A DNA stretch of 64,000 bases from a virus (taxonomy: Duplodnaviria > Caudoviricetes): IMG/VR virus record IMGVR_UViG_3300002055_000003, positions 10,707-74,706 of that record; one strand, given 5' to 3'. The notes beneath the pieces are model-generated. The model had not been told where the DNA came from, did no database searches, and saw only the letters and a program-made list of their open reading frames with translations. How positions within the stretch are numbered: the first letter of the stretch is position 1; the number at the start of each line of letters is the position of its first letter. This document shows positions 1-64,000 of this stretch, piece by piece. The translations under genes were made by a program, and so were the position numbers.

Positions 1-3000
1 AATCTCTTTGCGATTTTCATTTTGTACATTGAAGTAAAAATAATCAGGCAATGTCCAATCGCCAATCCACTCTCCTGTTTCAGACAAATTATTCTGCTGG
101 CTTGTAAGCCACATAGTCTGTGCAAGCTCATCAACTTGTTCATCAGTAAATGTTGGATTGTTAAATTTTAATAATTCAGTCTGTCCTGTAGTATAAGCGA
201 CTCGTTCAATATTATATTCTTCTTGCGTTCTTCCATTCCAATCCTTTTTAACTGGAACGTAATCATTATTCGCCTTTTTCCATATAGTACTAATGGCTGG
301 ATTTGAAATAGAAATTTCAACAGAAGTTATTTCGACAAAATTACCAGCTTCATATATAAACAATTTTTCTTGATTGGGGCTGAACCATACAAGACCATCA
401 AATAATACATCTGGTGTTTCATTTGAAACTATTGCTCTTTTGAATGTATCTCCTTGAACAAATTTATCATTCCACACACCATTATTGTTTTTATATACTA
501 CTGAATCACCAACCCAATACTCATTGGTTGGTGTTGTTGCGTATGCATACAATTGATTTGAATCACTAATTAATGATTGTTCAAATGTATAATTTTCTGT
601 CAATGAATCAACTTCAACTCGCAAACCCAATTCAGTCGCAATGGTTTGTTCTTGATTTGTTTTAAATGCAAACAACGGTGCTGCAATATTTGCATTAGTC
701 CCATCAACATTATATAGACTAAATTGCGGATATTGATTTGTTTCCGTCTTTATCTGTTCTGTTTTTTTGTACCTAACCGCACTAATCAGTGTTTTCCTAT
801 CATTAAAAGGCGTTTGGGTGTATTCACTATCATTTTCTATAGTTCTCACCCTAATGTTAGTCAATCCATGATCTTCCAATGCAGATGTGCCAATTTCAAT
901 CAAAATTTCATCAAGAGTTGATAGCACTACATCAGAATCTACTTCAATACCAATCACAAATTCATTTGTAGCTGTATCTTCTATCTCAGAATATCCGCCA
1001 TATAAACGCACTCCATTTAAATACACACGAAGATCGTTTTGGTCTAGAATAATTTTATCTCTAAGATTACTATTTGCAAACTCAAATGTTCTATTCGACG
1101 CATCTGCAACAATAAATTTTTGAGCATATTTACCTTCAACGTATGAATAAAGTAGTGGTCCGGTAGGTAAACCAGTTATTGGATGGTTTGGTGGGAATGG
1201 AAATTCTGTCGCATCATCATCGATATCATTCAAAAAGTTTCTAGGAATTGATATACTTGGAACCTCATTGAGAATACCGCCATAGACCCATTGAGTGTCA
1301 TACCCAATCCACTCATCACCATGTACAGTAAACTTCGGCTGAAATGCTGTTACAGAAGCATCCACTGGTGTTGTGGTGGTAACTATAGTATTCCATTCTT
1401 TGTCATTGGTGTTGTATTTAAATTCCGAACTTTCAACAATTAATTCATTTGCACTACTATCTGAAAAAATGTATCCAGTAACAAACGTATCAGTAACATC
1501 TCCAAATTTATGATCAAGTATGATTTCCGTATTTCCGTTTGATAATACAAACAAATCAAAATCAATTAATTCAAACAATGTTGGACTAACTTCAGAAAAA
1601 TTAAAAACTCCAGATGCACCACTACGATACCGCCAATTGTGGTTTACTTCCAAATATTCATTCAATTCAAGGCCGCGAAAAAATTCTATAATTGGATAGT
1701 TTGCTTGTCGTGCTGACGCAAAATTTTCTACATCCGCTCTATGCACCCAACTATTTGACATCGACCATTGTGATTCTGCTTGTGGAACTTCTGTACTACA
1801 ATCCTCGGAAAAATCAAGAAGTTCTGAATTTGTAACAGAGTCTAATACCAACGAAAAGTTATTATATATTACTTTCCATGTTGATGAATCATATTTAAAT
1901 AAAGTATCCGAATCTGTCGCATACCACAATTCACCATCTGTGCCGGGAGCACTAGGATCATCAGTATTAGAGATATTAGCAATCAGGGTATTATAACTAC
2001 CATTCCAAATATCGGTTGTAGATGAATTATCGTCCCAAAGACCCGTATCATATGTTGAAGTTTCACCAGATTCACAGGCTACAACACCTGCTGCTATACT
2101 AATTTGCTCAACCAATGAAATTATACCGCCTGTTCGAACATCAGTAAATGTTCTATCAATTTCTATCACTGTGCTATCTGAAATTAATTCAGAATTAGAA
2201 ACAGATATAAAAGAACCATTTAAATCTTCATTATCAGTGTCTTTGACGAATGCAACAAAGCCATTTTCAAACAATAGAGTAAAATCGTCTGCTATTTCAA
2301 ATCCATTAAACTGGAAATACAAAACTTGACCAATCACTTCATTACCGACAATGCTATTAGCTTCTACTGATAATGTGGTTACATTGCTTCCAGATACATA
2401 AACTGGACTGGTGATTAGTTTAACTTGACCGTTATTACTTACTGTATTTCTTATTGTAATATAGTCACCGTCAGATATGATATTTGATGCATCCCCAGCC
2501 ACAGTCACCGTGTTATTTGTTGCATCAATAGATGCAATTGTAAATGTTTGGGTGGGTTCTGCTTCACGAAGACCGATTATTGGAAAAGTTTCGCCATATC
2601 GTTCAGCAATATTCCTAAGAGTACTTAATCTAACCCGCGCTTCATTCAGCACACTCTTAATTGTTATATATTCTGGTGTGCTGTTGGCATCAGGATTAAC
2701 CCAAAAGTAATCTCTAAAGTGTATTAATTTGTCAATATCGATTGGTGGAACCCAATTATATTTTTCAGTCTTCCCCCACTCTGAAAATTGTTCCATATCA
2801 ACGCCCTGTTCCTCCAGTTCATTGATTACATCAACCCATGACATATATCTTTTTTCAGTGCCCAATATTGCCGATATAATTGGCTGTAGTTGATTAGCCT
2901 GTGAAATAATCGAATCTTCGATTATTTGACGAGAATTTATTGCACTAGTATTTCGCTTTCCAATATAACCATCAACAAAAGCAGTTTCTTTCTTGGAAAG

Positions 3001-3114
3001 AAATCGATTGAACGTATTCTCCATAATAGATTCGTTCGTCTCAGACTGGTATGGCGCTGGGAGAAGTTTATCTATCCGAGTTCTTAATTTTTTATAGTCT
3101 GAATTATTAGCCAC
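1..3114 (-). CDS. Very large virion structural protein (baseplate/tail-associated), truncated by the left window edge; absent from the ORF track
   Basis: GTG at 3112-3114 preceded by AGGA. Reads MANNSDYKKLRTRIDKLLPAPYQ...YNWVPPIDIDKLIHFRDYFWV and the same frame ends ...DWTLPDYFYFNVQNENRKEI at position 1 (at least 1038 codons; both ends translated by hand, middle not checked codon by codon). A TATAAATA late promoter lies upstream and the gene follows gp6. Confidence 0.8.
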   Translation of the reverse strand, partial: MANNSDYKKLRTRIDKLLPAPYQSETNESIMENTFNRFLSKKETAFVDGYIGKRNTSAINSRQIIEDSIISQANQLQPIISAILGTEKRYMSWVDVINELEEQGVDMEQFSEWGKTEKYNWVPPIDIDKLIHFRDYFWVNPDANSTPEYITIKSVLNEARVRLSTLRNIAERYGETFPIIGLREAEPTQTFTIASIDATNNTVTVAGDASNIISDGDYITIRNTVSNNGQVKLITSPVYVSGSNVTTLSVEANSIVGNEVIGQVLYFQFNGFEIADDFTLLFENGFVAFVKDTDNEDLNGSFISVSNSELISDSTVIEIDRTFTDVRTGGIISLVEQISIAAGVVACESGETSTYDTGLWDDNSSTTDIWNGSYNTLIANISNTDDPSAPGTDGELWYATDSDTLFKYDSSTWKVIYNNFSLVLDSVTNSELLDFSEDCSTEVPQAESQWSMSNSWVHRADVENFASARQANYPIIEFFRGLELNEYLEVNHNWRYRSGASGVFNFSEVSPTLFELIDFDLFVLSNGNTEIILDHKFGDVTDTFVTGYIFSDSSANELIVESSEFKYNTNDKEWNTIVTTTTPVDASVTAFQPKFTVHGDEWIGYDTQWVYGGILNEVPSISIPRNFLNDIDDDATEFPFPPNHPITGLPTGPLLYSYVEGKYAQKFIVADASNRTFEFANSNLRDKIILDQNDLRVYLNGVRLYGGYSEIEDTATNEFVIGIEVDSDVVLSTLDEILIEIGTSALEDHGLTNIRVRTIENDSEYTQTPFNDRKTLISAVRYKKTEQIKTETNQYPQFSLYNVDGTNANIAAPLFAFKTNQEQTIATELGLRVEVDSLTENYTFEQSLISDSNQLYAYATTPTNEYWVGDSVVYKNNNGVWNDKFVQGDTFKRAIVSNETPDVLFDGLVWFSPNQEKLFIYEAGNFVEITSVEISISNPAISTIWKKANNDYVPVKKDWNGRTQEEYNIERVAYTTGQTELLKFNNPTFTDEQVDELAQTMWLTSQQNNLSETGEWIGDWTLPDYFYFNVQNENRKEI

Positions 3115-3140
3115 GAAAATCCTATTAAACAGTTTTGATA

Positions 3141-3156
3141 GATGTATTTATACATC
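3141..3156 (-). promoter_or_regulatory. T4-type late promoter TATAAATA inside a 6-bp inverted repeat (GATGTA-TAAA-TACATC)
   Basis: Minus-strand TATAAATA at 3145-3152, about 30 nt upstream of the GTG at 3114. Confidence 0.7.
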
Positions 3157-3177
3157 CTGTTTTTTTCAAAATTTGTG

Positions 3178-3555
3178 CTATTTTAACAAATCAGAAACCG
3201 AAGTTTTACCCCAAAATCGACAGCTCCAATAACGAGCAGATGTTTTATCCTTTGCAGTTGAGCAGTTATGTCGATCTCTAAATGCTTGGCGGCGCTTTGG
3301 ATCATCACGTTTTATTTCAAGACCACCCTTTGATGGCTTACTATCTCCAAAACGAACAACCACAACATTACCTTTATCATTTTTGACATATACCTTAAAT
3401 TTTTTCTTACCACCAGTATCTCGCATTGGTTTATTGAGTTGTACCGTCTTTCCTTGATATTCTGCTTCCGTCAATTCAGTAGGAGCCATAGCTTCTAATA
3501 TAGAATCTTCATATAACTCTTCTTCTTCTATTAAATAATCTTTAAACGATCTCAT
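3178..3555 (-). CDS. Conserved T4-like phage small protein (KFKVYVK...FG...RRxxFRxRHNC...ARYWSC..W family), function unknown
   Basis: Motif AEYQGKTVQLNKP...KKKFKVYVKN...FGD...RRQAFRDRHNC...ARYWSCRFW is typical of T4-like/cyanophage hypotheticals; acidic N-terminus. Confidence 0.7.
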   Translation of the reverse strand: MRSFKDYLIEEEELYEDSILEAMAPTELTEAEYQGKTVQLNKPMRDTGGKKKFKVYVKNDKGNVVVVRFGDSKPSKGGLEIKRDDPKRRQAFRDRHNCSTAKDKTSARYWSCRFWGKTSVSDLLK

Positions 3556-6500
3556 TGATTCAGAGTCTCCGCATTAAGGCTTGTTACAATATCAATATTT
3601 GATGATGTAATATCTGGAATAAAAATTTCATCATCACGAGCTTGAATTTGATACAAATCACCAAACTGTGTGTTATTATCTTCTGGTACAAGTACTATTG
3701 TTTGGATATTTGCATTTAATTCTGCATGTATGGCTGCTGCCAATTCACTAAAATAAAACGTCTCACCGAAATTCCAATTAGAAGAATCAAAAAAACTAAT
3801 AACAACACTTCTAATTCTATTTTTTATATCATTTTCAGATGCCGTATTTTGGGGTGATAGAATCACTTTAAATCGGGCGCGGTCTGCGGATGCTGCTTTA
3901 TTGCCAAATAATACCCGTAGGCTACCTGAATGCATGACAACTGTATCTGAAATCATTTTACTTTTAAGTAGCGTTCTGAATGTCCTAGACAAAGTATAAC
4001 TACTTGGTTTCTCTGGAGCACTAGTAATTACATTGTTTATGTACGCATTGAAATCTCTGTAATAACCGTCTGTGATAACAAAAATATCAATTATATTACT
4101 GGGCGCAGGATCAATTAGTGATAAACGTGGTGTTGAATGAAACCATGAAAAATTCATAGGGAATCTTCCTTCATATCTAATATACCTACGCTCACTTTCT
4201 GCTGATGTTTGTTCTTGAAAATATAGAAGTCTTGTTGCATCACTATCTTCTGCAATAGTCCACGGATCATTTACTGTTTCACGAACAAGATACACATATC
4301 TGCGTACTTTAATTCTAAACAAATCATCTAACTGTGCTTCTGATGCTAAAATTTGAATCCAATTTCGAACAACCACTTCTGGCGAAGCATCACTGGGAGT
4401 GCCCAGATTTGGTGTTGTCCAACCTGAATTAAATAATAATCGTGTTGTTACTCCAGCACGAGTTCGATAAATTTCAACATCTTCATCTTCAAATCCCTGC
4501 AAATAAGCTACGGACGACTCTAGTGTAAGTGGTTGACCGTCATTTGTACCAAGAACCGTTGCATCTGGGTATCTGGCGACACCGGGTGAAATTTCAGTTG
4601 GTATTTCAGATACATATTCAATAAAACTTCCAAATATCTCTGCTTGGTTTATATTATCTGGAATATCATCGTTGTTTTTATCGACGGGTAAAATACTTAA
4701 ACTATTGATAGTATCAAAATCATCATTTAATGATTCTTGCCTAACAATATTGTATCGTATATCCTCTGAAAGTAATGCAGTGCCATCAACATTTTTATTA
4801 GCAGATAGTACTGTAATAACATCATTCTCACTTAAAAGAGAGTTCATGTTTATTACTGCATCAGTTCCATTTTCATTCCAGAATCTAGTAGTATCACTGT
4901 ATGCGATTAACGAATCAGTAGCTTGATAAATTGTCCACCCACTATGGGTATTTCCAGCTTCAAATTCAGGAATTATCTGAAAGACTAATATATCATCTAC
5001 ATTTGGTGATGGATTGGTTGTATTTGATGCATCAACTGGAAATACCCATAAATCGCGGGATGGTGAATAATAAAGATTTAATGTTGATCCAATCGTTCCT
5101 GACGCATTAGTGTTATTCACGATTCTATCTAATTCTTCAGAAATTCGAGTAACTTCTGGCTTATCTGCTGTTTCTAAGAATAGCGTTCTATATGTTGTAT
5201 TGCTTTGTTCAATTATCTCAAGTCTTGAAGCCGCCATCAAGAAAAAATCTATTGTCTCAAGACGAGGTTGTACATAATTATTCAGTAACTCGATACCAGT
5301 TATTGCTTCATTTACCACTTCCGTTTGACCGTTAATGGGTGCTTCCCTTTTTCGAAAAATAGCAAGATCATCACCAAATAATTTAACATCTTCATAATAT
5401 TCTTTTGGATCATGCCATGCAATATATTTTGAGTCACCTGCAAATGTACGATTAATTGCTTGAAGTTTGACAATACGAGGGTCTTGTAACATATAACTAT
5501 TATAATCTCGTGCATTGACCATACGATCCTGCGTATAATAAACTGATGGTGCTACACTTCTTATATGTTCTAAAGTTTCACTAGCACTACTATTTTGTAA
5601 TGAATTCACTAATGAAAATGTGAATGTGAATGTTTGAGTTATATTATTTGCATCTAGATATACAAATGAAACCGTTTCGTCTGTTATTGATGACTTTGGA
5701 ATAGTTGTAGTATCATTTGCTGACGTTCTAAACCAAATGTCAAAAGCTCCATTAGGGATATCAGAAAATTCACCATCACCGAAGATAATTTTTATTTGAT
5801 CATTGTCAAGTGTTTCAACGTCAACCTTTCGGCGACTCTCGGTTGTGTTAAATGCGATATTTTCAATACTATCATCTCCAATAATATCCCATTCACCATA
5901 GCGAGTATCTGTATTTGAAAAAAATGTTTCAAATGGATCATTGATGATAATTGATCTATCATCTTGATTTACGTTATTAACGAAAACATCAGTTTGGTTT
6001 ATATTGTTAACAGGTATGGTATATGTTTGATTCGGAGTAATTCCATCAAAAAATGCTTGGCGGCGTTGTAGAGTTCCTTGTTTTGTTAACATCAAAAACC
6101 CAGTAGTATCAGAAGCATCACCCAGACCATCAGATGCGTACATAAATGTAAAATTTGATCTAACTTCCGGTCGGCGCTCAACTGGCCCATCTTCTTCTAA
6201 CGCGACTGGAACTAATTCCATATCAAAATTGATATCTGATACTGTTACTGAATATGGAAATGTTACACTCGTTTCTTGATTTCTCGATGCGTTTTTAAAT
6301 GTATACAACTCAAATAAAACATTATCAACTTGAGTTCGACTATCAGCGCCCACCGAACCAAAATTTTGCGACATTACTTGATTCATAATCAATAAAAATT
6401 GATCTTTCCATTTTTGATTATTAGTATCGTTCCAATTAATTCTTCGATTTGCTAGATTAATTCCATCAACATCCCGAATCGCTTCGGTAGTTTTAATAGA

Positions 6501-6848
6501 TGTAATCTTGGTCAAGCCTCGATGTGGAATATTTCTGTATGGTTTATATGAAATTAGCTTTGCAAGACGCAATATAGATTCTTTTCGCTGTGCAGTTGAA
6601 AGAAAATTCTCCTGAGCATTCATATCTAAACGATAAGAGATGAGTTCCCCCACATACGCAAAGGTTTCAATAATAGCAATTAATTCCGAAGATTCAATAA
6701 AATCATCAAAATCTTCGACATAATAAACTTTTAAGTAATCAACAAGAGATCGTTTGATTGTATTATAATCAAAAGCGTTAAAATTTATCTGCGAGAATGC
6801 TTGATGAACTGTTTCATATGTTTCTGCGGAAGCTATCTGTCTACTCAT
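3552..6848 (-). CDS. gp6: Baseplate wedge protein, T4 gp6-like (1098 aa, with a large internal insertion)
   Basis: N-terminal AFDYNTIKRSLVDYLK...LSTAQRKESILRLAKLISYKP, middle ETLEHIRSVAPSVYYTQDRMVNARDY, C-terminal WNFGETFYFSEL; lies downstream of gp25. Confidence 0.85.
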   Translation of the reverse strand: MSRQIASAETYETVHQAFSQINFNAFDYNTIKRSLVDYLKVYYVEDFDDFIESSELIAIIETFAYVGELISYRLDMNAQENFLSTAQRKESILRLAKLISYKPYRNIPHRGLTKITSIKTTEAIRDVDGINLANRRINWNDTNNQKWKDQFLLIMNQVMSQNFGSVGADSRTQVDNVLFELYTFKNASRNQETSVTFPYSVTVSDINFDMELVPVALEEDGPVERRPEVRSNFTFMYASDGLGDASDTTGFLMLTKQGTLQRRQAFFDGITPNQTYTIPVNNINQTDVFVNNVNQDDRSIIINDPFETFFSNTDTRYGEWDIIGDDSIENIAFNTTESRRKVDVETLDNDQIKIIFGDGEFSDIPNGAFDIWFRTSANDTTTIPKSSITDETVSFVYLDANNITQTFTFTFSLVNSLQNSSASETLEHIRSVAPSVYYTQDRMVNARDYNSYMLQDPRIVKLQAINRTFAGDSKYIAWHDPKEYYEDVKLFGDDLAIFRKREAPINGQTEVVNEAITGIELLNNYVQPRLETIDFFLMAASRLEIIEQSNTTYRTLFLETADKPEVTRISEELDRIVNNTNASGTIGSTLNLYYSPSRDLWVFPVDASNTTNPSPNVDDILVFQIIPEFEAGNTHSGWTIYQATDSLIAYSDTTRFWNENGTDAVINMNSLLSENDVITVLSANKNVDGTALLSEDIRYNIVRQESLNDDFDTINSLSILPVDKNNDDIPDNINQAEIFGSFIEYVSEIPTEISPGVARYPDATVLGTNDGQPLTLESSVAYLQGFEDEDVEIYRTRAGVTTRLLFNSGWTTPNLGTPSDASPEVVVRNWIQILASEAQLDDLFRIKVRRYVYLVRETVNDPWTIAEDSDATRLLYFQEQTSAESERRYIRYEGRFPMNFSWFHSTPRLSLIDPAPSNIIDIFVITDGYYRDFNAYINNVITSAPEKPSSYTLSRTFRTLLKSKMISDTVVMHSGSLRVLFGNKAASADRARFKVILSPQNTASENDIKNRIRSVVISFFDSSNWNFGETFYFSELAAAIHAELNANIQTIVLVPEDNNTQFGDLYQIQARDDEIFIPDITSSNIDIVTSLNAETLNQ

Positions 6849-7638
6849 TTAACCATCTCTTAGTATCATTATCACTATTTAGCCTACTTGTACATGAATT
6901 GATCAGTGGATAAATTACATCCTTAAAATATTTTCGCGTAACTGATTTCTTCATACTTGCTTTGAATTTGGTATATGGAACTCTATACACATGTATACCA
7001 ACCTGTGATGACATTTTATCTTTCCATTTGTCTGCTTTTTGTATTTCCAAAAGATAAGACTTACCACCCCATTCGCGTATTGGCTCAAAATGCTGCCTAC
7101 CATCAATCTCTATATTCATTTTAATTGATGGTATTAAGAAATCGTATCTTCGAGTACCATTAGTCGTTTTCAAATGGGGCTGTGGGCAATCGCGCAAGTA
7201 TGGTAATGATGGAAAAAACTCCTGTAAATACTCCTCAAATAAATCTTCAGTCAAGTTATTATGACCGCATTGTGGACATCCTTTTCCACGTAAATGATTA
7301 TTTGGTGTTTGTTTAAAATCACCATGTTTTGGACATGTTATAGTTACATGCTGATAACTTCTTTCATATATTGTACTATCGTATGAATATTTAAATGTGT
7401 GTATTTTATTTGCATTGTCAATAAATTCGGCAGTTGATAGTGGTACAGAACCAGCACACTTATGACATCCTTTTCCACGTAAATGATTATTTGGTGTTTG
7501 TTCAAAATCACCATGAATGTTACAGTGTATTGTTAACTTATTTTTAGTAAGTGTATATATCGATTTATCATACCCATATAAATCACCATGAACATTAACA
7601 GCCTTTTTAACAAATTCTTCAGTAGTAAGTTTTTGCAT
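6841..7638 (-). mobile_element. Free-standing putative homing endonuclease: two zinc-ribbon repeats (DUF723-like) plus a C-terminal PD-(D/E)xK/Vsr-like nuclease
   Basis: Repeats C..HGDFxQTPNNHLRGKGCxxC; nuclease motif RYDFLIP...IEIDGRQHF; wedged between gp25 and gp6, overlapping the gp6 start. Confidence 0.75.
7275..7515. repeat. 52-bp direct repeat (7275-7326 and 7464-7515, one mismatch, 189-nt period) encoding the duplicated zinc-ribbon unit
   Basis: GACATCCTTTTCCACGTAAATGATTATTTGGTGTTTGTT(T/C)AAAATCACCATG occurs twice. Confidence 0.9.
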
Positions 7639-7640
7639 AT

Positions 7641-8012
7641 TTAAGCTTCGAACTGAAGATTCAGATCAAGGGTATCAGTTCTATCTAATTCAACATAAAA
7701 CAATATGGCAGATGCTTGTACTGCACTTTCGTCGGCATTGACTTGCATATCAAAATCCACTAGTTGCACTCGGGGATCGAAATCAAAAACAGTACGCAAC
7801 TCATCTTCGATAAGTTCAGTAGTAATGTCATCTAGTGGTTCAAAAAGTATTTCAGGTATTAATGTTCCAAAATTTGGCATCATTACTCGGGAGCCACGAG
7901 ATGTAAATATATGAGCGATTAAATCAGTTTTAACTAATTCTAAATCAGTTTGAACGAATTGTTTGTTTTCTTGAAATTGATAACTCGAAAACCCTTTATA
8001 TACTGATGCCAT
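7641..8012 (-). CDS. gp25: Baseplate wedge subunit, gp25-like
   Basis: YKGFSS...DLELVKTDLIAHIFTSRGSRVMMPNFGTLIPEILFEPL...FDPRV is a canonical GPW/gp25 sequence. Confidence 0.92.
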   Translation of the reverse strand: MASVYKGFSSYQFQENKQFVQTDLELVKTDLIAHIFTSRGSRVMMPNFGTLIPEILFEPLDDITTELIEDELRTVFDFDPRVQLVDFDMQVNADESAVQASAILFYVELDRTDTLDLNLQFEA

Positions 8013-8059
8013 TGTAGATTACTCTCCATAAGCATATTTATTGTATTGAACTTATAAAG

Positions 8060-9883
8060 TTAACGTCGCCATCTCACATTCCTGTTAAAATCTTTATTAC
8101 GTTCTACGCTACCAGTACCAGCATTTGGATCAGTCGAGATATATTCAGAAATCGAGTCAACATCATCATCTAATATAGCAAACAGATCAAGGGTTGATTC
8201 TCCTGTGGATTCTTTATCAGTCTCTTCTAATTTTAAATATGTTCGTGTAAATGGCTCATGTTGCGGAACCCTAGAAACGAAATTTGCAGGCAATTCTTCA
8301 GCGGTGGAGCCAGATGATTCTATAGTAGTCGCTATTGGAGCTACTATGGGTGCGGGTTCTGGTGTTGGTGTTGGTGGTGTCACTGGCAGGGCGGCAGCAC
8401 TTGGAACAGGTGGAGGAGATGGTATTGTTCCTGCTGCGTGTGCTGGCAATGGAACCATATGCAAATGTGAACGAAGACTTACATTACCGGCGACAACATC
8501 TGCTGATGATGATAATAACCCAGTAGTTGAAATGGAACCCGTTGAAGACATTCCGCCAGATGCTGAGATGCCGCCAGATGCCGATAATGAACCCGTAGAC
8601 ACAGAACCGGTGAACACTGCGCTTGGAGCAGTTACGACTCCATCGGCGCTTACGTTTGCTGCTGCGTGTACATTTCCCTCAGAAAATATATCTCCGGTTG
8701 CCTTTATATTAGTGCCATCAAAATCATACCCATCACTTTTCATTTTATATGAAGGTGTTGTTAGATCATATGAAGATATTGCAGAGATTACAATAGAATC
8801 CGACGTTTGATCGAATTTTCCTGCTACTGTTGCAATAAAGTCCGTGTCTGCTTCCAATTTAATGTTATTAGAATGAATTTTTAAATCAGCGTCTGTTTTG
8901 ATATGAGTATCAGTCTTTGAATGCATTCGAATATCATCACCAGATGTCATATGAATACCATTTTTTGCACCCATTCGTATTTTGTTTTGGGCATATAGGT
9001 TTATATCGGCATCTGACTTTATTGATATGTCTTCTTCACCGTAGATATCAATACCACCCTTTTCATCAATCTCAATCCATGTTTTACCTTTTGATGTACT
9101 AATATAGATTCTTTCATTGGTATCATCTAAAATTACCTGACTTCCTGCGGTAGTACGGAAACGCATTCGACAACTATTTGGATCATCATCCATTGAGATT
9201 GAATGAAATCCGGGTGTTGTAATCGAATGTATCTTTGATCTTCCGTCTACATATCCCTGCGTTCGATCTACTGTAGTACCATCTGGATTTTCGATTGTCT
9301 GTTCTTGTTGATCTGCTTCGGCAGAAGCTACAATTCGATCTCCGAATTGATTTTCTGGATAGGCGGATACTTGTCGATCCATCGCTCGTGTTGCATATTC
9401 AGCACTTTCCCTATCACCATTAAACGCTTCCCCAAGGTTTGATGACAATGGCTCAATATCACCTTCTTCAGAAGTCTTTGGTTTTCTATCATCCAAATAA
9501 CGACCGTGTGGAAGAGTATGAGAAAAGAATAATTCTGGTACACTACCAAGCCATACTCGTTGATTTGGATCATTATCAACTAATGTAACTAATACTTGAC
9601 TACCTACTTCTGGTATCGTCCATTGACCATATGATACATGACCGTCTGAAGTTACCTGATCAACTCCACGAGGTAGATTGTTGGTCACTCCGAAAAAAGG
9701 AGAACACATTCTTGTAGGAGGAAGATTTTCTAATGGTGTATTTCCATCTAACCATGCCTGACATCTAACGTAAATTCGACCCAATTGCATAGCATCAGTA
9801 ACACTCTCAACAATACCAATAGTCACCATTGGATATGTATGAGTATTTTCCATATCCGATGCTGATTTATAACGTCCTTTCAT
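8060..9883 (-). CDS. Baseplate central spike, gp5/VgrG-like (OB-fold plus beta-helix), no lysozyme domain
   Basis: GIVESVTDAMQLGRIYVRC, PEVGSQVLV, HSISMDD...MRFRTTAGSQVILDD, Ser/Gly beta-helical repeats, HLH tip motif, then a Pro-rich linker and RVPQHEPF. Confidence 0.8.
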   Translation of the reverse strand: MKGRYKSASDMENTHTYPMVTIGIVESVTDAMQLGRIYVRCQAWLDGNTPLENLPPTRMCSPFFGVTNNLPRGVDQVTSDGHVSYGQWTIPEVGSQVLVTLVDNDPNQRVWLGSVPELFFSHTLPHGRYLDDRKPKTSEEGDIEPLSSNLGEAFNGDRESAEYATRAMDRQVSAYPENQFGDRIVASAEADQQEQTIENPDGTTVDRTQGYVDGRSKIHSITTPGFHSISMDDDPNSCRMRFRTTAGSQVILDDTNERIYISTSKGKTWIEIDEKGGIDIYGEEDISIKSDADINLYAQNKIRMGAKNGIHMTSGDDIRMHSKTDTHIKTDADLKIHSNNIKLEADTDFIATVAGKFDQTSDSIVISAISSYDLTTPSYKMKSDGYDFDGTNIKATGDIFSEGNVHAAANVSADGVVTAPSAVFTGSVSTGSLSASGGISASGGMSSTGSISTTGLLSSSADVVAGNVSLRSHLHMVPLPAHAAGTIPSPPPVPSAAALPVTPPTPTPEPAPIVAPIATTIESSGSTAEELPANFVSRVPQHEPFTRTYLKLEETDKESTGESTLDLFAILDDDVDSISEYISTDPNAGTGSVERNKDFNRNVRWRR

Positions 9884-12294
9884 TATCCATTACCCTCTTC
9901 ATATGCTGGGTCAAATCGAGGAGTAAAAAACTTTGGATCATATTCAACATGAATATGATTATTACTAAATCTCCCCGGATAATTTTCATATATAACATCA
10001 TAATCTCTACCGATTCTACGAGATAATGCTCTTGCTATAATACGTCCTTCATCAACTGCAACATTTATATCTGAATTTAGATTATTTGCACGTAAATCAA
10101 TTGCGAAGTTTTTAAAGTGTAGTGATCCTTGACTATGTTTACTATCATTTGCCGACGTTACCACTGGCTTCAATGTTGTATGTTCTTTCCATACTGATAC
10201 AATATCATCAAGAATATTTTCAATCTCTGGTTCTATGTCATCTAATGATTTAGAACCACCAAAACGAACACCACTCTTAAGCCACAAATCAACAGTTGGG
10301 TCAATATTTTCTTGTTCTGCGGGTGATCCAAAAACCCCAACAGGCAAATATGCAATTTTTATACTTCCACCATCTTGATTTGCATCACTTTCAAATTGTG
10401 ATCGATTTACTTCATGTCTAAATTGTGCTTCCTGCTCGTAATCCCTCGCGTTTGTTTGTAATTCTTTTTGTGCAACATCGGCTGGTAATGCAGATGATGC
10501 AGGTAGACTGAATAAATCCAATGTTTGCGTGAATACTCCATCCGAAAAATCATTTATTATTGAAAAAATATTAAAATAACCATCATACCAAAAATCTTTA
10601 ACTCCTGTTAATTCTTTTGTCGAAGGATATTTTATGTTTATTTTTACAAGACCGGGCTTTGCAGCGATGTCAGCAAGACCTGTACTCTCATCTGTTATGT
10701 TTATATTTTCAGCGGAGTAATCATCAGCAAGAGATTCATTCAATAAATTTGGATTGCCAACAATTTTAACTCTAGCTTGAATATTTTCTAGCGCGACATG
10801 TCTTGCTAAATTTTGCTCAAACGATGCATTTGTTAGTTGGTTAATATCATCATTATACATACTCGGTGGTATTGTCATCCCTAAAAACAATGGTGCTCGG
10901 CGCTTTGCTGGAATTTTCTCAGTTCCTGCTGCCTCACTTGCTCTGTAATCAGTTCCACTTCTTGCTGTAATACCATCAGGTGCATTTACACCTTGAATAG
11001 CATCTGCCTGAGTAGATTGCGTTCCTTTGGGAGTTAAATTTGTTTGAAAGAAAGATAAGCCCATATCCATTTTTATATCATAATCAAGAATATCAGTATT
11101 CTTTCCAGTATAAATGTAATCCAGTACTATAAATTCACCCGGTTCAGGTACATAATTACTTCCATAAGGTTGGTAAATAGTTTCATAGCGGCGAATATTA
11201 TATAATATTTGATAGGATACACCATCATCTGGTGGGTCTAGTGTAGTAGCAATTTTTGGTGAATATGAACGACGTGTGTCTTTATTTTCAACACCCTCTT
11301 CTGTAAGAAATTTACATGTCTCCATGACTTTTCTAATACATGTTTCAACTGATGAATTTTCTGAAAATTTTAAAATAAATTCATCACCATCAGCAATTTG
11401 ATTATGTGATTTATTTGTACCTACGATATAATTTCTACCTTGATATACAGGGTCGAGATTAAATTTGTATACAACGTCAGAAAATTTATCAGCAATTAAG
11501 CTATTTGCGCGAGCATCGGAAGCATCTAAATTTGAACTGTTGGCTCGTCTGATATCAGCAGCCAGTTCTGGTATTAACTTTGTTTTAAACTCATTATATT
11601 TTCTAGAAATTTCTGATTCTAATTTTTGTATCGCACTTGATAAAGGTTCTCCCTTTTGAAGTCTAATAGACAATCCATTACCAATAGATGATATTTGCGG
11701 TAGTTTTGAAACACCATTTGATGTTCCAAACAACAATATTTTGTACAAAGACCCACCAGCTTTCATTTCAGCGGTCAAATCTATCATGATGAATGTAAAT
11801 GGTCTTATGTCATCAATTACAACTTGTTCACCATTATCGTTGATACCGACGAAAAATGTTTTTAGTATGAAAACAATTCCAGATGGATCAACGCCTAGTC
11901 TATCAGCTCCTTTTACAAGAACTTCTAAAAATTCAATACCAAATGGTTCTTCAATCACCATTTCACCATCAGTTTCAATTACATCATATTTTGAATCCCC
12001 CAACGGTCCAATTGGAGATAATATTGTTTCCCAACTAACTGATTTAATAAAATAATTTGCGTCTCTTCGACCATCAAACAACACAATATAAAGACCCTGT
12101 TCAGTCCCGCCTTCATCACCGGGGAGTTCTACAGCTTCTACATTGAATAGTAATTCAGGATCATTTGGTTCTGTACTAAACATTTGACTATTATTGGTCA
12201 AACTGTTTGCTGTTTTCATTCCATCACACATAACAAGGGAATGATGAGCCGTATATGATCTAAATTGAGCTAATCTATTTTGTGGATTTGACAT
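9883..12294 (-). CDS. Baseplate hub-like protein with a C-terminal M15/Hedgehog-DD-peptidase-like Zn domain
   Basis: Position between gp53 and the spike; start MSNPQNRLAQFRSYT. C-terminal SANDSKH...SLHFKNFAIDLR (H-x6-D) and NHIHVEYDP (H-x-H). Confidence 0.7.
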   Translation of the reverse strand: MSNPQNRLAQFRSYTAHHSLVMCDGMKTANSLTNNSQMFSTEPNDPELLFNVEAVELPGDEGGTEQGLYIVLFDGRRDANYFIKSVSWETILSPIGPLGDSKYDVIETDGEMVIEEPFGIEFLEVLVKGADRLGVDPSGIVFILKTFFVGINDNGEQVVIDDIRPFTFIMIDLTAEMKAGGSLYKILLFGTSNGVSKLPQISSIGNGLSIRLQKGEPLSSAIQKLESEISRKYNEFKTKLIPELAADIRRANSSNLDASDARANSLIADKFSDVVYKFNLDPVYQGRNYIVGTNKSHNQIADGDEFILKFSENSSVETCIRKVMETCKFLTEEGVENKDTRRSYSPKIATTLDPPDDGVSYQILYNIRRYETIYQPYGSNYVPEPGEFIVLDYIYTGKNTDILDYDIKMDMGLSFFQTNLTPKGTQSTQADAIQGVNAPDGITARSGTDYRASEAAGTEKIPAKRRAPLFLGMTIPPSMYNDDINQLTNASFEQNLARHVALENIQARVKIVGNPNLLNESLADDYSAENINITDESTGLADIAAKPGLVKINIKYPSTKELTGVKDFWYDGYFNIFSIINDFSDGVFTQTLDLFSLPASSALPADVAQKELQTNARDYEQEAQFRHEVNRSQFESDANQDGGSIKIAYLPVGVFGSPAEQENIDPTVDLWLKSGVRFGGSKSLDDIEPEIENILDDIVSVWKEHTTLKPVVTSANDSKHSQGSLHFKNFAIDLRANNLNSDINVAVDEGRIIARALSRRIGRDYDVIYENYPGRFSNNHIHVEYDPKFFTPRFDPAYEEGNG

Positions 12295-12297
12295 CTA

Positions 12298-12675
12298 TTA
12301 ACTCTCTATTGATATACCACCAGTTGAATTAGATAGTAATACAGTATTTAATCGCGAAGGAGTTGGTAGTTTTATAACCGCGCCTGCAATCAATTCCTCA
12401 TTTATATCAACAATGTTATTAAATTGCAATACTAACCATGCATATTTTGGATCATCATAAATTTTATAAGATATTAAATCTGCTCGACCTTCTGTTTCAA
12501 CCGTAACATCAAAAAATAAATCAGTAGGGTCTGGAACCATTATTGTACGCTCCCACCAAGCAACTCGGGTATTATAAACATCTGAAACACCACCACGAGT
12601 ATATCGAGTGTTTGACAAAACAACATTATAACCTCGTTGGTTACTCTTATCCATTGTTATACCCAAGATTACCAA
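12298..12675 (-). CDS. gp53: Baseplate wedge protein, gp53-like (LysM-like)
   Basis: EGRADLISYKIYDDPKYAWLVLQFNNIVD...IKLP motif. Confidence 0.8.
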   Translation of the reverse strand: MVILGITMDKSNQRGYNVVLSNTRYTRGGVSDVYNTRVAWWERTIMVPDPTDLFFDVTVETEGRADLISYKIYDDPKYAWLVLQFNNIVDINEELIAGAVIKLPTPSRLNTVLLSNSTGGISIES

Positions 12676-13363
12676 GTCGATAATCAGATAAACTAAAATT
12701 ACTCAATGCGACTGGAGACTGGGTTTCTACAAGAGCTATATCAACAGTCATAATAGTTGGCATTGGTGTTGGCTCTGCTTCATCTGTTGGAATGTAATCA
12801 ACATCAGTTGGATATAAAATGCCAAGAGATTCGATAACAACAGGCACTCTATATAAATGCCCGATTGAATTAATTCCTGTTTTTGCACCACGTCTTGAAT
12901 AAGCGGATAATTCTAATACTTGTGGCGGTGCTCCTAAAAATTCTTGATTAGCGCCCTGAGCTATTCCATTGATAATGTCTTTTATATAGTCAGTGTCCCT
13001 TCGTTCATTAGATGTTGATGCTACCGCTGATCGTCCTGTGCGTGCGCCTGTTTCACCAGATCGCTTACCAAAATATGGCATGGTCCAGCCGCGCAAAGTC
13101 CAAAGATATGCAAGATTTGTAGATGCTTCTTCTGGGGTTCTTGATGCTAATTTAACGGAGGTCAATTGAAATCGTCGTGACATTGATCTTTTATAAACAG
13201 CAATTTGACCGGGTGCATGTACCGGGTCAAGGAATTCATATTGCACTTGGCGATTTTCATTTAATTCAGGGGCAACCTCAAACACAACGCCACGACGCCG
13301 TTCCTCAACAGTATTTGCTCCCGAAGATGTCAATCTCACTTTAAATAAATTTTCTGTAGCCAA
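12647..13363 (-). CDS. Baseplate/tube-initiator-like virion protein (first gene of the baseplate operon)
   Basis: TTG start with GAGA SD; late TAAATA at 13392-13397; APPQVLELSAY...VPVVIESLGILYPTDVDYI resembles contractile-tail tube-like baseplate proteins. Confidence 0.55.
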   Translation of the reverse strand: MATENLFKVRLTSSGANTVEERRRGVVFEVAPELNENRQVQYEFLDPVHAPGQIAVYKRSMSRRFQLTSVKLASRTPEEASTNLAYLWTLRGWTMPYFGKRSGETGARTGRSAVASTSNERRDTDYIKDIINGIAQGANQEFLGAPPQVLELSAYSRRGAKTGINSIGHLYRVPVVIESLGILYPTDVDYIPTDEAEPTPMPTIMTVDIALVETQSPVALSNFSLSDYRLGNLGYNNG

Positions 13364-13431
13364 AATAGTCTCTTATTTTTGTGTATGAACATATTTAGTT
13401 TTCTTGTTAATTTTTGTTTTTTAGTAATTAA

Positions 13432-13460
13432 TTGACTTAGTTAACAGATTAATATACAAT
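13432..13460 (+). promoter_or_regulatory. sigma70-type promoter for gp55
   Basis: TTGACT-17 bp-TACAAT, followed by GGAGA SD and ATG at 13487. Confidence 0.75.
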
Positions 13461-13486
13461 ATTGTGTTATATGGAGAAATTAATTA

Positions 13487-14077
13487 ATGTCTAAACAAAC
13501 TAGAATACAATGGCTTGATAAATCAGTAGATCGTTATCACAAATATGATGCGGAGACTGGTGAATTACTTAGCACCAAAATGACGGAGGGGCCGTACAGT
13601 GATATTGAGATCGTCAAACAGCAGCCGCTGACAGCAGAAAAGGAACAAGAAATGGCTGGTAAGAGACGCAAACGAGTTAATTATCTATCCAATAAAGAAC
13701 TATTAATTGAATTTAAGAAGAGTAAGGAACAGGGCCAGATGACAGATAAATTTGCTCATATGCTCCAATTACTCGTCTATCGAATTTCAAAGAAGGGTAA
13801 TTTTGTTAATTACACATACTTGGATGATATGCGAAGTTATGCGATAGTCATGCTTATGAATACATGGGATCGATTTGACCCTGAAAAAAGTGACAAACCC
13901 AATCCTTTTGCTTACTATACTACCTGTATACAAAATAGTTATATTCAAATTTTAAATCAAGAAAAGCGACAACGAACAATTCGCGATGAATTGATGGTAA
14001 AACAAGGACTTACGCCATCTTTCTCATATCAGGATGAACACAAATCTACACAAAATACAGAAAGTTCTGAGGAATAG
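13487..14077 (+). CDS. gp55: Late-transcription sigma factor, T4 gp55-like
   Basis: VNYLSNKELL...NFVNYTYLDDM...FDPEKSDKPNPFAYYTTCIQNSYIQILNQEKRQ; directly upstream of gp47/gp46 as in T4. Confidence 0.88.
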   Translation: MSKQTRIQWLDKSVDRYHKYDAETGELLSTKMTEGPYSDIEIVKQQPLTAEKEQEMAGKRRKRVNYLSNKELLIEFKKSKEQGQMTDKFAHMLQLLVYRISKKGNFVNYTYLDDMRSYAIVMLMNTWDRFDPEKSDKPNPFAYYTTCIQNSYIQILNQEKRQRTIRDELMVKQGLTPSFSYQDEHKSTQNTESSEE

Positions 14078-14113
14078 TTCTTATAGTCATAAATTGTGAT
14101 ATAATACTCACAT

Positions 14114-15202
14114 ATGAAAACAATTAATGTAGATTTTAAAAAGATGTTTATGTTTACAGACATTCATTATGGGGCTGCTGACGCTGATAAAGAGCGTGGT
14201 CTACGCCATAATATGGACAATGATGCATTTATTGACTTCTGTATCGAAGAAATTAAAGCAGACCCAGTAATTGATGCTATTGGGTTTCTTGGTGATTGGA
14301 ATCAACATAGAACTGCTATTAATTTACATACATTGAAATATGCCTATGAAGGTATGAAAAAACTGAATGATCTTGGGCTACCGATTTATATCGTATTAGG
14401 CAATCATGACTTATATAAGAAGAATGATCGTTCAATTCACTCACTACACTTCTTCGAACAGTTTGAAAATGTTCATCTAATTGAAGACCCAACGGTTCTC
14501 AAGCAGAAAAATAGGAAATACCAAGACATATTGTTTTGTCCATTTTTAATGCACGGAGAAGAGGTTGACCTAGTTCAATACCTATCAGTACCATTATGGT
14601 TTGGACACTTTGAATTCAATGGCTATGAAGTTACTGGTCATGGTATGGTTATGACAGGTGGTGTCGATCCTGATGATTTTTCACAACCCGACTTAATTGT
14701 TTCCGGTCATTTTCATAAACGCCAAGCGAAGAAAGGCAAAAACGTTGTTTATATGGGCAATCCCTTCCCAACTAGCTATAGTGATGCTGGTGATGAAAAC
14801 CGTGGCTATGCTACATATGATTTTGAATCAAAAGAAATTGAATTTACAAACTGGGAAGATGGTCCACTTTATATCAAAACAACATTGTCCGACATACTTG
14901 ACGGAAAAGTGACTATAGATAATCGCTGTTATGTAAAATGTATTGTGGATCAAAAACTCACGTATGAAGAAAGTGCTGCATTACAAAAAGAATTAATGCA
15001 AGAATTTTTACCTAGATCATTTTCTTTAGAGGAATCCATTGAAATGAGTGATGTTATTACTGAAACCGAGGCCAGTAACAAATGGCTCAATGATGATATG
15101 GCGTCCGTTGATGAAATGGTAGTTGATATGTTGGCTGATGTTGAGAGTGAACAACTCGATAATGACGTATTGGTTGCTATATACAACGGTTTAGTAAAAT
15201 AA
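14114..15202 (+). CDS. gp47: Recombination nuclease gp47 (Mre11/SbcD metallophosphoesterase)
   Basis: FTDIHYG, FLGDW, LGNHD, GHFE, SGHFH motifs. Confidence 0.93.
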   Translation: MKTINVDFKKMFMFTDIHYGAADADKERGLRHNMDNDAFIDFCIEEIKADPVIDAIGFLGDWNQHRTAINLHTLKYAYEGMKKLNDLGLPIYIVLGNHDLYKKNDRSIHSLHFFEQFENVHLIEDPTVLKQKNRKYQDILFCPFLMHGEEVDLVQYLSVPLWFGHFEFNGYEVTGHGMVMTGGVDPDDFSQPDLIVSGHFHKRQAKKGKNVVYMGNPFPTSYSDAGDENRGYATYDFESKEIEFTNWEDGPLYIKTTLSDILDGKVTIDNRCYVKCIVDQKLTYEESAALQKELMQEFLPRSFSLEESIEMSDVITETEASNKWLNDDMASVDEMVVDMLADVESEQLDNDVLVAIYNGLVK

Positions 15203-15237
15203 TTTACCCTAATTAAACTAAGAGAAATAGTGTAAAA

Positions 15238-18021
15238 ATGATAATCTTCGATAAAGCAACATTTCAAAACTTTCTTGGGTTTGGTGAAATTCCTGTTGAA
15301 TTTGAACTTAACACCGAAATGACAACGTTGATATGCGGGCATAATGGTGCAGGAAAAGCAAATTCCGTAGATTCTATGATTAAAACTCCAACCGGGTGGA
15401 TTCGAATGGGGGATATTGAAATTGGCACAGATTTACAAATGCCAGATGGAAGTATTGCTCCAGTAAGTGGTGTTTATCCACAAGGTGAGATGGATTTATA
15501 TCGAGTGACCTTTCAAGACGGAAGAAGTACGGAAGTAACACTTGATCATTTATGGTCTGCTAAGTGTCATCAACGAGGCAATAAATACGAAACACTTACA
15601 ACTCAACAAATAATTGATCAACTTGAACTTAAGAATAATACTAATAATGGTGGGAAAAACTGTCTCACACTATCTGTTCCTTTAATAAAAAAGGAATGTT
15701 TTGATCATGCGTCCAATAATTTACCACTTGACCCGTATTATCTCGGACTGTTATTGGGTGATGGAGGATTTACTGACGATACTGTTAAGTTTTCATCTGC
15801 TGACGAATATTTAATTTCAAAAATTACTGAATCAGCAAAAAACATCAATGATTATGTTAAATACAGTGATCAATACGACTATAGAATAAATGGAACAAAT
15901 ACAAAGCGAGCGCTTGTTGATCTTGGTCTATATGGGCTATATTCACATGAAAAGTTTGTACCTCATTTATACTTATCTACATCATATGAAGATAGACTTG
16001 CCATGATACAAGGACTGATGGATTCAGACGGAACTGTTGGAAAAAATCAGGGTATGACTTTTACATCTACCAGTAAACAACTATCAGAAGATTTTCAATA
16101 TCTAATAAGATCAATAGGCGGTACTGCAAAAATAGATCAGCGGTATACATACTATAAACATAATGGTATTAAAAAACGAGGAAAATTGTCATATAGAGTA
16201 ACAATAAACTTTCACTCAAGACGAGATTTAGTACAGTTACCTAGAAAAATGGATAGGTTAACCGAAACTACACAATATTCAAACAATCAATTATCTATAA
16301 TTAGTGTAGAGTTTTCTAGACGAGGGGATGCTCAATGTATTATGGTGAATCATCCCGATCATTTATATATAACAGACGATTTTATCGTAACCCACAACAC
16401 AACAATATTAAATGGAATTGTTTACACTCTTTATGGAAAAGCATTGAGTAACGGTGCTGGAAGAGTAGATGATCTAATCAACAATATCAATAAAAAGCGC
16501 ATGTTAACCACACTTGAATTTCGTAAAGATGGTGAGCAATATAAGATATTACGTGGTAGAAAAATGGTCACAGGGGCTGCTGGGAATTATGTAACAATAT
16601 ATCGCGGAGAAGAAGATATCACCCCTGATAGTGCGAACAATGCAAACAAACTAATCGAGAGTATTATGGGAATGCCCTATGATCTATTCATCAGGATTGT
16701 AACCATCTCTGCTACATATGAGCCTTTTTTGTCGCTACCAGTAAGTCATTCAACAAAGGCATGTCAAACCGCTATTATAGAAGAATTGTTTGACTTAACA
16801 TCACTTAGTGAAAAGGCCGAAATTCTAAAAGGTCAAATCAAGGATACGAAGAAGTCGCTTGAAATCCACCATGCAAGAAGAGAAGCATTACAGGAAGAAC
16901 GAGAGCGCCATGAAAAACAGTTAACAAGTGCCGAGCGTCGTATGAAAGAATGGAATGAGGATACTAAAAACGAACTCTCTGAACTCTCTGAACTACTGAA
17001 ACATGCAAAGTCTATTGATGTTGAAAATGAACGATCTGTATTTGATGAAATAAAAAATCTTGAGGCTGAGTTGAGTGAATTGAGTCCAACTCGAAAGGAT
17101 ATTCGTAATCTACTTAAATCACATAAGGAGCTAAAGGAAAATACAGAAGCAGAAATGTCTCATTTAAAGGATGGCAACTGCCCTTATTGCAAGCAAAGCA
17201 TGGAAGTTGCTAAAGAAAAATTAAGTTCTGCAAAGAAAACATTGAAGACGTGTGATCGTTCAATTACTGATTTAGAAGAACAGATAGCGACATTAACATC
17301 AACAATAGATAATGTTAATGAAAAAATAGAATCACTGGAGAGTAAAACATCAGTTAACACTGTTGAAGAACTTTTTAAAGTAGAATCAAAAATAGAAAAA
17401 TATGCTTCGAAAATTGAAGAGTTGAATAAACAAGAAAATCCACATATGGAAACATTGGAAGAGTTATTAGATGTGAATGCCAGTGATTTTGATATGGAAT
17501 CTATAAATGATCTCGAAGATTTATTAAAACATCAGAACATGGTATTAAAACTTCTTACAAAGAAAGATTCTTTTGTTCGTAAAAATTTAATCAACAAGAA
17601 TATTCCATTTCTAAATAAGAGATTGAATCATTATTTGTACGAACTTAATTTACCCCAAACAATTGAATTCAAGCATGATATGACTGCTACTGTTAGTAAA
17701 TTTGGTAGGTCGTTAGACTTTGGCAACCTTTCTAATGGTCAGAAGGCTCGTGTTAACTTGGCGATGTCATTTGCCTTCAGAGATGTTTTACAAAATCTTC
17801 ATGGTCAAATAAACATTTGTATGTTAGATGAAGTATTAGACATCGGATTAGATGCAGAGGGTGTTGATATTTCTTCAAATATGCTAATTAACAAAGGATT
17901 GACTGAAGGGTTATCAGTTTTTGTAATCTCTCATAAAGAAGAACTATACTCAACTTTCGATAGAATAATAAAAGTTGAGTTAGTTGATGATTTCACAACG
18001 ATAACATATCCAGAAAATTAA
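15238..18021 (+). CDS. gp46: Recombination ATPase gp46 (Rad50/SbcC), interrupted by an intein
   Basis: Walker A GHNGAGK|TT, coiled coils with a CPYC zinc hook, signature LSNGQ, Walker B MLDE, H-loop ISH. Confidence 0.93.
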   Translation: MIIFDKATFQNFLGFGEIPVEFELNTEMTTLICGHNGAGKANSVDSMIKTPTGWIRMGDIEIGTDLQMPDGSIAPVSGVYPQGEMDLYRVTFQDGRSTEVTLDHLWSAKCHQRGNKYETLTTQQIIDQLELKNNTNNGGKNCLTLSVPLIKKECFDHASNNLPLDPYYLGLLLGDGGFTDDTVKFSSADEYLISKITESAKNINDYVKYSDQYDYRINGTNTKRALVDLGLYGLYSHEKFVPHLYLSTSYEDRLAMIQGLMDSDGTVGKNQGMTFTSTSKQLSEDFQYLIRSIGGTAKIDQRYTYYKHNGIKKRGKLSYRVTINFHSRRDLVQLPRKMDRLTETTQYSNNQLSIISVEFSRRGDAQCIMVNHPDHLYITDDFIVTHNTTILNGIVYTLYGKALSNGAGRVDDLINNINKKRMLTTLEFRKDGEQYKILRGRKMVTGAAGNYVTIYRGEEDITPDSANNANKLIESIMGMPYDLFIRIVTISATYEPFLSLPVSHSTKACQTAIIEELFDLTSLSEKAEILKGQIKDTKKSLEIHHARREALQEERERHEKQLTSAERRMKEWNEDTKNELSELSELLKHAKSIDVENERSVFDEIKNLEAELSELSPTRKDIRNLLKSHKELKENTEAEMSHLKDGNCPYCKQSMEVAKEKLSSAKKTLKTCDRSITDLEEQIATLTSTIDNVNEKIESLESKTSVNTVEELFKVESKIEKYASKIEELNKQENPHMETLEELLDVNASDFDMESINDLEDLLKHQNMVLKLLTKKDSFVRKNLINKNIPFLNKRLNHYLYELNLPQTIEFKHDMTATVSKFGRSLDFGNLSNGQKARVNLAMSFAFRDVLQNLHGQINICMLDEVLDIGLDAEGVDISSNMLINKGLTEGLSVFVISHKEELYSTFDRIIKVELVDDFTTITYPEN
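15358..16398 (+). mobile_element. Intein (347 aa) with LAGLIDADG homing endonuclease; Ala1, class-3 WCT signature
   Basis: Starts ANSVDSMIKTPTGW, block B TLDHLW, LAGLIDADG blocks YLGLLLGDG and IQGLMDSDG, block F AQCIMV, ends IVTHN/T. Confidence 0.9.
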
Positions 18022-18049
18022 CGGTTAATTTTTGCATCTAAATAGATGC

Positions 18050-18601
18050 ATGAAAAGAACAATGAGTGTTGACCAATCAATAACATGTACAGGTGTTTGT
18101 ATTTTTGAAGATGAAAAATTAATTCATTTCGAATGCATTAAAACAACCAATGATGAATCAAATGTTGCAAGAATATCTTATATAGCATCTCGTTTGCTTG
18201 ATTTGTTTAATGAATATAAATGTGATGACTTTGTTACTGAAAGTCTTGCATATGGTTCTATAGGGGACGCGACTAGAAATTTAGCGGGTTTGTTATTTGC
18301 AATCGAAGTTAAGCTCTATGAACAATTAGGAATTGACACTGTTCCAAAAGTAACTCCCACGTCAGTCAAAAAATTTGCGACTGGTTATGGTGGTAGTGCG
18401 AAGAAAAAAGTTACTAAAAAAGATATGATGGCTGCATTACCAGAAGATGTATACAATGATTTTTACAATGCTGGATATTTAAGATCAAAAGGACTTGCTG
18501 ATTTAGCAGATGCATATTTTATCGGTTTGTATTACATCGATAAATTCAAAACAGATGTAATTGAAGTTGTTCAAATAGACGAACTTACTGAACTAAAATA
18601 A
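18050..18601 (+). CDS. RuvC-like Holliday junction resolvase
   Basis: MSVDQSITCTG (catalytic D), VTESLAYGS (E), VKKFATG, DLADAYFI (D..D). ATG 18050 preferred over the track's TTG at 18032. Confidence 0.8.
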   Translation: MKRTMSVDQSITCTGVCIFEDEKLIHFECIKTTNDESNVARISYIASRLLDLFNEYKCDDFVTESLAYGSIGDATRNLAGLLFAIEVKLYEQLGIDTVPKVTPTSVKKFATGYGGSAKKKVTKKDMMAALPEDVYNDFYNAGYLRSKGLADLADAYFIGLYYIDKFKTDVIEVVQIDELTELK

Positions 18602-18615
18602 TGCTATAATAGGTT

Positions 18616-19290
18616 ATGAACAATATAACGATTTTAATTTCTGGCAAAGGATCAAACATGAAGGCTATTGTAGCCGCGTGTGAAAGTGGTCGGTTAGATG
18701 GCAAGGTTACTACGGTAATAAGCAGCCAAACAGACACACAATTTCAATTAACAAAAGGATGGTGCAACATTCGAGGTATTGAATGTTATCATAATAGACG
18801 TGATTTTTATGATTTTGAATGGATGCAACATGCTATTTTAGATGCTTTAATAGGTTTATCAAAGCCTGATTTAATTTGCCTTGCTGGATATATGAGTATA
18901 TTACCAGCGCATATCGTAGAAAAATACAAGAGAAAAATGATTAATATCCATCCTTCTCTATTGCCCAAATATAAGGGCTTACGCACGCACGAGAGGGCGC
19001 TTGCGAATAAAGATATCAATGATGTCTATCATGGTGCCACAACGCATTTTGTAACTGCTGAGCTTGATTCTGGGCCTATTATCAAACAGAAACTCGTTAG
19101 TAAAGACGTAAATGATACTGTTGAAACATTAAAAGCGAGAGTTAGTAGTATTGAACACGAATTATATATTTCATCAATTGAAGAAATTTTTGAAAAAGGT
19201 ATTGACAAATGCTATGAAGAATGTTTAAATCGGACATTGCCTGAATTATTCAAGCAAAATTTACAAGAATTAGAAAACTTAGACAAATAA
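18616..19290 (+). CDS. purN: Phosphoribosylglycinamide formyltransferase (auxiliary metabolic gene)
   Basis: ILISGKGSN, CLAGYM, INIHPSLLPKYKG (N, H), THFVTAELDSGPII (D): complete GART catalytic set. Confidence 0.9.
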   Translation: MNNITILISGKGSNMKAIVAACESGRLDGKVTTVISSQTDTQFQLTKGWCNIRGIECYHNRRDFYDFEWMQHAILDALIGLSKPDLICLAGYMSILPAHIVEKYKRKMINIHPSLLPKYKGLRTHERALANKDINDVYHGATTHFVTAELDSGPIIKQKLVSKDVNDTVETLKARVSSIEHELYISSIEEIFEKGIDKCYEECLNRTLPELFKQNLQELENLDK

Positions 19291-19435
19291 TAGACATTTA
19301 CTTAGACAAATAATAGACATTATAAGATTAGGCCGAGACATGAGTGCTGAAGAAGAGTAAGCGGGACACTAGCGGGAATATCTTTTTAGACAAATAATAG
19401 ACACCTTAGACAATTATTTAGACAATTACTAGACG
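19277..19435. repeat. Array of TAGACA boxes, including a 22-bp tandem repeat
   Basis: ACTTAGACAAATAATAGACATT at 19277-19298 and 19300-19321. TAGACA at 19280, 19291, 19303, 19314, 19387, 19398, 19407, 19419 and TAGACG at 19430. Confidence 0.9.
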
Positions 19436-19439
19436 ATAT

Positions 19440-19995
19440 ATCACTCACCACGAGTGGTCAGATGAGGGCGATCATTTATTAATCGGTCATTATCAGTGGA
19501 AACTACATAACACTGATCAGGTGCAGTCGAGTTGCAAGGCCCGTTATCGTAACCCATAAAGGATTGGGAGCGTTAATGGATATCCGAAGTAAATTACTGA
19601 TACTGGATACGAACTAAAATTCGTTATCAAATGAGAGTTGTTTTGCTAAGTGGAAGTGTGGGTGAAACAAACACAAATGGCCTATAAATGCGTCCACCAC
19701 TACGTTAAAGTTGAGCCAGATTAATGCACATATCGAATCAACTGGGGAGAAAAAAGTTTTGTCTTAATTATTTAAAGACTAAGACAAATCTAGGATTTAG
19801 AGTTTATTGAAATGTGAGGTACGAACATTGAATAAAAACTCTAAAGTCCTGCATATTGTCAGCGAAGCGGTTAAACAATATGCCATAACTATAAATGTTA
19901 GGCTATTTTAGATTTAAGGGGAATTGCGTCTGGGTTATTTGTAATAGCCACTTCGTGGAGTTGTGATGCATTTTTCTCAGGGAAACCCTTCGAAC
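19440..19995. ncRNA. Candidate structured non-coding RNA (or ssDNA structure) of about 550 nt; strand unknown
   Basis: No ORF of 60 aa or more in an otherwise packed genome. Consecutive stems, e.g. ATCAGTG/CACTGAT, TTTGTCTTA/TAAGACAAA, a ~23-bp imperfect stem at 19793-19849, CATATTGT/ACAATATG, GGCTATT/AATAGCC. Confidence 0.45.
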
Positions 19996-20047
19996 AAATA
20001 CACCAAACTGGAGTTTTTTGATTTAGGGGTTGTGGTAGAATACATTT

Positions 20048-20458
20048 ATGGATAAATTAAAAATAAAACAAGCTATCGTAGTTCGTAATGACTTAAGATC
20101 AAAACTTCGTCATGGAAAACTTGCATCACAAGTTTCACATGCATCAATGGCAGCATTTTTAGATGGGATGAAAATTGAACCGAAACATTCTTCGTGTTTT
20201 CATTTACTCACATTAGAAATGGAACATGCTAGAACTGAATGGATTTCTAACTCATTTACTAAAATAATATTAAGGTGTGATGATGAAGATTCAATCTTGA
20301 GATTGAATGATGAATGTATTAAAGGTCGATATCCACATGCATTAATCACAGATGCAGGAAGAACAGTATTTCAAGAACCAACAATTACATGTCTGGGTAT
20401 TGGTCCACTTCCAGAAGAAATTTTATATCCATTAACAGGCCATTTAAAGTTATATTAA
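20048..20458 (+). CDS. pth2: Peptidyl-tRNA hydrolase, Pth2 (archaeal/eukaryotic-type) family
   Basis: QAIVVRNDL...GKLASQVSHAS, W...KIILR, LITDAGRT...TCLGIGP...LTGHLKLY. Confidence 0.9.
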   Translation: MDKLKIKQAIVVRNDLRSKLRHGKLASQVSHASMAAFLDGMKIEPKHSSCFHLLTLEMEHARTEWISNSFTKIILRCDDEDSILRLNDECIKGRYPHALITDAGRTVFQEPTITCLGIGPLPEEILYPLTGHLKLY

Positions 20459-20494
20459 GTTTCGTTTCGTTTCGTTTTGTGATATAATTCCTCA

Positions 20495-23143
20495 ATGGAA
20501 CTTAATCAAGAAATAGCAAAATACTGGGTAGGTGGTGATGATAAACCGCCTAGAAAGGCTCAAATAGAAGCACTGAATTGGCTTGTCGAAAATAAACACA
20601 AGAAATATTTGTTCTTAGAAGCTCCTGTGGGATGCCATCAAAAGAATACAGATATACTAATGTACGATGGGACTTTTAAAAAAGTTCAGAACATTGTTAT
20701 TGGTGATCAATTAATGGGTCCAGACAGTGAACCGAGGAATGTATTGAGACTAGTATCAGGTGATGATGTTATGTATCGAGTCACACCCACTAAAGGTGAT
20801 TCTTTTGTTGTCAATCAACATCATGTATTGTCTTTAAAAACAACACCAACTGGTAAAGGCGGGTTTCAACATAATAATGATGTGGTGAATATTTCAGTTA
20901 AAGACTTTCTTCAAAAATCAGATTATTTTAAAAATAATATTAAGTTATATAGAACTAATGCTCTCTCATTCCGAGAAACATGCCAATCATCTACAATCGA
21001 TCCTTATTTTCTTGGTATATTACTTGGGGATGGCACTTTACATAATGGTGTTGGTGTTACAACTATAGATGAAGAAATTAAAGAAGTTGTATATGATGAA
21101 GCTCTCAAATATAATCTTCAAGTGAGGATTAATGAAAAAACTGATACAGACGCAGTTACATTATACCTTACATCGGGTTATCTTGGAGGAAGATCGGATA
21201 AAAATCAACTGATTAACGAACTTCAAGAATTAGATTTATATGGAACAAAATGTCATGATAAGTTTATACCTCATGTATACAAGACTGCTTCAATAAAATC
21301 TCGAAGAAGTCTATTGGGTGGTTTAATAGATTCAGATGGTCATCTCAGTACCGGTTGCATTGAAATAGTAAGTAAATCTGAGCGCCTTCTAGATGATATA
21401 ATCTTCATTTGTCGAAGTCTAGGGTTAGCAGCATATAAATCTATTAAAATAGTTAATGATGTCAATTATTTTCGAGTTTCTATTTCTGGTGATATGGAAA
21501 ATATTCCATCAGTTTTAATCAGAAAAACACAGACTAAAAGAAGTCAGAAAAAACGAGTAACTGTCACTGGATTTTCATTAACTGAATTGACAATAGATCG
21601 CTATTATGGATTTACCGTAGATTCTGACAATCTTTATGTGATGGGAGATTTTACAGTAACCCATAATTGTGGTAAATCAATGGTTGGTATGACATTTTCT
21701 CGTTATATGAAAAATCATGCTTATGCACTAACTCCACAAGTTATCTTACAACATCAATATGAAAATGATTTCGAATCAGATAAGACGCTGAACATGGCAT
21801 CTTTATATGGCAAAGCTAATTATACTTGTACAGAAAAGCATGGGTTAAGTTGTGCAGTTGGTTCTGTTGTTAAACCACGTTGTGCCAATTGTCCTTATGT
21901 AAATGCTCGTGATGCTGCTGTTTCTGCCAACAATACTGTTATGAATTATAAAATGGCATTATCCGCATGGAAATACACTAAAATTTTCAAAAAGGATGAT
22001 GAACCAGTTGTTCGCAAATTATCTATTTGCGATGAAGGACATACATTAGAAAATCACTTAGTTGGTTTCGATTCAATACAAATCACTGATAAGTGGTGTA
22101 CGGATCATCTATTACAAATGCCAAATAAAAATACACGAGATATTAAGGTAATGGTAGATTTTCTTCGGTCTGATTATTATTCTTCATTAGTTGAAGCATA
22201 TGATCACTTACTTACTGAAGTTGAATTAATGAAAGGTACAGAAGATGTTCGAATGGTTGCAAAGAAAACAAAAGAATTGAAATTCATAGAGAGTCAAATC
22301 AATACATGCACTTCAATCTTAAAGGCTTCTATGGATGATATTGACCGGGATTATGTTATGGTTGAAACGCAATTTGGTGTTGAATTGAAGCGACTGTATG
22401 GACATTATTCTTTTAAGAACATCATGGAACCCACTGCAAGACAATTTTTGTTTATGTCATCTACATTTCTTGGCAAAAAAGAATGTTGTGATGAATTAGG
22501 ACTGAATCCTGATGATGTTGCGTATATTTCAATTGATTCTGAGTTCGACCCTGATAATCGCCCAGTTGTGTTTATGCCTCGAATGAAAATGAATTATAAG
22601 TGGAAAGATGATTTTAATAAAAAGAATCGAAAAAAGATGATAGATACTATTGTCGAAATTGCAAAAATGCATGAAGGAGAAAATGGCATTATCCACACTG
22701 GAAACTTTGCAATTGCTGAATGGTTGGTTGAAAACCTATCTACTAAAACACATGAGTTGGTACATCACAATCCGGGCACTGAAATGAATCGCAATGAAGC
22801 TATTACATACTTCCTAGACGAATCAACAACACCTGCAATTTTGATTTCGCCTTCCAGTACCGAAGGGCTTGATCTAAAATATGATTTAGGTGGGTTTGCG
22901 ATTTTTGCCAAAATTCCATTTGGAAATATGGGTGATGCATGGATTAAGAAGCGAATGACTATATCAAATGAATGGTATCAGCGACGTGCCATCATTGATA
23001 TTATTCAAGGTTGTGGTCGAATTGTTCGTACTCCTGATGATGAAGGAACAACCTACATACTGGATGAATCGTTTGGTTACTTATACAATCAGAATAAGAA
23101 AATCATTCCGCAATGGTGGAAAGATGCATATCACGAAGTGTAA
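20495..23143 (+). CDS. DinG/XPD-family SF2 helicase with an Fe-S cluster motif, interrupted by an intein
   Basis: Q-motif PRKAQ, Walker A EAPVG|CGKS, four Cys (YTC...SC...RCANCPY), DEGH, MSST, EGLDL, QGCGRIVR. Confidence 0.9.
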   Translation: MELNQEIAKYWVGGDDKPPRKAQIEALNWLVENKHKKYLFLEAPVGCHQKNTDILMYDGTFKKVQNIVIGDQLMGPDSEPRNVLRLVSGDDVMYRVTPTKGDSFVVNQHHVLSLKTTPTGKGGFQHNNDVVNISVKDFLQKSDYFKNNIKLYRTNALSFRETCQSSTIDPYFLGILLGDGTLHNGVGVTTIDEEIKEVVYDEALKYNLQVRINEKTDTDAVTLYLTSGYLGGRSDKNQLINELQELDLYGTKCHDKFIPHVYKTASIKSRRSLLGGLIDSDGHLSTGCIEIVSKSERLLDDIIFICRSLGLAAYKSIKIVNDVNYFRVSISGDMENIPSVLIRKTQTKRSQKKRVTVTGFSLTELTIDRYYGFTVDSDNLYVMGDFTVTHNCGKSMVGMTFSRYMKNHAYALTPQVILQHQYENDFESDKTLNMASLYGKANYTCTEKHGLSCAVGSVVKPRCANCPYVNARDAAVSANNTVMNYKMALSAWKYTKIFKKDDEPVVRKLSICDEGHTLENHLVGFDSIQITDKWCTDHLLQMPNKNTRDIKVMVDFLRSDYYSSLVEAYDHLLTEVELMKGTEDVRMVAKKTKELKFIESQINTCTSILKASMDDIDRDYVMVETQFGVELKRLYGHYSFKNIMEPTARQFLFMSSTFLGKKECCDELGLNPDDVAYISIDSEFDPDNRPVVFMPRMKMNYKWKDDFNKKNRKKMIDTIVEIAKMHEGENGIIHTGNFAIAEWLVENLSTKTHELVHHNPGTEMNRNEAITYFLDESTTPAILISPSSTEGLDLKYDLGGFAIFAKIPFGNMGDAWIKKRMTISNEWYQRRAIIDIIQGCGRIVRTPDDEGTTYILDESFGYLYNQNKKIIPQWWKDAYHEV
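20633..21667 (+). mobile_element. Intein (345 aa), Cys1, with LAGLIDADG homing endonuclease
   Basis: CHQKNTDILMYDG start, block B VNQHHVLSL, FLGILLGDG and LGGLIDSDG, ends TVTHN/C. Removal restores EAPVGCGKS. Confidence 0.92.
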
Positions 23144-23180
23144 TTTGATAAATAATATTTTGATGACGGAGTGATTAAAA

Positions 23181-23441
23181 ATGTTATTGACTGAGATTTT
23201 AGGAACAAAATTTAAAGAAGAACGAAAGAAGCGCGTTGTTCCTGCACCAAAAGTTAATCCAGCTAAAATAGCATCTGAATACCGTAAAGTGAAGGCTACT
23301 GGTGAAAATCAAGACCATTCTGATCGATTGTGGCGCGATTTAGTAGGTGCTGTTGGTGAAGACAAAGCAAAAGCATTAGTATCCCAACAAAACTCAATCA
23401 AGAAAGATTCTCAAAAAGACGTATGGGGTACTGGCGTTTAA
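23181..23441 (+). CDS. Hypothetical protein, late promoter
   Basis: 86 aa; TAAATA at 23149-23154 and GGAG SD; MLLTEI-type start. Confidence 0.65.
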   Translation: MLLTEILGTKFKEERKKRVVPAPKVNPAKIASEYRKVKATGENQDHSDRLWRDLVGAVGEDKAKALVSQQNSIKKDSQKDVWGTGV

Positions 23442-23514
23442 AGTTTGTGAGTTGAAACACATTAAAAATTAATTTTCGTTTGTATAATTATCGCATACAC
23501 AACGGAGATATAAA

Positions 23515-23895
23515 ATGTCAATTCTAAATCAAATCGTTTCTTTTGTTAAATTTGCACTTGTTTCGTTCATAATTCTCATGTTTGCCTTTTTCTTCATGGG
23601 GTATATCGAGGCAAATAATCTAGTTGATAAAAATATTCACCACACACTGAATATTGTAAATGATAGATACACTCCAGAATTCATATATTCAGATGAATAT
23701 TGGACTAAGCGTGATAAGTTTTATACGCTTAAATGCCCGATTGCAGATTCTGTAAACAGAAATATTTGTGCTGAATCTCGTGAGTTATCACATGAAGAAT
23801 ATATTAATGATCGATACGATTCACTGTATGAAAGAATTGAAAGAATTGAAAATGGAAGTCCATTCGATATTCGACGATGGTTTTCTATGGTTTAA
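23515..23895 (+). CDS. Hypothetical protein with an N-terminal transmembrane helix
   Basis: GGAGA SD; hydrophobic FALVSFIILMFAFFFMGYI; upstream TATAAT at 23483-23488. Confidence 0.7.
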   Translation: MSILNQIVSFVKFALVSFIILMFAFFFMGYIEANNLVDKNIHHTLNIVNDRYTPEFIYSDEYWTKRDKFYTLKCPIADSVNRNICAESRELSHEEYINDRYDSLYERIERIENGSPFDIRRWFSMV

Positions 23896-24137
23896 TAAAC
23901 TGGATACATTGAATCCTTTTGAGCGTCCAATCGCTTCTTGATAAATCTTGACATTGCATCACGCTCACCCGGTGTTCTACGCATCATTTCTTCATATGTC
24001 ACCGCACCGCGCATGAAATAACAAATGCTGATGACGCTTTCAATAACGTTTTCAGCATTTTTTTCCAGCGATCTTATATATTTCCTAATTCGATCTGGGT
24101 CTTTGGTGCGTAATATTAGGAAAAGAGTGCTAAAGGG
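23892..24137 (-). CDS. Start-less -1 frame extension of the gp26-like gene (gp51-like / tail chaperone GT C-terminal domain)
   Basis: 81 open codons: PFSTLFLILRTKDPDRIRKYIRSLEKNAENVIESVISICYFMRGAVTYEEMMRRTPGERDAMSRFIKKRLDAQKDSMYPVY*. The frame opens exactly at the slippery heptamer. Not in the ORF track. Confidence 0.75.
   Translation of the reverse strand, partial: PFSTLFLILRTKDPDRIRKYIRSLEKNAENVIESVISICYFMRGAVTYEEMMRRTPGERDAMSRFIKKRLDAQKDSMYPVY
24081..24137 (-). promoter_or_regulatory. -1 programmed ribosomal frameshift signal
   Basis: C CCU UUA (X XXY YYZ) at 24137-24131, 7-nt spacer, then a 9-bp stem UUUCCUAAU (24123-24115) / AUUAGGAAA (24089-24081). Confidence 0.7.
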
Positions 24138-24988
24138 TTAGTTGGTAACTCAACTGGAAATTCTTCAGAACAATCTCGACATTTAACTGTGAATTTTGTA
24201 TCTACTCCCCATGAACCCATTTCACTGATTGAATTATTAATCTCTCTTACAGTCACCGGAGATACAATCTCTAGCCACTCTCTAACCATTTTTTGATCAG
24301 CAACTTCATCAACCGATAAAATCATATCAGATAGTTGATCTAAAAGTAATATATTCTGTTCCTCAGCATTAATGGGGGCGTCTCCATCCTTCGCAATAAG
24401 TTGCATTAACTTTGCATATGATTTAAATCTCATTGGTTGCATTTTGACAATTTGTGAGTTTTCCAATTCAATTCTATATGTTGATGATAGTGTTGATGGG
24501 TCAATTTCTTTTGTTTTTGCTAACATCTTACCAAGATTGGTTTGAAATGACTGTTTTCTAATGGGCACTCCTTCTTCACGCTCAGCCTTACAATCTTCGT
24601 GAATTTGTTCAAAATCAAATGTAGCACCGTAAGACACCTTACGAAGACATAATAATAGGAAATCAACATCCTGAGCTAATAATTCATAAGGAGCCTTGAC
24701 TGCTGGTACACAGCGACTAATGACTTCAGCGACTCCCTCTCCAGAAAACAATTTGGCGGGAGATGTTATTGTGATTTCATCCATTGAAGTCATTGGATGG
24801 ACGTGAACCTCACCATCTTCAACATCGTCAGATAATTCACCATTGGTATAGAAAATACCACACGAAGGAAGACGCACTGTTTCACCGGGCAATCTAGCTC
24901 GTTCTAAAAGTGGATTTATCGGTTTATCTGAGCTGACTTCTTTTAATACTCGCGGAATTTCAATTTCTGGATCAACACTATCGTTCAT
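24116..24988 (-). CDS. gp26: T4 gp26-like baseplate hub / tail assembly chaperone
   Basis: NPLLERARLPGETVRLPSCGIFY, PMTSMDEI, DVDFLLLCLRKVSYG, C-terminal KCRDC zinc motif; divergent from the tape measure gene. Confidence 0.75.
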   Translation of the reverse strand: MNDSVDPEIEIPRVLKEVSSDKPINPLLERARLPGETVRLPSCGIFYTNGELSDDVEDGEVHVHPMTSMDEITITSPAKLFSGEGVAEVISRCVPAVKAPYELLAQDVDFLLLCLRKVSYGATFDFEQIHEDCKAEREEGVPIRKQSFQTNLGKMLAKTKEIDPSTLSSTYRIELENSQIVKMQPMRFKSYAKLMQLIAKDGDAPINAEEQNILLLDQLSDMILSVDEVADQKMVREWLEIVSPVTVREINNSISEMGSWGVDTKFTVKCRDCSEEFPVELPTNPLALFS

Positions 24989-25011
24989 ATTTTATCATCT
25001 CTCATTTTTTC

Positions 25012-25039
25012 TAAATACGGTAATAATCATGAATATTTA
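25012..25039. promoter_or_regulatory. Face-to-face pair of late promoters (TAAATA + for tape measure; TAAATA - for gp26-like)
   Basis: CTAAATA at 25011-25017 (+) and TATTTAG at 25034-25040 (-) inside a 75-bp divergent intergenic region. Confidence 0.55.
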
Positions 25040-25063
25040 GTTGTTATGTAAAAGGATGGTTTT

Positions 25064-27430
25064 ATGGCAAATGCCGATCAAGTATTGAATACAGAATTGC
25101 GAAAAGTAGCCAATGAATTAACAACATTGGTTGGAATTATGCGTGCTCAAAATGGTGGTGATTCAAATGGCGGTTTTGGTGGAGAGACACAAGCTCGTAG
25201 TGGGTTTGTAGACGGTCGTTCCCAAGATACTGCCAACAAAAAGGCAATGAAGGAAGATAAAGCTGCTCACGATAAAATACGCGATGAGTTGGCAAAAGAT
25301 ACGTCTGAATTAGGACAGGCATTTTCTGTTGCTGCTGGTTCAATTGAATCAATTAACAATCTTATGAGTGCGAGTGCTGAAACTCAAGCAGAAAAATATG
25401 CAGAGATTTTAAACACTGCTACATCCGATGCTGATTTCAACCATCGAATGATACAACAATTTGGATTTACTATTAAACGTGGGTCTATGACTGTTGAAGA
25501 GTTCCAAGCAAAGATGGAAGAACTTGGTGAGGTTGTGGAAGAAAACGTTGAACAATTAAATAAATCAAATCAATCATTTGCTGAACATACACGCGAACTT
25601 TTTAATAATAATAAAGCTCTTGCAGGATTTGTTACCGCTTTAAAATTGGCAGGTGCTGAGGCTTACGATGTTGCCGTAGCTGCTGCATCAACTGGTGGTG
25701 AAGTAACATTATATCAAATGAAGCAAGCTAGGCTACTTGGTATGTCACATGCTGATTTGATTAAAGTTACAGCGCAATATAAACAAACAATGGGTGCTGC
25801 TGGTATGGGCACAGATGCATTTACCGAGTTAATGGCAGAAAATTCAAGAAAGATGGTTGGGTTTACTGGTAGTTTACAATCAGCTGGTGAATTAGCACTT
25901 AAATCATCTGAGTTATATAGATTATCTGGTGGGCAAACTGAAGAAGGATTGCGTGAATTCATAAGTGATGCCAATGAAAGATTTATCGATTTTCAAAAAA
26001 CAACAGGCGGAACGGTTGATCAATTTAATGAATTAAATTTAGCATTGAGAAATAGTTCTTCAACACAAACCGCTATGTATAAAATGTCGCTAAGCCAACG
26101 TAAGTTAGCAATGGAAGAGATGCAAAATCGAAGACAGTTATTAATAAACGATGGTTTACGCGCAGATCAAGCACAGGCGGTTGTTGATGCAATGACAGCA
26201 GCACAGGGTGGAACTGCCAAAGATCGACTTAAGAACGCTGCAAAACTTCAAGCATCACTCGGTGCTATGGGCATGGGAGCACAGGGAGCCGAAGCTGCTG
26301 ATATAATGCGAAAAGGTAATCGTGCATCAGAAGGTGAAAAGAAACGCTTACAAGAGATCATGTCTCAAGCTAATATGGAAGCTGGCCGACGAGGTGGTGG
26401 ATCACTTCAGGCAGAAATGGTGCAAGATCATATTAACGGATTGAATCCACTACTTGGTCCAGATAGTCCTTTTGTTGCTGTTGTAACTCAACTGACAAAC
26501 AAGTTAAACGAAAATACCCCACCACCTGACGAGCCAGCTTGGTTAGATAAATGGATAGATCGAGTTGTTGGACTTGGTGATATAATAAACAACGGCAAAA
26601 ATGATAACTTAGTTAAACTGTTTCTTGGAGCATTTAGTGCAGCACTTACTTTAATGTTTCCTCGAATAATTGCTAAGTTATTCAAAGGTGTGGCTGGAAT
26701 TTTAGGGAAGGTAGGCACTGCATTTAGAGTTCTTACTTTGGTCGCTGGTAAAATTTTAGCACCAATAGCAGCTTTGGGAGCTTCTTTTTACGTTGGTTGG
26801 CAAATGGGCACAAAAATTAATGATTATATCAATGAAAAATTTCCAGAAATTGGTCACAAGATTGGAGAAATAGTATTTAATATAGTCGAGGGAGTGAAAG
26901 GCATTTGGAATTATGCTTCTGATTTTGTAAAAGGTATCCCAAATATGTTTGCAACTGGACTTACTAATACTGTCGGCGTTATTGGTGATTTTTTTAGATC
27001 AATTGGTGATATTTTTGGTGCTGGGTTTAAATACCTCAAGGATAAAGCATTTGCAATATTTGATGATACCATAGAAGCTACTACCGACGCATTTGATGCA
27101 GTAGTAGGAGGCGTAAAGAATACATTTAATGAAACGGTTGATTTTTGGACGCCAGATAGATTTAAATCATCAAGTGATGAAATACAGACTCAAGCCACCG
27201 AACTAGCTAAAGTTCCTGAACAAATTAAACATTCAGCAGAAGCTGAGGAAGCAGTAAATCAGTTAATTGCAGATGGGATTAATAAATTGATTAGCTTAAA
27301 TGAAGCTGGAAATAGATATATCGCAGAAACTAATGCAAAAATGGAAGAAGCCCAGAAATTAGAAGAAGAAAATGCAAAAATGACAGTAGAAGCTATCGAA
27401 GCTACCACATCAGTTATACCAGTTCGATAA
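25064..27430 (+). CDS. Tape-measure-like protein (788 aa)
   Basis: Long Ala/Gln/Met-rich helical protein with a hydrophobic segment near residues 520-585; adjacent to the tail chaperone. Confidence 0.7.
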   Translation: MANADQVLNTELRKVANELTTLVGIMRAQNGGDSNGGFGGETQARSGFVDGRSQDTANKKAMKEDKAAHDKIRDELAKDTSELGQAFSVAAGSIESINNLMSASAETQAEKYAEILNTATSDADFNHRMIQQFGFTIKRGSMTVEEFQAKMEELGEVVEENVEQLNKSNQSFAEHTRELFNNNKALAGFVTALKLAGAEAYDVAVAAASTGGEVTLYQMKQARLLGMSHADLIKVTAQYKQTMGAAGMGTDAFTELMAENSRKMVGFTGSLQSAGELALKSSELYRLSGGQTEEGLREFISDANERFIDFQKTTGGTVDQFNELNLALRNSSSTQTAMYKMSLSQRKLAMEEMQNRRQLLINDGLRADQAQAVVDAMTAAQGGTAKDRLKNAAKLQASLGAMGMGAQGAEAADIMRKGNRASEGEKKRLQEIMSQANMEAGRRGGGSLQAEMVQDHINGLNPLLGPDSPFVAVVTQLTNKLNENTPPPDEPAWLDKWIDRVVGLGDIINNGKNDNLVKLFLGAFSAALTLMFPRIIAKLFKGVAGILGKVGTAFRVLTLVAGKILAPIAALGASFYVGWQMGTKINDYINEKFPEIGHKIGEIVFNIVEGVKGIWNYASDFVKGIPNMFATGLTNTVGVIGDFFRSIGDIFGAGFKYLKDKAFAIFDDTIEATTDAFDAVVGGVKNTFNETVDFWTPDRFKSSSDEIQTQATELAKVPEQIKHSAEAEEAVNQLIADGINKLISLNEAGNRYIAETNAKMEEAQKLEEENAKMTVEAIEATTSVIPVR

Positions 27431-27480
27431 TGCTTTTTATTTTTTGCTAAATATACTGATAGATTAAGAGAAATCAGTTA

Positions 27481-29115
27481 ATGGCAAATTTTGAAACATT
27501 TTTTAAGATCGTACAGCCGGAACCCGGTCAAGTAGAAATTGATTCAAATCAAGATTTTACTGCCGCCACTACATATGCAAATAGTTCGTGGTATCAAAAC
27601 CTTGTAAAAGGTTCACCCTCTAGGCAGATACAATATCAACAATACTCCGTTATGGATCAGGATGTCGAGGTGACTCGCGCATTGAATACTATTGCAGAGG
27701 AAATGACAGGTAATGACCCAAAAACAAATGAGCCGATTAACATTGAGTTATTAACAACCGATAAGTCAAAGTATGATAGTACAGAAGTAATCACTATTAA
27801 AGCAGCGTTGGCTCGATGGGGTGATATTCATAATTGGGAAGAGAAACTATTTAATGTTTGTCGAAATACCATTAAGTATGGTGATGTGTTTTTTCGCAAA
27901 GACCCAACTCGGTTTGATAAGAAATGGGAATATATAAATCCAAAAAACGTTGTTTCTGCTGTAGTAAATCCAAAAGATGCAACACACATCATTGGATGGC
28001 AAATTCGAACTGCAATTAAAGATGTACGAGCGTTAAATTCTGTACAAAAACCTGTTCATCAGAATGGATCAGAAAACGGAACTGTGTTAGTGCCTGCAAG
28101 TGAAATTGTTCAATTTACATTAAATGATGAAATGTCAGACTCTGCTCCTTTTGGAGAATCTGTTTTGGCATCTGTTTATAAAGCACATAAACAAAAAGAA
28201 TTACTAGAGGATGCGATTATTATCTATCGAGTTCAGCGTGCCCCAGAACGTCGAGTATTCTATATTGATACTGGAAAAATGCCACCGCAAAGAGCAAAGG
28301 CACATCTAGAGCAATATAAAAATGAAATTCGTCAGAAAAAAATTCCTTCCTTCGGTGGTGGTAAGCAAGTTGTTGATAGTGTTTATAACCCACAAAGTAT
28401 GAATGAAGATTTTTTCCTAGCTGTTCGTCCAGAAGGACGTGGTTCTAGAATTGAATCATTACCCGGTGGAGCATCGACTGGTGAAACAAACGACTTGGAA
28501 TATTTTCGTGATAAAGTTTGGGAGGGACTGAACGTTCCTGTTTCTTATATGATGGGTGCTGATAAAGGTGGACAGGCGTTTGGAGATGGTAAAACTGGCC
28601 TTGCGTATATCCAAGAACTTCGCTTCGCACAATTCGTAGGTCGTTTGCAAAGAAATATCGAAAACGTACTTGATTATGAATTTAAGAAGTTTTTGAAGAT
28701 AGCTAAAATCAATATTGATCCTTTGATGTATCGATTGCGATTACCATCACCATCAAACTTTGGTATATATCGACAACAAGAGCTTGATGGTAGTTTATTG
28801 AGTCAATATGGTGGCGCTGATGGTATTGAATATCTTTCCAAGCGTTTTGCTATGAAGCGTTATTTGAAATTGACCGACGAAGAGATTATAATGAACGAGC
28901 GAATGAAGCGTGAGGAATTGGGAATTGCACTTGATGACAATAGCCCTGCTGCGATTGGCAAGTTATATGGTGAAGCTACTGAAGAACCAGAAGCTGGTTT
29001 TGGTGGTGAAACTGTTGATACTACGTCTGGAACTGAAGATTTGCCTGATGAGGGTGGAGGTGAAGGTGAGGGTGCTACAGCTGACGGCGCTACAGAAGAA
29101 CCAGCTGAGACATAA
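27481..29115 (+). CDS. gp20: Portal protein
   Basis: LLEDAIIIYRVQRAPERRVFYIDTG, SMNEDFFL...GSRIESLPGG, ELRFAQFVGRLQ. Confidence 0.96.
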   Translation: MANFETFFKIVQPEPGQVEIDSNQDFTAATTYANSSWYQNLVKGSPSRQIQYQQYSVMDQDVEVTRALNTIAEEMTGNDPKTNEPINIELLTTDKSKYDSTEVITIKAALARWGDIHNWEEKLFNVCRNTIKYGDVFFRKDPTRFDKKWEYINPKNVVSAVVNPKDATHIIGWQIRTAIKDVRALNSVQKPVHQNGSENGTVLVPASEIVQFTLNDEMSDSAPFGESVLASVYKAHKQKELLEDAIIIYRVQRAPERRVFYIDTGKMPPQRAKAHLEQYKNEIRQKKIPSFGGGKQVVDSVYNPQSMNEDFFLAVRPEGRGSRIESLPGGASTGETNDLEYFRDKVWEGLNVPVSYMMGADKGGQAFGDGKTGLAYIQELRFAQFVGRLQRNIENVLDYEFKKFLKIAKINIDPLMYRLRLPSPSNFGIYRQQELDGSLLSQYGGADGIEYLSKRFAMKRYLKLTDEEIIMNERMKREELGIALDDNSPAAIGKLYGEATEEPEAGFGGETVDTTSGTEDLPDEGGGEGEGATADGATEEPAET

Positions 29116-29180
29116 AAAACGCACATTTTTATAAGCTATAAATAATATTATAAGTAATATATTATTTGGAGAAAGTACAC

Positions 29181-29384
29181 ATGTCAGAAGAACGTAAAGA
29201 GCGAATTAGGTCAATGATTGATTCAATTGTTGATGATAACCAAGAACAGGCCGAAGTTGATTTTCATGGTGCATCTACTGATATTGTAAAAGGCATTCTT
29301 GGTATCCCTACTGAACCTGAATATAGTGAAGTAGAAGAAGTAGAACCTGAAGAAGTAGAAGAAGTAGAACCTGAAGAAGACTAA
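29181..29384 (+). CDS. Small acidic prohead core protein, gp67-like position
   Basis: TATAAATA at 29137-29144, GGAGA SD, ATG 29181; C-terminal (EEVEEVEP)x2 repeat; lies between portal and protease. Confidence 0.6.
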   Translation: MSEERKERIRSMIDSIVDDNQEQAEVDFHGASTDIVKGILGIPTEPEYSEVEEVEPEEVEEVEPEED

Positions 29385-29416
29385 GTAAAATACCTCGTGG
29401 TTGTGGTGTAAGAAAA

Positions 29417-29440
29417 GGGGGGAGTCTAAGCTCCCCTTTT
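29417..29440 (+). terminator. Intrinsic terminator
   Basis: GGGGAG-TCTAAG-CTCCCC followed by TTTT. Confidence 0.7.
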
Positions 29441-29513
29441 CAGTTTCTGTATTATAATTTTAATTGCTGGTAGATAATATCTATAAATAAGTATTATCGA
29501 CAGGAGTTTTATA

Positions 29514-30137
29514 ATGAAAACTGAATTTTTAATTGAAGAATTGGCACCATCTACTGCAAATATGCTTTCTGAAACATCTAACGATGGTAAAGACCTTTGG
29601 TTAAACGGTGTTTTTATGCAAGCTGAGGTTGAAAATCGTAATAAGCGTGTATACCCCCGCAAAGAAATTGAGAATGCAGTAAACACATTACAACGCTCCA
29701 TTCTTGAAAACAACGGAGTTATGGGTGAACTAGACCATCCACCAACTATTTCATTGAATCTAGATCGCGTATCTCACATTATTACAGAAGTAAAGATGGA
29801 AGGAAATAATGCAATTGGTAAAGCTAAAATTTTAAACACTCCTATGGGCAATATTGCTCGTGAGATTATCAAATCAGGTTTTCGCGTAGGTGTATCCACA
29901 CGCGGGACTGGTAATGTTAATGAAGGAATTGTAGAAGGATATAACTGCGTAACTGTTGATATTGTTGCGACTCCATCTGCACAAGGCGCAACACCATCTT
30001 CTATATATGAATCACTTGATAATGTTTCTGGCCGCAAAGTTCAAACTTTAGCTGAAGCAGTTCGCCATGATCCAGCAGCGCAAAAATATTTCGTTGAAGA
30101 ATTTCGTAAGTGGATGGATAAGACACTAGCAAAATAA
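29514..30137 (+). CDS. gp21: Prohead protease
   Basis: GVFMQAEVENRNKRVYP, MGELDHP, LNTPMGNI, GVSTRGTG, DIVATPSA. Confidence 0.95.
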   Translation: MKTEFLIEELAPSTANMLSETSNDGKDLWLNGVFMQAEVENRNKRVYPRKEIENAVNTLQRSILENNGVMGELDHPPTISLNLDRVSHIITEVKMEGNNAIGKAKILNTPMGNIAREIIKSGFRVGVSTRGTGNVNEGIVEGYNCVTVDIVATPSAQGATPSSIYESLDNVSGRKVQTLAEAVRHDPAAQKYFVEEFRKWMDKTLAK

Positions 30138-30138
30138 A

Positions 30139-30492
30139 ATGAATGAATTTGATGATTCATTTCCTGAATCAGCATTAGACATACTTGCAACACAAATATT
30201 TGAAGAAGACTTAAATGTTCTTTGGGGTTTTAATAACAAACATCCAGAATACCATATGGAGTTGATATTCCGAACAAAGTTTCTCAATCACTATGCACCA
30301 CTAAAAGAACGTTTTTGGCATTTATACCATAAAACATCAATAAAACCTCAATGTGCATTAGAAGGTTGTATGTCGCAAGTTGAGTGGCACCCAATATATT
30401 CAAAGCATAACACTTATTGTTCAAAAAAGTGTTCAAAAACAGACTATTGGAAGAAAAAGAAAGAAAAAGATGCAGAAAGTTCAAATTCTTGA
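30139..30492 (+). CDS. Hypothetical protein with a C..C...YCSxxC zinc module (HEG-associated-type domain, no nuclease)
   Basis: FLNHYAPLKER...PQCALEGC...YCSKKC; paralog of 39763..40110. Confidence 0.6.
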   Translation: MNEFDDSFPESALDILATQIFEEDLNVLWGFNNKHPEYHMELIFRTKFLNHYAPLKERFWHLYHKTSIKPQCALEGCMSQVEWHPIYSKHNTYCSKKCSKTDYWKKKKEKDAESSNS

Positions 30493-30640
30493 TAACTCAT
30501 AAGTTATTGATTTTATAGGGTTTCCACTACTAAATTTAATTTTAATCCTATTTTTATACTATTAAAATAAATAATTATCGTAAAAAGACTTTTGTCTTTA
30601 AAAAACTAATATTAAAACTAATCTTTTGGAGATAAAAAAC

Positions 30641-31567
30641 ATGGATAAATTGCTACAACGATTGCTAGAAGCAGAAATTCTTACCCCTGAAACTACAGCG
30701 GAGTTTCAAGCTGCTTATGATCAACAACTTGCTGAAGCAACTGAAGAAAGTCGTAAAGAAGTTGAGGCTGATGTACGTGCTGAACTAACTGAAGCATTTG
30801 TTGCTGAAAAAGAGCGTCTAGTCGAAGCAGTTGATACCAAACTTACTGAAATGTTCACACGCGAAGTTGATGAACTAAAAGAAGATTTTGAACAGTTTCG
30901 TGATCTTGAAGCTGAATATGCTGAGAAGATTGTAGAAGCTAAAGCAGCAATGGCTGATGAACTTCAAGTTGATATGAGTCAGTTAGTTGACAAGATTGAT
31001 ACCTTTATGGAAATCAAACTTAATGAAGAAATTGAAGAACTACGTGAAGATATTGATCAAGCACGCAAGCAAGAATTCGGACGCCGAATCTTCGAAGCAG
31101 TTGCTGATGAGTACATGTCACAATTTCATAAAGACGACGACAGCGAAGCTACATATGCAGATATGGAAGCTCGTCTTGAGCAAACTCAAATTGCTCTCGA
31201 AGAGTCTGAAACTCGTCATGCAGAACTAGAGCGTATTATCAAGCTCGACGCAATTCTTGCCCCACTCGAAGGTAATCAACGGGCGGTAATGGAACAGGTA
31301 CTACAAAATGTAGCTACCAGTAAGCTGGAAGAAGGTTTTGAAACTTTTCTACCACGCATCATTCGTGAAACTAAAGAAACATCGGAGAAGGAAGATGAAA
31401 CGGTACTTTCCGAAAGCGCAGAAGTTAACGAAAGCACAGTCACTGAAGAAGTGGCAATTGTAACCGGTGACGGTAGTGATACTGCCATCGAGAACGACGT
31501 TGTTAATGAAGGATTGGAAGATCAAGAAGAACAACTGAAGCGTATGCTTCGTTTGGCTGGACTATAA
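30641..31567 (+). CDS. gp22: Prohead core scaffolding protein
   Basis: Acidic coiled coil, DTFMEIKL...FGRRIFEAV; directly upstream of the major capsid gene; GGAGA SD before ATG 30641. Confidence 0.85.
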   Translation: MDKLLQRLLEAEILTPETTAEFQAAYDQQLAEATEESRKEVEADVRAELTEAFVAEKERLVEAVDTKLTEMFTREVDELKEDFEQFRDLEAEYAEKIVEAKAAMADELQVDMSQLVDKIDTFMEIKLNEEIEELREDIDQARKQEFGRRIFEAVADEYMSQFHKDDDSEATYADMEARLEQTQIALEESETRHAELERIIKLDAILAPLEGNQRAVMEQVLQNVATSKLEEGFETFLPRIIRETKETSEKEDETVLSESAEVNESTVTEEVAIVTGDGSDTAIENDVVNEGLEDQEEQLKRMLRLAGL

Positions 31568-31629
31568 GAAACTGAATTAACGACATATTTAAACTTTTAC
31601 TTAACTTAAACTAAACTGGAGAAATTCTA

Positions 31630-33066
31630 ATGAGTAATGAACTATTTGAAAACTGGGATTCAACCAAAGGTGCGCTTTTGGATGGACTCTCTGGCGGTAA
31701 GCGAGATACCGTATCACAACTTCTAGAGAACCAAAAGAGTCACTTCCTAAAGGAAAGCGCTTCTGCTGGCTCAACTGAAGCTCACAACATTGCAAACCTA
31801 CGTAAGACACTTATCCCAATGATTCGTCGTGTTATTCCGGGTACAATTGCAACTGAACTTGTTGGTGTACAGGCTATGTCTGGACCTGCTGCTCAAGTTT
31901 TTACCCTACGTCACCAATATGAAGATGTTGCTGGACCGGGTGATGGTACTGAGTTTGGAGCTGCTTCTGCTGCTTTAACAGGCCCAGATCAAGAACTTTT
32001 TGGTAACGATTCACCACTTCGCCGATTTTATTCTGGTGCTGATGTTGATGCTCAAGCCGGTGAGTTTGGACTTGGAACAGCAGGCCAAGCTGGTACAGAT
32101 GGGTCTACTGGTGCTTCAACAAGTGGTACTGGTGCTGGATCATCTCTAGCTGCTGGTGCTGGAACTGAAGAAGTATATGCTGAATCACTTCTAGCTGGAC
32201 ATCTTGGACACGCTGGTAACTATCGTGGTGGTTCTGGTTCTTTCCTAGAAGGAACTGGTGGTCGTAAGGCTAGCCTACGTATTCTTTCACAGGTTGTAGA
32301 AGCTGAGACACGTAAGCTACAAGCTGGTTGGACACTGGAAGCTATGCAGGATATGAATAGCCAACACGGTCTAGATATCGAAGATGAAATGACACGCGCT
32401 CTAAGTGCTGACATCGTTCAAGAAATTGACCAAGAAATCATCGCTGATCTATTAGCTCTCGCTGGAACCACTGCTACTTTTGATGGTGCTGGTGCTGGTG
32501 TATATGGTGGCGGCGCTGCTGGTAATTACGCTCCTGCATTCGTAGGTGATCGTCTAGCTAACGTTGGACCTCTTATCAACTATGTTGCAAATGAGATCGC
32601 TCGTAAAACTCGACGTGGTGCTGGTAACTTCATCGTTGTTTCACCAATGCTAGTTTCTGTACTACAGTCTGCTGCAAAGTCGGTATTTGCTCCTGCTGTT
32701 GAGGGTTCTTTCAAAGGACCAAACAACACTATGCTAGTAGGTACTCTTGGTGGATCAATCAAGGTTTATAGTTATCTGTGGAATCAAGCAGGTGCTGGAC
32801 TTGATCTAGGTGTTCCTAATACACACGATGACACTATTCTTGTTGGTTATAAGGGTGGTGATAAGGAAACTGATGCAGGTTATTTCTACTGCCCATACAT
32901 TCCTCTAATGTCATCTGGTACTGTATATAATGCAGTAACACACCAGCCAGTAATGAGCGTAATGACTCGATATGCTAAGGCAGTATTCACTGCAACCGAA
33001 ACATCTCTTGGTAACTCGCGTGATTACTACGGTAAAATCAATGTTACAAACCTAGACTTCGCGTAA
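31630..33066 (+). CDS. gp23: Major capsid protein
   Basis: LIPMIRRVIP...LVGVQAMSGP, ETRKLQAGWTLEAMQDM...HGLDIE, AGYFYCPYIPL, MTRY. Confidence 0.97.
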   Translation: MSNELFENWDSTKGALLDGLSGGKRDTVSQLLENQKSHFLKESASAGSTEAHNIANLRKTLIPMIRRVIPGTIATELVGVQAMSGPAAQVFTLRHQYEDVAGPGDGTEFGAASAALTGPDQELFGNDSPLRRFYSGADVDAQAGEFGLGTAGQAGTDGSTGASTSGTGAGSSLAAGAGTEEVYAESLLAGHLGHAGNYRGGSGSFLEGTGGRKASLRILSQVVEAETRKLQAGWTLEAMQDMNSQHGLDIEDEMTRALSADIVQEIDQEIIADLLALAGTTATFDGAGAGVYGGGAAGNYAPAFVGDRLANVGPLINYVANEIARKTRRGAGNFIVVSPMLVSVLQSAAKSVFAPAVEGSFKGPNNTMLVGTLGGSIKVYSYLWNQAGAGLDLGVPNTHDDTILVGYKGGDKETDAGYFYCPYIPLMSSGTVYNAVTHQPVMSVMTRYAKAVFTATETSLGNSRDYYGKINVTNLDFA

Positions 33067-33100
33067 GCAAAAGTTTAGTAGTAACTTGTAAAAAAGATCA

Positions 33101-33122
33101 AGGCTCCTTCGGGAGCCTTTTT
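33101..33122 (+). terminator. Intrinsic terminator after the capsid gene
   Basis: AGGCTCC-TTCG-GGAGCCT followed by TTTT (cUUCGg loop). Confidence 0.9.
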
Positions 33123-33181
33123 CGTTTATACGTTTATATAATCAGGATAAATATTTGGAACGTTACCAAGAGACTCAGTAC

Positions 33182-33505
33182 ATGTCTGGAAAATTATCAT
33201 TCAAGGAATATCTACAATCAAAAGAAACTCTTCGCAAGGCTGTGAAAGAAGTTCCTAAGACCCAGATAGAATATGAAGTTAAAAAGTATTGCACTTTCCC
33301 CATTGGTGAATCTTCAGATAAGCAAAAAATTAAACTAAAGCCATCTAATAGATTGTTTATTAGCTGGTTATGTGAAGACAAAAATAATCCTAAAGCAGTG
33401 AAGGTTGAATTTGAAGGAACTGATGCCGACGAAACAACTGAAAAGCCTACGTGGAATGATGCAAAGTTATTGAAATGGCTATTAAACAACACTGAACAAA
33501 GTTAA
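33182..33505 (+). CDS. Hypothetical protein
   Basis: TAAATA at 33148-33153; ATG 33182 preferred over TTG 33155; LSFKEYL start motif. Confidence 0.65.
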   Translation: MSGKLSFKEYLQSKETLRKAVKEVPKTQIEYEVKKYCTFPIGESSDKQKIKLKPSNRLFISWLCEDKNNPKAVKVEFEGTDADETTEKPTWNDAKLLKWLLNNTEQS

Positions 33506-33546
33506 ATATTCTCTAAATACCTGTATTACGTGGAAGAGAAAATAAT

Positions 33547-36500
33547 ATGTCGGCATTCAGCGGAGCATCAGATTTATCTGGTACAATTAAAATTGAAGGA
33601 GCAAAAATTCTATTAGAGTTTTTGCCTACAGTACCACAAGTAAATCAAGGAACAATTAAATGGAATATTCCATCGCCTGCTGACGGTTGCGCTTCGCAAT
33701 CTTCATTACTCAGTGCTTATTGTGGTATTATTATTGTTGCGTCTAGAACACCACTTAATGCAACTAATATTCCTACTAACGGTGTTCGATATACATCTGA
33801 TCCATCACTTGACCCAGACCTACATGCTGGTGATGTAATCGGTGATGCACTAGTTATTGGTGCGTTTTATGAAGGTGATAAAAAGGCCAATGGTGAAGAC
33901 ATGACAACCGAATTAGTTGTCAATGATCTTGATTCTGAAACCACTTATTACATTGGATCATATGCAGTTAGTTGTACACTAGAATACCATCAAGACGGTA
34001 TCCGAGCATATTCAGATTCCTATGGTGATGTCAAAGCTCCTAATACACCAAGCGTATCCGCTGTGGTAATGAATGATGGCGAGGGCGTTCAATTAACAGA
34101 TGGTACTAATTTAGAAGCTGGTAGACAATATGGTTTTGAATTTGATTTAAATACTGATTTCCCCAATGATTCAAATGAAGATAATCGAATAACAGTATCA
34201 TTTGATGGTGCCGATGCTCCAACTTATGATGATCTTATTAATGTTGTAAATGCGCAATTAGCTGAAATTGACAATCCACCTCGAAGTGCTGAGCCACCAA
34301 ATTCAGGTTCTCAGTTATGGAATCCAACAACCAAAGAACTACAGACGTTTGATGGGACTCAATATAATTCAGTTGATGATGTTATCGTGGATACTGATGA
34401 TCCTTCTATTACACCCACTGGATCATATTGGTTTGATGAAGAGAATCAACAGTTAAAACAACGTAATTCTAATGTATTGCCAGTAACACCATTATGGGAT
34501 GATATAACAACAATTGTATATGATTCCGATCCATCAAATCCAGAATGTAATGTTATTTGGTTTTCTGGAACTACTGCATATGAATGGAGTGGTACGGCTT
34601 GGTGCGAATTACAAACCTTCGTACAAGATACTGATCCATCATTAACAAAGATTGGCAAGTGTGGTCAATTCTGGTATAAAGAATCTACTAGTACATTAAA
34701 CAAATATAATGTTGAAACTTCAGAATGGGAAGAAAAGCTTGCTATCTTTTGGTCTGACGCCCCAGATGCCCTCACATCTGGGACGTTTTGGTTTTCTTCT
34801 ACCGAACAAGTTCTTCGCAAACGAATACAATTCGGAAATGTTTCTGATTGGAACATCGAACTTAATTTTGTTATTGGTGAAGTTGAGCCAGTAAAGACAC
34901 CAGATTTAATTTGGTATCGCGAGTCCACCGATGAATTTTTTCAATTGGTTGGTAATGATTTTGTATCTATTGACGTGTTGGTATGGCATGAAGACCCTTC
35001 CTCTGTTACATCATGTGAATTGTGGTGGGATGCCGATTCAGATGATTTATTCGAATGGGATGTTGTAAATTTATCATGGAAAGTGGTTGCGGAGTTAATT
35101 GAATCTGAAACCGATCCATTAAACCCGGAAGAAATCGAAGAAAAATCATATTGGCATGATCTATCAACTAATGAAATTAAGGAATGGAATGGTAGTTTTT
35201 ATGAGGTTTCAGATAACTACATTGATTTTCCTACCGATCCTACTGCTATTTCAACTGGTGACGATGCCGCTTGGGTTAATTCATCAACAGGTGAAATACA
35301 AATACCATCAACAGTTGCTGGTCAAGTATGGGAGCAAGCAACACCTGTTATTATAAGTGAATTTGATCCAGAAGATATTCCAGTTGGTAAAGCATGGTTT
35401 GATGAAACGAATAACTCACTCAAACTGTGGAATGGTATTTCTTGGATAACAGTTCCATATACAACACAGCCCGTTAAAAACAAAGTTGATGAATTATGGT
35501 TTGATACAAATACTAATGAATTGAAGAAATGGGATGGTAAAGCATGGGTGCCTGCAACACCAAAGGTAACAGCATCATTAGATGCGAGAGGGAACCTACG
35601 ATTTACAACCCGAGAAACTGGTAGTTGTGTGAGCCTACTTATGTTGATTCCGGGTTATACATTTCAGGATGAACGACAGCAACCATCTCCAGTTACCTAT
35701 GGTGGTGGTCCTGCCCATAATTCTGGATATAAAAATGTGTATACTGATAATCCGTTTGAAACACCATTGTTCATAGATTCAAATCTTCGAGAAGATCAGT
35801 TTCTTTTTAACTCACTTCCCGGCGAAGTTCAAGCCGTGGTTAATGGCACAGATACGGTTGAGTCTGTTCCTTCTTATGCTCAACTTGGTGTTGGAACCGA
35901 TGGTACACCAGACGAACGTAGAGAATTAGCACATGCTATAAAAATTCAATTGGGATTTCCTACTGTTGATGTTGAACTAACAGATGAGCAATTAGATCGG
36001 TGTATGAATCGAGCATTTGATTCACTGCGCAAGCGCAGTGATATTGCCTATCGCCGTAATTTTTTCTTACTGGATTTACGTCCCGGTGTACAGAATTATA
36101 CATTAACTAACAAGAAAATTGGTTTCAATCGAATCGTCAATATCATGGGCGCTTTTAGACGCTCTGGCGCTTTCTCTGGTGGATACAGTACTAACTCAGT
36201 GTTTGATCAATTGTTCGCTCAACAACTCTATGGAAGCACTACAGCAGGTGGTTTTGATATGACTTCGTTGCACTTATCTCAACAATACCTTGAATTGATT
36301 GAATTGATGTTCGCGACTAAACTAAATTTTCACTTCAATGAATCAAATAGAACTTTGTATTTTCATCAAGATTTTCACAAACATGAGCGAGTGTTACTTG
36401 ATACTACAACTGAGCGAACAGAACAGGAGATGTTTAAAGATCGTTGGGTTAAATCTTGGATAGAAAGATATTCTCTCGCACACGCAAGATTGATATTGGC

Positions 36501-36675
36501 TGAGGTGCGCGGTAAGTACCAATCCCTGCCCGGTGCTGGAGGTGGAACCAGTTTAAACGCTTCAGATTTACTGTCTACATCTGCTGCCGACTTTCAAGAG
36601 TGTTATCAACAACTGGAAGATTATGTTGCATCGAATTCTGAAGATTTTGGTGCTTTTGACTTTGTAATAGGATAA
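33547..36675 (+). CDS. gp13: Neck/head-tail adaptor gp13 fused to a ~770-aa N-terminal region rich in W-x-D...W-x-G-x-x-W repeats
   Basis: C-terminal IKIQLGFPTVDVELTDEQLD...WIERYSLAHARLILAEVRGKYQSLPGAGGGTSLN is gp13-like. Confidence 0.85.
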   Translation: MSAFSGASDLSGTIKIEGAKILLEFLPTVPQVNQGTIKWNIPSPADGCASQSSLLSAYCGIIIVASRTPLNATNIPTNGVRYTSDPSLDPDLHAGDVIGDALVIGAFYEGDKKANGEDMTTELVVNDLDSETTYYIGSYAVSCTLEYHQDGIRAYSDSYGDVKAPNTPSVSAVVMNDGEGVQLTDGTNLEAGRQYGFEFDLNTDFPNDSNEDNRITVSFDGADAPTYDDLINVVNAQLAEIDNPPRSAEPPNSGSQLWNPTTKELQTFDGTQYNSVDDVIVDTDDPSITPTGSYWFDEENQQLKQRNSNVLPVTPLWDDITTIVYDSDPSNPECNVIWFSGTTAYEWSGTAWCELQTFVQDTDPSLTKIGKCGQFWYKESTSTLNKYNVETSEWEEKLAIFWSDAPDALTSGTFWFSSTEQVLRKRIQFGNVSDWNIELNFVIGEVEPVKTPDLIWYRESTDEFFQLVGNDFVSIDVLVWHEDPSSVTSCELWWDADSDDLFEWDVVNLSWKVVAELIESETDPLNPEEIEEKSYWHDLSTNEIKEWNGSFYEVSDNYIDFPTDPTAISTGDDAAWVNSSTGEIQIPSTVAGQVWEQATPVIISEFDPEDIPVGKAWFDETNNSLKLWNGISWITVPYTTQPVKNKVDELWFDTNTNELKKWDGKAWVPATPKVTASLDARGNLRFTTRETGSCVSLLMLIPGYTFQDERQQPSPVTYGGGPAHNSGYKNVYTDNPFETPLFIDSNLREDQFLFNSLPGEVQAVVNGTDTVESVPSYAQLGVGTDGTPDERRELAHAIKIQLGFPTVDVELTDEQLDRCMNRAFDSLRKRSDIAYRRNFFLLDLRPGVQNYTLTNKKIGFNRIVNIMGAFRRSGAFSGGYSTNSVFDQLFAQQLYGSTTAGGFDMTSLHLSQQYLELIELMFATKLNFHFNESNRTLYFHQDFHKHERVLLDTTTERTEQEMFKDRWVKSWIERYSLAHARLILAEVRGKYQSLPGAGGGTSLNASDLLSTSAADFQECYQQLEDYVASNSEDFGAFDFVIG

Positions 36676-36677
36676 TA

Positions 36678-37211
36678 ATGAAACTATACGATATATTACA
36701 TGAAGGTTTTAGTCCATCTCTCCCAGAGGGTGTTAAGTTGCGGATGAGTGAGACAGAATCTATGATTAATCTTAGTCTGATTACAATACCTGATGAATTG
36801 CGAGGACAGGGAATTTTTACAAAAGTAATAAACGAATTAATCAGTTATGCAGATAACTCATCAAAAGTTATCGCGCTTACTGCGTCCTCAGACTTTGGTA
36901 GTAGTAAAGCAAGACTTGAGAAATTTTATAAATCAAAAGGGTTTGTAAAAAATTCAGGAAAGAATAAAGATTATGAAATAAGTGAAGGTATGTATAGACT
37001 ACCAAAATCTGTCAATGAAGGAATTGATTATGCTCAAGGAAAGAAAGGGCCAGAAATTAAACTTCCTATATATACTAAAACAAAATTTGACTATGGTTCT
37101 CGATCCAACAAAGTTACACATGGTGATATTATTGTGAAAGCATCGGATACAGGCAATATATATGGTCGAAGGCGAACTGCCCAACGAACATTAAAAAAAC
37201 GGTCTAAATAA
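36678..37211 (+). CDS. GNAT-family acetyltransferase-domain protein
   Basis: INLSLITIPDELRGQGIF (acetyl-CoA loop), IALTAS, LEKFYKSKGF. Confidence 0.75.
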   Translation: MKLYDILHEGFSPSLPEGVKLRMSETESMINLSLITIPDELRGQGIFTKVINELISYADNSSKVIALTASSDFGSSKARLEKFYKSKGFVKNSGKNKDYEISEGMYRLPKSVNEGIDYAQGKKGPEIKLPIYTKTKFDYGSRSNKVTHGDIIVKASDTGNIYGRRRTAQRTLKKRSK

Positions 37212-37215
37212 TACC

Positions 37216-39033
37216 ATGACTGATTGTAATAATACATATGGACCTAAGTATAATGAAGAGGTCGATGATGGTTGTGGTGCATCCACAACAGCACTGGACC
37301 CAAATTGTAAAACTTGGCAATTATCTCTATCTAATGATGCTGCAATTATTGATTCTTATGTTGCGGAGAGTTTAAATATTGCTTCAGCAGATGCAAATGT
37401 TTATAAGTTACTTGGTGTTCATGAACAAGAAAAATTAATTGATGCCACAGGCTTTGGTGATCCTATCTCAAGTGGGAATATAGGCGCATATCCGGCCTCA
37501 AATGCATTTACCATAGTCGATACAGCATGGAAGTCAATACAGCGCGGAGAAAGCGCGGTACTAGCCTCAGCATTCATTGGTTACGATTTTGGGCTAATAA
37601 AAACAAATGAGGGAACACGCCGCCGATATTCTGTTGATGATGCTGCCATTCGCAAGCACATAACAGCAATTTCATTGAAACAATCATCAAATCCATTGGA
37701 GCGTGCCACTAAAATACGAATAGAACGTTCTCAATGTGGAATGAAATGGAAAGGTGTTCAAGTAATTAATGTTCCTGATGATGAATGTTTAAACACGTTC
37801 TTATTAAAAGATTCTGTTACATCACGCTATTGGAGAATAAGACCTTTAGAGTTTAATGGTGGCGATTCCAATAGCTGGTCAGTAAGAGCGTTACAGATGG
37901 TAGACAATTATCTTGCAACAAATGAAGATAACGTTCAAGATAAAATCTTGCTTGAAAATCGTGATCGTGAATATGACATGAGTACTATAACAGTTAAAGT
38001 TTATTTTGATCTACAAGAAGCTCAAACTGATTTATCTCGATTTGGACTTCAAATGACTAATGAAACATTGTTTGCTGCCGCCAACTTTTCATCTGCCGTT
38101 GTTACGTTAGGTAGACCTTTTATTATCGGTGATATTATCGAAATACCATCTTTGGCACAATATTCAGCCGACATGACAAGAGTTGAAAAGTATTATGAAG
38201 TTGTTGATACTTTATGGGCTTCAGAGGGATTTACTCCAACGTGGCAACCAACGCTTCAGCGATTGATTTTGCAACCAGCATTTGCATCAAGAGAAACACA
38301 AAATGTGTTTGGTGATTTGAGTAATGAACGTGAGGTTGATGCGCTCGGGTTACTTGGAGGCGATGATGGCAATCATCCACTATATGCCGATTACACCGGG
38401 GTAACAGAAGAAATTCATGCTCAATCAAAAATTCAAGTACCAGAAAGAGGAACTGATGTTTCTGGTATTAAAGAATGGAGTACTGAAGAAATTGTCAAAG
38501 CTCGCGCAGCGGGTGTTACTAACATAGAAAAGACAGGTCGAATAGCAAGAAATAGAATACCAAGCACCACAACAATACCACCAGACAATCTCCCATATAC
38601 TGAAGGCGTTTCTCTACCAGAAGAACCAAATGATGGTGATTACCATAGATTGGTAGTGGACGGGCAACCAATTCAATTATATAAGTATATTATTCAAAAT
38701 CAAGGTTGGTCATTACTCGCTGAAATACCATCTGATATTGGATCAGGATCGTTTGGATCATTTCAATCATCAGATGGTATGCCACCGAATAGTGCTCCAT
38801 ATACCGAAGGAGATGATTTTCCAGAGTATCCGAAGGATAAAGACTATCATCGATTGACATACACAAAAATTGACGATGAGTTACCAGCTAGACTACATAG
38901 ATATAGTGATGTTAAAAAACGATGGATATATATTGAATCTGACTATAGAGCATTAAATAATAATAAGCGAAGTGTTTTAAGTGAATTCCTAAATAATCCA
39001 AATACACCAATTGATAAGATAACAAGACAATGA
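37216..39033 (+). CDS. gp14: Neck/head completion protein gp14-like with an inserted F5/8-type-C (discoidin)-like domain
   Basis: LLENRDREYD, DLSRFGL, GDIIEIP, GFTPTW; insert ...SRYWRIRPL...WSVRALQM; two PYTEG..P..P...DYHRL repeats. Confidence 0.75.
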   Translation: MTDCNNTYGPKYNEEVDDGCGASTTALDPNCKTWQLSLSNDAAIIDSYVAESLNIASADANVYKLLGVHEQEKLIDATGFGDPISSGNIGAYPASNAFTIVDTAWKSIQRGESAVLASAFIGYDFGLIKTNEGTRRRYSVDDAAIRKHITAISLKQSSNPLERATKIRIERSQCGMKWKGVQVINVPDDECLNTFLLKDSVTSRYWRIRPLEFNGGDSNSWSVRALQMVDNYLATNEDNVQDKILLENRDREYDMSTITVKVYFDLQEAQTDLSRFGLQMTNETLFAAANFSSAVVTLGRPFIIGDIIEIPSLAQYSADMTRVEKYYEVVDTLWASEGFTPTWQPTLQRLILQPAFASRETQNVFGDLSNEREVDALGLLGGDDGNHPLYADYTGVTEEIHAQSKIQVPERGTDVSGIKEWSTEEIVKARAAGVTNIEKTGRIARNRIPSTTTIPPDNLPYTEGVSLPEEPNDGDYHRLVVDGQPIQLYKYIIQNQGWSLLAEIPSDIGSGSFGSFQSSDGMPPNSAPYTEGDDFPEYPKDKDYHRLTYTKIDDELPARLHRYSDVKKRWIYIESDYRALNNNKRSVLSEFLNNPNTPIDKITRQ

Positions 39034-39791
39034 AAGATGAAGGTTTAAATTATTATTACGATAAACAAATAAAGAAATTGGTAGTGCAATTTTTGGCTAT
39101 ATTCACAGGTCTGAAGGTGTCTTCTGGTAAGACAAACGAACTTGGTGAAAGGTTTATCGATGTGCAGGTTAAGAACGGGAGTTCTGATCGAGTAGTTGCG
39201 TCTATCATTAATAAAAACACACAAAATGCACCAGTGCGAGTTCCTGTAATTGCTGGCACTCTAGTAAACATAGATTTAGCACCAGAACGTAGGCATGGTA
39301 CTGGAGTGGAAAGAAAGTTTACACAATTTCCTTCTGGTGGCAACTTCCCAGAAGATTTAAAAACAGTTACACAAAGAATGCCAATACCTTATAATGCTCA
39401 GTTTGAAATGAATATGTTTGCATCATCAACAGAGCAACATTATGAAATGTTAGAGCAGATATTATTAATGTTTGATCCAACTCTTGAGTTGTATACATCC
39501 GATGAATATGCAGATTGGACTCGTTTGAAAATGTTAGAATTGATTAATATTTCATTTGATGAAAGCATCCCCGGTGTTGATCGCCGTATTATCCAAACTA
39601 CTATGACATTTAGAGCGCCTATATATCTTTCATTACCTTCTCAAGTACGAAATAATTTTATATCTTCTATACGAATGCGAGTCGGCGCTGTTAATGATTT
39701 TTATCCAATAGAAGATGCTTTGAGTCAATTAGATCAAGATGGCATTGAATACGAAACAATCGCTAGCCTTCAGAATTTAGTGCTTGATTGA
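39030..39791 (+). CDS. gp15: Tail sheath stabilizer / tail terminator
   Basis: YYYDKQIKKLVVQFLAIF, MPIPYNAQFEMNMF, EQILLMFDP. Confidence 0.85.
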   Translation: MKDEGLNYYYDKQIKKLVVQFLAIFTGLKVSSGKTNELGERFIDVQVKNGSSDRVVASIINKNTQNAPVRVPVIAGTLVNIDLAPERRHGTGVERKFTQFPSGGNFPEDLKTVTQRMPIPYNAQFEMNMFASSTEQHYEMLEQILLMFDPTLELYTSDEYADWTRLKMLELINISFDESIPGVDRRIIQTTMTFRAPIYLSLPSQVRNNFISSIRMRVGAVNDFYPIEDALSQLDQDGIEYETIASLQNLVLD

Positions 39792-40110
39792 TATTTTGTG
39801 AGTCTAAGCCACCACATTCTCTAGAGCAGTATGCAGAAAATTTATTATTGTACTTACTTCCATTGAGCGTCATCTTACATGGCTTTTCACATCTCTTACA
39901 CAATGGTTGCTCATTTATATCTTGAATGATGCATTGAAGTCTAGCCTTAATCGGGGCATCGTACTTAAGAAAACAGGTGTCCTCTACAATATGTTGTAAG
40001 TATTCTGGGTTGTTATACATGATGTACTTGAACCTTGGGTTCAACCTTAGCTTACCCGATTTTTTGAGGATTACGTTTAACTCTATTAATTTCTCTTTCA
40101 AATCCTGCAT
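39763..40110 (-). CDS. Hypothetical protein with a CxxC...YCSxxC zinc module; paralog of 30139..30492
   Basis: FLKYDAPIKAR...PLCKRCEKP...YCSREC; antisense to the flanking structural genes; TAAATA (-) at 40135-40140. Confidence 0.6.
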   Translation of the reverse strand: MQDLKEKLIELNVILKKSGKLRLNPRFKYIMYNNPEYLQHIVEDTCFLKYDAPIKARLQCIIQDINEQPLCKRCEKPCKMTLNGSKYNNKFSAYCSRECGGLDSQNINQALNSEG

Positions 40111-40193
40111 TTCTTAGGGTTTCCGTTATTAAATTATTTATGTTTTAAAACAAATGACTAAATAACAGTATAAATTTCTTGGAGAATAAGAAC

Positions 40194-42638
40194 ATGACAT
40201 TAGTATCACCCGGCGTCGAAACGTCCATCATTGACGACAGTCTTTTTGTACCAAACGCATCTAGTTTAGTACCACTATTTTTCATCGCAACACAAGACGA
40301 AAAAATTCGTTCAAATGGTGAACCTGCTGCTGGAACCTTTGAAGATTCAGTCGTTCGTAGTATAACATCTTTACGTCAATCAATCAATTTTTATGGTGAG
40401 CCAGTATTCCTAACCGATAGTGCTGGAAATCAGCAACACGGTGATGCTCGAAATGAATATGGTCTTATGGCAATGAATCAATATCTCGGCATCGGTAACG
40501 GCGCATTTGCTGTTCGTGCAAAGGTAAACTTAAATGATAGTCTTGATGATATTCAGGCTCAGTGGGATACTAAATCTGACGATGCTTCTGTTGTTATTCA
40601 AAATCTAGTTCAAAATTATATCAACAACGTAAACCTAGCAAACGGAATTACAACTGATGGTGCTAGCGTACTAGCTAATGTTAGTAATCGAATTCCTGCA
40701 ACTCAGAATCAAACTCAAGCAGAATTTGATAGCGTACTTCCTTATGGTAGTGCATCAGTTGGAACCGCAGCCGTTGGTGGACCAGTAAACTTCGCCATTG
40801 GTGATGTAATTACTTTTACAAACGGTATGGTTATTCGAATTGATTCGATTGATAGCCATGTAGGTTCAACTGGAACCGGTGAGCCAACTACTTTTACTGT
40901 AACATCACCCGGCACATCTGCTGGATTTATCGGTGTTGCATTAACCGTACAATCTATCGTAAATGCTGCTGGTGAGGATGCATTACTTGGTTCTCCTACT
41001 CTCCACCCAAATAATGTTGGTATCGAGCGTGATGGTTTTACTGTAACTCCACAACTTGCAAACTTTGAAACTTTTATTCAGACAGATGTTGATTTCCCCG
41101 GTTTTGTTGGTGGAAGTAATTATTCTGCTGGTGATATTATCACTTTAAACAACACTGCTCAGGTTAAAGTGGTAACTGTTGATGGTTCAGGCGCAGTATT
41201 GACATTCGCACTGATTTCACAAGGAAACGCTCTAGCACCGTCAACACTAAATGCTATTTCAGTTTCTCCTGCGAATCCAGTAACACCACAGACAGGCTTT
41301 GCAATTACTGTTGCAACTACTAATCTAGAAACTCAAAAAACTACAGTTAATGGTGAAGAACTAAAAACTCTAGTATCAGATGCTACTAATTTTATCTTTG
41401 ATGAAGACGAGGGTGTTTATGCTTTCCGCAATCTAGCAGATGATTTCTTCACTGCAAAAGATGATGTTGATCCAACCAAGCCAACCTCTCTTGATATTTT
41501 TACCAACGGTTTTGATTTTGCTGCATCAGGTGACAAGTTCATTGGTTTTGATGGTTCAGTTGATCTTGGTGTTGCTGCTGCTAATGCTGCTGGAAATGCA
41601 GTTATTGATGCATGGACACCAGCCGAAGCGTCTGATCTATTTGGTGAAGTAGCTGCAAACTTTAAGTTTACTGTTTCTTTCTTAAACAAGACATCACTTG
41701 GTGCAAATGATGCTGCACGTCGAGTTAGCATTGTCGCTGCTCTACAGTCTGCAATCGTAAGCAACACTGATGTTCGATCAGAAAACTTTCAATTTAATGT
41801 TATTGCATGTCCGGGTTATCCTGAAGTTGTTGATGAACTTCTAGCACTTTCTGCGGATCAGAAGGGTGAAGCATTGGTTGTTGCTGAAACACCACCAAAT
41901 CTTTCTCCTGAAGCTGTTACTAACCCAACAAATGGTTGGGCGACTACTACTGCTCGTCAAAACAGCACTGATGTTGCTTATTATTATCCTTGGTGTCTAG
42001 CAGCGAATCTTGATGGGTCTAATGTACTAACTGCCCCATCTGGTGTCGCAATTCGTCAAATGGCCTACAATGATAATATTTCATATTTGTGGTTTGCACC
42101 AGCCGGTGTAAATCGTGGTCTTCTAACTGGCGTTACTGATGTTGGTTATGCGTCCGGTGTTCTTGGAGTCGGTAACACATTCCAACCAGTTGCTCTAAAT
42201 CAGGGTCAACGTGATGCTCTTTATCAGGATGTTCCAAGTGGTCGAATCAACCCAATCGTATTCCAGCCGGGTCGTGGTATCGCTCTAATGGGTCAGAAGA
42301 CATCTTCACCAACTACCAGCGCATTGGATCGTATTAACGTTGTTCGATTGACTATGCACGTTCGTAGGCAGTTGAGATTATCTACTGTAGGGTTCTTATT
42401 TGAACCAAATGACCAACGAACTCGTGATAATGTGAAGGCTTTGGCAGATAATTTTCTCGGAACAATTTTGACTAATCGCGGTATTGTTGACTTTTTAACA
42501 GTTTGTGATGAATCAAATAACACTGCTGATGTGGTTGATCGGTCAGAATTAATTTTAGACATCCTAATTAAACCTCAAAAGAGCGTCGAATTTATTTCCA
42601 TCCCAATTAGAATTGTATCTCAAGGAGCTGAAATATAA
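40194..42638 (+). CDS. gp18: Contractile tail sheath protein with an internal insertion domain
   Basis: LVSPGVETSIID, HGDARNEYGL, YYYPW, WFAPAGVNRG, SALDRINVVRL, KSVEFISIP; ATG 40194 follows a GGAGA SD. Confidence 0.96.
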   Translation: MTLVSPGVETSIIDDSLFVPNASSLVPLFFIATQDEKIRSNGEPAAGTFEDSVVRSITSLRQSINFYGEPVFLTDSAGNQQHGDARNEYGLMAMNQYLGIGNGAFAVRAKVNLNDSLDDIQAQWDTKSDDASVVIQNLVQNYINNVNLANGITTDGASVLANVSNRIPATQNQTQAEFDSVLPYGSASVGTAAVGGPVNFAIGDVITFTNGMVIRIDSIDSHVGSTGTGEPTTFTVTSPGTSAGFIGVALTVQSIVNAAGEDALLGSPTLHPNNVGIERDGFTVTPQLANFETFIQTDVDFPGFVGGSNYSAGDIITLNNTAQVKVVTVDGSGAVLTFALISQGNALAPSTLNAISVSPANPVTPQTGFAITVATTNLETQKTTVNGEELKTLVSDATNFIFDEDEGVYAFRNLADDFFTAKDDVDPTKPTSLDIFTNGFDFAASGDKFIGFDGSVDLGVAAANAAGNAVIDAWTPAEASDLFGEVAANFKFTVSFLNKTSLGANDAARRVSIVAALQSAIVSNTDVRSENFQFNVIACPGYPEVVDELLALSADQKGEALVVAETPPNLSPEAVTNPTNGWATTTARQNSTDVAYYYPWCLAANLDGSNVLTAPSGVAIRQMAYNDNISYLWFAPAGVNRGLLTGVTDVGYASGVLGVGNTFQPVALNQGQRDALYQDVPSGRINPIVFQPGRGIALMGQKTSSPTTSALDRINVVRLTMHVRRQLRLSTVGFLFEPNDQRTRDNVKALADNFLGTILTNRGIVDFLTVCDESNNTADVVDRSELILDILIKPQKSVEFISIPIRIVSQGAEI

Positions 42639-42662
42639 TAGACTAGTTCACAAAAAAGCAAT

Positions 42663-42688
42663 AAAAGCCACCTTACGGGTGGCTTTTT
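42663..42688 (+). terminator. Intrinsic terminator (bidirectional type) after the sheath gene
   Basis: AAAAGCCACC-TTACG-GGTGGCTTTTT. Confidence 0.88.
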
Positions 42689-42715
42689 TGTTTGTATTAA
42701 AATATAATATGTGCT

Positions 42716-43693
42716 ATGCCAAAAAAACTAACACAAGAAGAATTTAATTCTCGAATGAAGGGTAAGAACATTACTGTTCTAAGTCCATACGTGAATTCTA
42801 GTACACATGTAAAGTGTGTATGTGATGTATGCGCGTATGAATGGTCAACAAATCCAAACAAATTAATGTCTGGTGGAAGTAATGGAACCGGAACTGGGTG
42901 TAGAAAATGCAGTGGGTATCTAAAATTAACACACGATGAATTTTTAGAAAAAATGGTTGGTAGAAATATCACAATTCTTTCTAAATATAAAGCAGTCAAT
43001 AAGCATGTTAAATGTTCATGTGATATATGTTCTTACGAGTGGTCAACAACACCAAATTCATTAACGAGTACTAAAAACCCAACTGGTTGTCCCAACTGCT
43101 ATGGTAATATAAAATCAACACATGAAGAATTTCTTGAAAAAGTAAAAGGCCGAAACATAGAAATTCTTACTCCATATACCAACAGTAAAACAAAAGTAAA
43201 GGTTCGTTGTGAAATAGATGGTCATGAATGGTGGGCAATACCCAACAATCTAATCCCTCCAAGAAAAAACTCGAAGCGTCGTGCGACTGGTTGCCCTCGG
43301 TGTGGACTATCTAATAAAAGTGAAACTAAAATAGCATCATATCTATCTGAAGCATTGAATATCGAAGTGGTTCAAGGCACTCATCCAATAGAATATACTG
43401 AGGGCGACGGTCGTAATTATCCACTTCAGATAGATATATTAATACCAGAATTAAACATTGCGGTAGAATATGATGGGTATCAGCACTATACATATCCAAA
43501 CTTTTATCACAAAACAAAAGATGCATATGATGCATTATTGAAGCGTGATAAGTTTAAAAATTCGTGGTGTGAATCTAATGGTATAAAATTAATTCGAATC
43601 AAAGAATCTGAATTTAATGTTGGTTTAAAATTAGAAGATCAACAAGAATTTCTCGATAATTTAGTTGAAAATATAAAAAGTTGCGTTTTGTAA
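42716..43693 (+). mobile_element. Free-standing putative homing endonuclease: three zinc-ribbon repeats plus a PD-(D/E)xK/Vsr-like nuclease
   Basis: Repeats NITxLSxYxNxxxxVKCxCDxCxxEWxxxPNxL...GCxxC three times; LQIDILIPELNIAVEYDGYQHY. Confidence 0.75.
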
Positions 43694-43720
43694 TGGATAA
43701 CACAACTAATAAATACTTTC

Positions 43721-45175
43721 ATGCCAGATTACAGAAACATAGCATGTCCACGTAGCACAGCCAAAGAGTCTCAACTTCAAGCAAAGAAGAAGACTCTGTT
43801 TGATGCTGCCGGTAGTATCGGTAAGTTGGAATTCTTAAACGACGAAGGTGTTGGTGGTGGCTCAATTCGAAAAGCATTAGAAACGGTTGCTGTTTCATCA
43901 AACGCAATTCGTGTTGGAGATACGTACACTGATACTTCAGGGTTATTAGATGAATCTGGTGGCGGTTTAATGGAATCTATGGAATTGGGCGGTTCTGTTC
44001 AATCCGCAGTTGCAGCCTTTGATCCAAATGCTGTTAATGGTGCGGTCGGTGCATCAAAAGCGATAGTTGCGCGTGCGCGACAGGGTAATTTCACAATGGA
44101 TGATATTCCCACCGCTATTGGAGAATTCAAGAACATTGCACTAATTGCAACTAAAATATTTAAGCCACCATTATCTGGTGAAAATGGCAATGATTATCAA
44201 AAGTTTCGTTGTAGACCATCACCCTATGCAACAGATTTAGTCCATAGAGCACCAAAACAAAACTTCCAATTCGTTGTTGAGATTGCACTCAATCCAGCTT
44301 ATCTTGAGAGTTTTATTTTAGTACAATCTAGAATTGAAGAACAGTTTTTAAATAGTACAGTAAGAAATAGTGTTGCAAACGGTCTTAGTGAATCAGATCG
44401 ACAGAAAATCGTAGCTAATAACGTAAAAGAAACAACAGTTCAATTACCTGCTCAACTTTCATTTCTTATAAAATCTACATCACGTCCTTCCGCAACATTT
44501 GAATATGAAGATTTAAACTATTATAATTTTCGAACCAAAGGAATTCGAAAAGCTACTTTCAATCCAGTCACAATGACGTTCATTGATGATCAATTGAACT
44601 CTGCCGCTGCATTCTATGCATTTTATCTATCTGCCATGTCACCAATTGCGAATACATTTCATAGTCGAAATGAAAATAGTATGGTTCGCAAAAATCACGA
44701 GCAAAATGGTATGGATTTTACTAACTACAAAGAACGACAGCAGGAAAGTACAGGAGCTTCTAATACATTTCCTGCATATGCAGCCACTGTTGGAGCATTA
44801 AAGCCACTAAATCAAGCAGAGAGCAATAGAACAAAATCAATTATTGACAGGATTTCAATATATCAATATGGAAAAAGTGGAAATACCTTTAGTGCATATA
44901 ATATGTTTTCACCAAGAATTGTAACATTCAATCCATCCGAAGCTAACATGGCAGATTCTGGTGAGGGTCAGACACTAGCAATGGATATTGATTATGATTA
45001 TTTCACAATTCAACCAGAAATTAATATTGGTGGTGATGAAATGACTGCTGATGCCGCTGCGAAACTAACAGGTGAAGATGCTGGAGCATTCTTTCCGAAT
45101 CGATATTTCGGCGATAATCAACCAACCACCGATAGAATCGTATCTTCTGGTAGTTCACAAACTATCTCATCATAA
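43721..45175 (+). CDS. Baseplate tail-tube cap/initiator-like protein (gp48/gp54-type, tube-protein fold)
   Basis: PKQNFQFVV, IKSTSRPSATFEY, FNPVTMTFIDD, LAMDIDYD resemble tube-fold proteins. Confidence 0.6.
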   Translation: MPDYRNIACPRSTAKESQLQAKKKTLFDAAGSIGKLEFLNDEGVGGGSIRKALETVAVSSNAIRVGDTYTDTSGLLDESGGGLMESMELGGSVQSAVAAFDPNAVNGAVGASKAIVARARQGNFTMDDIPTAIGEFKNIALIATKIFKPPLSGENGNDYQKFRCRPSPYATDLVHRAPKQNFQFVVEIALNPAYLESFILVQSRIEEQFLNSTVRNSVANGLSESDRQKIVANNVKETTVQLPAQLSFLIKSTSRPSATFEYEDLNYYNFRTKGIRKATFNPVTMTFIDDQLNSAAAFYAFYLSAMSPIANTFHSRNENSMVRKNHEQNGMDFTNYKERQQESTGASNTFPAYAATVGALKPLNQAESNRTKSIIDRISIYQYGKSGNTFSAYNMFSPRIVTFNPSEANMADSGEGQTLAMDIDYDYFTIQPEINIGGDEMTADAAAKLTGEDAGAFFPNRYFGDNQPTTDRIVSSGSSQTISS

Positions 45176-45177
45176 TC

Positions 45178-45621
45178 ATGTCAACCACCTCTAAGGGATT
45201 TTATACTCCAGAAAATCCTGAAAAATATATCGGCAATTTGAATGACATACGATTTATGTCTAGTTGGGAATTAGATGTTCATAAATTTCTAGACAAGAAT
45301 GATAATGTACTTCGGTGGGGTTCAGAAATTGTCGCAATTCCCTATTATAAGCGTGCAACAGGTCGAATGCACAAGTATTATACGGATTACTATGTTAAAT
45401 ACCAAAATAGACATGGTAAAATTATAGAGGAATTATGGGAAGTCAAACCCCATGCACAGACAAAAGAACCAAAGATGACTAAAAGAAAGAAACAACAAAC
45501 TTTTTTGTATGAACAGGCCATGTACCAAACTAATGTAGATAAATGGACAGCAGCACAGGACTTCTGTAATAAAAAAGGAATACAGTTTAGAATATTGACA
45601 GAAAAGGATATCTTTATTTAA
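45178..45621 (+). CDS. gp4: Head completion protein gp4 (TnsA-like nuclease fold)
   Basis: GFYTPENPEKYIG, SSWE, WGSEIVAIPY, HKYYTDY, WEVKP, FRILTEKDI. Confidence 0.92.
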   Translation: MSTTSKGFYTPENPEKYIGNLNDIRFMSSWELDVHKFLDKNDNVLRWGSEIVAIPYYKRATGRMHKYYTDYYVKYQNRHGKIIEELWEVKPHAQTKEPKMTKRKKQQTFLYEQAMYQTNVDKWTAAQDFCNKKGIQFRILTEKDIFI

Positions 45622-45634
45622 ACTAAATATAGAT

Positions 45635-46177
45635 ATGAATGACGATAAAATTAAAAACCATCCACTGGAAGAACTTTTGGAAATTGAAGCTGGTTCAACA
45701 CCAACTGTCAATCCATTCATGTCTGAAGAAATTGAAGAACTTGAATTAGACACCGAAGAAGATGATGTTGATACTTCACTGGAAGAAGTTCTTGAAGATG
45801 CACCAATCATTGAAGAATTTTATGATCCGATTGATAAAAAGAATGAACAAAAATTTCAAAGTATCTATGATGCTGCAATGGATGCCTTTGGGCAGCAAGC
45901 TCAGGAAGCATCAATGGTCGAAGGAAGATTTCGTGCTAGAAATTTAGAAGTAGCAGCACAGTTTTTGCGCATCGGCTTAGATTCTGCAAAAGATTCTGCA
46001 CATCAAAAAGCAAATAAAGATAAGTTAAAAGTTGCACAGAAAAAGGCGAATAATAGTTCAACAGCAACACAGAACAATTTTTTCTTGGGCGATAGAAATG
46101 ATCTACTTAAAAAATTAGCAGAAGTTGAGCAAAAAGACCCAAAGGTGATAAACGATTCTTCAGACCCATCTAATTAA
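45635..46177 (+). CDS. gp16: Terminase small subunit, gp16-like
   Basis: ARNLEVAAQFL helix and C-terminal TQNNFFLGDRNDLLKKL resemble the T4-type gp16 NNxxFVGSTxEL tail; near the large terminase. Confidence 0.65.
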   Translation: MNDDKIKNHPLEELLEIEAGSTPTVNPFMSEEIEELELDTEEDDVDTSLEEVLEDAPIIEEFYDPIDKKNEQKFQSIYDAAMDAFGQQAQEASMVEGRFRARNLEVAAQFLRIGLDSAKDSAHQKANKDKLKVAQKKANNSSTATQNNFFLGDRNDLLKKLAEVEQKDPKVINDSSDPSN

Positions 46178-46254
46178 GTTAAAAAATCAGATTATTAGAA
46201 TCATCTTTGATAAATATTCTTTGTATTAAGAATGATATCGGAGATTGATATAAC

Positions 46255-46839
46255 ATGGCAACAATAAACGACTTCGGAATTCCCGGCGTAGGTGAAGGAA
46301 TTCTACACCCAAAGCATAAGCAACGTTGGAGAGCATTCTTCGTTGGAATGGCTGGTGGTAGCTCTACACTTCCATTAAGTCACCAATTAGTTACATTTAA
46401 GCGCCCAACATTGAATTTTGAAAAAGTTCAGTTAGATCGATTTAATTCTCGTGCATTCGTTGCCGGTAAACACACAATTGAGCCACTTGATTTCGTTCTC
46501 GAAGATGATATTGCTGGAACAGCATCTCGTATTATTCAACAACAACTCCAGATTCAACAGTGGTTAACTGGTGCGGAAGGCCCATTTCTTGGCGCTGCTG
46601 CTGAAGGTTCACAATACAAGTTCGTAACACGTCTTGAAATGTTAGATGGCGGTCGTGATGATGAAGTAGTAGAGCGCATTACATGTGAAGGTTGCTGGTT
46701 AGAAAATGTAGATTACGGTGATGTAGATTATGCTTCGTCTGATGCAGTACAAATTACAGTAACAATGTCTCTAGATCATTTCCGTCAAGACCTTGGTGGT
46801 TATGGTGGACCCGGCTCTGCACTTGGTGGTCAGGGCTAA
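46255..46839 (+). CDS. gp19: Tail tube protein
   Basis: ILHPKHKQRWRAFF, RPTLNFEKVQL, AGKHTIEPLDFVLEDD, GCWLENVDYGDVDY. Confidence 0.9.
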   Translation: MATINDFGIPGVGEGILHPKHKQRWRAFFVGMAGGSSTLPLSHQLVTFKRPTLNFEKVQLDRFNSRAFVAGKHTIEPLDFVLEDDIAGTASRIIQQQLQIQQWLTGAEGPFLGAAAEGSQYKFVTRLEMLDGGRDDEVVERITCEGCWLENVDYGDVDYASSDAVQITVTMSLDHFRQDLGGYGGPGSALGGQG

Positions 46840-46877
46840 TAACGATTTTTTCGTAGTATCTCCAAAGGTAGTATTAG

Positions 46878-46903
46878 AAAAGGCTCTTGAAAAAGAGCCT
46901 TTC
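46878..46903 (+). terminator. Intrinsic terminator after the tube gene
   Basis: AGGCTCTT-GAAA-AAGAGCCT followed by TTC TTC TTTT. Confidence 0.85.
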
Positions 46904-46915
46904 TTCTTTTATACT
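46887..46915 (+). promoter_or_regulatory. sigma70-type promoter embedded in the tube terminator, driving the terminase paralog
   Basis: TTGAAA (46887-46892)-17 bp-TATACT (46910-46915); ATG at 46924. Confidence 0.55.
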
Positions 46916-46923
46916 GTATAGAT

Positions 46924-47520
46924 ATGTCAAATTTAAACAATATTTGCAATGTTAATTCATCGGCTATTTGCTTGAATGATACTCAAAAATCATTGATTAA
47001 TTTCTTTGATAAACATGATCGTGGAATAATAGAAGTGACGCGCCAAGCGGGAACCAGCACAGCATTGAATGCATATATTGCATGGATTCTATTGACACAA
47101 AAGAATAAAAATATTTTAGTAGTAGTACCAAATCATGGGTATAGAAGGAATTTTATGCAGACATTTTCTGATCACTTTACTAAAGTGGATACCAGTAATT
47201 TAATTCGATATAATACTGGTCTTGTTGAAAATTCCAGCACAAATTCTATATTACGCATAGAAACCGCCGCTGTAATGTATAATATTAAAGGTATTACTTT
47301 AGATTATGTATTTTTTGATAATTTTTATAGCCAATCACTGGCGACAATTGATGACATTATGCAATCGATAAACCCAATGGTTAATGGGAAGATGCATTTA
47401 ATCAATTCGTTGTATGTGTCGATCAATACTTTTACTAACCTACCATATTTCAAAAATTCAAATTTTGTTCTTTGGGATGATGACTTTGAGCATATAATTG
47501 ACAAGTTAATAAAATTGTGA
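46924..47520 (+). CDS. Degenerate stand-alone paralog of the terminase large-subunit ATPase domain
   Basis: LNDTQ (Q motif), TRQAGTST (Walker A, K to T), ILVV, KGITLDYVFFDN (Walker B, E to N); no nuclease domain; aligns by eye with the neighbouring gp17. Confidence 0.75.
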   Translation: MSNLNNICNVNSSAICLNDTQKSLINFFDKHDRGIIEVTRQAGTSTALNAYIAWILLTQKNKNILVVVPNHGYRRNFMQTFSDHFTKVDTSNLIRYNTGLVENSSTNSILRIETAAVMYNIKGITLDYVFFDNFYSQSLATIDDIMQSINPMVNGKMHLINSLYVSINTFTNLPYFKNSNFVLWDDDFEHIIDKLIKL

Positions 47521-47546
47521 GTTAAATTCTAGCCTAAATATTAATT

Positions 47547-49109
47547 ATGGCTAGAAACAACAAATTCATAAAACCTGCGAATGCTGAAGTAGAAATTAGT
47601 GCTGAGCAGATGCTTGAATTAAAGAGATGTATGAACGACCCTGTATATTTTTGCATGAACTATGTGAAAATAATTCATCCGGTTCGTGGTGCGATTCCAT
47701 TTAAGCTTTATAACTTTCAAAAAGAAATGGTCGATCTTTATAAGAATAATGATCGTGTCATTGTTATGTCTGCTAGACAAACCGGAAAATCAGAAACAGC
47801 AGCAGCATTCCTAGCGCATTTTGCTCTTTTCAATTTCGACAAAACGATACTGATCGTTTCAAACCACAACAACAATAGTATGGAAATGATCTCGCGCATA
47901 CGCGGAGTATATGAGAACTTACCATTCTGGCTTAAGCCCGGAGTTGATGCTGATTCATTTAATAAACACGAACTTGCGTTTGATAATGGTTGTAGGATTG
48001 TCTCACAAGCAACTACAGAAAATTCAGGTCGTGGTATGGCTATCTCATTACTCTACTGTGATGAGCTTGCATTCGTAAATCCTCGCATTCAAGAGAAGTT
48101 CTGGGCGTCTATAAGTCCTACATTATCAACTGGTGGTTCTGCTATTATCACAAGTACGCCTAATGGGGATCAGGGTCTATTTGCAGAGTTATGGCGATCC
48201 GCTGAAATGGGTATTGGTGATTTCAAGAGTTTATATGTACCGTGGGATGCACCACCGGGGCGAGATGAGACCTTTAAACAAAAAATGATTGCTGAACAGG
48301 GCGAGCAAAAATGGAAACAGGAATTTGAATGTCAGTTCATATCATCAGAAGCATTACTTATTAGTAGTCTATTTTTACAACAAGTTACTTCTGATATTAA
48401 GAAATATGAAGTTAAAAAAGAAGTTCAGAAAGTAAAATTTTGGGATGATATCAAGGAAAATTCTACATATTTAGTCGGGGTGGACCCTTCTACGGGCAGC
48501 GGAAATGACTTTAGTGTAATTACAATTTTTAGTTTTCCAGAATTAGTACAAGTAGCAGAGTATCGTAGTAACACAATGATTACTACGGAATTATATGCAA
48601 TGATCAAAAATCTTCTTCTTTTCATGGAGAGTAAGAATTGTGAAATACACTGGTCTGTTGAAAATAATGGTGTTGGTGAAGGCGTACTTGCTTTGTATGA
48701 AAATGATGAAGATCAACCAGAATCAATGCTGATAGATGATCCAAAATCAAAACGACGTGGAATGTCAACAACATCGAAAAACAAAATAGGATCGTGTATT
48801 ACATTTAAACAATTGTTTGAAAGTATGGCAATTTCAATTCGATCACCATTACTACTCAAAGAATTAAAATCGTTTACTCGACATCGAGGATCATTCGCAG
48901 CACAAACGGGAGCTACTGATGATTGTGTTTCAGCATTATTGATTGTAGTGCGCATATTACAAGAACTTGCGGGATATGATGATACTGCTTTTGAAAAGTT
49001 ATATGCTGGTGGTTTTGGACGAATTACCGAGTCTGAATGGGAAACTGGAGTTGCTGAAAAGGAATATGACGAAGCGACTGATGAAGACATTGGTGTAATT
49101 GTTATGTAA
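47547..49109 (+). CDS. gp17: Terminase large subunit
   Basis: LYNFQ, SARQTGKSE, GRGMAISLLYCDE, ITSTPNG, GVDPSTG, VENNGVG, TDDCVSA. Confidence 0.96.
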   Translation: MARNNKFIKPANAEVEISAEQMLELKRCMNDPVYFCMNYVKIIHPVRGAIPFKLYNFQKEMVDLYKNNDRVIVMSARQTGKSETAAAFLAHFALFNFDKTILIVSNHNNNSMEMISRIRGVYENLPFWLKPGVDADSFNKHELAFDNGCRIVSQATTENSGRGMAISLLYCDELAFVNPRIQEKFWASISPTLSTGGSAIITSTPNGDQGLFAELWRSAEMGIGDFKSLYVPWDAPPGRDETFKQKMIAEQGEQKWKQEFECQFISSEALLISSLFLQQVTSDIKKYEVKKEVQKVKFWDDIKENSTYLVGVDPSTGSGNDFSVITIFSFPELVQVAEYRSNTMITTELYAMIKNLLLFMESKNCEIHWSVENNGVGEGVLALYENDEDQPESMLIDDPKSKRRGMSTTSKNKIGSCITFKQLFESMAISIRSPLLLKELKSFTRHRGSFAAQTGATDDCVSALLIVVRILQELAGYDDTAFEKLYAGGFGRITESEWETGVAEKEYDEATDEDIGVIVM

Positions 49110-49173
49110 GTCACAAAATTTTTAAGATTTATTGTGTTATAATTTTAGGACACCAAACACACTGACACTGGAA

Positions 49174-50385
49174 ATGAAGACTTTTAAATTTAGAATTACT
49201 GAGAGTCAAATTGCACGATTGAATGTTGATATTGCAAAATTCAACAAGTTAGCTGATAAACTGGGATGTTCTCATGCCACGTTAGCTACAACTGAAGCTG
49301 CGATAGATGTCGATCCACACCACAAAACTAATACCATTTGCGATATCAGTTGGCATGTACCGCATGTCAAGTTCTATGATTGTGAGTTGAGTGGAGGTGT
49401 TGTTATCGCTGGTGATTATTCGTTCATCGGCGCAATTCACTATTCGCGCACAAATGGGGAAATTAGCATGGCTTCTTTGGAAGGAGACACTATACCAGAC
49501 GAATATAAAAATTCTCTTCCAGTTTGTGATCACTGCAATACAAAAAGGCAACGCAAAACAACATATATGATGAAGTCAAATGTTGATGGCTCTATTATGC
49601 AAGTGGGCAGCACATGCTTGCGTGATTTTTTGGGATATGATGTTAGTGATTTAATAAAAGCACTTAAATTCACCATGCAGTTTGCGAATATCAATGCAAA
49701 TTACCCCCATATTCCGTATCATGCATCAAAGTTTAAAATTTCTCCAGAATATGGAGTTCGTGAAATTTTGGCATTGACTAATGCGGTTATACGAGCATTT
49801 GGTTGGGCAAGTTCAACATCTGAAACACATATCCCTACAGCCGATATTGTGCGTAAGATTTGCGATACACCAGAATCACATGAAGCTGAATTTTGGCTGA
49901 ATAAAGTCATAGAACTTCAGAAAGATAAAACTGATCAAAACATGGCATCAGAAGTCATTAAATGGGCCACTACTCAAAAGAAGTACAATGAATATACTAT
50001 TAATTTGAAAAACTGCATTGAGGGTGGAACCGTAACTATTCGACAATTTGGGTTGTTGTGCTCAGCAGTTAACAGTTTTAAAAATGAAATTAAAAGAAAA
50101 ATTGAGACACAAGCCACATATAATAATGTATACTTGGGCAGTATTGGTGATAGACTTCAACTTGATGTTAAATGCATAAGTACGAAAGTATTTGATGGAT
50201 ATTACGGAGAGACTACGTTGTATAAAATGATTGATAAAGACGATCATTTGCTTGCATGGTTTTCTTCATCGGATTTGGTTATACCAGACAATCGTTTTAT
50301 TACAATTAAAGGTACGGTTAAAAAACATGAAACGTTTGACCATGCTAAACAAACAATTCTTACGCGAGTAACGCGAGTAAATTAA
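49174..50385 (+). CDS. Conserved phage hypothetical protein: zinc ribbon plus C-terminal OB-fold-like domain
   Basis: CDHCNTKRQRK...QVGSTCLRDFLG; C-terminal YLGSIGDRL...IKGTVKKH...QTILTRV; TGnTATAAT promoter at 49135-49143 makes ATG 49174 likelier than TTG 49132. Confidence 0.7.
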   Translation: MKTFKFRITESQIARLNVDIAKFNKLADKLGCSHATLATTEAAIDVDPHHKTNTICDISWHVPHVKFYDCELSGGVVIAGDYSFIGAIHYSRTNGEISMASLEGDTIPDEYKNSLPVCDHCNTKRQRKTTYMMKSNVDGSIMQVGSTCLRDFLGYDVSDLIKALKFTMQFANINANYPHIPYHASKFKISPEYGVREILALTNAVIRAFGWASSTSETHIPTADIVRKICDTPESHEAEFWLNKVIELQKDKTDQNMASEVIKWATTQKKYNEYTINLKNCIEGGTVTIRQFGLLCSAVNSFKNEIKRKIETQATYNNVYLGSIGDRLQLDVKCISTKVFDGYYGETTLYKMIDKDDHLLAWFSSSDLVIPDNRFITIKGTVKKHETFDHAKQTILTRVTRVN

Positions 50386-50388
50386 AAT

Positions 50389-51570
50389 ATGAACATACAT
50401 GCTAAAAATTTCATCTCTTGGTATAACAACGAGTTTAAGAACACTCGACTTTATCAAGATATGAAAAATACAAAAGAAGACTCCCCTTGGCACCGAGAAG
50501 ATAGTGTGGCAGCACATACTGATATGGTGGTCATGTCTCTCCTTGCACAACAGGACCATCTCAATGGTTACTTTGACAGCGGTAGGGAATATATCAATAC
50601 ATTATTCGCAGCAGCATTTCATGATGTCGGGAAACCTTCAGTTAGAACAGAAAAGCATTCTGAGGAACGAGGTACTTATTATTCGTTTGCAGAACATGAA
50701 TTGCGCTCTGCTCGCCTGTGGCAAGATTTTTACATAACAAATATTGATATGTTTGTGAAAACATTTGATCTGCAACCGCAAGATTTTTATGTAATCACAA
50801 TGATGATCGAAAAACATAGGCCGTGGGGCATCAAAGATAAGAAAAAAATTGATGGTATATATGAATCATTGGGTGTAGAACAGTCACTTGAATTTCTTAA
50901 ATTACTAGTTGCTGATAACTCAGGACGTGAGACTGACGATGTGATGGCATTTGAAAACTCACTCGAAAAGGTGGTCGAACTTGGAAAACATTTACGAAAT
51001 TACGAGGTCAATGATTTCTATAACGCGCAGCGACGATTAAATGAACTAAGTCGTTTGAATGAATATGGGAAAACTGGAACTGCTGTTCCTCAATTAATAA
51101 TGCCAATTGCACCAGCAGGAAGTGGAAAGTCTACCTTATTTAATCGTATTCGTAATTTGGATACAGTGGTTAATCCAACCGAAGCATTAGTGCATCAACA
51201 TTCTATGGATTTAATTCGTCGGGAGCGTTATGGGCCAGATGATAATATTGCATTTCGCATGTCTTGTGAAGATAAGGAGTTTAATCGTGCTGTACAAGCA
51301 GATTTTATTCAACATATAAAGCAAGGAAATTCTGTATACGTTGATAATACAAATCTATCAGCTAAGCGCCGCCGTTTTTATATTACTGAAGCGAGAAAAC
51401 ATGGATATAACACTCATGCACTTTTAATTCCATTATCGCTTAGAGAGGCAATTGATCGTAATGCTGCACGTAAGGATAAGAAACTTGGTGTTGATGTTGT
51501 TATTCGACAGTATATGGCGCTGTCGATGCCAATTTTAGGTCAGGAATTTGATTTAATCACATTCGTATAA
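50389..51570 (+). CDS. HD-domain phosphoesterase fused to a P-loop polynucleotide kinase (HD-Pnk-type RNA end-healing enzyme)
   Basis: PWHREDSVAAHT...FHDVGKP (HD) and APAGSGKST...VYVDNTNLSAKRR (AAA_33-like kinase). Confidence 0.8.
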   Translation: MNIHAKNFISWYNNEFKNTRLYQDMKNTKEDSPWHREDSVAAHTDMVVMSLLAQQDHLNGYFDSGREYINTLFAAAFHDVGKPSVRTEKHSEERGTYYSFAEHELRSARLWQDFYITNIDMFVKTFDLQPQDFYVITMMIEKHRPWGIKDKKKIDGIYESLGVEQSLEFLKLLVADNSGRETDDVMAFENSLEKVVELGKHLRNYEVNDFYNAQRRLNELSRLNEYGKTGTAVPQLIMPIAPAGSGKSTLFNRIRNLDTVVNPTEALVHQHSMDLIRRERYGPDDNIAFRMSCEDKEFNRAVQADFIQHIKQGNSVYVDNTNLSAKRRRFYITEARKHGYNTHALLIPLSLREAIDRNAARKDKKLGVDVVIRQYMALSMPILGQEFDLITFV

Positions 51571-51606
51571 TGTGCTAAATACCTTAAAGACTAAGGTATT
51601 TCAATA

Positions 51607-52689
51607 ATGACCGAAAAATTAATGTTGATAAGAGGATCGAGAATTCAAGATCAGCTTAATGAGCAAATTAAAATAGAAGATAATAAAAGATTATTGATAG
51701 AAACATTCGATCTGTCCGAAGCATTTGTGGAGGACAGAGAGGATATTAACGATCTCATTTTAGAATTCTATGCATTAGACGAAGGAATTTTAGACAAGGG
51801 TATTACAGGTGCAGGTAAACTAAAATTACTTGCAAATAAAGCAATGCAAAAACTAAAAGACTCTCAACCCGTTCAGAATTTTTCCAATAGAGCATCAACA
51901 GTTCTCTCGAAATACAAAGAGAAATTCGGCAATAACCACCCCGCAACCAAAGCAGCAGAAGAAATAGCCCAACATGGTGCAAAGCATCCAGAGCGTAGTG
52001 CTTTTGTAACCACAATGTTAAATGGGTTAGTATCAATGTTTGGTAGACCAGATGCAGATGAAGCTGTTGCAAAAGCATTGGGGAATACGCAGGATGCCAT
52101 ACAACAGGACACACAGGCTGATAATAAGGCGGATGCTGAACGAGAGGTCGCTAAGACACAGGGAGACCCAGAGACGAACACTGGTGGCGTTTCATCGGGC
52201 AATACAAAGTATCCTACCTTGCGATCAAATATAGATCAAATGAATACCAAAAAGCGCCAACGGGCCACCGCACCAGTACAAATTCAAAATTATTCAATTG
52301 TTCCATCAGTCCCATCGAAAATGATTGAATTTAAAATATCCGTAAAAAGTGCTGATACGCAATATGAAACAGTTGTTCAATTCTCTGGAATTAATTATAG
52401 TGATGGGCAATCTGGAGATACAAAATCATTTGTTGGTGCAGATGGAGAAGAATATAATATTAAGCCTATTGTATTAAAGGATAAAAATGTGAAAGTGAAA
52501 TGCAATTGCTTAGACTTCTACCATAGATTTGCACCATATAATAATAAAGATGGTAGTTTAAAAGGTGATTATGTTCCTTATGTTCCGACAACTGATCGAC
52601 CATCAGACAACCCTAAAAAATTACCGGGCGTATGCAAACACCTGATAAAATCAATTGAAAGTATTAAAAGAGCTGGTTTAATTTCTTAA
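51607..52689 (+). CDS. Late protein with a C-terminal SWIM-type zinc finger
   Basis: VKVKCNCLDF...GVCKHL (CxC...CxH); TAAATA at 51576-51581. Confidence 0.65.
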   Translation: MTEKLMLIRGSRIQDQLNEQIKIEDNKRLLIETFDLSEAFVEDREDINDLILEFYALDEGILDKGITGAGKLKLLANKAMQKLKDSQPVQNFSNRASTVLSKYKEKFGNNHPATKAAEEIAQHGAKHPERSAFVTTMLNGLVSMFGRPDADEAVAKALGNTQDAIQQDTQADNKADAEREVAKTQGDPETNTGGVSSGNTKYPTLRSNIDQMNTKKRQRATAPVQIQNYSIVPSVPSKMIEFKISVKSADTQYETVVQFSGINYSDGQSGDTKSFVGADGEEYNIKPIVLKDKNVKVKCNCLDFYHRFAPYNNKDGSLKGDYVPYVPTTDRPSDNPKKLPGVCKHLIKSIESIKRAGLIS

Positions 52690-53351
52690 GACTTTTTGAT
52701 AAATTTGGTTTTTGTTGGAGTTGATTGTGGGGCTACAGTGAACCCTTTCAAAATTTCTCGTAATTTAGCAGCACGTTCAGCTTGCTCAGTATTAACAAAC
52801 TCAGAAATCTCCTCTTCAATAAGCATATTTTTATCAGCTACTTTAGATTCTGAAAGTTTAGTTGTAGAATTCTTTTTCTTTTTAGATGGATTATTAAATT
52901 CAAATTTCTTTTCAGAGGTAATTCTTTTTGCAATTTCATTTGGTGATTCAACACGTTTAACATCTGTTTTTACAGTTTTTTCGGTATTAACTGCTTCTTT
53001 TACAACATCTTTACCATCAATCGTTGATTTAACTTTCATGTTTGTAAGATCACTACGCTCAAAACTTAGATTTCCCATTACATTGACAATCATATCACTA
53101 ATAACTTCGAAAAAATAATCATCAGCCACAAGTCTAACTGCACCTTTGTACGCAGTTCTTTCAATAAACGGCATTGGTGGAATTACACATGTAAAGTGTG
53201 ATTTATCTTGAGTACATGGAAATGATAGTTCCATACCTTTCACAACAATTACAAACCAAGCTTTAACTTCAACCGCCGAGATACCTTCAATTTGAAGATC
53301 AAATTCATATGTATTTTCAGCTTGATGATTTAATTGAATTACTTCGCTCAT
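52686..53351 (-). CDS. Hypothetical protein (beta-rich N-terminal domain, Lys/Glu-rich tail)
   Basis: 221-aa ORF; TAAATA (-) at 53376-53381 and GAGA SD. Confidence 0.7.
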   Translation of the reverse strand: MSEVIQLNHQAENTYEFDLQIEGISAVEVKAWFVIVVKGMELSFPCTQDKSHFTCVIPPMPFIERTAYKGAVRLVADDYFFEVISDMIVNVMGNLSFERSDLTNMKVKSTIDGKDVVKEAVNTEKTVKTDVKRVESPNEIAKRITSEKKFEFNNPSKKKKNSTTKLSESKVADKNMLIEEEISEFVNTEQAERAAKLREILKGFTVAPQSTPTKTKFIKKS

Positions 53352-53381
53352 TTATATATTCTCGTGTATAAAATGTATTTA

Positions 53382-53897
53382 TTAATCAAAGTCGTGTCGT
53401 TTGCTAATAAAAGACCTTCCGCGTTTATAAAGAACTTTAATATTAGGACCACGCCGATAGAAATTTGCCAAATTCACAGATATTTTCTTTTTATATGTGG
53501 TGACAAAGTTCATAACCTTTATTAAAGATTCGGCTTTAGACACAGATACTGTGTAGATTTTCTCAACTTCAGTTTCGCCCATTTTGAAAGTTAATTTAAC
53601 TGGAACCCTTCGTCCCATGACTTTGTTTGGGTCAATATAAACTAAATTTGGTTCAGATGGCGGATATGAAACTGTTACACGACCAGCATTTGTTTGACCA
53701 GCATACGCACCAACATTGTTTGGTGTTGGATGACTGCCACCACCGGGATCAGGTGGAGGAGGAGGCTCCACTATAACTGGCGTTGTACCACACCACAATG
53801 TAAATAATCCAGCGGTCATGATAGTACCGCCTTCACACGCAGTAGTAACACCACATGTCAGACCATTAGTTAATACTGAAACTACCGCAGGAGTCAT
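53382..53897 (-). CDS. Hypothetical protein with a poly-Pro linker
   Basis: 171-aa ORF, GAGA SD; VLTNGL...PPPPPDP. Confidence 0.65.
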   Translation of the reverse strand: MTPAVVSVLTNGLTCGVTTACEGGTIMTAGLFTLWCGTTPVIVEPPPPPDPGGGSHPTPNNVGAYAGQTNAGRVTVSYPPSEPNLVYIDPNKVMGRRVPVKLTFKMGETEVEKIYTVSVSKAESLIKVMNFVTTYKKKISVNLANFYRRGPNIKVLYKRGRSFISKRHDFD

Positions 53898-53906
53898 CTT
53901 AGTCTC

Positions 53907-54641
53907 TTACGCACATGTTGGCTGACCATCACTCGTTCCAGCAGCGATTGGCACACGCTCACACATCTCAGTAATGCTTGGATTGCCATTGGCGTCAAGT
54001 AGTTGAAAAGTTCTTAAAGGAGTAACACAATCGGTATCAAAAATAGTCATAGTCATATTGACATGATCAATTTTAGTTCGATTTGCTTGATATTTAATAC
54101 CTAACTCAAGCAACGCTTTTACATCAGCGATATCCATCAACATTGTATTGTTTGTCGCAGATATTTGATTAATCATTTCTCCAAATGTACCAGCAGCAAT
54201 ATGTTCAATTGCAGGTTCATCATAAATTAAATCAACTAATGCATCTGCATTATCAGTTGTATTTAATTCGCCTACTTGATAGCGTTCAGCCACATCTTGC
54301 GTAGCTCCACCATCAACTCGAAATGCATAACATTTAGTTGGATCATAACCATTTGCAGTCGAAAAAACATATTTGTAAAATCCATCTCGGGAACCACCAA
54401 GAGTTCCACCAGAACCATCTGCGTTAGAATCATCAAATATTTCAAGCATTTGGCCGTCTTCACCCACGACGCCACCAGCAACGCCACCACCAACAGGACC
54501 GGGATCACCAGTTCCTTGTGTCTCACCAATTACTAAATTTTGATCGAGAGCATTGACTTCCCATATTCGAATTGTTGGAGTTAACCCTATTGTCGGCACT
54601 CCACCATTGGCAAAGTATGATGTTATGATTATTTCAGCCAT
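53907..54641 (-). CDS. Probable virion structural protein
   Basis: GVPTIGLTPTIRIW start, NRTKID...MTIFDTDCVTPLRTF end; TAAATA (-) at 54672-54677. Confidence 0.65.
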   Translation of the reverse strand: MAEIIITSYFANGGVPTIGLTPTIRIWEVNALDQNLVIGETQGTGDPGPVGGGVAGGVVGEDGQMLEIFDDSNADGSGGTLGGSRDGFYKYVFSTANGYDPTKCYAFRVDGGATQDVAERYQVGELNTTDNADALVDLIYDEPAIEHIAAGTFGEMINQISATNNTMLMDIADVKALLELGIKYQANRTKIDHVNMTMTIFDTDCVTPLRTFQLLDANGNPSITEMCERVPIAAGTSDGQPTCA

Positions 54642-54736
54642 GAATTTTGTCTCGTTATGCGTATCTTTTAATATTTATGTTCACTACTCAACCATTAGAA
54701 ATAAATATCCTTATAAATTGTATATTAAGGCGACAT

Positions 54737-55000
54737 ATGGATAATTTTTCTTTTTTAAAATCATTAAACGAATCCATCACTACGGGATCGTCGGATTCTG
54801 ATGCTCCTCGCACTAAATTGACTAATGGAATTAAATATTCTGAATATGATATTCCTTTGATTAGCGGCAAGGTATCAACAGTGTTCATTCCCGAAAGAAA
54901 TTCAAGTCTTTTTGAATCTGATATTGAAGATACTGTTGTTTTGACTGAAGTAGCAGTTCGTTTTATAATGCGAAAACACAACGGCGTAACGGAAATTTAA
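54737..55000 (+). CDS. Hypothetical protein
   Basis: ATG 54737 with AAGG SD and TAAATA at 54702-54707; the track's upstream extension overlaps the divergent promoters. Confidence 0.6.
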   Translation: MDNFSFLKSLNESITTGSSDSDAPRTKLTNGIKYSEYDIPLISGKVSTVFIPERNSSLFESDIEDTVVLTEVAVRFIMRKHNGVTEI

Positions 55001-55506
55001 TGAGTATTGTCTTAACAAAACCAGTCGCAGTTCCTTCATCTTCAGGAGCAACAATCACAGGTCTGTCATCTACAGTGATTAATGGACAGCCTATGCTAAC
55101 ATATGATGATCCAGTTAGAGCGAATAAAACTCTTAGTATTTCTGAGCAAAATTATATTTTTTCTCGTGGTCGTGTTAGTAATAATGACTGGATTCGAATT
55201 GCAAATACTGCACATGCAGAAGCGGGATTTGTTGCTGAATTTGATGGTTGTGTCTGTTATGCTTCTGCACATTGCGAAGATACCGGCAATGCTTCAAAGG
55301 ATATTCATTTGTTCATAGATGATAATGATATGGGAAGTATTGGAACATTAACTGGTGGAACAAATTCTACATTCACAAACACAGCGTTAAATTTTGATTA
55401 TTTACAAGGTCAGCGAATTAGATTACTTGCGGTGGATTCGAATGGTTCGACTGCTGGTAATATACAAGATACCGTAATTACAATTACAATTAAACATCGC
55501 GGTTAA
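55000..55506 (+). CDS. Small fibre/decoration tip protein (jelly-roll-like); paralog of the C-terminus of 55576..58014
   Basis: INGQP...NNDW..IA...AHCE...F.NT.LN.D..QG.RIRL...IQDTVIT is shared with the next gene. Confidence 0.75.
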   Translation: MSIVLTKPVAVPSSSGATITGLSSTVINGQPMLTYDDPVRANKTLSISEQNYIFSRGRVSNNDWIRIANTAHAEAGFVAEFDGCVCYASAHCEDTGNASKDIHLFIDDNDMGSIGTLTGGTNSTFTNTALNFDYLQGQRIRLLAVDSNGSTAGNIQDTVITITIKHRG

Positions 55507-55575
55507 AAATAGTAAAATCTGCGCAGCCTACAATAAATAATGGTATTAACCCAATACCACTTATAGGAATATGTA

Positions 55576-58014
55576 ATGGCTGCTATTAAACTAATTTTAA
55601 AAATCGATGGTCCTCACGTAATTAATGATCTGGGACTTACCATTGATGGTGTCATAGGTGATGTATACAATCTCATTGATGAACGTGCAGAAGACGTATC
55701 GACTTCTACTGACTTGCAAGATGCTGTAGTAGCTGGAGCATTTGTTGTACTTGATCCTCGTGATCCTGCTGAAATAATTGAACTTAGTGCAGCAGAAAGT
55801 GCTGACGTTTTATTAAATCATAATCAAGTGCATTGGGGCGTTGTTGGTGGTAGGTTTGCTGGTTTAGATGACCCAAATACTGTTTTAACACAAGATCACG
55901 TTGTAACAATCGGACCCAGTGGAACCGCCGCCGTAGCACAACCACTATCTACTGTTCTCGCTGCAACAGATAATTCTGAAGCGATTCAGGATATCGTCGG
56001 TGATATGCTTTCAGACGAAGCAGATATTTCTTATGATGATGCCACTGGTAAATTAGACCTAGAAGATAGTTTTTTACGTAATGATGGTGATACTCTAGAT
56101 ACAGGAACTTTAACCGTTGCTTCAGGTGCTGCAATTGATATTGCTGCGGGTGGATCATTAACTGTACAGGATGCACCAACTGATCCAAAGGATGTTGCAA
56201 ATAAAGAATATGTTGATGCTCTTGCAAATGGTATGGACCACAAAGAATCTGTACAAGCAGCTTCTACTACAGACGTTGGTTTTACATTCACAGACAATGG
56301 CGGCGCTGGTGATACATTAGAAGCACCAGCAGCAGGAGAGACGATTGTTGATGGTGTTACGCTTGAAGACGGTGATCGTATTCTTATTAAAGATCAAGCC
56401 GACCCAACACAAAATGGTATCTATGTTGTTTCGGGCGCGGGCGCGGGCGATCCTACTGTATTAACACGCGCAGAAGATCAAGACGGTAGTTCTTCTAATG
56501 AAATTTCTGCTGGTAATACTACTTTCGTTGAGGGTGGTACTACAAACGGCTCAACTGGTTGGATTGTTACTGGCGACGGTGAATTAACTGTCAATACCGA
56601 TGATATTAATTGGACACAAAATAGTGGACAAGGCACATATAGTGGTGCAAACGGTGTTGCACTAAATGGAACAGAGTTTTCAGTAACTACTAGTAATGTT
56701 ACTCCTGCTGCTGGTACTGTAGAAGCAACCGATGAATTGATCATTGGTGATGCTTCGGATGGTGGTAATACAGCAAAAATCACGATTGGTGATGCTCTAG
56801 ATGATCTAGACGTTGTTAGTGGAATTTCTGGTAATGGGTTTGCTGTACGAACCGCCGATGATACCTACACAAATCGAGTTATTGCAGTAGAGCCAGCTGG
56901 TGATCTTGGTGGCCTCGTAATTGATAATGGTGATGGGGTCGCTGGTGATCCAATCATTGGATTAGATATTCAAAATACAGCATCCAATGATGCAGTAGAT
57001 AATAATGACCTTGTTATTGTTTATGATGTTACTGCACAAGAAAATCGTACATATACAATTGCAGAAATTGCAAATTCAGCTTCTTCTGATACTTTTAAAA
57101 CATGGACAGGCGCAGGAAACACAACTGGAGATGCTAGTGTTGTTGCTGTTGGTGGTTCTGATGAAGTAACTATCACTGGTGATGCAGGAGTTAATATAGA
57201 CTTAGATAGTGCAACACAAACAGTTACTTTTAGCATGACTGGAAATGGTTTAACTTCTTCAACTGGAGTTGCTGGAACTGATGAAATTGTTGTTTTTAAT
57301 CCAACTACGGGCGCTCCAGAATCAATCACCTTAGATGCATTAGTAGATGATCTAGATTTAGTTACTAGTGTTTCTGCCTCTACTGTAGCTGGGCAAGAAG
57401 GAATTGTTATTGATGATACCGATCCAGCTGCACCAATTGTTGGACTTGATATTGACGGTTTAACCGATTCGACTGACAATCTAGCTGCCGCCGATGAATT
57501 TGTTATGAATGACGGAACCAATAATGTTTCTGTTAGTGGTCAACAGCTTGCCGATGGTGTCGCTGATATTCTTGGCCTTCCTGAAATAACTGCCTCGGTC
57601 ATAAACGGACAACCAGTTGTAACTGTTACTGATTCGACTCGTGGTGATAAGCAGTTATCTATTGATTCTAACTCTTATTTGTGGTCCGAAAATTCTCTGG
57701 GCAATAATGACTGGGTGCAAATTGCGGGCGCAGGAGATGCAGATTCTGGTTATATCATGCCTCTAGACGGCACTATTGTAATGGCAACTGCTCATTGCGA
57801 GAATGCAAATAACGCAAGCACTATTAATATTTACAACGGAGCTTCTACTACACCAGTAGCTGCTGCTGGTAGTTTTACAGCCAGTGCCAATGCTCAATTC
57901 GTAAATACTACATTGAATCTTGATGTTGCACAAGGAGATCGTATTCGTCTCCGTAATGTTGGTGGGCAGATACAAGATACTGTTATTACATTATACATTA
58001 AATGGCGTGCATAA
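55576..58014 (+). CDS. Fibre/head-decoration protein (812 aa)
   Basis: Widespread module GMDHKESVQAA...DGVTLEDGDRILIKDQ...QNGIYVV...FVEGG; DVANKEYVD motif; Asp/Gly-rich stalk; jelly-roll-like tip. Confidence 0.75.
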   Translation: MAAIKLILKIDGPHVINDLGLTIDGVIGDVYNLIDERAEDVSTSTDLQDAVVAGAFVVLDPRDPAEIIELSAAESADVLLNHNQVHWGVVGGRFAGLDDPNTVLTQDHVVTIGPSGTAAVAQPLSTVLAATDNSEAIQDIVGDMLSDEADISYDDATGKLDLEDSFLRNDGDTLDTGTLTVASGAAIDIAAGGSLTVQDAPTDPKDVANKEYVDALANGMDHKESVQAASTTDVGFTFTDNGGAGDTLEAPAAGETIVDGVTLEDGDRILIKDQADPTQNGIYVVSGAGAGDPTVLTRAEDQDGSSSNEISAGNTTFVEGGTTNGSTGWIVTGDGELTVNTDDINWTQNSGQGTYSGANGVALNGTEFSVTTSNVTPAAGTVEATDELIIGDASDGGNTAKITIGDALDDLDVVSGISGNGFAVRTADDTYTNRVIAVEPAGDLGGLVIDNGDGVAGDPIIGLDIQNTASNDAVDNNDLVIVYDVTAQENRTYTIAEIANSASSDTFKTWTGAGNTTGDASVVAVGGSDEVTITGDAGVNIDLDSATQTVTFSMTGNGLTSSTGVAGTDEIVVFNPTTGAPESITLDALVDDLDLVTSVSASTVAGQEGIVIDDTDPAAPIVGLDIDGLTDSTDNLAAADEFVMNDGTNNVSVSGQQLADGVADILGLPEITASVINGQPVVTVTDSTRGDKQLSIDSNSYLWSENSLGNNDWVQIAGAGDADSGYIMPLDGTIVMATAHCENANNASTINIYNGASTTPVAAAGSFTASANAQFVNTTLNLDVAQGDRIRLRNVGGQIQDTVITLYIKWRA

Positions 58015-58040
58015 TTATTTTTTATTAATTATAAAAATAA

Positions 58041-58062
58041 AAGGCTTCTTCGGAAGCCTTTT
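58041..58062 (+). terminator. Intrinsic terminator
   Basis: AAGGCTTC-TTCG-GAAGCCTT followed by TT. Confidence 0.88.
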
Positions 58063-58109
58063 ATGATTGCATAACACTAAATACAAATATAATTTAGGTT
58101 AAGTCGAAT

Positions 58110-58445
58110 ATGCTAATAATTGAAAATGTATCAGGTGTAAACTTAGATATTGATGATCTTGGTTTATCAATAGAACCAAATGCCACAGTTGATCTTACTT
58201 TAGAGTCATCATCTCGTGATGTTGCAGCAAGTGGGGTTGTTGGTGGTGGATTATATGATTTTATTTCTAGTGGAAATATTGTAGTTAAAGACCCATCAAA
58301 TATTACGATTAATTTATCCATACAAGAGGGTATTTCTGCGATACGAACTCATAATGATACCCATTATCGTATGCCACCCGGTGGACGCATTGCAGACGCA
58401 ATTGATGTTGATTTATCATCACCGGGAACGTTTTTAAGATGCTGA
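58110..58445 (+). CDS. N-terminal fragment of a split fibre gene
   Basis: IDDLGLSI...VVKDP...THNDTHY matches the N-terminus of 55576; ends by TGA where the +1 frame opens. Confidence 0.65.
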   Translation: MLIIENVSGVNLDIDDLGLSIEPNATVDLTLESSSRDVAASGVVGGGLYDFISSGNIVVKDPSNITINLSIQEGISAIRTHNDTHYRMPPGGRIADAIDVDLSSPGTFLRC

Positions 58446-60489
58446 TGGCACTACTAATATTAAAGTTGATAATAATATTGCTGTAAATTTACCAATAATT
58501 ACCTATGAAGTCAATGGTACTCAAGTTGCTCGAATGTTTGAAGGTTCAACAGAGTTCTTAACTTATGTAGATATGATAGTTGGTTCGGAAACGGAACCAG
58601 CTATTCGTTTTGGTGACAGCAATACTGGACTGTTTGCGGCTGGTGCTAATACACTTGATTTTGCAACTAACGGAAGTCGAGTAGCACAATTTAGCACTAA
58701 TGGATTATCGTTATATAGTTCATTAGAGTCGGCTACGCCCGCCATCGTGTTTATTAATGATAGTGCAGCAGGAAATGCAGCATCTATTAGACAAAGCGAT
58801 GGTGGACTACAGCTAACAGGAACGGGTGGTGCTCAAGATCAATTATTGTTGGTAGACGGTCCAACAATGGATGTTATATTTGGTGGTTATCCAAACACTA
58901 GAAGTGATGGCGATACACCCGATACGGTATTGTATACAAACGTTGATGGTAGATTGCAAGCAGGTAATTTAAATCGCGTTAAGACTACTGGTGATGTGAT
59001 GACTGGACCTCTTCAGTTTATCGATGGTGACGAAAACAATTTAGCATTTAATTTCACAAATCGTACAGATTCTGGATTTTACGCTACAGCGTTTGGTAAC
59101 ATTTTTGCATCTGTTCGTGGTGAAACTGTTGCATCATTTAGAACTAATGGGATGCAACTATTCAGCAGTGATGAATCAGACTCATCACCGACATTAGTAT
59201 TTTCTAATTCTTCTACTGGCGCTAATGATGATCAAACTCGCAATGCTTCGATTACATTTGTAGAAGGTGCTTTAGATTTATCTGCTAACATAGATAATAA
59301 TGGTCAATTGGTATTATTAGCTGATGACACTACAAAAGAAATTAGACTTGGTGGGTATTTTGATACCAGAGATGACGGACCAACAAAAAATGCTCTATAC
59401 ACCGATGATACAGGATTGATTCAACATGGTCCAATTGGTCTTGAATTAGAAGACTTAACAAATACAGATTTAACTATCACTGATCCTGACGCCAGAACAC
59501 TCGGCGTTGATTCAAATGGTAATGTGGTATACAGAGATTCAATTGGAACTCCTCCTCCAACTGTAAATGTTGGATTGAAATATACACAATACGACGAACA
59601 GCCCACGAATGGGTTATATGCGGAAATCCTTTCTATAGTTAACAACACTGGAAGTGTGGTTACTGCGACTGGTACAGTTGATGCTGTTGGTGATGTAACA
59701 GGCGGCGTAGGTCTCACCGACAATAACAAAACAAATGGATGGACTGGTGGATTTTATTTAGACACACCGACCACATTATCATTAAGTACAACATCTGATG
59801 ATTTTAGCTTTATTGTTATTGATGGTAGTGTTGTTGTTGATAATGGCGGATTTCATGGAGATGAAACTGAAACGGGTAATGTCACATTAACCAAAGGTTG
59901 GCATAGCATTGCTGCTTATTATGGGAATGCTGGTGGTGGTGGAGTATTTTCATTTACTGGTTTGGATGGTCTTTTATTTGTTCCAGAGTTTGAACAACCA
60001 CAAAGTGATGTTCAAACTGTTTTGTCAGCTCTTGATTTATTACTGTGGAGAGATAGCTTCACTCACAAACTTTCAGATGGACCATTAATTAACAACGATG
60101 CTGCTAACGTCTTTTATGATGCATTGACGTTAGTATCTAATATCCCGGCAGATGGACAATATTTAATATCGATAGATTATACTTGGTCGTATAATATAGC
60201 AACCGCAGATTTTATATCCAGAACTCTTGTCGATGGCGTGAAAGTGTTAAAACATAGACAAGAACCAAAAGATGTTGGTGGTGGAGCAGACGTTAGTGGT
60301 GGTCAACCAACACTACACGGAACTACTGCAACAATTGGTACTAACCAAATGTACGGTTATTCACAATCTCAAATAGTAACATTAACAGCAGGTTCACACA
60401 GCGTCGTTGTTGAAATTGGCTCAGATGCTGGTGGGAATGAAGCGACTATACATTGTGGAGAAATACGAATTCAACGGTGGACAGCATAA
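58438..60489 (+). CDS. C-terminal part of the split fibre gene: fibre repeats, PA14 domain, jelly-roll tip (track start ATG 58534)
   Basis: Frame open from GAT 58438 (DADGTTNIKVD...). PA14-like GFYL...SDDFSFIVIDGSVVVDNGGFHG...LTKGWHSI...YGNAGG. No SD before ATG 58534. Confidence 0.7.
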   Translation, partial: DADGTTNIKVDNNIAVNLPIITYEVNGTQVARMFEGSTEFLTYVDMIVGSETEPAIRFGDSNTGLFAAGANTLDFATNGSRVAQFSTNGLSLYSSLESATPAIVFINDSAAGNAASIRQSDGGLQLTGTGGAQDQLLLVDGPTMDVIFGGYPNTRSDGDTPDTVLYTNVDGRLQAGNLNRVKTTGDVMTGPLQFIDGDENNLAFNFTNRTDSGFYATAFGNIFASVRGETVASFRTNGMQLFSSDESDSSPTLVFSNSSTGANDDQTRNASITFVEGALDLSANIDNNGQLVLLADDTTKEIRLGGYFDTRDDGPTKNALYTDDTGLIQHGPIGLELEDLTNTDLTITDPDARTLGVDSNGNVVYRDSIGTPPPTVNVGLKYTQYDEQPTNGLYAEILSIVNNTGSVVTATGTVDAVGDVTGGVGLTDNNKTNGWTGGFYLDTPTTLSLSTTSDDFSFIVIDGSVVVDNGGFHGDETETGNVTLTKGWHSIAAYYGNAGGGGVFSFTGLDGLLFVPEFEQPQSDVQTVLSALDLLLWRDSFTHKLSDGPLINNDAANVFYDALTLVSNIPADGQYLISIDYTWSYNIATADFISRTLVDGVKVLKHRQEPKDVGGGADVSGGQPTLHGTTATIGTNQMYGYSQSQIVTLTAGSHSVVVEIGSDAGGNEATIHCGEIRIQRWTA

Positions 60490-61139
60490 TGGCTAATATT
60501 GATGTAATTTCTAGAACACCCGATGAAGATGGTGAATATGAATATAAACAGAATGTTCCAGAGGAACTGCACCCTATAAGTGATTGGGTACACAATCCTG
60601 ATTTATCATTGGTTGACGGGATATCACCTGAGTTTTGGATTTGGGATGGTACGAATGTAGTAGCAGCATCAGTCGAAGATATCTTTGGATTTACTCCAGA
60701 TTCAACTAATCCATCAAATTCAACTCCGGCGTTGGCCCCAGTATTTGTTATATGGGCTGAAGAAAATGGTGGCGTGTCTGTTGGAGCAACAAATTATGAA
60801 TTCTCTTATGGAAATGGTGCCACGAATACTACATCTGATCCTTCTGGCATTCCACTGGGTGTTAGAGCACGATTAATATCAATCGGAGTATCAGGAAACA
60901 CCACAAGCACTTCAGCAGCATCGGTAGCAATTTCTGTTACAAACAATGGAATTGTCGTAGCAACATCCGATGTTGCTACCGCATCAGGCACAACTGGTGC
61001 AAAAATACAAGTAACAACTGACGTATCTGACGACGATGTTATATTTGAAATAAATGATACGCTACAATTTAAGACTGCTACCGCAACAGGCTCTATAACC
61101 GACGTTCGTGTATTTGCATGGCTAGAGAGGATTCAATAA
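60489..61139 (+). CDS. Fibre-associated protein
   Basis: TAATG-coupled ATG at 60489; N-terminus paralogous to the next gene; C-terminal beta-sandwich. Confidence 0.7.
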   Translation: MANIDVISRTPDEDGEYEYKQNVPEELHPISDWVHNPDLSLVDGISPEFWIWDGTNVVAASVEDIFGFTPDSTNPSNSTPALAPVFVIWAEENGGVSVGATNYEFSYGNGATNTTSDPSGIPLGVRARLISIGVSGNTTSTSAASVAISVTNNGIVVATSDVATASGTTGAKIQVTTDVSDDDVIFEINDTLQFKTATATGSITDVRVFAWLERIQ

Positions 61140-61867
61140 TGACAACTAAGCAAGTAGTCAGTGTAATAAGAAAAACTCCAGATGAAAATGGTGTGTACCA
61201 TTTTATAGAAAACGTAAACCCAAAAAGGTTTGACACAAATGAGTGGAAAATCGATCCTTCAATTTCAGAAGAATTAAAGGAAGTGTCAACAAATTATTGG
61301 AAATATGTTGATGATTCTGTTGTTGAAATGACTAATGAAGAAAAAGCTGCTGTTGATTTAGCAATAACTGATGTTGAGGCAATGGAAAATGCTGAAAATG
61401 TATTTACAAGATCGTTTAACGGTTGCCGAATATATCTAATTCGCAAAGTTGGTTTTGCCCGAACGTGGAATTTATCATATGGTGCATCTTATATTCATTG
61501 GTCGAGTCAAATAAAACTTTCCAACATCTCTCATAGACTGAAAGGAATTGAACGCGCTGGTCGATTTAAATTAAAGAAAATTACTATGGATGGATTCTTT
61601 AGTACAAAATCAGAAACTAAAGTAATTCTACATGCAATCAAAGTCAAAAAGATTAAAGACTCGTATACTGCAAACAGTGAAGTGGTTTGGTCTTCTGATG
61701 AAATATCCAGTGTATCAACATACAATAGAGAATATGATTTTGTAATTCCAAATATACTTTTTATGGATGGCGAATCTTTAGCATTTGCTTGGGAACGAAC
61801 CGACACCGAAGGTGGAACTAGATACTTCTACTTCAATGATTTAAACATAACAATGGAGAAATTTTAA
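61139..61867 (+). CDS. Fibre-associated protein
   Basis: TAATG-coupled ATG at 61139; RKTPDENG...W...P...YWKY...VVEMTNEEKAAVD. Confidence 0.7.
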   Translation: MTTKQVVSVIRKTPDENGVYHFIENVNPKRFDTNEWKIDPSISEELKEVSTNYWKYVDDSVVEMTNEEKAAVDLAITDVEAMENAENVFTRSFNGCRIYLIRKVGFARTWNLSYGASYIHWSSQIKLSNISHRLKGIERAGRFKLKKITMDGFFSTKSETKVILHAIKVKKIKDSYTANSEVVWSSDEISSVSTYNREYDFVIPNILFMDGESLAFAWERTDTEGGTRYFYFNDLNITMEKF

Positions 61868-62712
61868 TGTCTGATTTATATTCAACATTTGAATTAAAGG
61901 CTCTAGCGCCATGTAATTTACCTGATTTTGCAGTAGATATGGAAGTTGGAGACACCATTGATGTTATTGAGGGTGGTGCTGATCTTGCGTATATTTCTGC
62001 AAGTGAGGAAGTGTTTGAGTTTATTAAAAACGGCACATTAGATTTAATATTACAACCAACAGACTTACGAATTAAAAAATATATTCGCCCTAATCAACCA
62101 ATTGATTCAACAGATTTTTCATTATTGGATTTAACGCCTGATCCTTGGATTATTTCTCGTGGCTCAAGAAACAAGCGCATATACCGAGGTCGTAATGATG
62201 AAATTGTTATCATTGATCAATACACGTATACGTATACTGACGAAGGTAGGTCTGTTGACGGATTTACCAGAGAAGTTCAATGGATTGATGATAATGGAGA
62301 TGTTGGTCACACTAAAGACACTTCAGGAATTATTAACCCAAAGCGCTTAAAACAACTTAATCGTGATTTACGTCAGGGACGAATTGACTATCTGGAAGCA
62401 AGTGCAGAAGAATTGCGATATATTGCTGAGTTATCACCGGAGCCGTATAAATCTCAATATCTGTTTATTGCAAACTCAATTGATTTGTTATTTTCTCATT
62501 ATTCTGAAGAGGTGTTTTCTTACATCAGTCGAGGTACTATTGATTTTGAAAATGCTATCATTAATGAATCAAATCCACAGATATTACAAATTTTAGCAAT
62601 TCCAGTTGCTCCACCAAGTCAATTCTATCCACAGGGTCTGACAGTAAGAACTTCATTTCTTTATCAAATGCGCGGCTGGATTGACGTAATTGGAGATACG
62701 CCCGGTACTTAA
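61867..62712 (+). CDS. Hypothetical virion-associated protein
   Basis: 281-aa ORF, TAATG-coupled, GGAGA SD. Confidence 0.7.
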   Translation: MSDLYSTFELKALAPCNLPDFAVDMEVGDTIDVIEGGADLAYISASEEVFEFIKNGTLDLILQPTDLRIKKYIRPNQPIDSTDFSLLDLTPDPWIISRGSRNKRIYRGRNDEIVIIDQYTYTYTDEGRSVDGFTREVQWIDDNGDVGHTKDTSGIINPKRLKQLNRDLRQGRIDYLEASAEELRYIAELSPEPYKSQYLFIANSIDLLFSHYSEEVFSYISRGTIDFENAIINESNPQILQILAIPVAPPSQFYPQGLTVRTSFLYQMRGWIDVIGDTPGT

Positions 62713-62765
62713 TGTAAAATTTGGTATTTCTCGACTAAATACTTAATATTTTAAGAGAGATTGAT

Positions 62766-64000
62766 ATGCGTTTAAATTTTCGCCACGGTATAGTTTCGAC
62801 TCAAGCTACCCCATTTTTATTCTATAATAGCAATGGAAACATTGATCTATTGGCGAATAATAAGCCTCTAACAATTACGGTCGCACACAAACATACAAAT
62901 TATTTACATTCTGAAGATAATACGGTTGTTGATGCATGGGAAAATACCTTTTCATCTACTCAAAATTATTGGCTTTATATTGAGTTTGATTCAAAAACTC
63001 TTGAAAGAACATTCGGGTTTACAGAAGAAGCTCCAGTAGCGCAAGCAATAGCGCCAACAAACCCAACATTAGAATCTACATGGTTTAATACTGATACCAA
63101 TGAACAATTTCGATGGATTGGCTCGGCGTGGGCATCAGTCATTAGAATTTTTATCGCGCGATTATATAACACGAGTTTTTTCTCAGTAAGTCAGGACAGT
63201 CCAGCATTTACCGGAACACAAATTGGCAACACTCAAAGTATATTAGCAGGAAGATTTTTATTTTCAGAATACGGAAATCCTGTAATTCGAAGTGATAAGA
63301 CTTTTTTTACAACTGAAGATCAATTTTTTACAAACCAATCTCAGGTTATTGGTGTTAGGTTAGAGGCCAATGTTACTACCGCAAAAAATGAATCTCAAAC
63401 ATTGGCACAATATCAAATAGTGTCACTTGATGATAATGGTGCTATTCAGACCGCACAATATGATGATACTGAAAATCGCGTCATTGCAGTAGTAACAGAA
63501 GATTTACTTCCGGGCGAAACTGGAAATATCATTTTACAAGGCACTGTCACAAATCCAAATTGGGATTTTTCTTCACTGTCAGCCGGAACTAGATTATGGG
63601 TAGATAATGGTGTTTTAGTTGATTCCGATCCACATGTGACAGATACTTCAACATATCCAACTGCGCAAGTGCCAGTTGCAAAAGTTCTTTCAAATGATAC
63701 TATTATATTCGATCAAGGTCTTGGTGGCGTAGGACCAAGAGGCCCAACTGGAAGCGTTGATAATCTTCCAGCAGCAAGCACTACATCATTGGGGGCAGTA
63801 GCTCTAAGTGTTCCATCGGCCACAGCAAATCAACCAATCGTTGTAGGGTCAAATGATCCACGCTTAGTGGGAGCACCATTCACTCCTGTTGGTCACACAC
63901 ATACTGCATCTGAAATATCAGTAACAACAGTAGGAAATGTATCCGCAGCAAATGTCCAACTTGCCATTGAAGAACTTGATACTGAAAAATTTAACATTTC
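62766..64000 (+). CDS. Tail-fibre-like protein, truncated by the right window edge; absent from the ORF track
   Basis: TAAATA at 62736-62741, GAGAGA SD, ATG 62766: MRLNFRHGIVSTQ...WFNTDTNEQFRWIGSAW...GPRGPTG...GHTHTASEI...VQLAIEELDTEK; open to the end. Confidence 0.82.
   Translation, partial: MRLNFRHGIVSTQATPFLFYNSNGNIDLLANNKPLTITVAHKHTNYLHSEDNTVVDAWENTFSSTQNYWLYIEFDSKTLERTFGFTEEAPVAQAIAPTNPTLESTWFNTDTNEQFRWIGSAWASVIRIFIARLYNTSFFSVSQDSPAFTGTQIGNTQSILAGRFLFSEYGNPVIRSDKTFFTTEDQFFTNQSQVIGVRLEANVTTAKNESQTLAQYQIVSLDDNGAIQTAQYDDTENRVIAVVTEDLLPGETGNIILQGTVTNPNWDFSSLSAGTRLWVDNGVLVDSDPHVTDTSTYPTAQVPVAKVLSNDTIIFDQGLGGVGPRGPTGSVDNLPAASTTSLGAVALSVPSATANQPIVVGSNDPRLVGAPFTPVGHTHTASEISVTTVGNVSAANVQLAIEELDTEKFNI

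Follow-up and report, generated by a model that had tools for sequence, protein, structure and literature searches.

The question raised by this locus is what occupies the long ORF-free gap between purN and pth2 (Table 1) in an uncultured T4-like jumbo phage. The window, that is, the whole 64-kb stretch of DNA that was analysed, makes up most of a 74.7-kb IMG/VR virus record with a CheckV completeness of 22%, and the phage was recognised as a T4-like myovirus from genes encoding a gp20 portal, gp23 capsid, sheath, large terminase, gp55-like sigma factor, Mre11/Rad50 and RuvC. The gap is located within a block of recombination and replication genes (Mre11/Rad50, RuvC and a DinG-like helicase), and the conserved part of the gap described below has the same orientation as purN and pth2. 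A first-pass annotation, made from the letters alone, had proposed that about 550 nt of back-to-back hairpins in the gap constitute either a large structured non-coding RNA in the spirit of GOLLD and ROOL or a structured single-stranded DNA replication origin. Its description of the setting was accurate: the gap lies between purN (TIGR00639) and pth2, what it called the only long non-coding gap is the longest internal ORF-free stretch of the window, and the GC content of 0.40-0.41 at 19400-19700 exceeds the 0.27-0.35 of the flanks.

No ORF longer than 45 codons stop-to-stop was found in any frame of the gap, and no single reassignment of a stop codon opens a gene, since all three kinds of stop codon occur in every frame; a short ORF, which the annotation had named as an alternative explanation, thus does not account for the gap. 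The Rfam 15 covariance models, the families of which include GOLLD, ROOL, HEARO, OLE, tmRNA, RNase P, group I and II introns, riboswitches and T-box, gave no match at the gathering score in the whole window, and a search of 19200-20150 with E values up to 10 returned only chance-level matches to snoRNA, miRNA and algC models (E 1.5-8.4). ARAGORN revealed no tRNA or tmRNA gene in the window and, at an 80% score threshold, none in the gap or in the corresponding gap of the relative L013 described below. These results are in agreement with the earlier statement that the sequence is not a tRNA, tmRNA or group I/II intron, lend nothing to the suggested kinship with GOLLD and ROOL, and led to rejection of any identity with a known RNA family, tRNA or tmRNA. 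Two further resemblances were considered and dropped: that to the conserved regions of RNase P RNA had no Rfam signal and no test in its support, and that to a CsrA-type GGA sponge RNA had no Rfam signal and a GGA word count close to chance.

The evidence that part of the gap is functional comes from a relative. Two loci from JGI metagenomes, L013 and L012, were found by a scan with a PTH2 alignment; only five differences separate them over ∼1,130 shared nt, L012 ending at a contig end, and the comparison is therefore between two independent lineages, the window and L013. The PTH2 of L013 is 59% identical to that of the window and the gene order is kept, with purN followed by a 593-nt gap, pth2 and the helicase gene. 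A nhmmer search aligned positions 19386-19804 of the window with L013:1055-1480 (E 8.5e-33). Within this alignment a non-coding core at 19436-19758 has a DNA identity of 70.7% compared with 61.5% for purN and 64.2% for pth2 and, as judged from these two sequences, is conserved more strongly than the neighboring genes. The alignment of the core contains eleven indels that would break a reading frame, with ungapped runs of 15-52 nt, and its mismatches show no 3-periodicity, whereas the mismatches of pth2 are distributed 46/30/71 by codon position. Variable segments alternate with near-invariant blocks, which include the 16-mer TTACTGATACTGGATA and 42 nt at 19645-19686. Conservation above that of the flanking genes, the indels and the lack of codon phase indicate that the core is functional non-coding sequence. 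This conclusion is consistent with the gene density of jumbo T4-like phages, in which a non-coding block of 320 nt that is better kept than the neighboring genes is probably functional. A coding reading was rejected on the grounds of no ORF, no rescue by recoding, no codon periodicity and frame-breaking indels. The remainder of the gap (19759-20047) is 47% identical to L013, approximately the level expected of unrelated AT-rich sequence, which indicates that the 3' part at 19759-19995 is lineage-specific. Conservation among relatives, which the annotation had left to be checked, was therefore found for the 5' part but not for the 3' part.

Table 1. Features of the purN-pth2 locus (positions are those of the window).
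Feature	Position	Strand	Basis or remark
purN	18616-19290	+	PurN, TIGR00639 158.7 bits vs cut-off 150.1
TTAGACAA-type direct repeat array	19279-19435	+	two 23-nt units, then units spaced 11-12 nt
ORF-free gap	19291-20047		757 nt, between purN and pth2
Conserved non-coding core, candidate structured RNA of ~320 nt	19436-19758	+	nhmmer, identity, consensus fold
5' domain, predicted multi-hairpin junction	19451-19606	+	RNAalifold consensus
9-bp closing helix of 5' domain	19451-19461 with 19597-19606	+	3' strand in invariant 16-mer TTACTGATACTGGATA
5' domain hairpin	19466-19488	+	consensus structure
5' domain hairpin AUCAGU/ACUGAU	19492-19517	+	first stem of the first-pass annotation
5' domain hairpin GGU-GCAG/UUGC-GCC	19520-19541	+	
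5' domain hairpin CCCA/UGGG	19553-19568	+	invariant loop UAAAGGAU
5' domain hairpin	19572-19581	+	consensus structure
Hairpin GAUA-CGAA/UUCG-U-UAUC	19606-19628	+	
Longest nearly invariant block, TAAGTGGAAG.GTGGG.GA.A.AAACACA.ATGGC.TATA	19645-19686	+	alignment
Hairpin GUUGA/UCAAC	19710-19742	+	conserved loop element GCCAGAU
Lineage-specific hairpin run	19755-19995	+	hairpins 19755-19791, 19793-19849, 19852-19882, 19901-19949
TATAAATG box, possible T4-type late promoter for pth2	19890-19897	+	pattern search
pth2	20048-20458	+	PTH2 (peptidyl-tRNA hydrolase)
DinG-like helicase gene	20495-23143		with intein; next gene after pth2

The secondary structure prediction revealed a multi-hairpin junction that the 5' domain of the core can adopt in the window and in L013 alike. 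The hairpin at 19492-19517 becomes ACCAGC/GCUGGU in L013 by two double changes from U-A to C-G. In the hairpin at 19520-19541 a double change from G-C to A-U is accompanied by changes from U-G to C-G and from G-U to G-C, and the G-U pairs are possible only on the + strand. The helix at 19553-19568 reads GUCA/UGGC in L013, with one double change from C-G to G-C and one change from C-G to U-G. Immediately after the 5' domain, the hairpin at 19606-19628 has invariant outer strands (GAUA/UAUC), and L013 has GGU/ACC in place of the inner CGAA/UUCG. Sliding identity rises to 0.80 in the block at 19645-19686, for which no convincing conserved pairing was found, suggesting that it may be single-stranded or engaged in tertiary or protein contacts. 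The hairpin at 19710-19742 reads AUUGU/ACAAU in L013, the result of two double changes, and the core ends with a conserved purine run, GGGGAGAAAAAAG, after which no small ORF common to both lineages was found. All of the stems listed in the first-pass annotation exist in the sequence, but most of the long ones (19758-19995) are outside the conserved part. Its stems ATCAGTG/CACTGAT, CCCA/TGGG, ACGAA/TTCGT and AGTTGA/TCAACT are kept in L013 through compensating changes, GTGGA/TCCAC and GTGT/ACAC are kept with the loss of one pair each, TATCC/GGATA is not kept, and those beyond 19758 fall in sequence that does not align with L013.

Consensus folding energies were compared with those of column shuffles preserving the gap and conservation patterns of the two-lineage alignment. 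The whole core gave a z of -2.81 on the + strand, a value that none of 200 shuffles equalled, compared with -0.92 on the - strand. The values for the 5' half were -3.77 and -1.47, and for the 3' half, in which there is little conserved pairing, -1.45 and -0.03; the signal peaked in the 100-column window 19475-19572 with -5.16 (+) and -2.94 (-). In coding controls comprising 18 alignment windows of purN and pth2 on both strands, z ranged from -1.34 to +0.74. Thus, in these two lineages, secondary structure is conserved beyond sequence conservation and the signal is specific to the + strand. The asymmetry arises because G-U pairs become A-C mismatches on the other strand, and it points to a single-stranded + strand molecule, RNA, rather than to duplex palindromes. 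RNAalifold predicted 61 pairs on the + strand, and in ten of these both bases differ between the lineages. In the 5' domain each of the 33 pairs can form in either lineage, a count that is partly circular as the structure was derived from the same alignment; two-sided changes account for four of the 33 and one-sided changes for nine, the latter all being G-U exchanges, and two sequences afford no covariation power. Among the helices common to both lineages, four have two or more compensating changes compared to 0.5 expected from conservation-preserving shuffles. This count was not used as evidence because it was equally high in a control with meaningless, parallel pairing (3 versus 4 helices; local helices, 2 versus 2).

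Folding of single sequences gave modest support. The whole gap folds better than shuffles, but only moderately so, with z values of -2.3 (+ strand) and -2.9 (- strand). Local 120-nt windows gave values of about -2 to -4, and the nearby coding window 18800-18999 likewise has a z of -3.3 on the minus strand. For the conserved core alone the signal is weak, with z -1.63 in the window and +0.29 in L013. The 3' hairpin cluster (19755-20047) gave -2.72, and the 3' part of L013, with hairpins other than those of the window, gave -1.99. The hairpin run at 19755-19995 lies outside the conserved element as delimited by the alignment.

The core is directly abutted on its 5' side by the array of TTAGACAA repeats, which holds five of the seven copies present in the 64-kb window and forms an evenly spaced cluster of short direct repeats of the type described for T4 oriE. 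Two 22-nt AGACAAGTAACCAG units are found at the matching place in L013. Two copies of a further direct repeat, AGCGGGA, lie 11 nt apart at 19360-19377 between two TTAGACAA blocks, in a GC-rich insert that is absent from L013. On the other side of the core, the hairpin at 19758-19788 (TTTGTCTTA/TAAGACAAA) is formed by an inverted pair of a word that differs from TTAGACAA by one mismatch, so that repeat-like sites bracket the conserved core. No intrinsic terminator or recognisable promoter bounding the core was found, the promoter search yielding only weak sigma-70-like matches inside the upstream repeats. Within the 3' end of purN the sequence TTGACA-17-TTAAAT (19204-19232) is a possible internal promoter from which transcription would run through the repeats into the core, and L013 also has TTGACA at the equivalent position. 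Between the core and the pth2 start codon are about 290 nt in the window and 205 nt in L013 that are not conserved. The TATAAATG box in this interval is a possible T4-type late promoter of pth2, and the place aligned with it in L013 reads CTCTAAATAT.

The closest gp23 relative in IMG/VR, G005 (gp23 74% identical), has the gene order sigma - gp47 - rad50 - ruvC - helicase - portal, without purN, the element or pth2. The joint presence of these three in the window and L013 and their joint absence in G005 indicate an accessory cassette between ruvC and the helicase gene. At the corresponding place G005 has a 584-nt ORF-free gap (L340:10685-11268, minus strand, IMGVR_UViG_3300002054_000006). This gap contains a promoter close to consensus (TTGACA-17-TTTAAT) and ∼430 nt of non-coding, GC-rich DNA, and three tandem repeats of 19 nt (10740-10796) immediately precede the promoter of the helicase gene; the gap has no Rfam match and a fold z of +0.74. 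The T4-like G009 and G013 likewise have ORF-free gaps of ∼600-650 nt in the ruvC-helicase interval (L343:1999-2655 and L346:345-941) with short tandem repeats, 2 x 11 nt in G009 and 2 x 16 nt in G013. In the gap of G009, ARAGORN at an 80% threshold reported a doubtful tRNA-like fold at positions 238-319. The helicase gene of the window is interrupted at the Walker A motif, between PVG and C, by a Hint/LAGLIDADG intein that is absent at this site in the helicase homologs of L013 (PVGGGKS) and G005 (PVGCGKS).

The reading that we favor, to which we give about an even chance, is that the core is a new, narrowly distributed structured RNA of about 320 nt encoded on the + strand. The RNA of ∼550 nt put forward in the annotation would accordingly be retained as a non-coding element, most likely a structured RNA, but with its extent reduced to ∼320 nt (19436-19758). 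The RNA would be made from its own promoter or by processing of a purN-pth2 transcript, with the TTAGACAA repeats perhaps bound by a phage protein that regulates its transcription and the 3' hairpins (19755-19995) perhaps serving as lineage-specific structures of the transcript end or of stability. It may act in trans as a stable RNA that binds protein or provides a scaffold, rather than as a leader, since the unconserved spacer of ∼290/205 nt with its late-promoter-like box separates it from pth2, and it would travel with purN and pth2 as one accessory cassette between ruvC and the DinG-like helicase gene. A bolder version, in which the core founds a new class of structured phage RNAs and works with purN and pth2, is unlikely. 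Such an RNA might be a cofactor, decoy or regulator in peptidyl-tRNA handling or ribosome rescue during infection, carried in a mobile purN-RNA-pth2 cassette of T4-like jumbo phages.

An alternative is that the element acts as DNA, the TTAGACAA repeats binding an initiator or repressor and the core being origin or operator DNA. We regard this as possible although rather unlikely. It is kept alive by the repeats that abut the core and by the recurrence of repeat-bearing gaps beside the helicase gene: the repeats are concentrated upstream of the core at a position conserved in L013, an inverted pair of a repeat-like word closes the core, the locus is inside the recombination and replication block, and the relatives lacking the cassette (G005, G009 and G013) also have repeat-bearing ORF-free gaps in the ruvC-helicase interval. 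However, the GC content of the core is above that of its flanks, unlike an unwinding element, no GC-skew turn was found at the locus, the gaps of the other relatives have no sequence in common with that of the window, and a strand-specific fold signal based on G-U pairs is not what sites in duplex DNA would produce. The role of the repeats at T4 oriE is itself unproven (PMC3016281). In a variant of this explanation the core might be transcribed into an R-loop primer RNA as at the T4 origins, which would also explain the + strand fold signal; the single-stranded DNA origin originally proposed does not suit a T4-like double-stranded DNA phage.

The position of the core upstream of pth2 in the same orientation in both lineages, together with the lack of a strong Shine-Dalgarno sequence at pth2 on direct reading of the sequence, would fit a cis-acting leader of the pth2 mRNA, either riboswitch-like or a protein-binding 5' UTR, controlling pth2 expression. 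This is improbable in view of the unconserved spacer and the late-promoter-like TATAAATG box between the core and pth2; moreover, there was no Rfam riboswitch or leader match and no terminator or anti-terminator was evident. Still less credible is the idea that the region is functionless, the decaying relic of a gene or mobile element since lost, and that its hairpins are fortuitous. This would be consistent with the unconserved 3' part and the modest single-sequence z, but such a relic would not be expected to exceed the neighboring genes in conservation across lineages with ∼60% identical proteins, and there is no trace of a reading frame.

If the core is a structured RNA as we favor, it resembles GOLLD, ROOL, HEARO and OLE in being long, with many hairpins, a GC content above its surroundings, carriage by a phage and an orphan function. 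It matches none of these Rfam models at E values up to 10, is known from two lineages only and, at ∼320 nt, is shorter, RNAs of this class being roughly 300-800 nt. Two stable RNAs connected with tRNA and translation, tmRNA and RNase P RNA, are of similar length, and the core is near a peptidyl-tRNA hydrolase gene, but neither ARAGORN at the 80% threshold nor Rfam gave a tmRNA or RNase P match. Structured primer transcripts of the ColE1 RNA II type are folded, several hundred nt long and made at an origin. By analogy only, such a transcript would unite the RNA and origin readings, although no antisense partner, RNase H site or plasmid-type context is present at the locus. We know of no conserved folded RNA domain at the T4 origins. 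At T4 oriE the 12-nt repeats are evenly spaced and the origin relies on an early promoter, and oriF/oriG are R-loop origins; the likeness of the present locus to these origins lies in the T4-like phage, the even short direct repeats beside a non-coding region and possible transcription, whereas there is no sequence similarity and the promoter and origin activity of the core are putative (PMC3016281).

Should the core be an RNA, it would lengthen the short list of structured RNAs in phages by an unclassified one, and its constant location between purN and pth2 offers a concrete handle on its role. As an origin or operator it would be, for an uncultured T4-like lineage, a rare example of a replication or control element defined by its sequence. 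With only two lineages found, the reach of the element looks narrow and its general importance is limited for now.

Further copies were sought at the nucleotide level. Exact-pattern scans for the core gave chance matches only, as evaluated by nhmmer, in IMG/VR and, among the matches listed, in GTDB genomes. No additional copy beyond L013 and L012 was found by nhmmer in the retrieved loci plus three stretches of G005 or with the covariance model R1 in 14 related or complete jumbo phage records, and the ruvC-helicase gaps of G005, G007, G009, G013 and G014 showed no similarity to the element. Blastn against GenBank phages revealed no similar DNA, and the closest PTH2 from a cultured source is less than 41% identical. 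Single-protein scans of IMG/VR with PTH2 and PurN found no further homolog of the element, and all matches of the PTH2 alignment scan of IMG/VR were of 41% identity or less with no nucleotide match to it. A protein search did identify PTH2 homologs of 60-69% identity (P0002-P0010) on ENA and Logan contigs, and these contigs are the likeliest source of more copies.
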